A stretch of DNA of 64,000 nt from Octopus vulgaris (Eukaryota), in contig OX597830.1 of the NCBI GenBank assembly GCA_951406725.2, positions 34,658,001 through 34,722,000 on the forward strand, read 5' to 3'. A model generated the notes under the pieces. It ran no database searches. It was not told the origin of the DNA and was given only the letters and a program-made list of their open reading frames with translations. How positions within the stretch are numbered: position 1 is the first letter of the stretch; each line of letters starts with the position of its first letter. Positions 1 to 64,000 of this stretch are shown here, in pieces. Both the position numbers and the translations under genes were made by a program.

Positions 1-608
1 AGTATTGCTTTTACAACCGCTCAATTCTCTCTCCTTATATTCCACGATGGTTTTCTCTTTTTTATTCTGGTTTTCAATCTATTCTTCTCTGTCTCTCTCT
101 CTGTTCATTTTCATTCTCTTACTATTATCGCTTCTTTTTCTTCTTCGTTTTCTATTTCTTCTTTTCTTATTCTTTTTCGTTTCTTCGACTTCTCGTTTTC
201 TTCGTCTTCATTTTCGATTCTTTTTCTTCTTCGTTTTCCTCTTTATTATTCTTATTATTTTATCGTTTCTTCTTCGACTTCTCGTTTTCTTCGTCTTCTT
301 TTTCGTTTCTTCTTCCAATTTTTCTCCCTCCTATTCCTCTTCTCGTCTTCTTTTCTTCTTCCTCCTCCACTTTTCTTCTTCCGCTTTTTCTTTTGATCAT
401 CCTCTTTTTTCTTCTTCACTTTCTTTCTTTCTCTCTTTTGTTTCTTCCTTTCACTTTCTCTTTACATTTCGCAACCTTACATCCTATTTATCTCACCAGT
501 ATCTGACAACCATCCGCTCTCTATCTAACTCTTACCCCTCCTCTCTTTATATATATATATCGTTTCCCTTCAGCATCTTCCTCTCTCTTTACGATATTGT
601 TCTCTGTA

Positions 609-640
<32 letters not shown>
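1..640. repeat. Polypyrimidine (CT/CTT-rich) low-complexity tract
   Basis: Almost all C/T, ending in (CT)n; explains the spurious F/L/S-rich ORF 5..646. Confidence 0.9.
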
Positions 641-644
<4 letters not shown>

Positions 645-900
645 AAACACGATCCTAACCCCTGCCATTTCGCTGTAAACACTCCCTCACTTTAACCCTA
701 ACCCTAACCCTTCACCACGCCAACTTACTCCCTGACCGAACCCAATGCTGTCATTGTGTGTTTCTGTCAAAGAGTAATTTCTAAAATATCTTAAATCAAA
801 GATTCTTTCTCGTATTCTCCATGGAATGGAGTGTGCATACATGCATCTATGTGTAATGCGTATGGGGTGTGAGTGAATTTGGGCCGCAAGTGTGTACGAG

Positions 901-917
901 TATACATACATGCATGC

Positions 918-979
<62 letters not shown>

Positions 980-1007
980 ATATATGTATATATATATATG
1001 TATGTAC

Positions 1008-1038
<31 letters not shown>

Positions 1039-1301
1039 CAAGCGTATATATATAAATGCCTACAGATATATGTGTACATCACATTTTTATATACACCTAT
1101 TTGTATATGTATGCACATATTCATAGCTGTATATAAATAAATACATCTATATATATTATATATAAATAGACTCATGCACATGCACGTGTGTCTAAAAACT
1201 TACACGCGCGTCTAAACATGTATATGAGTTTGTGTATATATATTTTCATCACACACTCGAATACATACGTATATACCCACTCTCATACTTACATTCGTTG
1301 T

Positions 1302-1338
<37 letters not shown>

Positions 1339-1358
1339 TATACACACTCTCTCTCTCA

Positions 1359-1429
<71 letters not shown>

Positions 1430-1430
1430 T
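901..1430. repeat. Compound (TA)n/(TACA)n microsatellite region
   Basis: Directly visible. Confidence 0.9.
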
Positions 1431-1699
1431 TAATAGATCATGTGTTGGTTAATGTATCGTTCAACAATTTTGCTCCGTTTTCGTTTTTCCTCTATTCTAT
1501 TTAATTCATCACATTTCCTTTAGAGATTTTGTTGTTATTGGTTACGTATGGGATTTTCCAAAGTCTATATTATTGATATTTTAAGGTCATCTGACCTCAT
1601 CTTTAGGATGTCCAGCCATAAAATGATATTTGTTGTATATGTTCTACTTTACATTTGCGCTAGCCTGCATCTGATTGGCTATTATATGGCATTAGCAGA

Positions 1700-1955
1700 A
1701 ATGTTTTAATGCATTCCCTATGAACTGTTTTTGTGTGTCGAGGCTTGAAGCGAATATGACAAGGCGTCACTTATAGTGTTGTGAGGGTTTCTATAAAGAC
1801 TACTTATGTATGATCCGAAAGTTTCGCTTGTCAATGTATACGGAAGGTTTGTGATTTGCAGGTCATACTCATATAAAATTTCTGAATAGCGGGTTAACGG
1901 GAGAGCCCACGGCAACTCCATCGCTGATTGTAACTTTTTTTTTTTGAAGTACCAG
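1700..1955 (-). pseudogene. Decayed Penelope-like reverse transcriptase fragment
   Basis: Minus strand reads YNQ/DGVAVGSPVNPLFRNF(YM) across frameshifts (PLE motif QxxGxAMGSPLSPxxANxYM), then SSLYRNPHNT (cf. SLYRKPT). Confidence 0.65.
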
Positions 1956-2040
1956 GATACAACACACACGAATACACAAACACACACATACTCATATCAA
2001 TAGATAGATAGATAGACAATCAGACAGACAGACAGTTTGG

Positions 2041-2124
<84 letters not shown>

Positions 2125-2210
2125 CAATCAGACAGGCAGTTAGATAGATAGATAAACAATAAGACAGACAGTTAGATAAACAATTAGGCAGTTAGATAGA
2201 TAGATAGATA

Positions 2211-2575
2211 TGTTTCTTTATTAGCCACACAGGGCTGCACACAGATAGAACAAATTACAAGGTAGAGCTTTTCTTTTGAAGGTTTAAAAAAAAAAAAAAA
2301 AAAGGAAGGGGGAGTTTCGATCAAAAGGGATCGTAAAAGGAGAGAAAGAGGACAAAAAAAGGGGAGTTAAAAAAAAGGGGGAGTGGAAAAAAAAAATTGA
2401 TCAATAGGGATCGTTATCACAGAAATGTCAATATGAAGTGTAAAGGGGAGGACAGGTGAGGTTTACCCGTGGAAAGAAAAGCCTACGGAAAAGACCACGG
2501 TAACCTCGGTCAATGGAGTCACATGTTATATTTCTTTTTTTTTTGCGAATAAGCAACTCTCTGTTTTCAATTTCT
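2211..2575 (-). mobile_element. Tx1/L1-like LINE 3' UTR, 5'-truncated, inside (GATA)n (copy 1)
   Basis: Collinear with the 3' UTR of the ORF-bearing copy at 40381-41094; AATAAA near 3' end; GATA arrays on both sides. Confidence 0.8.
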
Positions 2576-2637
<62 letters not shown>

Positions 2638-2687
2638 CAGATAGATAGATAGATAGACAGATAGATAGATAGATAGATAGATAGATA

Positions 2688-2788
2688 TGTTTCTTTATTA
2701 GCCACACAGGGCTGCACACAGATAGAACAAATTACAAGGTAGAGCTTTTCTTTTGAAGGGTTAGAGAAAGAAAAAAAAAAAAAAAAAA
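2688..2788 (-). mobile_element. Same LINE, extreme 3' end, inside (GATA)n (copy 2)
   Basis: tgtttctttattagccacacagggctgcacacagatagaacaaattacaaggtagagc matches copy 1. Confidence 0.8.
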
Positions 2789-2810
2789 GATAGATAGATA
2801 GATAGGTAGG

Positions 2811-2870
<60 letters not shown>

Positions 2871-2941
2871 CAATCAGATAGACAGTTAGATAGACAACCA
2901 GACAGATAGACAGGCAATCAGATAGACAGACAGACAGATAG

Positions 2942-3004
<63 letters not shown>

Positions 3005-3353
3005 TAGATAGATAGATACATGCGTAGGCTGATACCTGTGGTTTCTTGAGTAAAATGGTTTATATGATTCCAGTTGTTATTAGATTAGAATGAAATTTTG
3101 CTATATTCAATGTCTTCAATAGTGAATTACGGTGAATTAAACTGACTATAATCTGTAGTAGATATTAACATAGAATTTTCATGTTAAAGAATATTTCTCT
3201 CAAATTCACTTTCTCCCTCCATCTATCTCTCTCTCTATTGGACCGTCTTGAAAAACAGCCAAATCTATCTTAAAGGACACTCATTTTCGCCTTGAAAAAT
3301 TAAAATAAGGTACGACTACATTGTAGCATTTTTGCCTTGAAACAAGACGATGA

Positions 3354-5090
3354 CACAGTATAACAATGAAAAAAAATGGAAATGAGAATAACCTTTTTTA
3401 GAGGCATTTTTTGTGTAGATCACGAATATAACATCCGTTTCTATCTGTAACTCACCAGTTTCTCGTAAATTACCATCTTACGTTAAATACATTGGTGGAA
3501 GAAGAAATACACCGACTGGGTCGAAACTGACAACTATAAAAGTTATGAATATATTGTGATATAATTTTAATGGGGTGTTTCGATCGTATTTGTCAACCTA
3601 ATCTATGAAAATTATAAAAGTACACTCAATATTTTTATAGTTATATGGGTCCAAATCCGTTTTAGATCTGACAAGAAACTACATCTCATCGCCCAACTTG
3701 AGCTCAATGATCTAGTTCGTGATCTAACACTTACTAAGCAACAGAGTGAAGTCCTGGCCTCACGTCTGCAACAATGCAACCTGTTGGATAAAGATGCTCG
3801 AATTACAGTATTTAGGAAGCGTTCTGCAGATCTACAGCAATTCTTCATTTTGGAAAACAACTTAATTTTATTGTAATGATATCAGAGACGGATTCAATGC
3901 CCTTGAGCTGACCTATGAACCAAATGAGTGGAGGTTATTCATAGATACATCCTTTAACAGCATAAAAACGGTTCTGTTGCACATTAGGGACACCATACTT
4001 TCAGTTCCAATTGCTCACTCAGTCATTTTAAGGGAGACATATGAGAGAACCTCGTTTTGATTCTAGACCGCATAAATTACAAGGAGCATAAGTGACTAAT
4101 TTGTGCGGACTTGAAAGTAGTAGCCCTACTCAATGAGCTACAAACTGGATACATCAAGTTTAAGTGCTTCCTTTGCAAGTGGAACAGTAGGGCCAGATCA
4201 GAACATTATGTACGCCCAGAATGGCCTGGATGCTACAATGTAAATCATGAACAACACTAGTTAAGGAGAAAATAAATCATTTTGCCACCGCTGCATATAA
4301 AACTAGGCCTAATGAAGCTATTTACCAAAGCACTGCAACATAACAAACCATGTTTCCAGTACTTCAAGATCTTCCCTAAAATAAGTGATGTCAAGTTTAA
4401 AGAGAGCGTATTCGCAGCCCTCAGATTCGTCAACTTATAGCTGAGGAGGACTTCGAGATGACAATGTATGAACCTAACGTAGCGGTCTGGCATGCATTCA
4501 AAGATGTATGCAAAGGACTTCTGGGGAAGCACTAAGTGGCCCAGCGAGAGAGTATAGTGAAGAGCCTAATCAAGTACTACAGAGATCTCGGATGCGTTAT
4601 GTCACTGAAGATACACTTTCTTTATTCTCATCTGTCCGTCTTTCCAGAGAATGCAGGAAATGTGAGTAATGAATGTGGAGAGAGGTTCCATCAAGATATA
4701 GCGACAATGGAAAACAGGCATAAGGGAAAATGGAGCCCAGCTATGCTGGCTAACTTCTGCTGGAACCTGAAGCATGACACACCAGAGACGTCTTATAAAC
4801 GAAGAAATAAATACTAAAATGTAGCTTAATACTTTATATAATGCTAACAAACATGACGATTCAGTATATATTTATGAATTAATTACAATGGACATATTTG
4901 ATTTGACTTTGGGAACAAAACATCGTAGAAACTGGTATAAATTGCATAGTTATTAAGTCGGTAATTTACAAGAAAATGTGACGTGATGTGGAATTTTTGT
5001 AATAAAATTCGAATTTAGCACAATCAGCTTCATGAAAAAAATATACATGAGAACTGTTATTTTCTTGACCCTGAATTTTGTTGTTCAGTG
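3354..5090 (+). mobile_element. Chapaev3-like (CMC superfamily) DNA transposon, decayed, internally deleted
   Basis: Termini CACAGTATAACAA ... TTGTTGTTCAGTG (CAC..GTG imperfect TIR) enclosing a transposase remnant. Confidence 0.75.
3682..4817 (+). pseudogene. Disrupted Chapaev3-type transposase
   Basis: Motifs ELNDLVRDL..LASRL, EWRLFIDTS, ICADLKVV, CFLCKWNSRAR, LPPLHIKLGLMK, MSLKIHFLYSHL, GERFHQDI..MENR..W; multiple stops and frameshifts. Confidence 0.85.
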
Positions 5091-5554
5091 CAATTCGTCG
5101 TTTCAGAAATAGTGGATCTATGATAATGTTATGTGATGTTGATGTTCCTTTTGCCAAAGATGACTAGGAAGCTATTGATTATGGAGGTCGGCTGAATCGG
5201 AATTGATCTGGAGGTAAATAACAGCAACAATGAAAACACATACATTATAGATATTTAATAAAAGTTCTGTACGGCGTAAGACACTTTTTTGAGTCAAACA
5301 GTGAATGGGACATCGTTATTCTTTCGTCCGAAGATTCGAGGTCGCACTTTGAGCAAATGCCTCCGCTACCAGGTTATCCCGTGAAGTCCAGTGTGCCACG
5401 GAATAAACATCAATGTTTTACAGCGCTTTAGTTACACCATAGCGACACCATTATGATACTCTGAGTAACCTCAATGGCGTCGACTAACGATGATTAAATG
5501 AAATATATTTTGAGCTTAGCACAAACAGAAAAGTATCTAATGATTAGTATAATA

Positions 5555-6390
5555 ATCCTTTCTGCTATAGGCACAAGGCCTGAAATTTTGGAAGAGGGGG
5601 AATAATCGATTAGCCTTAGGTCAATAAATTAAGTTCTTGACTGATACTTAATTTATTGATCCCGTAAGAATGAAAGGCAAAGTCGACCTCGGCGGAATTT
5701 GAACTCAGAACACAGCAACGGGCTAATGATTCGTATGATAACCCTTTCTACTATAGCCACAATGCCTGGCACTTTTGGAGTGGAACAACTTGATTATATC
5801 GATCCCAGTGGTTGATATAATTGATTGTGTGGAGGCGCAATGGCCCAGTGGTTAGGGCAGTGGACTTGCGGTCGTAGGATCGCGGTTTCGATTCCCAGAC
5901 CGGGCGTTGTGAGTGTTTATTGAGAGAAAACACCTAAAAGCTCCACGAGGCTCCGGCAGGGGATGGTGGTGGTCCCTGCTGTACTCTTTCATCACAACTC
6001 TCTCTCTCTCTCTTACTTCCTGTTTCTGTTGTGCCTGTATTTCAAAGGGCCGGCCTTGTCACTCTCTGCGTCACGCTGAATATCCCCGAGAACTACGTTA
6101 AGGGTACACGTGTCTGTGGAGTGCTCAGCCACTTACACGTTAATTTCACGAGCAGGCTGTTCCGTTGATCGGATCAACCGGAACCCTCGTCGTCGGAACC
6201 GACGGAGTGCTTCCATATAATTGATTGGTACTTATTTCATCGATCTCATACTGAACTGGTGTTTATTGTACCGAACTCAAAACAATAAAAAGGAAAAGCT
6301 GATCTCGCCGGAATTTGAACTCAGAACGGACAGAACACCGTTAATCATTTTTATCAGGTAGGTTAACTTTTTTCCCAACTCACCGCCTTA
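5555..6390 (-). mobile_element. Nin/Deu-domain-like SINE copies, interrupted by an OR-type SINE
   Basis: Reverse complement of ttctgagttcaaattccgccgaggtcgactttgcctttcat...gtaccag core. Confidence 0.7.
5828..6214 (+). mobile_element. tRNA-derived SINE (octopus OR1-like), full length
   Basis: A box TGGCCCAGTGG, B-box-like GGTTTCGATTCCC; 13-bp TSD atataattgattg (5815-5827, 6215-6227); close copy at 16853. Confidence 0.85.
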
Positions 6391-6544
6391 ATGATAAGTG
6401 TTACAATAAACCAGTATTAACCAGATAATTATTAATCAAGGTATTAACAAGAATTACAATTAATATGGAATTAATCAGCATTATAATTGCAATGGCATTA
6501 ACTAGATTATGATTAATTATAGCATTAACTAACATCATAATTGT

Positions 6545-6725
6545 TTCCAATTTAAGCCGATGACCAACAGTTGTAAGGGGAAAGGTAAGTCGATGCCATC
6601 AATCCCAGCACTTGACTGGTACTTGATTTCATCAATTCCAGAGGGATAAAAGGCAAGGTTGACCATAACGGATTTTGAATTCAAAGTGTTAAAGTGCCGA
6701 AACTATGAAGCATCTTTTCAGGAGT
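6545..6725 (-). mobile_element. Degenerate Nin/Deu-like SINE
   Basis: actggtacttgatttcatc...aaaggcaaggttgacc...tttgaattc. Confidence 0.55.
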
Positions 6726-6934
6726 TTAACAACGCTATTATTCTAATGCCCTTACCAGCAATTACAATTGACAAGATTAAGAATGGTGATTACTTGTACG
6801 TGAGTTAAAAGGCTTTGTGCTATTTTTCCAGCTGCATATGTACTGGGTTCAAATATTTCTGAGATTAACTGCGCCCTTCATCCTTTTGGAGTCAATAAGA
6901 TATAATTCAAGTTCTAGCATCAAGACTTTTATCT

Positions 6935-7190
6935 TGCGGCCCGCTTGATACTTTCTTCAAATGGGTTTATTTAAACAGACATCTTAAAAGTTGTAATGAA
7001 GAGTAAAAAAGAATGATACTACCGTTTTTGCAACGATAATATTTCATGTTGAATCAACGATCATTCATTCATTATTGGAATAATAGCATGAGAAAGCAAA
7101 ATGCTTTCAATTCTGTTTGTATACAGGCGGTCCTCAAAACCTTTCTGTGATTAAAGTGGCCCACAATGTAATTCGAGTTGGCCAGGCCTG
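6935..7190. mobile_element. Possible hAT-type MITE fragment
   Basis: gcggccc motifs and terminus gagttggccaggcctg. Confidence 0.35.
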
Positions 7191-7273
7191 ATTTAGAGTG
7201 TCAACAAACCCCACTTTTCAAAATTGTGCCTAAATAAGAAACCATTATGATTGCTTCTATGTTAAGTATTATG

Positions 7274-7660
7274 AAGGCGGCGAGCTGGCAGAAACGTTAA
7301 CACGCCGGGCGAAATGCGTAGCCGTATTCTGTCTGCCGTTACGTTCTGAGTTCAAATTCCACCGAGGTCGACTTTGCCTTTCATCCTTTCAGGGTCGATA
7401 AATTAAGTACCAGTTACGCACTGGTGTCGATATAATCGACTTAATCCGTTTCTCTGTCCTTGTTTGTTCCCTCATTATTATGGGTAGTAAAGAAATAGGT
7501 ATTTCGTCTGCCGCTACGTTCTGAGTTCAAATTTCGTCGAAGTCGACTTTGCCTTTCATCCTTTCAGGGTCGATAGAATAAGTACCAGTTGAACACTGGG
7601 GTCGACGTAATCGACTCATCCCTACCTCCTCCAAGCTGCCATTGCGAAAAAAAAAAAATG
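7274..7660 (+). mobile_element. Nin/Deu-domain-like SINE, dimeric
   Basis: Head aaggcggcgagctggcagaaacgtt; B-box-like GAGTTCAAATTCC; core gtcgactttgcctttcatcctttc-gggtcgata repeated twice. Confidence 0.8.
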
Positions 7661-8364
7661 AAATAATTATTAACTACCGCTTTGACTGCTATTTTAATTA
7701 CTGCTGCATTAACTGATGTAGCATAATTCTACTTCTGTGTAAGACATTAGTCTCTGAAGTTTGAGAAATAATCTTATCGACGAATCATAAATCGTTTGAG
7801 ACATTCCAGTGAGTGGGCCTTACTGTAGGTGCGTTCAATATCGTAGAAATATCAACTAATTGACCATCATATGATATCTCATTGTCTTAGAGAGGGAATT
7901 AGACGTAAAGAAATTTAATCTTCGTTATGATATGCTTGGAAGTAAGAGAGGATAACATTCTATGGGAACACTTTCGACTGCAAGTCTGCTCAAATAGGAT
8001 TAAATAGGAGCTAAATCAACTCTAGAAATGAAAATACTAGAAATCAACGTAGCTAATACGATCCAATGAAAAGTTATGCACGGTCACTGCTGTGCTAGAA
8101 ATAACAGCTATAGTTCACTTAAATTACTCCCTGCCTTTCTGTAAAATAGGAAGGAGACATTGGATAACTCTAGCTTAGGCACACTAACTCAGAAAAGAAC
8201 AGACAGGTTGGTCACGACTATAATTTTTTCACCCTATTTCTGTTCGATTAGGGTATATTTAGTGCTAAAAATCAACCACAAAACTGGCAAGATTTTCGAA
8301 ACTGAAAGCAGAATGGAACTGATTTGGGCGTAGAATATAAAAAAATATGCAGATTCTTTTAATT

Positions 8365-8576
8365 CTTTTACTTGTTTCAGTCATTTTGACTGCTGCCATG
8401 CTGGAGCAACGCTTTCAGTCGAACAAATCGACTCCAGCACTTATGCTTTGTTAGCCTAGTACTAATTCTATCAGTCTCTTTTGCCGAAACGCTAAGTTTA
8501 CGGGGACGTAAACACACCAACACCGGTCGTCAAGTAATGGTGGGGGGACAAACACAGACACACAAATACATACATG

Positions 8577-8635
<59 letters not shown>

Positions 8636-8801
8636 GCGACGGTACTTCTTTCAGTTTCCGTCTACCGAATTCACACGCAAAGCTTTAGTTGGTCAGAGGC
8701 TAATGTAGAAGTCACTTTCCCAAGGTGCCACGCAGTGGGACTGAACCCGGAACCATGTGATTCGGAAGCAAGCTTCTTACCATACATCCACTCCTGTGCC
8801 T
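8365..8801 (-). mobile_element. Abundant tRNA-like SINE (family A) with internal (TA)n
   Basis: Matches 42592-43020 in reverse. Confidence 0.85.
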
Positions 8802-9198
8802 GTATGATGAATACTATAATTTCTATAAATGAAATGTTGCATAGTTTTATGCTCTTTATTAATATTAGACAAACACATACAGACACGGAAATATTTAATA
8901 TTTGTTACGACCCATACTTCTCTAAATATAGAAAGCAAAACAACGAACTTCTGATAAAATTAAAATTTGCCTTTTACAACGTATTCACAAACAGCATACA
9001 TTTAACAAAACCGTTTTTTTTTTTTTTTAGTCAGACTTGTCCTGAATTTTAACTGAAAGCAATTGTCTTTATTGTCTGAAGATTGCTTTGTTTCAACGGG
9101 GCATGAAACTTGTAATACTGTATTATCTAACGAACACTCTTTCTTTCTCTCTCTCACACACACACACTCTTTCTATTCTCACATATGTACGCGCACAG

Positions 9199-9229
<31 letters not shown>

Positions 9230-9404
9230 TTATAATGTTATAGGTGATTAGATTACAAAGTCAATTCTGTTTCGATCCTAGTTGATTTTGTTCACAACTA
9301 ATGATTATCTCTGTAAACTGGTAACGAATAAAAGAATATAACACACTTTATTTTCTTCAAGTATTGAGTATTGGAAGCGTTCTTACGAACAAACGCAATA
9401 TACG

Positions 9405-9434
9405 ATTATACATATACATACATACATATATATA

Positions 9435-9483
<49 letters not shown>

Positions 9484-9492
9484 TTATATATA

Positions 9493-9570
<78 letters not shown>

Positions 9571-9592
9571 CATATATATATTTATATATATA
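9405..9592. repeat. (TA)n microsatellite
   Basis: Directly visible. Confidence 0.95.
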
Positions 9593-10129
9593 CTCATTGA
9601 CAATGATGCCAAATTATCTCTCCGATAGTAGCAAATACTTATGTGTAGAAATTAAAGTACCTGTTCGTTTTCTTCTTTTCGTTTTTCTCCATCTTCCATT
9701 CACATGTACTCAAAATACACACATATTCAAACACATTCACATCCCTGCTTACACGCGCTCATACAGGTACATAGACATAGGTACACACACACACACACAC
9801 ACACACACAAATATATTGGTAAACATGAATCACTTCTTTCCAATCAAACACTTATGTTTGCAATTACAAATTTTCTTTCTATCTCGTCCCCTCCCCCACA
9901 GTCTTTCTCCTCATACTATCACCATCACATCCTCCTCTACAACCTCTTCGACTCTTTCTTTGTTTCACTGTTGGTCTTTTCGCTCTCCCTATACCTTCCA
10001 CTCAGAAACTGAAATATCTTACATACGTAATCATATAAGTATGGCATACTCACACGCATACATCTGCATACCTACAGCCAGCCAGTCATATAGGCCAGCA
10101 GAAATGCAAGCGTATATACTTCCAATGCA

Positions 10130-10347
10130 TACGTATACACACATACGTATACATAGAAGAGAAAAAAATACATACATGCATGTGTATGGTAGGGGCATAT
10201 ACATAGATACATACATACATAAATATATATATACATAAATACATACATACATACATACATATACATACATAAATACATACATATATATATACATAAATAC
10301 ATACATACATACATATATATATATATATGTACATAAATACATACATA

Positions 10348-10379
<32 letters not shown>

Positions 10380-10398
10380 CATAAATACATACGTACAT

Positions 10399-10436
<38 letters not shown>

Positions 10437-10693
10437 ATACATACACATAAACCAATCATTTCTTTATACTTACTGACTTCCAACTGCACCAAGAAAGCCA
10501 TACCCTCCTCCTCTCCATGTGAATATCTATCTCACTTAGAATTTCTGTCATACTCTGCCTCATTCTTCTCCTTCACTGTAAGACGCTCATCAAATTTCTT
10601 TCTCGTGGTATTCCTACACACTTTCTCTGTCTCTCTCTCTCTCATGATACATACATACATACATACATTTATATATATATATATATATTTATG

Positions 10694-10725
<32 letters not shown>

Positions 10726-10948
10726 CACACATTATATATATACATGCATATACACAAATACATATATATATATTTCACACCATCTTTCTCGTTCTTACAC
10801 GCACACGCGTTTTACACATACAAACTCACATAAACATGCAATATAAATGAATTCACTGAACGTTTTGTGTGTGTCTGTGTGTGTATGGGGTAATTGTATA
10901 TCTATTGCTACAAACTCAAGTGCCACACACAAGTACATTCGTGTGCAA

Positions 10949-10994
<46 letters not shown>

Positions 10995-11399
10995 TCATAT
11001 ATGTGTGTGTGCATGTACTTGTAGGCATGTATATGTTTACATGTCTTTCTTTCCTTTTGTTTATATGTGTGTATATGAGTGTATGCATGTGTATGGTGTG
11101 TTTGCTGACTACAATAATAAACGTCTTTATGCAATTACAAAGACAGTTTCTCAGCCTCTTTCTAACCATCTTATGTTCTCTCTCTCTCTCTCTCTCTCTC
11201 ACTTTCCCTCTCTGTACACATCATAGTGTCTATCTTCTCCTCTTTGATTTCTCTTGCACTTTCTGAGCATCTCTCTGTTTCTCATACTCTCTCACGTGCA
11301 GTATGTACATCTATATTCAATATACAATTTCTTGCAATTATCTTTTTATCTAAGGTCTTATATTCATAAGTAGACATGACATATGTACACACACACACA

Positions 11400-11441
<42 letters not shown>

Positions 11442-11642
11442 TAGAGACTAACATGTATGCATATAGGTATGTAAATTCACACATATATACTTGTATGTGT
11501 GTATGTGTATGGAGAGAGGGCGGGAAGGAGATGCCAACATATGTATATATGTATGGAGATATATATATGTGTTTGTATATAGATGCACATATGAACCGTA
11601 TATACACATACAAGTATACATACATACATACACACACACACA

Positions 11643-11689
<47 letters not shown>

Positions 11690-11838
11690 ACCTCTTTACT
11701 TCATCATCTCGTCTCACATTTGCGTATTACTTACACAATCAAAGATATTACATACACACAATCACACACATAGACGCACATTCATCGTACTAACAAATAA
11801 TGAACATTTAGTGACACACAAGGAGAAAGACCATAGCA

Positions 11839-11878
<40 letters not shown>

Positions 11879-12424
11879 GAGTGGGGAGAAGGAGAAGAAG
11901 AGAGAATGGCACGGAAAAGAAGAAGAAGAACTAGAACACGAGAAGAAGAAACAAATAGTTGATGTTAATTTCTTGTGTGATAGTTTGAGTGTATACGAAT
12001 GATTCTCTTTAAAATCAAAAGAGTTCCCTCATTTTAACGTAAAAGCAAGGCTTATAAATGGAAGTCTCCTTGTGGGTATTGTATGGGCAGGAAGTGCTCT
12101 TAACCTCGCTTCAATTAAACTAATGTTTTTCACGTAGATTTCATATTTAATTTTACATCAAGAGAATTAAGATGACATGTCTCTCTCTCACCCTTTTACT
12201 CACTCATTCTCCCAATTACTGTCTCCTTCTCTCTCACTCACTCTCCATTTCTTCTTTCTTTTCTTCGTCAGTGCTACGTCTTTGATTATCTACCGGCTTT
12301 TACATGTCTGTCTGTCTCTCTCTCTCTCTCCCACTCTCCCACATTTGTATATACATATATTCAAAGGTATATTCAAACATACACACGCATATACATATAT
12401 GTACATATATTTCTTATATACACA

Positions 12425-12505
<81 letters not shown>

Positions 12506-12522
12506 GTCTATCTATCTATCTG

Positions 12523-12613
<91 letters not shown>

Positions 12614-12625
12614 GTCTCTTTATCA

Positions 12626-12656
<31 letters not shown>

Positions 12657-12840
12657 ACTCTCTGTATATAGATATATATATTAATATATGTAAATGTATA
12701 CATATGTGCACACTCACGCACGTTCTCTCTCTCCCTCCCCCTCTTTCTCTCTACATACATATCTACGTATATATATATACATACATATAAGTTATCATAT
12801 ATAAATGTATACATAAATGCTTATTTAATGTAAACACACG

Positions 12841-12883
<43 letters not shown>

Positions 12884-12926
12884 ATACGCGCATATAATAT
12901 CAATACATACATATATATGCGTGTAT

Positions 12927-12999
<73 letters not shown>

Positions 13000-13540
13000 A
13001 TACGCATAAATACACGCTCATAAACACACTCACGCAGTACATATATATTTACATATGTCACATGATATTTTCTGGCTTTTTTTTTTCTCTCTTTTAATCG
13101 AGTCTTCTGCCTCTAACTGCTCGGCCAGTCTACACGCATCACCTCATTACCAATCTTGCTGCAATTTCATCACCAACAAAACCATCATCATCATCATCAG
13201 TAGTTATCACCAATTATTCACATTACCTTTTATCCTTTTTCCTTTAGGCTTTGTGATAGTAAATATGTATTTATCTCGCGGTTCAACTCCATTGTACAAG
13301 TGTATGTGTACTTGTAGGTGAGCATGTATTTATATATAGATGTATGCGTATGTATGTTCATGTATATGTGCGTGCATACATATACATTCATTATATATAT
13401 ATATATATAAATACACATTTTTGCATATGTATGCAGATATATATATATGCTCATATTTGCACATAGGTGATATATATATATATATATATTTCTGTTTATA
13501 AATGTATATGTATACATACATACACACACACACACATATA

Positions 13541-13589
<49 letters not shown>

Positions 13590-13642
13590 CTGCATTTAAA
13601 CATATGCATATATCTATGTACTCACACACACATACACAAATA

Positions 13643-13687
<45 letters not shown>

Positions 13688-14025
13688 TAGAATATAATGT
13701 ACGTTCGTATGTATATATGAAAGTAGATGGATTTTACTGTCACAAATGTAGTACTTCGCTATAATACAAGAAGTAATTCGTGATAATTATATACATTTAA
13801 AACATTGTTCTCATATTCTAAGACAATACTCAATCAAAGAAACATACGTCATACGTCTCAAGACGTGTCTATATCTATGTAGGCATTCTTATTTCTCTAT
13901 GTATCTCACCCTGTTTCTCTCTCTCTCCATCCATTTATATAAATATATATAAATATATATATATATTTATATATGTTTGTGAATATATATATATGTATAC
14001 GTACATACACACACACATACACACA
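10130..14025. repeat. Dense compound microsatellite field (TA, TACA, CA, GA, TATC)
   Basis: Includes (TATC)n at about 12426-12615 and many TA/CA arrays. Confidence 0.85.
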
Positions 14026-14034
14026 CGTAGGATT

Positions 14035-14475
14035 CTTTCAAATTTTGGTACAATGCCAGCAATTTCAGGAGAAAGGCGTGAGGTGATTACATAAACCCTA
14101 GTGCTCAACAGGTTGTTATTTTATCGAACCCGAAATGTTGAAAGATAAAATGGACCTCAGCAATATTTGAACTCAGATCGGCAAAATTCCCACTGAAGAC
14201 TTTGTCTGACGCTCTAACGTTTCTGCCACCTCGCCGCCTTATATTCATTCAAATTTTGTCACAAAACCGGCAATTTTAGAGGTTTTTTTTATCGATTGTA
14301 CGTTCCCCGGTATTTGCCTGCTACATGATTTTATCGACCTCCAAAAGGATAAATTTTAATCATGCTTCTATTGGAAATGAGAACATAGCAAAAATAAAAA
14401 AAAAGAAGAAAAAAACGGTAGACATGCCGTAAACATTTTGTCTCATGCGCTGTCGGGTCTGATTCCGCCAGCTTG
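14035..14475 (-). mobile_element. Two degenerate Nin/Deu-like SINE copies
   Basis: atttgaactcaga and ttctgccacctcgccgcctt (reverse of the head). Confidence 0.6.
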
Positions 14476-14612
14476 CCATCTGGGACATTCAGAATAGACG
14501 AAAGAGGATTGCAGTAAGACAAATACTTCGTTTGCCATTTACATTTGAGGAAGATTTACTACCGGCATGCATTAAAACTACACTTTATCTTTTCCCCCGC
14601 ACCCCCATATAG

Positions 14613-14751
14613 TCAGTAGCGAACGCAAACGCCGTCTTCATTGCCACACCTTCGAATTAGAAGTATCTGCAGGATGTAACAGCTGGAAGAAAGTGGACAG
14701 AGAAAGGGCTTCAGCGCAGTATTCTCAGCTGTACTTGGTTCTATTGACCAG
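14613..14751 (+). other. Candidate 139-nt spliced exon, coding status unknown
   Basis: Pyrimidine-rich tract + AG at 14611-12; CAG|GTAAGG donor; one open frame (SSERKRRLHCHTFELEVSAGCNSWKKVDRERASAQYSQLYLVLLT); non-repetitive. Confidence 0.3.
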
Positions 14752-14801
14752 GTAAGGACGTTGGTGTGTGTGTGTGTGTATATATATATGTATGTATGTA
14801 T

Positions 14802-15138
14802 GAAGGTGCATTGCCCAGCGGTTAGAACGTCGAGCTTACGATCGTGAGGTTGTGAGTTCGAATCTCGGACCGGGCTCCGTGTTGTGTTCTTGAACAAGAC
14901 ACTTTATTTCACGTTGCTCCAGTTCACTCAGATGTAGAAATGAGTTGCGACGTCACTGGTGCCCCAAATTGTATTGGCTCTTGCCTTTCCATTAGATAAC
15001 ACCGGTGGCGTGGAGAGGGTATGCCGGTATGCATGGTCGACTGCTGGTCTTCCATAAACAACCGTGCCCGGACTTGTGCCTGGGAGGGTTACATTCTAGG
15101 TGCAATCCCATGGTCAGTCATGACCGGTGGGGGGTCTC
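14802..15138 (+). mobile_element. tRNA-derived SINE (octopus OK-like)
   Basis: A-box-like TGCCCAGCGG, B box GAGTTCGAATC, conserved gtgttcttgaacaagacacttt core. Confidence 0.75.
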
Positions 15139-15174
15139 AGCATATATATGTATGTATATATGTATATAAATGAA

Positions 15175-15382
15175 TGTGTGACCGCGTGTGTACCGTTGGC
15201 GATTTTTTTTCCTCTGTCTTCCCTTCTCTGGATCTTTCCTTCTATGTTTCCGACGAAGAGCTCCGCTCGAAACGTTAAACCCTCCTTCTTTCCTTCTTTC
15301 CTGAGCGTCCAATAATACTATATTTGTTCCACGTCCTCGCGTTGTTGTGTTTTCTCTTTGTGTTTTCATGTTTGGATTAACT
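15175..15382 (+). mobile_element. Penelope pLTR-like repeat carrying a hammerhead-like motif
   Basis: Contains the motif at 15246-15280; related reverse copies near 18940-19045 and 51785-51975. Confidence 0.5.
15246..15280 (+). ncRNA. Minimal type I hammerhead-like motif (variant core CCGACGA)
   Basis: GTTT-CCGACGA-A-GAGC(TCC)GCTC-GAAA-CG-TT-AAAC. Confidence 0.55.
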
Positions 15383-15395
15383 TTATATATATATT

Positions 15396-15449
<54 letters not shown>

Positions 15450-15991
15450 ATATGTGTGTATATGTATGTTTGTATGTACGTATATGTATGTATATACGCA
15501 AACACACCAATTTGCTTAGAGTATCAATTTTATTAGGTGATATCTTGTTCGCACAAAAGAATCACACACACACGGACTCAGTGAAATATCACGAGAATAA
15601 AAAAGAGATAGGCATGTGTGTGTCTGGGTACGGATATGCAAGTGTGTGTGTACGTCTATGTGCAGATGAGTGAGAAAGTGAACGTGTATGTGTAATTGAT
15701 TAGTAGGTTGTGGTTGACCAAGACAGACGGTGTAAGTAAGCTAGACAACTACATTGAGAAATACACTAAGAGCTTTGTGGTGATGCGCAACCTATTAGCA
15801 GTGTTTGTACACATACGTGTTTGCTTACACACACACACATATATATATAATTTATAAGTAAGAGCAAAAAAAAAATTTTTTCTAATGCCTAAATATGCCG
15901 AAAAAAGACACTACGTCAATAACCATGTAATTTATCACTACAATCACGTGTTTCAAAGAAAGCCGATAGAAATTTCTAAAAAATTCCGTTA

Positions 15992-16052
15992 TTACCATAT
16001 CGGAGCCGATTTCAGAGTTAGTTCGTAAGAACCTTCTCTTCATCAGTGATAA
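15992..16052 (-). ncRNA. Type I hammerhead ribozyme motif, canonical core
   Basis: TTATCA-CTGATGA-AGAG...CTCT-GAAA-TCGG(CT)CCGA-TA-TGGTAA; all three stems pair; AUA cleavage triplet. Confidence 0.75.
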
Positions 16053-16852
16053 ATGCGGTAGAAGAAATAAGTGAAATACTTACTTATACCCATGGAAGAA
16101 GCGAGCACTAAGCCACGAACACAATTATATATATATTCCGTCTAATGACGTAATGTATTAGGGATGTACGTTAAGTGCTCGAGTTGGTTTACCACTAAAA
16201 ACTACGAGTTGAATTGCAGCTAAAACAAAAGTGGTGTTGTAGTTGCCTAAATGTAGCTATAAGTGGGTCATCGTTTGAGTGGGTATATATATATATATAT
16301 ATGAGAAAGTATGAACAAGCAAAACTGGTGATGTCGCTTCATAGATATTTAATAATTCAAATATATATACAGAGTTGCTACACTAAATAAGGAAATAAGA
16401 AATAATGCATAAAGTCTCTTACAGCATTGCACGTGGTGTATAGGTCATTGGGCAAAGATTTTCTTATAAGCCAATTATACGCTCTTCAGAGAACAAGAAA
16501 TACGGAATAGCCTCAAATGATATTAGTAGCTACCAATCGAAGAATTAAGGAATATCCTTACTAAAAGAAAATGGTGGTTACCAGTTCCCGCGTCGAAAAT
16601 GGCACTGGTTACTTCTATTACATTTTACTAGTTATAATCTATCTGACAGCTTTCTGTACAGCCTGCGCACACTCGGTTTTACTTACAAAGTTTAATTCAA
16701 TCCAATAAGATAGAAAATGTCATTGAGTAAGATCGCACCTGAGCCCTCGTTATTACGAATTAAACTTCTTAACCATTGCACTAGCCTATGTCTAATATAT
16801 ATGATCACGTGTGTACTTGTATGTGTATGCAATGTATTTATCAAGGTGATCC

Positions 16853-17239
16853 GTGGAGGCGCAATGGCCCAGTGGTTAGGGCAGCGAACTCGCGGTCGGA
16901 GGATCGCGGTTTCAATTCCCAGACCGGGCATTGTGAGTGTTTATTGAGCGAAAACACCTAAAGCTCCACGAGGCTCCGGCAGGGATGGTGGTGATCCCTG
17001 CTGTACTCTTTCACCACAACTTTCTCTCACTCTTACTTCCTGTTTCTCTTGTACCTGTATTTCAAAGGGCCAGCCTTGTCACATTCTGTGTGTCACGCTG
17101 AATCTTCCTGAGAACTACGTTAAGGGTACACGTGTCTGTGGAGTGCTCAGCCACTTACACGTTAATTTCACGAGCAGGCTGTTCCGTTGATCGTATCAGC
17201 TGGGACCCTCATCGTCGCAACCGACGGAGTGCTCCATAG
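16853..17239 (+). mobile_element. tRNA-derived SINE (OR1-like), full length
   Basis: Highly similar to 5828-6214; 13-bp TSD atcaaggtgatcc (16840-16852, 17240-17252). Confidence 0.9.
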
Positions 17240-17511
17240 ATCAAGGTGATCCAGCATTAGGCATACTATCATATTCTTTCGTATACTAGACACTGTGTTT
17301 TATCAATTAAATACCTTTATAGATAAGTAATAAAATGGGTGTTTCTAGTTGTTACTCGTTATCTATATTGCGTCAATTATAAACAAATGATACTTTCGCT
17401 TTCACTTCAGACAAGAGTCAAAACATACATACACATTTTTCGTTTGTGTGAGTGTGAGTGTGCGTGTGTGTTTTCGTGCGCGCGCGCGTGTGTGTAAAGA
17501 TAGATAGATAC

Positions 17512-17610
<99 letters not shown>

Positions 17611-17871
17611 TGTGTTTCTTTATTAGCCACACAGGGCTGCACACAGACAGAACAAATTACAAGGTAGAGCTTTTCTTTTGGGGGTAAAAAAAGGGGCTGG
17701 TTTTCGATCAAAACGGATCGTAAAAGGAAAGAAAGAGGACAAAAAAGGGGGGGGGAAAGGGGAGAGGAAAAAAAGTTGATCAATAGGGATCGTAATCACA
17801 GAAATGTCAATATGAAGTGTAAAGGGGAGGACAGGTGAGGTTTACCCGTGGAAAGAAAAGCCTACGGAAAA
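17611..17871 (-). mobile_element. Tx1/L1-like LINE 3' UTR inside (GATA)n (copy 3)
   Basis: Same sequence as copy 1, different 5' truncation, GATA arrays both sides. Confidence 0.8.
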
Positions 17872-17941
<70 letters not shown>

Positions 17942-18042
17942 CAAAACCATACACATTGCAACCTTTGTGCGCAAAACCGAATATCAGTGCCTAATACGGT
18001 CTCATTTAGATAGCGAGTTCGCGTTCTTGCATGAGCAGACTT

Positions 18043-18454
18043 ACTCTTTTACTCGTTTAAGTCATGTGACTGTGGCCATGCTGGAGCACCGCCTTTAGTC
18101 GAGCAAATCGACCCCAGGACTTACTCTTTGTAAGCCTAGTACTTATTCTATCGGTCTCATATGCCGAACCGCTAAGTTACGGGGACGTAAACACACCATC
18201 ATCGGTTGTCAAGCGATGTTTGGTGGGGGGAGGAACACCGACACACAAAAATATACACACGCACACACACACATATATATATATACACACACAAAAACGA
18301 CGGGCTTCTTTCAGTTTCCATCTACCAAATCCACTCACAGGGCTTTGAACGGCCCGAGGCTATAGTAGAAAACACTTGCCTAAGATGCCACGCAGTGGGA
18401 CTGAACCCGGAACCATGTGGTTCGTTAGCAAGCTACTTACCACAGAGCCACTCC
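18043..18454 (-). mobile_element. SINE family A
   Basis: Matches family consensus in reverse. Confidence 0.85.
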
Positions 18455-18477
18455 CAAGTGCTTTAAATTATCAATTT

Positions 18478-18640
18478 AAGGTTCTTATCAATTAACTCTG
18501 AAATCGGGTCCGCTATGATAATAACGGAATTTTTTAGAAATTTCTGTCGGCTTTCTTCGAGACGAGTGCTTATAGTGATGAATTATATGGTTATGGACGA
18601 TGTGTCTAGTTTCGGTATATTTAGCATTAGAATTTTTTCT
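18478..18640 (+). mobile_element. Inverted, truncated copy of the hammerhead-bearing repeat at 15870-16055
   Basis: aactctgaaatcgggtccgctatgataataacggaatttttt... is the reverse complement of about 15900-16030; lacks the CTGATGA half. Confidence 0.7.
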
Positions 18641-18721
18641 CTTTTGCCCTTGTTTTTAAGTTGTCCGATGAACGGCAACGGGAAACTCAGAGTAACAGGT
18701 TTTGTTGAATTTTCTCCTGCT

Positions 18722-18808
<87 letters not shown>

Positions 18809-18821
18809 TACATACATACAC

Positions 18822-18940
18822 ACGAGGGTGTGCTGAAAATTTCCTGGGTTTAAGAGTTCCGTACAACGGCTGGGTAGATGCCCAACATTTCATGATCTGC
18901 TACAAGGTTTAGAAAAGCTGAAGAACGCCGCAATAATAGT
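18822..18940. mobile_element. Mariner-type MITE fragment
   Basis: cgagggtgtgctgaaaatttcctgg resembles the ends of the MITE at 58637. Confidence 0.5.
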
Positions 18941-18976
18941 CTGAGAAGTTTGACGCTCGGGAAAAATGAAAAAATC

Positions 18977-19010
18977 TTTTACGTTTCGAGCCTACGCTCT
19001 TTAACAGAAA
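18977..19010 (-). ncRNA. Minimal hammerhead-like motif, degenerate core (CTGTTAA)
   Basis: TTT-CTGTTAA-A-GAGC(GTAG)GCTC-GAAA-CG-TA-AAA. Confidence 0.45.
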
Positions 19011-19061
19011 TAAATAAGAGGAAATATACAAAGAATGAAAGAAAGGGGTAGAGTTTAGCGG

Positions 19062-19101
<40 letters not shown>

Positions 19102-19409
19102 TTTACGTACTGAGAGAATATATACAGTATTATTTAAGTATTTGTTATGTAAAGATTCATACATGTACACACATACACACATACACTCACTCACACACAT
19201 AATCACGTCGGCAAAAACATCTAGAGACTATTCGCTGTTAAGTATGGTCCATTCTTCTCTCGTTATCTGTCAATATATTTGTGTGAGTGAGTGTGTGTGT
19301 GTGAGAGAGAGTGAGAGAAAGAGAGAGAGAGAGGGTGAGCGAGATGGGTATAAAGATTATGTGTGTGTATGTGTGCAGGAGAGTGAGTGCATTGTGTGTA
19401 TGCGAAAAG

Positions 19410-19449
<40 letters not shown>

Positions 19450-20065
19450 CGATTAAGAATTGAAGAAAGGACAACGAGGTACAGGGATGATATGCAGTTT
19501 CATTCTATTGTATATCCTCTCATTTTCTTTCACGTCCCAATACACGCTCTTTTTTCTTTCTCTCCCTTTCTCCCCCCCACCCACCTTGTCTCTGTTTCCC
19601 ATCCACTCTCACTCTTACGTTTGTTCTCTCTCTCTCTCACCCTCTCTTTCTTCTTCTCGCTTTCTCTCTCTTGCGCTCATTCTTTTTCCTCACCCACATA
19701 CATAATCGCAAACTGATGCACATCACAATCTTATATTTTGCATCACTGAACATGGTGCCTCTATAGTGTATTAAAATAAAATATAAATAAAAAAAAGAAG
19801 CAGAAAATTGTCCCTGTATACCTTATCTCTGACAGGTGTGGCATTGAAAGTGGCGGTGATGGTGATGGTGGTGTGTAGATAGTTGTGGAACATTGGGGTT
19901 GGTGGGTGAAGGATTGGTGTTGGGGTGTCTGGAGCTGGTGACATAGGTTTGGCAAAGTTGAGGAATATATTTCTGGCATTTTTGGAACTTTCTCTTGTGT
20001 AAATGCGTAAATGTACGTGTGTATATTCATAGTACGTATGTATATTCATATGTATACACACATAC

Positions 20066-20100
<35 letters not shown>

Positions 20101-20663
20101 CACATACACATACACAAATAAACACACTCTCGCAGACACAAACATGCGTATAGACGTATACGCGCATACGTACTTACACATATAAATAAATACATACGTA
20201 CATATATATATATTCATACATACATACATACAGATAAGTGTGTATGACGTGTGTATAAGCGTTTTGTTTTATGTAGTTTTGAATTGCTAGTTTTTTTCTA
20301 TATATATTTGATGCTATTTGTATAATGTTTCTCCTCAACTCTCTCTGTATATTATATATACACACATACACACATACATATATGTATATATACGTAGGTC
20401 TGGTTAGTTTCTTGTGAAAATGTATGTTTGCATAGAGCGTGTGTGTCTATTTTGTTTGAATTATCTTATCAACCATCATCCATTGTGGTTTGTGGGCCAA
20501 TTCCAATGTCTGCTGTTTGGTCTTTAGTTGTGAGTTAGCTTATTCAAAGAAGAAAGAGGGGATGAGTGAAAGGAAGGTTAAAGCAATGATAGAAGAGAAT
20601 TGATATGAGAGAGAGAGAGAGAAACAAAGATAGTTCGAAAGATAGTTACAAAGAGATAGATAG

Positions 20664-20710
<47 letters not shown>

Positions 20711-20899
20711 AGAGGGGCAAGTTGAGAGTTGGTACTCGGAAATTCAAGAAAATATTAAAGGAAAAGTAGGACACGGTGGAAGTAAAGAAAAAATGATGTT
20801 AAAGATGAACAGAAAGTTATAAAAATAGAGTTATAAAACTAGACAGAAGGAGAGAGAGAGAGAGAAAGAGAGAGAGAGAAAGAGAGAGAGAGAGAAAGA

Positions 20900-20945
<46 letters not shown>

Positions 20946-22423
20946 AAGAGAGAGAGAGAGAAAGAGAGGGAGAGAGAGAACGTACTATGAAAAATAGAAA
21001 GACGAAAGGGAAGAGAAAGAAAAGTATAAAATCTATATCGATTATTTAAGCATAAGACCATAAAATTATAAAGAGGAAGGACGATATTTCGTGATTCACG
21101 TTCATCACTTTCTCACTGGGGTATACGTGGCGCCCAGGAATATAAAACTTCATGCAGACTTTAGTTGGTGGAGATTTATTTTGACTCTTTGGTGCTCATA
21201 CGACAAAGATTTTACTGTTTTCTATATTTTGTTTTAGTAAGGTGTTGTGTCTTTCATACGTTGTCTACAGATAGATGTAGGTGGGAGCAATGACTGACTG
21301 TGTTCATAAACTGATATTGTTTCTTTTTGTTTAATAAGAGCCATCGGTTGTTGACTGCTTGTACCAGTTTATCTTTCACTGATAATTACTTGTAACAAAA
21401 TATTGGTTTTAAATTTTTGCACAAAGCCAGCAATTAGGGGGGCCAGTAGGGGTAGCTAGTAGGGGTAAGTAGTCGATTACATCGACCCTAGCACATGTAT
21501 GTGTTCAGCGTTTTTTTGTTTGTTTTTGTGTGTGTGTGCTGCCTTTGTATTCATTTCTGTGTGAAGTGGAAACTGGTACTTTATAAAAGAATTACCCAGC
21601 GGTATTCCTAACCGACTAAGTTTTCCTCATGGAAAAGCCTACTTCACCTTTTAATTCGTATTTTACGAGTAGAATGAAACGAAATTTCCTGCTGAGGTTG
21701 ATTTAGTCAACTAAAAGCATTGACGTTGTTGCCCCAGCAAACGAAAGCCAGAAACAAAATTAGAGGAACTCGTAGGAAAGATTTGACAGTTAGCATGTCG
21801 ATGAGTTTAGTAATAACGAGCGGTATTCAATTAGTGTTTGCTGCAGTCGAGTTATTAAACCACTGCTATTGTTTAGCCACTAAAGCTTAACACATTCTAT
21901 AGTGACGCTATACAGAGAAAGAGATTCTGTGACAACGAGCTACTAGTATTTGTGAAGTCACCCTACATATACATTGTATATATGATGTAACCATGATGTT
22001 CTGGTGTTTCGTTGAGATAGCTTTCTTTATCTGCACTAGTTTGTAAATATACAATTGTATTGTATAATGCGTGGCACGCATATTAGCGCAGGTATGGAAA
22101 CGTAATTTATTTTGCACAGAAATTATCATTACATGAAGGCTGCGAAACAGCCGTAATCCTAAGGATAAGTTGTTATATAAATATATTCACCTCTCATAAT
22201 ATCTGATTTTTATGGTTTTATTGCATACTACCGATCAATTGACCTTACTTAAATTCCTCATTCCTCTCACTTCCTAATGATTTTTTTTTCATTTTTCCTT
22301 CTTTCTCTCTACATTTATATTCTCCACTCCTACTAGGCTTTCTATACATTCTGAAGGAATCTTCCATATGTAAACATGTACCTCTTTGCGGCAATGTAAA
22401 CTGCCATTTAATCAAGATATGCT

Positions 22424-22510
22424 TGGCCTGAAGAATAGCCTGCGGTATGCACCTCACTTGGATATTCATCACTTCCGAGGTTCCGCTCGCTAAGAAATAT
22501 ATATAGCCCA
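22424..22510 (+). ncRNA. Type I hammerhead-like motif with extended stem II
   Basis: GGC-CTGAAGA-a-TAGC..GCGG..ACCTC...GAGGT..CCGC..GCTA-a-GAAA-TATATA-TA-GCC. Confidence 0.6.
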
Positions 22511-22740
22511 GATCTTATCTACTCCATTCTTTAACTCTTGTATTCTTATTCGCATACCAAGCAACCCTGATCGCCTGTCGTGAAATCTAAAAAGAACTTT
22601 TTTCAGTTTATCGTACTTATATACAAAAAAAATCTACAACCTTCCCTCTCAATAAATCACTATTGTCCCCGAAAGTTGTATTTTATATTTACTACAGATT
22701 CTTTGAAGCTAACTTTCTTCATACACCTCGATCCCTGGAT

Positions 22741-22821
<81 letters not shown>

Positions 22822-23031
22822 AAAAATACAAACTGGGACAAGAGCGCAAAACATTTAGAAGACGATACAAAAAACACGGACGGGACATTCGAAGCCTTCA
22901 ATCTTCAGACAAGAACAGGATCATCTTCGCAATTTCGGCTGATAAGGGTAGAAATTGATATTAATCAATTAAAACCAGTGGCTTAGCATATTTTTTAAAA
23001 AATCCGAAGATTAAAAATTGTGTTACATACA

Positions 23032-23207
23032 AAATTTAGAGGACTGACCACTTAAAGTGGACAGCCTATATGCTAAATATAGGCGTCAAATGTTTTTGGG
23101 TTTTTTACTGAGATTTTTCTTGAGAACACATTCTTCGTGGTAATGGCGATTTGACGTCTATGTTTAGCATATAGGCTTTCCACTTTAGTAGTCAGTCCTC
23201 TAAATTT
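23032..23207. repeat. Imperfect inverted repeat (arms about 60 bp)
   Basis: aaatttagaggactgac...gcgtcaaat (23032-23091) vs atttgacgtc...gtcagtcctctaaattt (23149-23207). Confidence 0.85.
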
Positions 23208-24058
23208 ATATATATGCGTGGAGAAGGTGGTTTTCAGTGTGCGCATGTGTGTACCAGGCATGTTCTTTAAGTAAATATTCAAGGTTGGCACTTGGCATCA
23301 ATAATGTAAATCAACAATATGTCTAACTACCTTGATAAAAAGAACTACAGCTTACCTGTTCTTGATTAAAATATTAGTTAATTCATTTAAATCACAATAT
23401 CCGGTTTCTCCCCATTCATTTTCAACAGATACAGCAGTAAATGATAAAAGTAACCACGAGAACTAAACTTTTTTTTACAACGTCGTAGCTCGCTACACAA
23501 CCAGCCGTACTCGAGTTTTTCTACGCTGTTTCAGTTGTCCTAATTATTTTGGCACATTGAAGCTGTTCAGTTTGTTGAAGCGCTTTCTGTTCAGGTGTTG
23601 GTTTACTATTTTTAATTGCATTACATATTTCTTTCACAAGACAGCTCAGTTTACAAGAAAAAGAGAAAATTTAAGAGAGTTACTGTTCATATTTGTAAAG
23701 TGTTAAAACTTTGAAATGAAATAAAATTACTCTAAAGTAAAAATTAGCTGAATCGTCAGAGGCAAAGAATATGAATGGCAGACATTAACAATTAACACAT
23801 CGGAAAGTATTAAAGAAACAAAATATTCTGTTAAGAGAATTAAAGAACATGTCATGCTACAGTCATTGCATGCTGCTTAATATGATAGTGCGTCTGTGCA
23901 TGTATGTGTGTCCGCGCGTGTGTGTGTGTATATTTGTGTATACCTGGTCTCTCGTCGTTCGACGATGAGGATTCCCGTCTTTGATCATCTAAATAATCTA
24001 CTCCTTAATTTACGTGTAAATGACTGAGTATTCCACAGACATTATCTTCTTTCTTTTA

Positions 24059-24427
24059 TCTTTTACTTGTTTCGGTTGTTTGATTGCGGCCATGCTGGGG
24101 CATCGCCTTGACATGTTTTAGTCAAACATATCGACTCCGGGACCATTTTTTTTTATTAAAGCCTTGTACTTATTGTATCGGTGTATTATGCCGAACCGCT
24201 AAGTTACAGAGACGTAAACACAGCAACACCTGTTGTCAAGTGATGGTGGAGGACAAACAATGCCACAAAGACACATACATAGATATTCACATATACGACG
24301 GGCTTGTTTCAGTTTTCGTCTACCGAATCCACTTACAAGGTTTTGCTTGGTCCAAGACCAGCAGAAGGCTCTCGTCCAAGGTGTCACACAGTGGGAAGCA
24401 AGCTTCTTACCACACAGCCACGCCTGT
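24059..24427 (-). mobile_element. SINE family A, diverged
   Basis: Family motifs in reverse. Confidence 0.75.
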
Positions 24428-24679
24428 GACTGTTTACTAATTAATTTGTATTAATAATGTAACTGTCTGGAAGAGCGAATGTGACAAAGACTATGACAAG
24501 ATTAGACGTTTTCTATGACAGGTAAAGATCCACCAGGTGAGCTGTTATACAGTTTTCGTCCGCCCATTTTTACTTACTACGAATGGATCGAATCTAAGCC
24601 ACAGAATACGACATTTGCCAAAGATTTCACGCGCTCCTAATAAACAGAGGATCTCATGGCTGCGAAGTTAGCTATGATG

Positions 24680-25515
24680 GCGGTGGTGGTGGTGGTAGTG
24701 TTCGTTGTTGCGGTTGCATTCGTTATAGCAGTGGCGTTCGTTGTGGCGGTTATGTTTGTTGTGCGGTAGTGTTTACTGTGGGATGGTGGTGATGATTGTG
24801 GCGGTGGTGGTACACGTTATAACCGTAGCGTTCGTTGTGGTGGGTAGTTGTATTCGTTGTTGCGGTGGTGTTGACTGCGGTGGTGGTGGTGGTGATGGTG
24901 GCGGTGCTGGTGGTACACGTTATAACCGTAGCATTCGTTGTGGCGGGTAGTTGTATTCGTTGTTGCGGTGGTGTTGACTGCGGTGGTGGTGGTGATGGTG
25001 GATGTGGTGGTGGTACACGTTATAACCGTAGCATTCGTTGTGGCGGGTAGTTGTATTCGTTGTAGCGTTGATGACGTGTGTGCGGCGGTGTCGACTGTTG
25101 TGGTGGTGGTGGTGGTGGTGGTACACGTTATAACCGTAGCGTTCGTTGTGGTGGGTAGTTGTATTCGTTGTAGCAGTGGTGTTCGTTGTGGCGATGATGT
25201 CATTTGTGCGGTGGTTTTGACTGTGTTAATGGTGGTGGCGGTGGCGGTGGTGGTGCATGTTATAGCCGTACTCTCCGTTGTTGGTGGTTAGTTAATCGTG
25301 TTCGCTGTGGTGGTAGTGGTGGTGGTGGTAGTTGTACTGGTGATTGTGACGATGGTGGTAAAGATTGCAGATGTGCTTAGTTGTGATAATGGTCTTAACG
25401 GCGGTCGCAATGGAGACTGTGGTGACGTGGTGACGGTTGTGGAATTAGTAGTAGTAGTAGTGGTGGTGGTGGTGGTGGTGGTGGTGGTGGTGGTGGTGGT
25501 TGCCGTGGTGGTAGT
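24680..25515. repeat. GGT-rich minisatellite (about 100-bp unit) grading into (GGT)n
   Basis: gtggtacacgttataaccgtagc-ttcgttgtgg-gggtagttgtattcgttg recurs near 24807, 24910, 25010, 25118 and degenerate at 25250. Confidence 0.9.
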
Positions 25516-25973
25516 TTAGTGCAAACCTAAACACAATTGTTCATCGGTTTGTTTCATACCGATATCCATCATTAGATATCATGGGATTCGTATATTTGTC
25601 AAGTAAGACAGATGCTGTTTGCCTGATTAGAGCTTCTCCTAATTACAATTATTTCTGTAATAGGATTCCATTAATGGAGAACCATATAGGTTTGCTACGT
25701 TTTGTTGCTAATGTTGCTCCTGCTCCTGCTTCTGTTTTTGTTGTTGTTTTTCCATCTTGTTCCTTTCCTCTCTCTCTCTCTCTCTGTCACACTCTCCTCT
25801 GTATTTCCATTGCTTCCCAACATCATGTTGTTGTGGTTGTTGTAAAACTATTTCACTGTGGAGATTTCAAAGTAAAAGTAAACTTCGCTGCAAAAAGGAG
25901 AAAAAAAAAATATATATATATATAAAACGAAAGAAAAAAATAGAAAAATTAAAGAAAAGCAAAAATAGTATTA

Positions 25974-26290
<317 letters not shown>

Positions 26291-26496
26291 TACGTATGTA
26301 TATTTATCTATCTATGTGTGTGTATATATATATATATATACACATATACATACATACACATACACATATACATACATGCATACATACACAGACATGTATG
26401 TATGTATCTACATATGATGCTGGTGTATATTGTACACAATGCATCTAAAATGCATGCGATGTATATTCATTATGTGTGCGTGTAAGTGCATCTGTC

Positions 26497-27075
26497 TACT
26501 CTTTTACTTGTTTCAGTCATTTAACCGTGGCCATGCTGGAGCACAGCTTTTAGTCGAGCAAATCGACCCCAGGACTTATTCGTTGTAAACCTAGTACTTA
26601 TTCTATCGGTCACTTTTGCCGAACAGCTAGTTACGGTGACGTTTAACACACCAGCATTGGTTGCCATGTGATGTTGGGGGAACAAACACAGGCACACAGA
26701 CATATACACACACGTACATTTATACATATATACGACGGGCTTCTTTCAGTTTCTGTCTACCAAATCCACTCACAAAGCTTTGGTCGGCCCGAAGCTATAA
26801 TAGAAAACACTTGCCTCAAAGTGCCACACAGTGGGACTGAACCCGGAACCATGTGGTTGGTAAGCAAGCTAGTTACCACACAGTCACTCCTATGCTGTCT
26901 GTCTAACTGTCTGTATTGTACATCTTGTTTCAGTCATTAGACTGCGGCCATGCTGGAGCACCTTGAAAGAAATCTACACACAAATCAACCCCAGTAATCA
27001 TGATTTAAAACCCGGTAATTGTTCTATCGATTCTTTTGCCGAACCGTTAAGCTACGAGGACGTAAGCAAACCAGT
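26497..27075 (-). mobile_element. SINE family A full copy (26497-26891) plus partial copy
   Basis: Family motifs in reverse. Confidence 0.8.
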
Positions 27076-27221
27076 AATCATGTTTCCTCTAAGTATTCCA
27101 AATTAGTAGATTTAATTGTATGGTGTATGCTATATTAATCCAACACTTCAGCAGTCCAATATTGTATACATTACATTATTTACATTTGATGGATATTCTT
27201 TCCTTCACTTTGTTTGTTGTT

Positions 27222-27267
27222 AACACAGCGTTTCGGCTGATTTACCCTCCGGCCTTCATCAGGTATC
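27222..27267 (-). ncRNA. Minimal type I hammerhead motif, left arm, cleavage site mutated (GCU)
   Basis: GATAC-CTGATGA-A-GGCCG..CAGCC-GAAA-CG-CT-GTGTT. Confidence 0.6.
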
Positions 27268-27342
27268 TTGGGGAAATTTCGAACCTGGGTTCTCCTTCCT
27301 AAGGTTTTTTTGTCAATGTTATTATTATTATTATTATTATCA

Positions 27343-27898
27343 TTGAGTGAGAGAGCAGTGCATGCCATCAAAGTGACACTGGGGTAAAATATACGAAGCC
27401 CAATATACCCATCATGACTACCCGTCTGATAAAGGTACACCAGGCACATGCATCACAGTCATATGTGCGCGACATGGTCATCTCATATCAAGATAAACAG
27501 CACATGACCTTGCAGGTGGGGCCCAGTTAGAATTTTCTTCAGGTTGAGTAGCCCATCCCGCTCAAACGGTCCCTGAATAAGGGTTGTTTAAGGATGTTGA
27601 AAGAACCACCCATGTTTCCAGAGGTGAACTATTGAAACCCCAAAGAATCCCTCTCAACACATGGCTATGATGCTCCCCCACTACTTCTGCTCGTGATCAG
27701 AGATGCACATATCGTCAGCCACTAAGGGACATGCTCAATTGGTTAAGGTCAAACAACTGACAAGCAAATCTGTGGTATTGAGCAGAATATTTGCTGTAGC
27801 CCATCTTTTATACCAAGACAAAACAATGTACATGATAACATTTCCAATCAGTTAAGATCAGAAGCCATGAGAGCCACTGCCTGGTACTGCATCAGGGC

Positions 27899-27902
<4 letters not shown>
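27343..27902. mobile_element. About 560-bp non-coding interspersed element inserted in (ATT)n
   Basis: Reverse copy at 49038-49552 also bounded by (AAT)n; splits the (ATT)n of the palindromic element. Confidence 0.8.
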
Positions 27903-27970
<68 letters not shown>

Positions 27971-28180
27971 GGTCACTGTCTGGAATCGAACTCGAGATCT
28001 TGGAGTTAGTAGCCCAAGCTCTTAACCACGACGCCATATGCCCGTGGGCATAATAGCCTAGTGGCTACTAACCCCAAGATCCCGAGTTCGATTACAGGCA
28101 GTGACGTAAATAATAATAATGATAACAACAACATAGATAATTACCTTAGGAAGGAGAACCCAGGTACGAAATTTCCCCAA

Positions 28181-28226
28181 GACACCTGATGAAGACTGGA
28201 GAGTACATCAGCCGAAACGTTGTGTT
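28181..28226 (+). ncRNA. Minimal type I hammerhead motif, right arm
   Basis: GACAC-CTGATGA-A-GACTG..CAGCC-GAAA-CG-TT-GTGTT; palindromic AACGTT stem III. Confidence 0.7.
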
Positions 28227-29019
28227 AACAACAAACAAGATGAGGACAAATAACCTTCAAATGCAAATAATGTAAATAAGGTACATAATTCCCCATCTCT
28301 TAAATATAGAACTGTAATGTATACATTACTCTAATGTTTTAAATATCTGAGAGTTTTTTTGCTTGTTTGTCTTTTAGCCTTTGTTCAACCGTGGTTGAGT
28401 AAGATTACAATGTTAAATATCCTAGTCTTCAGTTTTTGGGTATCGAAGATTCTATCAGTGAATGCGTCCCTTCTTCTTTATGATTAAAGGTTTCTATAGG
28501 AAGATAGATTTAGCTGCTATTTCTAGTAAGCTACTCGACTGCATAGAGTTACGTACATCAGCAAAATGTACTTTATTATTGTTGTTGTAGTTATCTAGTT
28601 CTGGGTCAAACTGGATTGAGCAAATCTATGATAAAAGCATCCCATCTATTTGTATTTCTATATTTTGTAGTTTCTAGAGAATTTCTCAGACTAAATTAAC
28701 GTGGTGATGGTTTAATCTGAGAGTGATTTGGCGGATTTTTTTAACAGGTCGAGCTAGAGTAGAAGAACCTTAATTGTATTAAGAGTTGCTTTGTTTAGCA
28801 CTGGTCGGGCCTTAATTCAGCAACATTTTAATCAAGAGAATTCTCAGGAGCACATAACTAAATGTGTTCTGTCTGAAGGTATGATTAAGTTTGATGGAGA
28901 TTTGGCTGCGCTTTCTAGCTGGAAAGGACACTGCATAGAGAACCGTAGTTGCTATTTTTGTTTAACTACTTGACTCAGTGTCTCTATGTGCATTCCAAAT
29001 ATGACTACCCCGTCTTTGT

Positions 29020-30595
29020 AGTACATTGGACAAAATGCTTTGTGGAATTTTCTCTCTCGTTACATTCTGAGTTCAAATTCCGCCGAGGTCTACTTTACCC
29101 TTCATTTTTGCGGGGGTCGATAAAATAAGTTCCAGCTGCACACTAGGGTCAATGTAATCGACCTAGCCCCTCTCCCGACATTGTACCAAAATTTGAAACT
29201 TATGTCTAAGGCGTCGAGCTGGCAGAATCGTTAGCACGCCGGGCAAAATGCTTAGAGGCATTTCGTCCGTCTTTACGCTCGGTGTTCAAATTCCACCGGT
29301 GTCAACTTTACCCTTGATCCTTTAGAGAATGATAAAATTAGTACAAGTTCAGCGCTGGGTCGATGAATCAAATTCACTCCAAACTCCGAAATTGCTGGCG
29401 TTATGTTAAAATTTTAAACTCATATTCTTTTCTGCAAAAGGCCCGAAATTTTTGGGGAGGGGGACCAGTCGATTAGATCAACCCAAGTAGGCAACTGGTA
29501 CTTAATTTATCGACCCCGAAAGGAAAAACGGCAAATTCGACCTCGGCGGAATTTGAACTCAAAACATAACGGCAGACGAAATAAAAACGAGGTGTACAGT
29601 GAGGAAATAAAGATACACACCGTAGTACTAGGTATCCACTACAAGGCAAGAACGTATTTAATATTTTTTATTTTGTAAGGCGGCGAGCTGGCAGAAACGT
29701 TAGCACGCTGGACGAAATGCTTAGCAGCATTTCGTCTATCTTTACGTTCTGAGTTCAAATTCGCCAAGGTCGATATTACCTTTCATCCTTTCGGGATCGA
29801 TGAATTAAGTATCAGTCGAGCACTGGGGTCGATCTAATCGACTGACCCCCTCCCCAAAATTTTCGGGCCCCGTGCCTAGAGTAGAAAACAATATTTTTAT
29901 ATTGTGAGGCAGCGAGCTGGCAGAAAAGTTAGCGTACCGGGTGAAATGGTTAGCGGTATTTTATCTGTTTTTAAGTTCTGAGTTCAAATTCCGTCGAGGT
30001 CGAATTTGCCTTTCATCCTTTCGGGGTCGATAAATTAAGTATCAGTTACACACTGTGGTCGATATGATTGACTTAATCCCTTTGTCTGTCCTTGTTTGTC
30101 CCCTCTATATTTAGCCCCACTGTGGACAATAAAAAATAAATATTTTTATTTTCTAAGGCGGCGAACTGGCAGAAACGTTATCACGGTCGGTGAAATGCTT
30201 AGTGGCATTTCGTCTGTCTTTACGTTTTGAGTTCAAATTCTGCTGAGGTCGACTTTGCCTTACATCATTTCGAGGTCGATAAATTAAGTACCAGTTGCGT
30301 ATTGTGGTCGATCTAATCGACTGGCCCCTTCCCCAAAATTTTGGGCCTTGTGCCTCGAGTAGAAAAGATAAAAGAAATTGAAACCGATATTATTTACGGT
30401 AAGGCGGTGAGCTTAGCAGTATTTCTTCTGACTTAACGTTCTGAATTCTAATGCTACCGGGGTCAGCTTGGACAATTATTCCTTCAAGATCATTAAAGGA
30501 CCAGCTGACCACAGAGGTTGATGTAATCGACAAGCCCCTTCCCTCAAAATTGTAGGTTTTTGTGTCTATGGAAGAAAGGATATTATTTACGCTAA
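29020..30595. mobile_element. Cluster of about seven Nin/Deu-like SINE copies, mostly head-to-tail (+), one (-) at about 29430-29580
   Basis: Heads aaggcggcgagctggcagaa at about 29208, 29677, 29907, 30155, 30401. Confidence 0.85.
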
Positions 30596-31201
30596 GCCAG
30601 TCAGTAATTGAAACCGCTCTGCATGTTCGATTTTACGGGAATTTAATTCTTCTCCTGCTGCGTTAATTACAATATCGTTATTATTTATATAGTTATCTTT
30701 GAAATTTGCAAAAGATGGATGTCGTGTAAGAAATTTTAGAATGCATTAAAATCTGACATGTAATTAATTCAAATGTAGACACTTATACATCAGGGATTAA
30801 GTAAGACACGTTTAATTAAACGTCTTTAATTATTTTCATAATAGATGGATATATAACGACTTATTATCTCAAGAGAATATTTATATCTTTTTTCGCCATC
30901 TTGCTCTCTTTCTCGTTTCACAAAAACACACAACTACAAAATTCAAAAAACATAACGGAGAAAATAAAGAGGAGGTATTTTTGTGATAGAAAATAACCAA
31001 TAATAATTTGGCAATGTAAAAGGCAAATTTTTATAAAAGACAGTAAACATTTGAACGATTTGTCTACACAGTATTATTGCCATGATAGATAATTTAAATA
31101 CTGCAAGGAACTGAACTCAAACATTGGGGGTACAGGATTTAGTGGTATAAAGTGTTGTGTTTAGTTACATGTTAACAAACGAAAACTGAAGTACGCATTT
31201 C

Positions 31202-31281
<80 letters not shown>

Positions 31282-31637
31282 CATGTACATATATAAAAAT
31301 ACCAGCTACAAATAGTTTCATGCTTTGGAGACACGTGTCAAGACAAGTTTTTATAACAAGCCTTGTGTCTCCAAGCAATCTGATAAGTTCAATACAATAT
31401 AAGTCCCTGGGTCAATTTACTCGTATTGACTTCTTATGGTTCTCCATGATTTTCAGATTAACAGCATTTAAGCTAGACAACTTCAAGAATAGAAACAGGT
31501 ACACAATTAGCCTGACTGACGACGGCTATTATTAAAATGTAGCATTGGTAATAAAATGCTGAAATTTGGAGAAAGTTTGTAACATCGAGAGACCCGCATA
31601 TACTTACGTCCCCTCACATACACGCATATATATATAT

Positions 31638-31811
31638 TACAGTTCTATATTTAAGAAATGAGAAATTATGTACATTATTTACATTTGACGGATATTTGTC
31701 CTCATCTTGTTTGTTGTTAACACAGCGTTCCCACTGATATACCCTCCAGCCTTCATCAGGTGTTATGGGGAAATTTCGAACCTGGGTTCTCATTCCTAAG
31801 GTACTTTTCGG

Positions 31812-31851
<40 letters not shown>

Positions 31852-32067
31852 ATATCTGCCTGGAATCGAACTCGGAATCTTGGAGTTAGCAAGCCAACGC
31901 TCTTAACGACTACGCCATATGCCCGTGGGCAGTTATGGAGTGAATTTTAGGAAGGATAGGAAAATATTAGATTTATAAGCCCTAAAATTCACTCCATGAG
32001 CACATTGCGTAGTAGTTAAGAACGTTGGCTACTAACCCCAGATTCCGAGTTCGATTCTAGACAGTGA

Positions 32068-32104
<37 letters not shown>

Positions 32105-32105
32105 T
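31638..32105. mobile_element. Second palindromic tRNA-head/hammerhead element, right arm truncated
   Basis: Same left arm starting tacagttctatatttaag; inverted tRNA-like heads (about 31850-31924 minus, 31998-32071 plus); central perfect 17-bp IR atggagtgaattttagg/cctaaaattcactccat. Confidence 0.8.
31719..31764 (-). ncRNA. Degenerate hammerhead motif
   Basis: AACAC-CTGATGA-AGGCTG...CAGTGG-GAA-CGCT-GTGTT; GAAA box damaged. Confidence 0.45.
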
Positions 32106-32711
32106 TTCATCGTTCTCAACACAATCAAGTAGACCTTGTACAACTGAAACCCAAGTGTGTTTTTGGTCAGTGGAAAGCAGTTTTGGCACAAACTGTGCAG
32201 ACACGCTTCTCATGCCCAAATCTTCAGTGATAATGGACTGAACTAAACAATAACTAATCTGCACATCCTTTAATTGCTCACGGACGGTGATTCAAAGATT
32301 TGCCCTCGTAGCTGCACGCACATCTGCGATGTTTTTCTCAGTTCAGCTAGTTGCGGGTCTCCCAGAACGTTCATCAATAATCGACATTTTTTCGACTGTC
32401 TTGGAAACGTCTGAACCACTCGTACACCTGTGTGCGGCTTATACACTCCTCTCCATACACTTTCTGCCACTTTGCGCAGGACTGAGCAGGTATTGCCATG
32501 ACAACTAATTCTGTCATGGTGACTGCAACGATCACACGTTGCACACCTTTTTTCCAAGCACTGCTGTAAACAGCAGAATTGTGCTAGAACGTTGAAGCTT
32601 AGTGCACATGCGCAGCAGAGTTCAAGGTCAACCTTTGCCTGGCAGCTTCACTCTGCACGCTTTAGCTTCGTTACTATGGCAACAGTCCAGATACTTATTG
32701 ATCAGACCTCG
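32106..32711 (-). mobile_element. Mariner transposon 5' part with transposase N-terminal HTH remnant
   Basis: KVYGEECISRTQVYEWFRRFQ..RSGRP..TEDLGMRSVSAQFVPKLLSTDQK; terminus CGAGGTCTGATCAATAAGTATC. Confidence 0.9.
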
Positions 32712-32803
32712 CGTGTATATATATATATATATATACATATAAAATAGAATGTCTTTTGGTAATACGTACCCATATATAATTTATATATGTATACGACTAA
32801 AAA

Positions 32804-32945
32804 TATAAGCCTTCACCGCATATTGACTACAGATATTACTCTAATATTAGGACATATAAAACTTAGAAACGGAACAAAAACAGTCAGGCTTATATAAACT
32901 AATATTAGATTCTTTTCTATTATCAATGCACGGTGAAGGCTTGTA
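32804..32945. repeat. Short inverted repeat, MITE-like hairpin
   Basis: tataagccttcaccgcatattga vs tcaatgcacggtgaaggcttgta; inner tctaatattag/ctaatattaga. Confidence 0.6.
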
Positions 32946-33193
32946 ATTCTATTTACAAGATTTCAATCGCCATCGTTTCGTAATTGATGCATAATTCGTA
33001 CATGTTTGCTTATATATGAATATATATTTATGTATCCTCATAACGTACACACCTAGCGCGCCCACACACATTTGAGTAAAGTGAGGCAAAGAGAAATGAA
33101 GTGCCTTTGTCTTCGAATCATTAGGTGGTCTTCGAAGACCACCTGATCTTCGAATCATCAGCCAGTCTCGATAACCACTAAACCACGTGCTAT

Positions 33194-33226
<33 letters not shown>

Positions 33227-33894
33227 ACACAATATATTTTATATCTATACGTAATATATATATATATATAGCATACACATATACATTATCTGTGTGTATG
33301 TGGGGGAGAGTTATATCTACATACACATTTTATATTCATTATAAATATTATGTACATATATGTATATAAAGTTATAAATAGTTTGTGTGTGTGTGTGTGT
33401 ATGTATACTTATTTATATTCATTCATTCTACATACATACGTATCTTCGTCTTTATCCGTTTACAAGAAATACGTTTTTATTGACGTGCAATAATTCCTTA
33501 AAATTCTTCAAGTCAGAATTCATTGCGACTTTTGGCTCGACCACTCGGAAGGTACCAGTAAAAAATGCATAAAACCTCGAGTACGTTTGCCGACAGTAAT
33601 ATAAATTGAAAGGTATTGACAAGCATGCAACCGCAAAGGGAACCATTAGCAGTATACAGGTGGATGGAATTACTTTTTCGGATTGAGTTTAGGATCATCA
33701 AATTCTTCTTTATACACGGGTCACCTTTCTTTTCCCCTCTTTCTTTCTTTCCTTCTCCCCCTCGCTCTCTTTCTCTATGTGTGTGTGGGGGGAAGACAGG
33801 TGAAGAGAGAGTTAGATAAAATAGAATGATATGTTATCTTCAAATATTTATGTATATTTCGCTATGTGCGTATATTCAGAGTGATGTTTCAAGC

Positions 33895-33955
<61 letters not shown>

Positions 33956-34025
33956 TATATACACACACGTACGGATGTGAATTCTTTTTTATGTTTAAGT
34001 GTATAAATGTTATCTAAATGCACAC

Positions 34026-34065
<40 letters not shown>

Positions 34066-34666
34066 TCTGTAACATTATTCTTAAATGAAATCACGCAGAA
34101 CACACAAAAGCACACACGCATACATACACATTTCCACACACACAAGCATATTCGTTGCACATGGGTTATGCTAAATCAATACCATATATGTTATCGTTTT
34201 GATTTCATATCCCTTGTTTGAAATAAATACGTATATTAACAAGGAGCAATAGCTCCAATCATTTAGTAAATGATGCTGGGTTCTATGCCAGAGAGACATC
34301 AATATTTGTCATTGAATACACAAGGGTGGATGACAACTGGAAATCTGAAATGGATCCAAGCGTAATGTTTGGGGCAATGAATAATCAAGAATGATGAAGG
34401 AATAAAATAGATAATAGTATCAGGTATATTGAGAAAGTATATATACAGAAGAGGTATTGCAAGCAATACATTGAGACAATATATTGACAGCTTATATTTA
34501 GGGTCCCCATGATTGCAATGGTACTGGTCTTGTAAAAGACACACGCAAATACACATATGTGTATGCATGCATGTATGTTTGTATGTCCATGAGTATGTGG
34601 AGAGAGAGTAGGGGAGAGAATAAAAGATAAAGTCACACATGTATATATGCGTATGTAAGTATAATG

Positions 34667-34704
<38 letters not shown>

Positions 34705-34705
<1 letters not shown>

Positions 34706-35051
34706 GGGTATGTCGTAAAGAGCTTTTTTCTTAACCACATGGTTCCGGGTTCAATTCCACTGCGTGGCACCTTGGGTAAGTGTCTTCTGCTATAGCATCG
34801 AGCTGACCAAAGCCATGTGATTAGATTTGGCAGACGGAAACTGAAATAAGCCCGTCGTAACTAAACATATACACACATATATATGTATGTATTTATATAT
34901 CTATGTGTGTGTGTCTTTGTGTCTATGTTTGTCTTCACCAACATCGCTCGGAAACCTAAGCTGGTGTGTTTACGTCTTCGTAAAGTAGCGGTTCGACGAC
35001 AGAAAGCGATAGAATACTAGGCTTACATAGAATAAATTCTGGAGTCGATTT
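34705..35051 (+). mobile_element. SINE family A, diverged
   Basis: accacatggttccgggttcaattccactgcgtggcaccttggg. Confidence 0.8.
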
Positions 35052-36719
35052 AACATATTACGTAATATACAACAGTCTATAAGAATGGTATGACGAGATA
35101 TCCAAAGATATTGTAACAGTGTTACAAAGCTTCATATATTGTATCATATCATGTAAGATGGTGATAGCTGCAGCTAAGTTTAAATTCGTATTCTTCGGTT
35201 GTATGGGCCAAAATTTATGTGTAGGGTTAACAAATTTCAGATTAATTTAGAGCAAGGTTGAATGTAAATGTTTATGTATAATCTTAACGTGAATTCGAAT
35301 GTGTACACACTTATTCTTAAATTACTACGCATTAATTTACATTGACATGAACACCCGTTCGTTTATTATATACAGGCATTAATGTATCCCTACATTTTCT
35401 TATATCACTCTTTTTGCGTGCGTTCGTTGCCGTTTGAAGTTAAGACATGTCACAACGTAACTACTCTAAAGCTGGTTTATTCCTGATCACTTCTTGGTGC
35501 TAATACTATTATATTTATTCAAATGCGGCGAGCTGGCAGAAAAGTTAGCACGCCGGGCGAAATGCGTAGCCGTATTTCGTCTGCTGTTACGTTGTGAGTT
35601 CAAATGGGCTCTTTGGGATACGGCAGAACACCAACACTCTTCAGGTCTGCAACTGCAAATTTTATTTCCAAGAAAGGATACATACACAGAGAAAACAAAT
35701 AGACCGGTACAGGATTGATATAATTAAATTGAAACAAATAAACTAAGAACCTTGTATTTATTTCAGTCATTAGACTGTGGGTACCACGAGGAATTTTAGT
35801 GGAATGAACCGACTCAAGTACACACACACACACACACACTCGCACACATACATATATACATACACATACGATAGGCTTCTTTCAATTTCCGGATACCAAA
35901 TCCACTCACAATACTTTGGTCGGCCCCAGTCTAAAGTAGAAAAGACTAAAAAATTTCTGATTAAAAATAAGGCAGCAATAGCTAATAAAAAAAAGGTAGA
36001 ATTAAAAGTAAAGAACATTAGCTTGAAAAACATTAATATTTCGTAGTTGATTAATTCATCAATGAATAGATTATAGAAATCTATAATAGCAAGATGAGTT
36101 GAGTCTTTACCCAATATTTAGGTATGTAGTCTTTGTCCAATACTTGTGCTAAACAGCTGACATGCCGCAGTGCTAAAGGCTCTTAAAAAGCAAGTGATGG
36201 TAGTCAACCGAGAGACAGTTAAGTCTACCATCCAAGAAACTAGGGCATAAAAATCTGGAATCAAATACTAAAAGAGATTTTTAATCCGACATACTAACAA
36301 TTCTGCCAATCCTCCATCATGGACTGTTATCGTATTTAATCAACTCAGCAAGATGAAATCTTAAGTTGGATTTAGCTCAGAGCGCAGAGAATCGAAACAA
36401 TTACCTAGGAATAAGATTATCAATTCAGTTATATGACTTAAGTTTGCTCATTAGGAATAGCAGATAAGTTGGAAATGTCTACGTTTTTAGAATGTTATGG
36501 CTGTAAAATGACAAAAAGGTTGACCTTATTTAAAATTATTTCGTTTGCCTCCGAGGTACAAATATTGCAGGGTTTCCACCGCGGGAAGAATTGTTTAAAT
36601 TTGATTGTAAATTCGCTGTATAGCTTGAATGTAATACTAGATTTTCTAAATAATGTGTATTATTAAATGTTAAGAGATAAAATTGATTTGAAGAAAAGCT
36701 GGTATGCGGAGTTAGTAGA

Positions 36720-37877
36720 CTGCACATCTCATTGATACTGAGTGGTTAGTTTCCAAAAGGTAACAGGAAGGGGAAATAAAGCTATAATTATTAGGAGTGA
36801 TGACAGCAACACTAGAAACTTAAAGCATATTTACGTTAAAGGAAACAATAGTTTGAGCAATGTTAGGCATAAGACAGTATTAGTAATAATACTATTGAAA
36901 ATTCTGTAATACATGTTTAGGTATGAGGGTGGTTTTATGTATGGCTACTTCTAACATACTTGGTGGATGGAATTAGCTGGCCCTTTTTCTGTTTCCACGA
37001 AAATTATTCCCCTTGTTGGTTCTATATAAGCAGTTTTCTCCATAAAAACTGTTCTATATAAGGAATGATTATAATATTTCACAACAAATTACAAATATGC
37101 TTATATACAGAAATGTTTGATTATCTAAGGGAATAATTTTAACTAAAGTGTTTGAAATATTCCAAGACTGGTTAGATTGCTTATGTGCATAATTACGTGT
37201 TTGGTTAGGCTTGCAGATTAATTTGTATTAAAGTGGAGGCACATGGCCTAGTGGTTAGAGCAGCGGACTCGAGGTCGAGGGATCGCGGATCCGAATCTCA
37301 GACCGGGCGATGTGTGTGCTTATGAATGAAACACCTAAGCTCCACGCGGCTCCGACAGAAGGTAATGGCGAACTCCTGCTGACTCTTTCGCCACAGCTTC
37401 TCTCACTCTTTCCTCCTGCATCTTGCAGCTCACCTGCGACGGATCGGCGTCCCGTCCAGGTGGGGAACCTATACGCCATGAAAACCGGGAAACCGACCCT
37501 AATGAGCCAGGGATGGCTCGAGAAGGAACAAACAATTGGTATTAAAATTAAAGGGGTATATCTAAAATATTTGTAGTGTTATGTTTATTTTCTATAGTGA
37601 TAAGAAATCTATAAGTTTTTAAAGAAAATATGTATGTATTTGCTAAATTTGCCAACGATTTGTCACAATTCGTTAGTAGAGACCTAAATATGGAAATTTA
37701 TGTTGTATTAGAGAGTAAAAATAGATCTATCCGATCAACAAGATTTTATACTAACATCAATAGGATTATTTGCAGTTTTTCTACTTATAATATTCTCATT
37801 GACCTATATTTTATCCATTTCGGTATCAATATCATGGCGATAAATCTAGGAAAATCTAGGTCAATATTAAGTATTGA
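36720..37877 (-). pseudogene. Highly decayed Penelope-like RT remnant, interrupted by a SINE
   Basis: Minus strand ITIENKHNTTNILD and KPNQTRNYAHKQSN resemble PLE RT ITIExNxxxVNFLD / KPNxxPxYVHxxSNHP. Confidence 0.5.
37233..37533 (+). mobile_element. tRNA-derived SINE (OR2-like)
   Basis: Head shared with OR1-like copies, different 3' half; near-perfect 13-bp TSD aatt(t/g)gtattaaa. Confidence 0.85.
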
Positions 37878-38373
37878 CATTTTATTTTAAAATTGTGGAT
37901 TTGAACGATCAAGATTATCTAAATTATCATCTACTTTTCGAGTATATCAGAATCACATAACAGAAATAGGAAAACAATATCTGAACATTTCTAGAAAAAA
38001 TATTGCCAATCAAATTTAGAAGACATTTTTAAAATTCCTTTTACCGAAGAATATCGGATTTGTTTACGAGAAAATATTGTGGTGAGCTTTTTGCTTCGAG
38101 GGAAAAGATGAAAACCTTAGATTGAAATTTAAAATGAAATTATAGTAAATAAGTGACTCCAACAAATGGCCTTACAATATTATGAAGATAAGGTGGCGAG
38201 CTGGCAGAAACGTTAGCAAGCTGGGCGAAATACTTAGCAGTATTTCGTCTGTCTATGTTCTGAGTTCAAATTCCGCCGAGGCCGACTTTGCCTTTCATCC
38301 TTTCGGGGTCGATAAATTAAGTACCATTTGCGTACTGGGATACATCTAATCGGGTCATGTGCCTAGAGTAGAA

Positions 38374-38445
<72 letters not shown>

Positions 38446-39120
38446 GGCGTGTTGGCAGAAACGTTAGCACGCCGGACGAAATGCTTTGCAGTATTTCGTC
38501 TGTCATTACCTTCTGAATTCAAATTCCCTCTAGGTCGACTTTACCTTTCATCTTTCCGGGGTCAATGAATTAAGTACCAGTTACGTACTGGGGTCGATTT
38601 AATCGGCTGATCCCCTCCCCAAAATTTCGTGCCTTGAGTAGAAAAGAGTACATTATGAAGATGATTTTACCACTCTTGTAAAGTATATTGATTTCAAGTT
38701 TGTTACAAGACAAGCACTTTGGAGGACGAAATAAATCGATTGCATTCAACCCCCAGCACTCAATTGGTACTAAATTTTTCGAAACCCCGAAAGAATGAGT
38801 CGCAAATTGGATTTCGGTGGAATTTCAACTCAGAACGTAAAGACGGACGAAATGCCGCTAAGCATTTCGTACAGCATGCTAACGAATCTCCCAGCTTGCT
38901 ACCTTAATCGTGTATGATGATATATTAACGTATATCTTCTTAAATAAGTGTTGTGTCAGATAGGGAGTTATGGCCTTCTTTGTAGTTGATCAAATATTTA
39001 AAATAAATTTCAATACTTAATATTGACCTAGATTTTCCTAGATTTATCGCCATGATATTGATACCGAAATGGATAAAATATAGGTCAATGAGAATATTAT
39101 AAGTAGAAAAACTGCAAATA
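37767..39120. repeat. Perfect 111-bp inverted duplication (37767-37877 / 39010-39120)
   Basis: Arms read as exact reverse complements. Confidence 0.9.
38190..38905. mobile_element. Three Nin/Deu-like SINE copies (+,+,-) with (ATT)n
   Basis: Family head and core motifs. Confidence 0.8.
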
Positions 39121-39788
39121 GCAGGATAATTCTAAACTGAACGATGAAGAAAAATATTTCAGAAAACAATCTGCAATCGTGGAAACCTACATCGAACTTG
39201 GTAATAGAATTTTTTAAACTTTGATATATATATAAATAATCGGAGTTGAAGTTCAACAACCAAAAGGCTAATGTTAATAGTAATAATTCAAAAATGTCAT
39301 TGACTGAAGTAAATTGGACATAAGTATAATTACTAAATGTATTTTAAACAAAACTCACTGTGCTTAACCTCAAGGAATAATGACATCTGGATAAATCTAA
39401 TGCGAATTTGTTAAAAAAAAGAGGAGTTTAATGGATCTATTGCTAAATGACAAGTTTCAAAACGCTAGATTTTACGTGGAAAATCTGTACCATTACTAAT
39501 GCAGAAAGTTGCGTGTATTTCAGAAACAATATAAAGATATAATCTTTTCATTCTCATATTCAGAAACACCCTAGAGAATTGGTGTGGGTGGATTAACATG
39601 ATGAACCTTGTTAGGGCGAGTCTAATGTATGCAATCTAACAATCAATCACTTATACACACACATGAATACATATACATATATATGCGTGTGTGTGCATGT
39701 ATACACACACATATATGCCCAGACATATGTATATGTGCATTCGTAAATATATAAATGTATGCATTGGAGTGTGAGCAGCAAGATACGT

Positions 39789-39886
<98 letters not shown>

Positions 39887-40380
39887 CATTTATGTATATG
39901 AATATTTATTTATTTATTTAGGTATATATGTACGAACATATGTATATTTGTGTATGCGAGTATGTAATTTTTGACACATACACACACATATATACATACA
40001 TACTCGCTTTAGTGTGTCTGCCTATGTGTCCATATCTGTTTTCGCCTTAAGTGTAATGTTTTTGCCCTTGTTGATTTCGTTCCTGTTACTAGTGAGTGGA
40101 TTGCTAGGGAATGATTGATGAGGATCAGCAAGGTCATGACGGCAGAAGTGGTGATACGTAAGCGACTTTAAAACAAAAGAAGAGAGAGTAGAAGAAAAAG
40201 AAATTATAGATGTCATAGTCTTTTGGTGTATGTATTGAGAAAATATCTCTTTGTTTCTTTCATATCTGTTCTTATACATAGACTATGTTATAGACATTCA
40301 CATACGCACACGTTAACTGAGATAGATGGATAGATAGATAGATAGATAGATTGATAGATAGATAGATAGATAGATAGATA

Positions 40381-41094
40381 AGTTTCTTTATTGGCCACAC
40401 AGGGCTGGGGATGAAAAACAAAAGTGGCGTAGGTTTTCGATCAAAAGGGATCGTAAAAGGGAAAAAAGAAAGAAAGAAAAAAAAGAAAAAGAAACAAAAG
40501 AAAAGAAAAAAGAAAAAAGAAGAAAAAAGAGTAAAAAAGGGGAAGAGGAAAAAAACGATCAATAGGGATCGTGTATCACAGTGTCATGATTTACGGTGTA
40601 AAGGGGGAAGCAGATAAAGTTTATCCGTGGGAAGAAAATCCTACGAAAAAGACCACGGTAACCTCGGTCAATATTGTTATATGTTACCACATTTGTTTGC
40701 AAGTGGGTAACCCTCTGTTTTCAATTTCTGGATTCATAGGTTCATGCTCAAGGTGGCTTCGTCATTCATACGTGCCATCCTTGCTACATTCACCCATCTT
40801 TTTTTAAAACATTCGCTAGACAAAACTTGCCTCTCTACTCTCACTTTCTTTTTCAAGTGGTACTTGAAGAAGTTGATGAGAGATTGACCAGAGAGGAAAG
40901 TGTTTGTCTCCAATCCTTTCAGACGAGTCCACCAGATACATTCTTTCGCTATAGCCACAAGGATGATGAAAATAGCTCTTCCTTCCCGTTTGAAGGAAGG
41001 AGGCGTGACAATATTGACGATAGACTCAGCTGATAAACCGACTTGTCCCACACGTGACAGCAGTTGTTCGACATAAGCCCACAGGTCGGAAATT
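40381..41094 (-). mobile_element. Tx1/L1-like LINE 3' end with ORF2 C-terminus, inside (GATA)n (copy 4)
   Basis: Open frame ISDLWAYVEQLL...AKECIWWTRLKG...FKKRW...* (41094-40734) resembles the post-zinc-knuckle tail of L1/Tx1 ORF2 (W..IWxxR..F..RW); 3' UTR shared with copies 1-3. Confidence 0.75.
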
Positions 41095-41501
41095 GATAGA
41101 TAGATAGATAGATAGATAGATCCAGACAACCATCTATATATTGGGGATACTAAAATAGTTCTTAAATAATTCTAATTATAAGCGCAATTAGAATAAATTC
41201 TTTTGTTTTGATAAAATATTTTCATCAAAGCTGCGGGAAGTGAAAGAACTAAAATTGCTCCCAATGAAATATTCATTTTTAAGGGGTGTGTGAAGATCAT
41301 AATTGGCGGTTTTGCTGACAACTTGGATATTTTTCGCCCTTATTGTATATGTGGATATATTTTGCTCCAAAGGCGACGAGCAGAATGAGCCGTTAGCAAA
41401 TAGAACGGAGTACTTTGCGAGATTTCTTCCGGTTGTACATGCTGGGTTTAAATTCAACCTTTGACTTTGCCATTCCTTATTTAGGCTCTCTTTTTCTTTT
41501 A

Positions 41502-41894
41502 TCTCTCTTTTACTTGTTTCAGTCATTTGACTGCGGCCATGCTGGAGCACCGCCTTTAGTCGAGCAAATCGACCCCGGGACTTATTCTTTGTAAGCCCAG
41601 TACTTATTCTATCGTTCTCTTTTGCCGAACCGCTACGTGACGGGGACGTAAACACACCAGCATCGGTTGTCAAGCAATACTAGGGGGACAAACACAAACA
41701 CACACACATACATATATATATACATATATACGACAGGCTTCTTTCAGTTTCCGTCTACCAAATCCACTCACAAGGCATTGGTCGGCCCGGGGCTATAGCA
41801 GAAGACACTTGCCCAAGATGCCACGCAGTGGGACTTAACCCGGAACCATGTGGTTGGTTAGCAAGCTACTTACCACACAGCCACTCCTGCGCCT
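41502..41894 (-). mobile_element. SINE family A, young copy
   Basis: Highly similar reverse complement of 42592-43020. Confidence 0.9.
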
Positions 41895-42138
41895 ATAAAG
41901 TAAATACCTGCGTTGATAAAGTAAATACCAGTTGATATTATTGACAGCTCTCTATCGCTATTTCAGGCTTTTTGCCTAGAGCAGAAATAAATATATTGCC
42001 TCAAGGAAACAGTTTTCTGGCGGGAAGCTTGTTTATGTCTGCACACACACACACACACACAACGTACTTCATCTGTTTTGCTAATTTGTTTCTCATGCTG
42101 TTGAGGGGTCAGTCTGCTCAAGATCCGGTGAGTAGCAA

Positions 42139-42250
42139 AGTAAATAATGTAAATAATGTAAATAATGTAAATAAATAATGTAAATAATGTAAATAATGTA
42201 AATAAAGTAAATAATGTAAATAATGTACTCAAAGTAAATACGTAAATAAT
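42139..42250. repeat. (GTAAATAAT)n 9-mer tandem repeat
   Basis: Directly visible; same motif occurs in the hammerhead element tail at about 28260. Confidence 0.85.
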
Positions 42251-42591
42251 TCAAATACCAGAGAGAAGAAATAATTCGTTGTCGTCCCCCACCCCCATAC
42301 AAAAATGTGCAACATGTCCCAGAAGTAACATTGAACCCTAAGTAATTCAACACCACCTGTCGACCTGTCGAAATGTGTATTTTTAGGTGTTATACAATAT
42401 AACAGCAACAGTTATTTTGATCATAACTAATCGTTCATACAATTTCCTGCATACCACTGGTCTACTGAGGCAGAATTAATCCGGGCTACATAACGATAAT
42501 AACTATGCATGCATAAGTGACCATCAAAATTTGATCAACTACAAGGAAGGCCATAACTCCCTATCTGATACAACACTTATTTAAGAAGATA

Positions 42592-42759
42592 TAGGCGCAG
42601 GAGTGGCTGTGTGGTAAGTAGCTTGTTTACCAACCACATGGTTCCGGGTTCAGTCCCACTGCGTGGAACCTTGGGCAAGTGTCTTCTACTATAGCCTCGG
42701 GCCGACCAAAGCCTTGTGAGTGGATTTGGTAGACGGAAACTGAAAAGAATCCCGTCGTA

Positions 42760-42799
<40 letters not shown>

Positions 42800-43020
42800 T
42801 GTGTGTGTTTGTGTGTTTGTGTGTTTGTGTTTGTCCCCCTAGCATTGCTTGACAACTGATGCTGGTGTGTTTACGACCCCGTTACTTAGCGGTTCGGCAA
42901 AAGAGACCGATAGAATAAGTACTGGGCTTACAAAAAGAATAAGTCCCGGGGTCGAGTTGCTCGATTAAAGGCGGTGCTCCAGCATGGTCGCAGTCAAATG
43001 ACTGAAACAAGTAAAAGAGA
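42592..43020 (+). mobile_element. SINE family A, young copy
   Basis: Head aggcgcaggagtggctgtgtggtaag, B-box-like GGTTCAGTCCC, internal (TA)n(TG)n, tail gactgaaacaagtaaaagag. Confidence 0.9.
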
Positions 43021-44527
43021 GTAAAGAGTTAAGCTGTTAGGTTCATGGATATATATTGATATATCCTAGTACGACCTGATGGTTATGAAGTTTCTTTCAC
43101 AAAAACACGAGTTCCCGGATTCCGTTCCACTGCGTGGCATTTGTGGCTAATGTTATCTTCTATAGCTTTGGATCGACCAATATCTTGTGTGTGAAATTAG
43201 GTAGAGAGCATCTGTAGATAAAGCTACCGAATAGATTCCATCTGTAATTCAGAAACGTGCAACCTTGTCATCACACAGTAAAAATTACCTTAAAAGCATA
43301 TGGCTCCGGAATACTCAACCGTTTACATGCTAATTCAGGAGCAGGTAATTCAGCTGATCGAACAACTGGATCTTCATTGCCATGCGACGTAGGTCCACAA
43401 TGCAGTTACTGATATATCTTCCGGAAGAAATCATTTTTAATATTTTAGGTATTTGTCCAGATTTGTAGGAAGAATTGAAACTTATTAAGAGACTGTCCTT
43501 GCGTGATCTTTGGAAATATATTATAGTTTCCGCGCGAAAACTGCGCTCTTCGATAATGTTGTATACGTGAGCATGTTTCCTATTTCTTAGTTAGCTAAAG
43601 ATTTGTAGTTTGATTTCTATCGTAAAGGGAAATGTCATTTCTCATCTGTCAAATTGTACATATTATGAAGGGTCTATTTTCTGGAAATAAATTGAAATGT
43701 ATTAGAAAGAAAAGAAAAATCAAACAAATAACTAGTAGAAAAAAATACCAAAAACAGTCATGCCATTATACAACTGTGAGAGATCTTAACAAAAGCAAGG
43801 AAAAATAACACCACAAAAGAAGATGGAACTCAAGTATTAGAAAAGAAAATCGATGACCGACTTCTTGATTAGGTTGTTAAATGTAAGATATGGAAGTATC
43901 AGTCTCTTTATATAACCGGAATTCGCGTCCATCAATACACACACTCACATATAGAAGCAACTATATACACACATACTTATTCCCACATACACATATGTGT
44001 ATACATGTATATAAGTAGAGAATCTCTATCCAATATATGTGTTCTCTGATTTTGACCATAATAATTCATTAGGAATTATTCATTTTCATTATATTACGGC
44101 TTTAATTACTAGTGATTTAACAATGGGATCAGAGTGGCTCAGTAAAATGGCTATTTAAACTCCTACTTTTATTATATGTTCTTCACGCAGAGATCACCCC
44201 TGGATATTTTCCCTATTCCAATATTTTTATTTGCCTAATCAGAATTCTTTACTAAAATTCTAACATACATATATTCAGTGTCAGTTTAGCATCAGGTAAG
44301 TACGAATAAGCTTATATTTAACTACAAAGATATAAGGAGTTATCCCCCTTATTTATCACTAACGAACAAATTCCTTATCTCCAAAATGCCTGCATACAAA
44401 TTTTACTTACTTCGTCTCCCTTTTGTTCCAGAAAAAATTATCATTAATTCTACTGATTGTCCTTGCCTTGCGGATGGGATTTAGTGATTATCAATTATAT
44501 ACAACATAATCTATGTGTGTGTGTCTG

Positions 44528-44666
<139 letters not shown>

Positions 44667-44699
44667 AATATATACACACTCATGCATACATGCATAACT

Positions 44700-44900
44700 A
44701 TATAATTCTACAAAAAGCTTAGGTATAATTAGCAATATGCACCTTAATAACAGCGATACCTCTTGCAATATCGAGTGATAAATAATTCCCTTCGGAAAAC
44801 AAATAATTTCCAATATACCAAAACTGTTCCATTTGGAATTGGCTTAATATTTTCTAAAAGACCGTAAATTCTATAGAATATTTAATAAACATAGGCGTAG
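44700..44900 (-). pseudogene. Possible very old Penelope-like RT remnant
   Basis: Minus strand NYLFSEGNYLSLDIARGIAVIKVHIANYT*AFVE loosely matches NxFxFxxxxYxQxxGIAMG..ANL..FxE. Confidence 0.3.
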
Positions 44901-46080
44901 ACTAGACTTTTCGAATAGCAAAAAAATCATCACAAATTATCGTATCACACAACGCTAGTAGATTAAACAGTTTTCATGCAAATAATAACAATAGTAACTA
45001 GAATAATAATTATAGGTCAATAAATTGCAACAATATCAACATGAGCGAACCAGCAATAAGTAACCCAACTAGATATAAAGAGAGGAACTATGGTTTAACA
45101 ACCAGCAAAATAAAAGCTAGCCGAACAAACTCCTACGTTAGCCTTGAAGTGGAAGATGTGAATCTTCAAAAGCGCAGTACTCAGAATCTTGTCTATATGA
45201 GAAAGAGCAATAGCTTAGGAGATAGACAAGAGAATTTAGAAATCACTTCTAGTGAATCTGAAGCGAAAACTATTAATGGAAGTAGTAGAACTATCAAATA
45301 CGGTTGTGTAAGGAACAGAGTCTGCCCACTTAACTAATTGTAGCTATAAATATATTGTATATAGATGTAATGTTACTTCAGAGAATTTCTATATAGGAGC
45401 TTGTTCACGTTACATTGAGCAAATAATTGCCAGTCATTTGTATTCGTTTAGAAATGGGAACAAAATGAATACTACTAGCCTTAATAAACTAATTCGGGTA
45501 ATAAAAGATAGTAATAAAGTATATTAGATTGTTTGGGAAATAATTAGTAAGGTGATAAAAGATGTAATCTTTGTGTGGAAGAAATGCACCAAATTTTACT
45601 TCTAAATTTACTGTTATAAACACAAGACAGGAACAGGCTATAACATATCCACAGTTGAGAAAAGATACGCTTAAACAGTTTAAATAAACACAACTCACCA
45701 TCTATAGTAATTATGCGAGTAAGAATAATGGTTGTAATAATTAATGATATTTATACTACTACTACTACTACTACTACTAACAATAACAATATTAATTATT
45801 ACTACTAAGAATAACAATATTTATTGAGGGCAAAAAACCCAAAATAAGTTTTTAAAAATCCTCTGAAAAAGTAATGTACTCCATACAGCAAACCGTAGAC
45901 AAAACTGATACAATTAATTGAAATCTGAATAAACATTTTAAAACACGTTTCAACTGTAGTACCACCAGAGGTGATTATATGACCGGAATTCCATTGGATT
46001 TAAAAAGTAACGCTATTACCTATAACTAAATACCAATACAAGCCGCTAATTTGAATTAGTTCACTTTGAAAACGTCATGA

Positions 46081-46169
46081 TGGACTCCTGATGAAATTGC
46101 AGTGACTAGGATGCATAATTGCCTACAGAGCAATGTGCAGTGGCTGCAGTCGAAACATATGTAGGTCAA
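46081..46169 (+). ncRNA. Type I hammerhead motif with long stem II
   Basis: GAC(T)C-CTGATGA-a-ATTGCAGT...GCTGCAGT-c-GAAA-CATATG-TA-GGTC; palindromic ACATATGT stem III; GUA site. Confidence 0.7.
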
Positions 46170-46748
46170 TGTTATATATACTGGAGAAAACTTTTTAATA
46201 AGAAAGTTTTGGATGTGAATAAATCTCCACTCTCTTCTTCGTTGTCAGTTATGTGTATGTGTGTGTGTGTGTGTGTGTGTATTTAATATACAAGGAAATA
46301 TAACTATATACAAAGGCACACTTCTATTAATCAGCATCAGTGAATGTGTCAAAATAAACCAGAAAAACAAATGATATGATAGCGCTTGAGAGGTCTATGT
46401 TTGCCTTGTTTATTTGTTGTTTCCCATTGCTCTAACACAAACGGTATTGATTATTGATAGACGCTACAGAACAACATAGTTTGGACAGGAATGGGAACTC
46501 ATGACTTTCATTTCTTTACTAAGAACATTTGCAATACAAATAATGAAAAACACTTTCAATCATGGCTAAAGCATTTCGATTGGTGTCAACCAGTGATTGT
46601 TTCGTTGGAAACTTGTCACTGGCGAATCAATTGTTCTCTAAGTGGTAAATAAATAAATAAATGAATATTTCATACATTGTTGGCTGCATCGCTAGTGCTC
46701 TCTAACTTTGGGTCGCTGAAAAACTTGTGAGTGAAACTGAATAGACTA

Positions 46749-47364
<616 letters not shown>

Positions 47365-47509
47365 CAGAAATTGTGTGAAAGATCGAAGAAGTAACTATTC
47401 ATGAAATTACGCAGTAAGAAATAATACTTTGTGAGATTTAAAACAACCAATTGGTATTTTGTGAATTTGGGGATGCAACTCTGTTGTAAGGAACATAACC
47501 AAATGTTCT

Positions 47510-47853
47510 CATTTTTTAAGCCTGGTAATATTAGTCTCATTTTTGCTGAACCGCTAAATTACGGAGAGAGAAACACACTGACACCAATTGTCGAGCTTTG
47601 GTGGGAAGACAAACACACAAAAAATACAAAGATGTCATATATACATATATATATTGGTAAAAACGGTAAGATAACAAAAGAAAGAAAGAGACCTCAATAT
47701 TATGTAAATAGAGGAAATTTATCTGTAAATTAATATGTGATAATTATACAATAGCCAAGAGATGGTGTTGTGGAGTTTCATCTTGGCTATTGTATAATTG
47801 TCACATATTAATCTACAGATATACATACATACATACATACATACATACATACA

Positions 47854-47889
<36 letters not shown>

Positions 47890-48040
47890 TATGGCAGGAT
47901 TCTTTCAGTTTCCGTCTGACAAATCCACTCACAAGGCTTTGGTTGGCCTGAGGCTACATTAGAAGACACTTGCCACAGGTGTCACGTAGTGGGATTGAAC
48001 ACGAAAACAGTGATTGGGAAACAAGCTTTTAACCACTTAA
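47510..48040 (-). mobile_element. SINE family A, diverged, with a nested hairpin insert
   Basis: Family motifs in reverse; insert at about 47655-47821 in the internal microsatellite. Confidence 0.7.
47720..47821. repeat. About 40-bp inverted repeat hairpin
   Basis: tatctgtaaattaatatgtgataattatacaatagccaaga / tcttggctattgtataattgtcacatattaatctacagata. Confidence 0.9.
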
Positions 48041-48711
48041 ATTCCTCTGCGCCCTTTTCCCTTTTACTGACTAAATGTAAATAAAAAGTCAAAAAGCTGT
48101 CCCCGTCCCTTGTGTATTTCTGGAAACCGTGACAGCACAATCTGCTTACCTTTTGACTTCTAAATTTCCTGTTTTGTATTGTCAGAATGTTTATTCCTAT
48201 TCATTTAAAACACACGCACATACACCTCACACTCACTTACACACACACACATATATTGCTTTTTATTTTATTTTCCTTATGAATTTGATCTATTTAATTA
48301 TTTATTTATGTATTTTTCTTTTTATTAAAATTTTACAGGCGACCAATTTGGAAATATATATTTCAAGCTTGAAATTGTGAAAAGAACACAGACCAGATAA
48401 TAGAGAACCTCGAAGAGAAAACATCAAAATATGCATTCAATTTTTACATTTAATATCGATTGTAACCAAATATCAAATAATTATATCATATTTTTCACTT
48501 TCTTATTAACGCTATCTTAAAATCATAATATTAAAGATTATCAAATATTTTATTAAAATCTCCCTTCGCTTATGGGTCAAAGTATGACAGATAATGGGAA
48601 TTACTAAGTTCTATGTTTTTATAATGACGCTTTGTCAATCTTCACCAGTTCTACTTTCAAAGAAATGCATTTGATTGATAAACTCACAACTAAACCAGAT
48701 ATTTACAAGGT

Positions 48712-48824
<113 letters not shown>

Positions 48825-49037
48825 TTATATATATATATATTACACATACATACATATATACATACATCCATACGGAGTGGGCGAGATGTCACGCACAGAA
48901 TAAGTCCAATACGCTCCGGAATTATCAAAGACTTGCACCATTTTTACTAAAATTGTATAAAATAAACGAAATAATGATGAATACAAACGTACATGATGAA
49001 CAACATGAATACTACTACTACTAATAATAATAATAAT

Positions 49038-49552
49038 AAATGTCTTGATGCAGTACCAGGCAGTGGCTCTCGTGGCTTCTGATCTTAACTGATTGGAAGT
49101 GTTAACAATGTACGTATTTTGTCGTGGCATAAAAGATGGGCTACATCTTCTCAATTCAACTGCTTTTCTTGTCAATTGTTTGACATGTCACTTAGTGGCT
49201 GACGATAAGTGCAGCTCTGATTACGAGCAGTAGTATTTTTTGGAGCATCGTAGCCATGTGTTGAGAGGAATTCTTTGGGGTTTGAATAATTTATCTGTGG
49301 AAACATATGTGTTTTGTTCATCATCCTTAAAACAAACTTCATTCAGGGACCTTTTGAGTTGGGTGGGCTACTCGACGTGAAGAAAATTCTAACTGGGCCC
49401 CATCTATACGGTCATGTGCTGTTTAATGTCACGCACATATGGTTCTGATACATGTGCTTGGTGTACTCTCAGCAAACAGGTTGTCATAGTGGATGTATTG
49501 GCCTTCGTATATTTCACACCAGTGTCACTGTATTAGCATGCACTGCTCTCTT
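49038..49552. mobile_element. Diverged reverse copy of the (AAT)n-embedded element
   Basis: tgatgcagtaccaggcagtggctctc...gcatgcactgctctc; AAT repeats at both ends. Confidence 0.8.
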
Positions 49553-49631
49553 AATAATAATAACAACGTATTATAAATGTCAGATGTAATGGTGCGTGAA
49601 TTTTGGCCCATTCTGTGTGTGTGTGTGTGTG

Positions 49632-49687
<56 letters not shown>

Positions 49688-50133
49688 TGTGTGTATACGC
49701 GTTATACATCGTGAGTATTGTGGTTTTCTGTTGTTCACATATTCACCACAGACATATCAATTATTTTCAACGCTGCAAAGTGGACTTTCAATACTTAAGG
49801 AAGGGAGATTATAATCGCAAGTTTTAAATTTTTTTTCTTCTAATTTTCTTAATTAGAATTAGTATATGTTCAGTTATATTACTTCTTGGACAAAGATCTG
49901 AAGTTGTACACAGGCAAAGCAGAAACATACACAAAACCACACAGAGAAAATCATGCACAAACATAAATATACATGCACATAAACACAATCACACACACAC
50001 AAACACACGCACACATACACACACATATTAATGTTTGTTTATATGTGAAGTTTATATAGTATAAATTTAACATTAAACGTAAGGAATACTGAAATCTTGC
50101 AGTGGAGTACATATCAATTTATGCGCGGTAAAA

Positions 50134-50168
50134 GTTGACAAGTTTCAGCTTGCAACCGTCATCAGACC
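50134..50168 (-). ncRNA. Minimal hammerhead-like motif
   Basis: GGT-CTGATGA-c-GGTT(GCA)AGCT-GAAA-CTTG-TC-AAC; GUC site; weak stem I. Confidence 0.5.
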
Positions 50169-50296
50169 GTGATTTGCTAAACAAACCTAGAAAGTCCAAA
50201 GTAAAGCATGTTCTAATGATGCTAAGGAGCTGAGTTATTGAAATCAATGTCTACATTTTCCTTGTAAAGATTTATATATAGATATGTGTGTGTGTG

Positions 50297-50350
<54 letters not shown>

Positions 50351-50384
50351 TACATATATGAAAACACACACATATATGACAACG

Positions 50385-50594
50385 ACAAGTCCCTTAACCA
50401 CTTGGGGGTCACTGGGGTGCTGCAGTATTGACGGCGAGAAAGCCTGGTGAAGCCCACCACACTCCAGGCTAAACTCATTTCTACAACTGAGTGGACAGGA
50501 GTAACGTGAAATTAAGTGTTTTGCTCAAGAACACAATGTATCGCCAGGAATCGAAACCATAATCTTACGATCGTAAGTCCAACACTCTAACCAA
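50385..50594 (-). mobile_element. tRNA-derived SINE related to 14802-15138
   Basis: Shared gtgttcttgagcaaaacactt-atttcacgtt-ctcc-gtccactcag-tgtagaaatgagtt core; different tail. Confidence 0.7.
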
Positions 50595-51129
50595 TACATA
50601 CACACACACACATATACATATATACACGCATACATACATGCACACAATTTTATTCAGATCTAAACCGTTACTAATCGCTCCTCAGAGTTTTGACCTGCCA
50701 TAGTGCTACCTTTGTTCTCGCATATTTGCGCAACGACTGCAACTTCTTAGCCTGAACACGCACACACAGTCACCGCATATATTTTACATGCTGTTCTAAG
50801 AACTCAAACCCACCAAAATTATACAGTTAAATAATGCTTCCTTATAATACCAAATGCAATCTATCACGCACACACATGCACACACTTATACATATAACTT
50901 CCATAGCAATAAAATATCTTAAAGCAGAATACTGTCTTTTGTTTTCACTTATTTTATATTGTTTGCAGTTGCATAAATGTCTTTACTTCCGTATATCAAA
51001 GTCTGTAAAATTTTCCATTATTAATTATTAGAATTTATCAATACATCGCATTTTAACGTGCGATTATCGTACTTAGATCAAGATCTCAATGAAATATATG
51101 CATTTATATTGATTAGAAGGACACAAATA

Positions 51130-51191
<62 letters not shown>

Positions 51192-51269
51192 GAGAGAGAG
51201 GCAAGGAGCTAGTGACAGCCAAGCAATGAAAAAAAGAACTACATTATCATAGCAGGCCGTGAAACATCT

Positions 51270-51390
51270 CCAGTTAATCACATATTTTTCATTCATTACC
51301 AGAAACATTTACTATTGTACAAAATGCCAATGTATAAAGTTGATACCAGGCCTATTCTAGGAGATAGGTTTAAAGAGCATCTGCCATTTC
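51270..51390 (+). pseudogene. Decayed GIY-YIG endonuclease fragment (Penelope-type)
   Basis: ITRNIYYCTKCQ..DTRPILGDRFKEHL resembles NVIYxIxCxxC..YIGETxRxLxxRFxEHL. Confidence 0.5.
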
Positions 51391-51878
51391 CAGATATATA
51401 TTACATCATAGCTCACCCTTATCCCGACTACAAAACGAACAAGCGCATATATTTGCCTTTTCACCACGCAATCACATAGTTTGAACAACAGATATCCTTA
51501 CAAAACCAAGTGTGATGCAGTTAACCGCGGTATTGCAGCTTCAGTGGCGTATATTAAAATTGCTTTTTGAAAATCTCGGAGGGTCTTGAAAATGTATCCC
51601 AGCACGTTCGGAGCCTTGGCCGTCCGTTCGCACTCCCGTCCTTATTCGCCGGTGTGTGCACGGTCGGGCGCAGAGCTCTGTGCGCATAACCGTCATGCCT
51701 TGTTTTCGTCCGCACGGCCTCACACTACATGTGTGTGTATGAGTGTGTGTGCTTGTATATAAGCATGTACGTATGTATATATACAGAGAGAATTCACAAA
51801 ATAAAGAACAAAAGACGAAGATAGGTGGTGCAGACAACACACAGATGTATTATTTTAACGCTCGGGAAGGGAAAAAGT

Positions 51879-51914
51879 CTTTAACGTTTCGAGTCTACGC
51901 TCTTCCACAGAAAG
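51879..51914 (-). ncRNA. Minimal hammerhead-like motif (variant core CTGTGGA)
   Basis: CTTT-CTGTGGA-A-GAGC(GTAG)ACTC-GAAA-CG-TT-AAAG. Confidence 0.5.
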
Positions 51915-52179
51915 GAACACAGAAAGAAACAGAGAGAGAAAATAAAGAATGTGTAATGGCTAGCGATCTATTAGGGCGAATGTACATATATATAGGTAGG
52001 TAGGTAGGACGAAAAGTACAACACGTAGACGAGGTAGCAAAAATAAACACACATTTGGTATTAATTTAACGCTCAGGAAATGGGGGGAAAGATGTGTTTA
52101 AAGCTTTGGCTATGTACATCTATGAAAGTCTGTATAGAGAGGGAGATAAAAGAAGAGAAAAGGAAAGTGGGAACGAACA

Positions 52180-52410
52180 CCGGTTGTTAACTGAAGGGGA
52201 ACAAAGACAAACATAAACACACTCACACACTCGCGCGCGCACACATATATGTATAGAAATATACAAAGGACTGCTCTCAGTTTTCATCTACCAAATCCAC
52301 TCACAAGGCTTTGGCCAGCTGGTGGCTATAATAGAAGACACTTGTCCAAGCAACCTCACAATCATAGTGAACCTAGAACCATGTGGTTGAGAAACAAAGG
52401 TTTTACCACT
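52180..52410 (-). mobile_element. SINE family A, degenerate
   Basis: ctaccaaatccactcacaaggctttgg. Confidence 0.65.
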
Positions 52411-53099
52411 CGGTGATAAATGTAAAGATCTTTTATTATCCAAAGAAAATAATTTCATAAAAGATATTCAAATAAGGTAATCGTATACATAAGCAGGTAT
52501 TTCTAATATTCTTAATCCCTACCTTAAAATAGAAATTCAAATTTTTTCGCATTGGTCATAAGCAATTTTTACAATCTACGTGCTGGCTTGAGGAAAGAAA
52601 ATCTAGATATGATCACAATAAAAGGTGTCAAGACAATATAGCTATAACTACAAGCAATGTATCTACGTGAAGTTCATTTTAAAACAGGTACCGTCAACAA
52701 ATATGGCTACTAAAAATATAACCTCCAGGTATCACGAATGGGTGTCGTCCGTAAAATGTTGATTGTCTATGTTGCAGCACTTACTGTGTTGCCGTCATAA
52801 AGATATATAACAATCTGAAATACGGGAAACATTCTAACAGGGAAGGCTAGTAAGATTTGAATATAGAAGCACATCTTCTACAAATTAAGTGCCCCCACTC
52901 ACTCCTTGTTTCTCCCCCCCTCTCTCTCTCCCCCTCTCTGTTACTCTTCACGTAAACGTTAAAACTGTTTTCTGTTTCTCCCCTCCTAAATTACTCAAGT
53001 TCTATGAATATAAATAGGGAATATTTCACGAATTTTCTTTAGATTGAAATTAATTTCATCTTAAATTTGATGGAAAATCTTACTTCGTAATATATCTAA

Positions 53100-53454
53100 C
53101 GAGTGACTGTGTAGTAAGTAGCTTGCTTACGAACCACATGGTTCCGGGTTCAGTCCACTACTATAGCCTCGGGCCGACCAAAGCCTTGTGAGTGGATTTC
53201 GTAGACGGAAACTGAAAGAATCCCGTCGTATATATGTGTATGTGTGTGTGTATATGTTTGTGTGTCTGTGTTTTCCCCCCACCAACATTGCTTGACAAAC
53301 GATGCTGGTGTGTTTACGTCCCCGTAACTTAGCGTTTCGGCAAAAGAGACCGATAGAATAAGTACTATGCTTGCAAAGTCATGGGGTCGATTTGGTCGAC
53401 TAAAGGCGGTGCTCCAGCATGGCTACAGTCAAATGACTGAAACAAGTAAAAGAG
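53100..53454 (+). mobile_element. SINE family A with a small internal deletion
   Basis: Family motifs. Confidence 0.85.
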
Positions 53455-53860
53455 GTTAAATCATGCTGAAGATTTCTAGAAGGAATGAAATGGTGTTATA
53501 CACGATCATCGCCAACTACAAATTATAAATACTTAATAATAGTGATGAAAACTTTTACAATTTTCATTTCCACTTCTGTGGTAAATATGTGCTAGATAAA
53601 GAAAAACTAATCATACATCAACATAGCAACTGGTTGTGTAAAATTCCATAGTTACTTAAAGCAGTTGAGAATCCCTGCGCAAAATTTAACCATAAGCAAG
53701 TATATATTAACAGGCACACATTTACTTCCGTGTCCACTATCGTTTTAACCCAGAAGAAACGGTCTGACCGAAACTTTCGACACTTTACTCCATGCAACAA
53801 TTTCACTGTAATCTTTTCGTGGCTTTTCCTCTATTTCCCTCTTTCTCCCCCTAATTTCGT

Positions 53861-53897
<37 letters not shown>

Positions 53898-53940
53898 GTC
53901 TTTCCCTGCATGTGTGTCTGTCACTCACTCATTCTCTCTT

Positions 53941-53976
<36 letters not shown>

Positions 53977-54028
53977 CGTGTGTATTTCTACATAATTGCA
54001 TACAAACGTAAGTGCAGATACACGTGTG

Positions 54029-54095
<67 letters not shown>

Positions 54096-54150
54096 GTGTG
54101 TGTATACGTGTGCGCGTGTGTGCGTATATACGTATGTCTCTGGTTTATGG

Positions 54151-54333
54151 TTTATTAATAAAGCTGCATAAACATCACAAAAACGGTTACTCAGAGTTTC
54201 ACGTTTCCATTCGTCAGATCGCTTTGGTTGATTCGCAAAAGCTGATGATTCTCAACCAAAAGTGTCCGACGAATGGGAACGTTTAACTCTGAGTAACAGT
54301 ATTTTGTGATGCCTTTGCAGCTTTATCAATAAA
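54151..54333. repeat. Fold-back of two hammerhead-bearing arms (about 80 bp each)
   Basis: 54151-54231 is the imperfect reverse complement of 54252-54333. Confidence 0.85.
54184..54221 (-). ncRNA. Type I hammerhead motif
   Basis: CGAT-CTGACGA-ATG(GAAA)CGT-GAAA-CTC(T)GAG-TA-ACCG; GUA site. Confidence 0.6.
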
Positions 54334-55096
54334 GTATATATATATATATATATACATATATTTATAATACACACATATATATATACACACACACCAAATA
54401 GACAGATAGGCAAATATACATATGTATATATATAAGTATATGTACACATAATATGCACACACACACATATACATATATCTCTATTTATCTGCCTCTCGCT
54501 CTATATATAGTATATGTATACACATGTATGTATATACATGTATGTATATATACATGTGTATTTATATATATATATGTATTTATATGCATATATATACGTA
54601 TATATATGTGTCTGTGTGTCTATGTATGTAGCTATGTATGTACGTAAACGTGCGCAAAGTTGAGAAAAGAGATAGTGAAGAGGAAGACTAAGAACGAAGA
54701 TGTAGAAGGTAGTTACATTGCTATATATGTGTACGAGAGAGAGAGAGAGAGAGAGAGATAGAGAGAGAGAATGAGAAATTCATATGCATACACCTTACAG
54801 AGGGAAATGTGCACGAAATCACAACCACATAGGCAGTTCTGAAAGATTTATTGGACTCATAAAATCTTAAAAGAACAACGAAACACATTTCGCCTAAGAA
54901 TAACACATAAACTTTCTCCCATCAAGAAAGGTTTTCGTGCGGACAAAACAAGCGGAAAATTACGTTTTCTCTCCTAAAGCCACCGCGTGCACACACATAC
55001 AGAGCACAGTCACAGATACATATGCACACACATGTATTTTATATCCGTATGCGTACGTGTCACTATATTAATATATGTTTCTGAATGTTTATACGC

Positions 55097-55145
<49 letters not shown>

Positions 55146-55326
55146 CACACACATACACACACACACATATATATATATATACACACACATACACACACAT
55201 ATATATATATATATACATATATAAATATATACACATATATACACACGCACATATACATATATACGTATGTATATATATATATATGAATATATATGTTTAT
55301 AGCTAAATATATACATACATATACAT

Positions 55327-55368
<42 letters not shown>

Positions 55369-55470
55369 GTGAATATATGCATATATTTATATATATGTAT
55401 CCATACATTACATTGGTCTGTGTGTATGTACACATAAATGTATGTCTATATATCTTATCTACACACACAG

Positions 55471-55530
<60 letters not shown>

Positions 55531-56221
55531 CTGTAGAGGGAGTGTTTGTGTATGAAGTAGTAGGAAAGACTTCCCATTTAATCCAAACGCCAAGTGACAA
55601 CGTCAACCAATGATGTAGAGATAGAATAATTTTGTCACAGGTTCCGTTACGAGATTCAGAACTTTTCAGTAAGGGTGTGCGTGGAGGTGGCGATGACGAC
55701 CAGTGATCAAGTTTGGGAATTTAATTTCGCATTATTGAACCGTAAATGCGAGTGAACCTTATCGATTAAAGATATTTGGGAATCCTTTTTCAGTGAGATC
55801 AACTTTTATCAATGCAATTCATATATATGTTCGTACTAACCCATTGACACCCACGCCCGTGTATGCACAAAGAGAATATATATATATGAATACATACTTA
55901 CATACTACGCTACTACTCGCCCCACAAACATATATACAGGCGTTTGCGTGAGTGTATGAATATACATGTATGTCTTTAGAAACACGCATTCCTATATAAA
56001 ATCATATATAAATGTATTCACAAAGACACGTTTGTATATATATATATACATACAGATACACACATTCGTACATTACATATACGTATGTACTAATATATAT
56101 ATGTGTGTGTGTGTAAAGTGTATAATTATCCACTTTCAACAATAGATACATACACATGGTATAATAATGACATTTATGAGTATTCATGCTTGAAAAATAT
56201 TCTAGCCAGCTTGTGTGTGTG

Positions 56222-56285
<64 letters not shown>

Positions 56286-56292
56286 TCTCTCT

Positions 56293-56323
<31 letters not shown>

Positions 56324-56332
56324 ACACACATA

Positions 56333-56378
56333 TCTCTATATATATAAAACTGAGAATGTGTGTCTGTCTGTTTGTCTA

Positions 56379-56415
<37 letters not shown>

Positions 56416-57235
56416 GTGTTTTCCTAAAACTTCAGAACTACACAACCAATTTCATTCAAATTTTACACATGCCATACTTAAGGTCCGGGGAGTGTCATCG
56501 GCAAAAATCTTAACTTTTTCCCTAGGGCGACCCCACAGCAATATCATATCTTCTCCACTATTTCAGTATTACGTGTTAAAAGTGAAACAAAAACATCTCT
56601 CTTTTGTAATGCAGACACTTTCACTATTAAAGTGAAAGTATTATATAAGAGGGATGCTAGAAGAAGATCCGCCGAATAAAAAAGTGTTTTGTTGAAAATC
56701 CATTTATTTAACAACAAAGAAACAAAGAGGTGAGTAGCAATCTGTCAGTGAACTACACAATATAAATGGGTACAATTTCCGAGGCTTCCACCACACCCAC
56801 TCCGTTTCACGGACCACAAAAAGGGTTTTGTAGCATATTAAGAGGCCAGAGTAGTTGATTCCACGCAAAAAATACGATTATTTTTCTTCGTGAAAATCGT
56901 GCGAGTGTTAATCTACAAATTTAACCACATTTTTCCATTCATTTCTGTTTATGAACATATATGCATGCACAAAACATGCAATAGGTGTACGTACGTACAT
57001 GTGTGTTCGTGTCTGTTGCCCATATATATTTATATTATATTATATTATATTATATTATATTATATTATATTATATTATATATATATAATATATATAATAT
57101 ATATATAATATAACCAATTTCAACGGATTTTGCCCAAATTTGACGTCGATATTACTTAGTTTGGCTGGACATAAAGAACTTGATTAACTTAATAATCGTA
57201 ACTTAATCCCGGGAAAGGCCGGGTTATACTGCTAG
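56333..57235 (+). mobile_element. Non-autonomous Helitron
   Basis: A|TC start (tctctatatatataaaa), (CTGT)n near 5' end, subterminal hairpin CCCGG-gaaagg-CCGGG (57208-57223), CTAG|T end, no TSD. Confidence 0.85.
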
Positions 57236-57259
57236 TATATATATATATATATATATAAT

Positions 57260-57445
57260 GTTCTTATTTGTTTCAGTCATTTCACTGCGGCCATGCTGGA
57301 ACACAGCTTCTTAGTCGAAGAAATCGACTCCAGGACTTATTCTTTGTAAGCCTGGTACCTATCCTATAGGTCTCTCTTGCTGAACCACCAACATCAGTTG
57401 CCAAGCGATGGAGTGGAGACAAACACAGACAGACATACACACACA
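57260..57445 (-). mobile_element. SINE family A 3' portion
   Basis: tgtttcagtcatttcactgcggccatgctgga. Confidence 0.75.
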
Positions 57446-57945
57446 CACGCACACACATATTTATATACAAACAGCGCAAAGTTGGCATAATTATGTTTTA
57501 AATTAATCAGGAAATCATAACTTTATGTTGAAAGTTGGTATATGCGGACATAGCTTCATACACACATTTTCTTATTTTTATTATATATATATATATCCCT
57601 TTCGAACGAGCAACACGTTTTCATGCTTTGAAATGACTAGATATGAACTGCTATTGAAACTTACACATCATATACAGGAAATTTTTTTACCTCTTCCATA
57701 CACCATTTCCCTCGAATAATGGGACTGCAACTACAATATCTTTATATATCTTATTTCTACTTTCACTCACTTATTTCCTTCTATATTCCCTATCTTTTCT
57801 TCAATAATTCGAACTCAAATATTTTTTCACACCGGCTCTAATAAAGGGATATCCATAATATCCCAGAAACAGCAGTAAGACTATTTCATTATAACTGTCC
57901 TGAAAACTCCTCCCAGCCTTGGATTTGTTATCTCATTCGGTCTTT

Positions 57946-58043
<98 letters not shown>

Positions 58044-58636
58044 AATATATGTATCTACATAAGGATATATATATGTATACATGTATGTATAGTTGTTCAT
58101 GACACCATTTCCTTTTTCTCGAAAAATATTCCATATTTGTTTGAAGGACAAATTCAGAACATGAATTCATTTTATTAAGTGGAAAGAAGAACCACGTTCC
58201 ATCACAACATTGGTCGTTGTAAATGGCTTTGTTAAGCATTCCAATATGTCTCAAGCATACTGGAACTGATAACAAGTTTGTACGTCACTGCTTGGTGTTT
58301 CTGTTCCGTGCTTGAAGCTCTCTATTAGTGATACAAAAATGCTGAGATCATAGTAGTATGGTTGTGACAATGCTGAAGTTTCTTTTGGTTTACATTGGTG
58401 CTATATCTGTGCTGGAGATATTTGTGCCGGCGCAACTGATATGGGGAATTTCACTGCTAAAATAAATAAATAAATAAATATCGGCGCTCAAACAAATCAA
58501 CCACTCTGTGCGAGTGAAAGCTATAGCTGACATCAACGCGATTTGATCTACACGTCCGTTTTTTGCTAGCTAATCTCACAAAGCACTCTAGATTGTGTTC
58601 TACTGCCTAACGAATCAGTCAACTCGGTCATATATA

Positions 58637-58832
58637 CGAGGAGTGCTGAAAAGAAAATACAGGAAAATCAGTTAATTCTGATTTTGTTCAACATATTCCC
58701 TTCTTAGATTCACAAATTTATTGCAGCAGTCCTTCAGTCTTTCTAAACTCTGTAAAAGAACTCGGAACGTTGGGCTTCCAACCAGGCCTTTAGCGACACC
58801 CTTAAAGCCAGGAGTTTTCAGCACCGCATTTA
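58637..58832. mobile_element. Mariner-type MITE
   Basis: TA-cgaggagtgctgaaaa ... ttttcagcacc inverted ends. Confidence 0.6.
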
Positions 58833-58961
58833 TCTATGTGTGTGTGTATGTATGTATGTATGGTTAGATAAATAGACATACATACTTACATATACATACA
58901 TATATAGATGCCATTAAAATTGAACATTTCTTCAAATATACTGTTAAATACGTCCGTATAG

Positions 58962-59132
<171 letters not shown>

Positions 59133-60139
59133 TTTATTCATACATATATAAACGTAACCAGAGACAAATTTATCTACGCACATATACAAACATACAAATG
59201 GCTATCTACCTATCTATCTCCCTTTTTATATATTTATCTGTCTCTTTCTTTACCTCGCCTCTCTACATCTATTCATATATATATATATAAAATATACATA
59301 CATTCACATGTGTGCGCGCGTATCTCTGTATACAAGGCTGCATATATGTATGTATGACTAAGCGTATATAAGCACGAATTATAAACAGCGGTCAGCTTGA
59401 CCTTTCACGAGACCCGGAACGAAAATTTCGGTATGTCGTGTTCAGTGACCCGCTTATAAAGCAGTGGAACAGTATGATAAATTAAACTGTTACACACAGC
59501 CGCAGCAACCCAAAATAATTACTCCAGAGCTTACTCGAGAAATTCCTGCAACAAAATACATTAAACATCATCTTCATCATAGAATGATCGTTAAAAATTA
59601 ATGATAATGAAGCCGCTGGCTACGACGACAACGACGACAACGGCAGCCAATGAGATTACTTCGTCGACGACGATGATGAAGCTGGTGATGATAATGACGA
59701 CGATGATAATTTTTCAGTAGAACTTGACCCAAGATGAAAATCAATTCTTTTTTAATCGTCTTTAATCCATCATCTACCGTCGATTGAACATTGTGACTGG
59801 TTTTAAACTAATAAAACCAACTGCGTCCACAAAACTAACAATGATAGCAACAATAAAGCGTTACGAGTTCTAAAATTGCTAATCTTAATATAAGTATGTG
59901 TCTGTGTGAGCCTGTGGGTGTATATATACACACATACATACGTACATACATACAATATATTAAGATATTTGTTATCTATACCCAGCTACTGTAAAAGTGA
60001 TTCGGTTTAATTGCGCAGCAAGCATTGTGTTGTATTAGAGTATCAGTCACCCGATCTTTGAATGCAGTTTGATATACAAAGATACACGCGCACGCACATG
60101 CGCACGCACACACATACATATGCATGTGTCCATTACGTA

Positions 60140-60179
<40 letters not shown>

Positions 60180-60249
60180 GATAGATAGACAAATATATAC
60201 CTATATACATATATGTATGTTCGCACGCGTGTATCTCTACACATACTTA

Positions 60250-60306
<57 letters not shown>

Positions 60307-60369
60307 TCATATATAGACATATATGTGTATATATATATTATGTTATATATGCATATAGTTTGTTTAATT

Positions 60370-60800
60370 TTTGTTTCACTCATTAGTCTGCGACCATGCT
60401 TTGGCACAGCCTTGAAGAATATTTTAGTCGAATAGATCAATCCCAGTACTTTGTTTTTAAGCCTGATACTTATTCTATCGGTATCTTATTGTAGAACCAT
60501 TAAGTTACGGATACGCTTGTCATGCGGTGATGGGAGAGAAATACAGACAAGACACACACACACACACACACATACACTCACACATGTATGTGTGTGTGTG
60601 TGTGTGTATATGTACACACACACATACAGACACATACACATTGGGCTTCTTTCAGTTTCCGTCCTCCAGATTCACTCACAAAGCTTTAGTCCACACTATT
60701 CTATAGTAGAAAAAACTTGTCTTAGTTTCCACGCAGTAGGGTTGAACCGGGAACCACGAAGCTGGCAAGCGAACTTCTTACCACAGTGTCACGCCTGCCC
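60370..60800 (-). mobile_element. SINE family A, diverged
   Basis: Family motifs in reverse. Confidence 0.7.
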
Positions 60801-60802
60801 CT

Positions 60803-60859
<57 letters not shown>

Positions 60860-62404
60860 CATACGTATAGTATTTCAGTCGTTGTGCTTATGTGTTAATA
60901 CCAATATATTTTGAGCTATTTACGTCTTCTCTTTTTAAAGAAGCCATTAATATAAACAGTGTTTTTGATTTATTTGCAAGATATAGTTGCTTAATCTTTT
61001 GCTAACCCCACTCTGATGTCATAAGAAACGAAGGTCAGTTTTGATAATATATTTGTACGTGCACTAAAACCGACAAAAGAAACAAAACAATTACAATTGA
61101 AACCTTTTGTAGCACAAACCTGTCTCCACCAGCTAAAAAAGAACATCGCCGTCATCGCCATTATCATCGTCGTCATCACCATCATCATTACATTCGTTAT
61201 TATAGTCATTGTAATTATTTTCTCTCCTTTGAATGTCATCATCAAAACTGCAATCATCGCTAACATCAATACTCAACGATGTAATTATATCCAACACCAG
61301 CATCATTGTTGTCGTCGTCGTCGTCGTCATAATTTATTATTATCGACGTCGCCCTTCTCCTCTTCATCGTCTTATGCTTTTGATCTTTGCAATTGTCGAT
61401 GTTACCTAATTCAAATTATTTGTAAAAATAATCTGCTAATTATCTTAACAGTGTTGTCATTGGATTAACTGTTAAGTTGTAGTATTACCGTTGCTGCAAA
61501 GCTATTTGTTAGGATAAGATAAGAGATTATTTGCTGAACGGCGTGTTCAAAAATAAGAACAACATAGAAAAGAAATATACAAAGAAAGCGTTTTCGGGTC
61601 ATTGAAATTTCTCTTCTGACTAGATATTGAATAGAAAACCAAGCGGACACTGTTACTGATTTTCAAACACATGAGCCAATTCAAAATTAATTTAGATGCT
61701 TTGGGGAAAATATGGAGCTTGTGTTTTGTTGCTAGTAAAATAGTGGTGAACATATATGGCCATGTTTTAATTTTATTATACATAATTGTTATAGATTCGT
61801 GTATTCAATATTGCTTTGTTCATTCGATATAGGTTTTTATATACAAAAAAACAAAGTTCCCAAGAACTTTAGCTTGTAGTTAAAATTTTCTTTTGAGACG
61901 AAAAAGCAATCATTTGCCGTAATTGTTAAAGATTCTCACAGATAAAAGATTGATAATTTCTCGAAAATCTATTTAAAAGCTACAGGATTAATTTTTGACG
62001 TGGTTAATTTCACATAACATTATTGAACTTAGTTAAATAAATCCACGCAATTACTATATATTTAATGAGTCTGCTCAAATATTTTGAAAGGAGCTAACTA
62101 ATGTATAATCTTGTAATATAAATTCAACCCAGTTTAATCTGGGGCCAAGATCTTTGCCAGGCCACTGTTTAGTATTAGACCGAAAATATTTGAGGAACAG
62201 AAACGAACAGAATCAAATTTGTATATACAATGATTACATAATCACTAATTTTGTATATGAAATAAAATCTGTATCTCACTGATGAGAACGATAACACTAA
62301 AAATATAACTAGTATAGTATCCCTTACACGCGGAGACAAAATTAAAATGCAGTGTTTATTTTTAAATAACACTTGCCTTTTTTTTCTTTTTATTATTTAT
62401 TAAA

Positions 62405-62996
62405 TTTGTTTCATATTTTGGCACAAACCCGAAAATTTTTATTAAATCGACCACTAGTACTTGTTTTAGCGACACCGAAATTAGGAAAAGTAAAGTTGAT
62501 CTCGGTGGAATCTGAATTGAAAACGTAAAAATCAGACGAAATGCCTCTATGCATTTCGCCCGGCGTGCTAACATTTCTTATTTCATTATTGCCCACAAGG
62601 GGCTAAACATAGTGGGGACAACCATGGATAGACAATGGGATTAGGCCAATTACATTGACCCCAGTACTCAACTGGTACTTAATTTATCGACCCCGAAAGG
62701 ATGAAAGGCAAATTCGACCTCGGCGGAATTTGAACTCAGAATGTAACGGCGGACGAAATACCTATTTCTTTACTGCCCACAAGGAGCTACACACAGAAGG
62801 GACAAACAAGGACAGACAAACGGATTAAGTCGATTATATCGACACCAGTGCGTAACTGGTACTTATTTAATCAACCCCAAAAGGATGAAAGGCAAAGTCA
62901 ACCTCGGCGGAATTTGAACTCAGAACGTAGCGGCAGACGAAATACCGCTAAGCATTTCGCCCGGCGTGCTAACAATTCTGCCAGCTCACCGCCTTT
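62405..62996 (-). mobile_element. Multimeric Nin/Deu-like SINE (three core modules)
   Basis: Repeated aaaggcaaa-tc-acctcggcggaatttgaactcagaa; head reverse at about 62975-62996. Confidence 0.85.
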
Positions 62997-64000
62997 ACGT
63001 ACTAATTATATCAACTCTAATTTAATGTACATACCTAAGAGCTCATTATCTGTGCAATTGCAGCATGTACACTATGCGGCTACTTCTTAAAAAGTGAAAA
63101 CTCAGAGGTGAGCGTTAGATATGAAATTCAATGACATCCCATTTCGAACCAGCAGTTTACTTCCCTCTTTATACGAGTTGGCCATTATGAATTTTGAACC
63201 GGTGGTTTCGATAATTTTGAGATCGAAAGATGAGCATACTCAAGCGTCATAATTAACCTACCACTGAGTTGTTCAATCTGCAATGTTTTGATTCCTATAA
63301 GAATAGGTTTCCATAAGATTCCTATAGTATAGTTCCCATATGGATACATGCTACTCTGAGCAAATCTTGAAGCTCTCAAGTGAAGTAAAAATATACTGAC
63401 GTTTAAAACATGTTTGTTGTTGCGCTGCTTCAGTTCAGCTCCGATCCAGCTCTTAACATCTTTTTCGTATATTTGGAAATGATTAAATTTTAACTTAGGG
63501 GAATTTGGCTTCTGTTTTTATTTTGCCTAGGATAGCTTCGACTTTGAAGGCTTATCTCAAATTTAACAGTTTTGCTTGATCGTTACGTCTATGTGCAACT
63601 AATGATCTAAAGAAGATTCATTTGAAATACTCTCGCTATTGTGGTTGTGTATTGTAGTGTTTGCCTTCATTGTTAATTAAAAAATCTTTGACCAGTGAAA
63701 AGCATTGCAACCCCTATATACATTATGCATTCAGGAACTGCATAATGTGATATATATATTCTTTTCCGATGGGCGTTTTTCGAAAAATATGTGGGTGTTG
63801 TTTCACGCAGGCCGTGCCACTGCCTACATTTCCGCGTTCGCTGATAATTCACCAGTAGTCGGTTCTCATCGAATAGCGCTATGTGATCAACAGCATCCCA
63901 ACCATAGCAATCTATCATCTATCTAGGTAATCTAGAGAAATTTCTCTGGATTACCTTATATAATATTTTCATTTTTAAGGCGATATGACGAGAATTGTTG

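Follow-up and report, generated by a model that had tools for sequence, protein, structure and literature searches.

Inverted pseudo-LTRs of a Penelope-like element, each opening with a tRNA-like head, in the genome of Octopus vulgaris

We analyzed a 64,000-nt stretch of the Octopus vulgaris genome (contig OX597830.1, positions 34,658,001 to 34,722,000; hereafter the window), in which a preliminary description had placed a palindromic element at 27151..28316 with two divergent tRNA-like heads, each leading into a hammerhead ribozyme. The features of this element and of a related pair nearby are listed below in window positions.

27167..27342, minus strand: left arm, hammerhead part of a pseudo-LTR; the 3' end has no tail, and the match to the right arm stops at 27171
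27221..27267, minus strand: left minimal type I hammerhead, with a mismatch in stem II and C at U16.1 as signs of decay
27343..27902, no strand assigned: nested ~560-bp repeat of another family, within the (AAT)n tract
27903..27969, minus strand: (AAT)n tract of the left arm
27970..28044, minus strand: left tRNA-like head, with the A box at 28026-28036, the B box at 27983-27993 and an anticodon-like loop at 28006-28012
28038..28051, no strand assigned: inversion junction on a small hairpin that is part of the unit (-7..+5 relative to the head); probable RNA 5' end
28047..28108, plus strand: right tRNA-like head, with a damaged A box and the B box at 28084-28093
28109..28142, plus strand: (AAT/AAC)n tract of the right arm
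28152..28316, plus strand: homologue of the first codons of a Penelope-like element (PLE) ORF; within it lie the hammerhead, the tail and a second motif resembling a B box
28181..28227, plus strand: right minimal type I hammerhead, whose stem III is the palindrome ACGU and whose cleavage is predicted at 28221/28222
28281..28316, plus strand: PLE tail, in the right arm only; in longer copies it runs on into the element body
31638..32104, no strand assigned: second inverted pair of the same family, with the tail on the minus arm

Self-comparison of the window showed inverted arms that were 91% (27205-27305 and 28143-28243) and 84% (27936-28014 and 28063-28141) alike. The fold-back that appears after removal of the insert at 27343-27902 is therefore real, and the insert is a separate repeat, as first described. 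The right end of the element was retained; however, the left end lies near 27167-27171 and not at 27151. The arms are inverted, but the 36-nt tail of the right arm is missing from the left, indicating an asymmetric fold-back instead of a symmetric palindrome. Both B boxes, both CTACTAA loops (28006-28012 and 28065-28071) and the left head as a whole were recovered, whereas the alignment shows that the right head has lost its A box. The centre atgccc-gt-gggcat was found where expected, but it is a small hairpin belonging to the unit itself that also occurs downstream of the ORF; likewise, the second B-box-like motif is present but falls within the opening codons of the PLE reading frame. Minimal type I hammerhead motifs were mapped in both arms (CTGATGA at 27256-27262 and 28186-28192; GAAACG at 27229-27234 and 28214-28219), though both are decayed, with a stem II mismatch in each and C at U16.1 in the left. 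The PLE start codon is mutated in both arms. In the second pair, an ORF-end remnant (about 31948-32005) lies upstream of the plus head.

Two more SINE-like repeats lie upstream of the element, at 26500-27060, one of them with a minus-strand tRNA-like end near 26820-26890, and 29019-30551 is occupied by a cluster of SINE-like repeats ~220 nt long, at least six in number and facing both ways (families D7-D9, D14 and I2-I5). The nested ~560-bp repeat, which contains no long ORF, has a second copy in the window at 49035-49551 and further copies at loci L111, L222 and L265. It occupies (AAT)n tracts, often within arms of the PLE family, with 13 matches in 10 of 98 other loci; some of its copies are 96-98% alike, and it is thus younger than its host. 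It is possibly the non-autonomous partner of a TAA-targeting element, presumably of the R4/Dong type. At four loci (L118, L203, L251 and L261), CCHC and endonuclease coding fragments downstream of the head, which we take to be R4/Dong-like, lie in the (AAT)n tract and split the head from the hammerhead.

The arms had been described as a separate non-autonomous retroelement, possibly mobilized by a Penelope reverse transcriptase (RT). The mobilizer gained support, but the separate element did not, because the same head and hammerhead form the 3' repeat of an autonomous, RT-encoding element and short copies are as diverged as ORF-linked ones. The head directly followed the ORF stop codon in 27 of 30 ORF-anchored loci (one being the query's own locus), and the best 30 ORF loci all matched one family. 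Two of the 29 other top-scoring copies extended upstream into coding sequence unbroken. The ORF carries an RT (Pfam RVT_1, E 1.4e-10), and its C-terminal part was 52-69% identical to seven RT-bearing proteins (P0001-P0007); one cluster among the closest proteins was named from a barnacle, and horizontal transfer between marine invertebrates is possible. A natural open stretch of 524 aa shared 56% identity with a relative of 861 aa. The C-terminal domain of the ORF received no GIY-YIG hit in Pfam; a motif in this part, VY-IPCSCG-LY-GET...EH...H, is conserved in eight sequences and is tentatively read as GIY-YIG. The linker between RT and endonuclease showed no conserved Cys cluster in the alignment (A1), and the extra Zn finger of Neptune/Nematis is thus unmatched.

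The element is ~2.9 kb long and is ordered as ORF (RT, GIY-YIG-like), stop codon, head, (AAT)n, hammerhead, tail and element body, with two alternative 3' ends and a pseudo-LTR in direct or inverted orientation. In longer copies the last 36 nt of the right arm run on into the element body, and 111 exact tail-body junctions were counted; in one natural copy (L387), the reading frame stays open from an ATG that precedes the hammerhead and enters the PLE N-terminus. Every family copy seen was decayed, and no intact full-length copy was found among those examined. Viral contigs contained no relative of the PLE, and prokaryote genomes contained one PLE-like contig, in a MAG. Each arm is thus the pseudo-LTR, with the tail added on the right, of an autonomous Penelope/Poseidon-type element.

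We next consider the abundance of the family. In the genome (2.8 Gb, 227 contigs), exact matches numbered 5,025 for a hammerhead 25-mer and 3,681 for a head 21-mer, and the reversed controls gave 0 for both. The 25-mer was exact in 14 of 80 sampled arms, giving an estimate of ~29,000 arms. The 98 head-anchored loci represent the 100 head matches listed first on contig C1, two close pairs having been merged; the samples were drawn from the initial 81 Mb of a single contig and include some rows that resemble local duplicates. Short copies outnumbered ORF-linked ones by about 4 to 1, as judged from the 21-mer counts and from the copy starts at the head (81/98), and short copies with intact boxes could in principle seed more. 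These observations would suit a separate non-autonomous SINE-like family of head and hammerhead, with its own short masters, amplified by Pol III and moved by the PLE. Nevertheless, we consider such a family improbable. Divergence was the same in short copies (4.2%, n=62) and ORF-linked copies (4.6%, n=15; P 0.77), so that one burst from the same masters suffices and a separate SINE family is unneeded; the equal divergence also rules out a younger short subfamily. The 5' junction was not fixed, and internal initiation by RT on the master RNA accounts for the short copies. An independent SINE family with fixed ends was rejected on the ORF linkage, the variable junctions and the equal divergence. 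Moreover, an internally deleted subfamily amounts to two copies in the genome (L393 and L394, on contig C3), in which the same deletion joins body position ~224 to the head. At one locus (L012, 1200-1750), short units follow one another head to tail and the junction between them recurs, as a SINE family might leave; this same-strand layout could form a hammerhead dimer or circle.

We then examined the head itself. The A box lies at +8 and the B box at +51 of the head, and its similarity to the tRNAs of the genome reached a z of up to 10.5 over shuffles, with Arg-TCT, Ala and Thr as the best matches; the comparison set comprised 27 distinct tRNAs of only six isotypes, and the parent is not singled out. 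ARAGORN and Rfam made no tRNA call in the window or on well-kept copies, and no cloverleaf was formed by the head in free folding. Since ARAGORN misses well-kept heads of this family, its blank on 54 distant loci is no control. A B-box pattern was absent downstream of the 37 distant PLE ORFs that were scanned (26-40% identical). Within the family, 14 of the 98 heads had no hammerhead within 1 kb. The joining of a tRNA-like A/B-box head to a PLE-type minimal hammerhead, the core of the preliminary description, was confirmed.

Copies tended to begin at the head. Among the 98 loci, 81 started within -30..+23 of it, 3 between -30 and -100, and 14 were longer. In a sample anchored on the hammerhead, 17 of 30 copies reached the head and 16 of those 17 stopped there (manual tally). 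A word just upstream of the head had 935 exact matches in the genome, compared with 3,681 for the head 21-mer. Of 30 tail-body loci, 5 reached the 5' head (two pairs being the same place) and none extended into the ORF end; L402 starts at the head. Template-jump junctions that join the head to unrelated upstream element sequence also landed at about -6. This pile-up of 5' ends likely corresponds to the 5' end of the element's RNA.

We put about even odds on the head being used as a Pol III promoter. A stronger version, in which an autonomous PLE with a captured tRNA-derived promoter is transcribed over its whole length by Pol III and its SINE-like and palindromic copies are strong-stop products, appears rather unlikely; a Pol III transcript would be uncapped, and translation of the PLE would then have no explanation. 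No TTTT common to the copies was present on the sense strand over about 2.9 kb. However, this absence had P values of 0.02 and 0.14 under two nulls, GGGG was also absent, and 13 of the 37 distant PLEs had no TTTT in 0.8 kb; thus, TTTT depletion was rejected as proof of Pol III transcription. In two raw RNA runs, reads of both orientations were about equal, and depth fell from 3' to 5' as in DNA, tracking genomic copy number; fold-back loose ends at -7 occurred in 293 and 248 reads, and no pile of read ends was seen at the head. Such reads speak neither for nor against a Pol III start.

The same PLE anatomy could also hold with the head as a passenger, a tRNA-derived SINE caught in the 3' UTR, while the RNA starts by Pol II or the RT stops at the hairpin. 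We rate this reading somewhat below an even chance. The head with (AAT)n could pass for a very small SINE, a hairpin fold-back was seen at 17 of 53 readable 5' ends, and the TTTT test is weak. In contrast, the 5' ends coincide with the 5' boundary of the tRNA-like part, whose boxes are spaced as in a tRNA, whereas a structural block would be expected on its 3' side. In addition, no free head-only family was found, and the four translated cases among the 14 of 98 heads without a hammerhead enter coding sequence that we assume to be R4/Dong-like. The known promoter is nevertheless in favour of a passenger: the pseudo-LTR of Penelope from D. virilis contains an internal promoter of the Inr/DPE type (according to the accessible part of PMC2377424), and a start of RNA within the repeat therefore needs no Pol III. 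Taken together, we regard the feature as an inverted pair of PLE pseudo-LTRs whose tRNA-like head likely marks the RNA start and is likely a captured Pol III-type internal promoter, with a probability of roughly 0.8.

The hammerhead was assessed separately. The core (CUGANGA, GAAA and UH) with stems I and II is present in the family arms, and the same core occurred within 700 nt after the ORF match in 7 of the 37 distant PLE loci scanned (81 were fetched). Checking with the Infernal models of Rfam, as had been proposed, gave no hammerhead call in the window or on well-kept copies, and free folding did not yield the structure. We specified the hammerhead structure ourselves, using a search pattern that did not demand stems, and aligned four family arms with six distant PLEs (one of the seven was dropped, its motif being identical to another). 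Seven of nine stem pairs had changed on both sides; pairing was 89.7% compared with 72.3% after shuffling, and the score was reached in 0 of 500 shuffles. The core is kept while the stems change. Among family copies, the sole common non-CpG core variant was at the free N7 position. Variation was 3.6% in the core and 4.3% in the flanks; that the core is no better kept is as expected for dead copies and is not support for a ribozyme. No read ends were piled at the cut site (28221/28222) in the two raw RNA runs, though standard RNA-seq would hardly reveal them. The two hammerheads of the palindrome lie on opposite strands and cannot dimerize within one transcript. Cleavage would be expected only in a dimer or with the aid of protein, the source being tandem copies on the same strand and not the opposite arms.

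Palindromic copies were not rare accidents. An inverted piece lay within 750 nt in 69 of the 98 head-anchored loci and was adjacent in 62. The hairpin formed the axis of a perfect palindrome at 351 places and had the ORF end upstream at 468 (exact matches in both cases). The junctions of inverted pairs varied from copy to copy, and this, together with the opposite strands of the two ribozymes, speaks against the designed bidirectional layout that had been suggested. In 45 pairs with both hammerhead arms, the tail was found on both arms in 0, on one arm in 39 and on neither in 6. Non-majority variants common to both arms numbered 33, compared with 8.9 expected and a maximum of 19 in 2,000 shuffles (38 alignable pairs); the window's two arms both show the loss of the start codon. 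The two arms of a pair derive from one source, and gene conversion could have added to the variants they have in common. A tail-bearing arm cannot be a simple snap-back of a tail-less arm, which suggests two cDNAs of one source joined at their 3' ends.

These counts also bear on the idea of a Tc1/mariner-like fold-back or MITE with a TA target duplication, raised from the TA-CAGT...ACTG-TA ends (31638 and 28316). The arms are inverted and most copies have G-T-A after the tail, but these letters are the start of the element body, and the TA that follows ACTG is element sequence too, seen on one arm only. Because the end was on both arms in 0 of 45 pairs and the arms are linked to an RT ORF, we consider this origin extremely improbable.

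Under the preferred reading of inverted PLE pseudo-LTRs, the following course may be proposed. The RNA would start ~7 nt before the head (by analogy with the biochemistry of PAc in the available part of PMC11167929). The PLE protein would nick AT-rich DNA and start reverse transcription at one of two internal positions, one on each side of the tail. The RT would copy about 260-290 nt, until it reaches the 5' end of the RNA. Two such cDNAs, one primed from each target strand, would then join their 3' ends through microhomology, most commonly in the self-complementary hairpin where the head starts, and the palindrome would thus arise as a by-product of insertion. For PAc, the accessible text of PMC11167929 describes two RT start sites that define the tail, nicking of both strands and an ORF that starts in the hammerhead; the two-primer inversion step was left unvalidated in that text. 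The one-tail rule and the variants common to the arms provide genome-scale support for this two-primer model of PLE inversion.

A captured head would explain how a PLE left tens of thousands of SINE-looking copies, which automated pipelines would likely class as tRNA SINEs. It offers an origin for repeats that combine Pol III promoters with hammerheads, as well as a sharp natural marker of the RNA 5' end of a PLE. If end-to-end transcription by Pol III were true, a SINE head and its mobilizing RT would form one unit, with a direct route from a PLE to repeats of the Sm-alpha type. The available main text of PMC13282606 lists Penelope and unclassified SINE families in the O. vulgaris repeat annotation and contains neither "ribozyme" nor "palindrom"; the word "Penelope" is absent from PMC5786205. 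In the open-access literature searched, we found no tRNA-like head in a PLE pseudo-LTR, and this part looks new, although the family itself may be catalogued.

The palindrome and the ribozyme are known traits of PLEs. In the accessible portions of PMC11167929 and 10.1101/2021.04.23.441226, Penelope/Poseidon elements (Penelope, PAc) have an RT followed by a C-terminal endonuclease, a pseudo-LTR with a hammerhead, an ORF start in or near it, two 3' ends defining a 30-40 nt tail and an inverted 5'-truncated partner; the latter preprint gives this partner with a one-sided tail as the PLE layout. Likewise, the octopus element carries its 36-nt tail at a single end, and this tail matches the sequence with which the body starts. 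The difference is that its pseudo-LTR opens with a tRNA-like A/B-box head and (AAT)n. The minimal PLE hammerheads of PMC4209133, as far as its main text was available, are similar in the extra base between 9 and 10.1, G10.1-C11.1, the 4-5 bp stem I and the palindromic 15.2-16.2, and they also occur in pairs 100-700 bp apart on opposite strands; however, the word tRNA is absent from that text, whereas the octopus arms are tRNA-headed. Metazoan non-LTR retrozymes have a type I hammerhead and a proposed PLE mobilization (PMC7761336, in part), but they are tandem monomers that give circles, while in the octopus family tandems are rare, inverted pairs predominate and no circle was seen. Small-RNA-gene-derived sequence in a retroelement terminal repeat is described in the accessible part of PMC10886601 for Cassandra, Helenus and Ajax, which are non-autonomous LTR elements, unlike the autonomous PLE of the octopus. 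Finally, in Sm-alpha and Sj-alpha of schistosomes a type I hammerhead likewise lies downstream of a promoter of the Pol III type (PMC6765202 and PMC8490949, in part); these are tandem non-autonomous repeats, whereas in the octopus the same pairing is part of an RT-encoding element and is mostly inverted.
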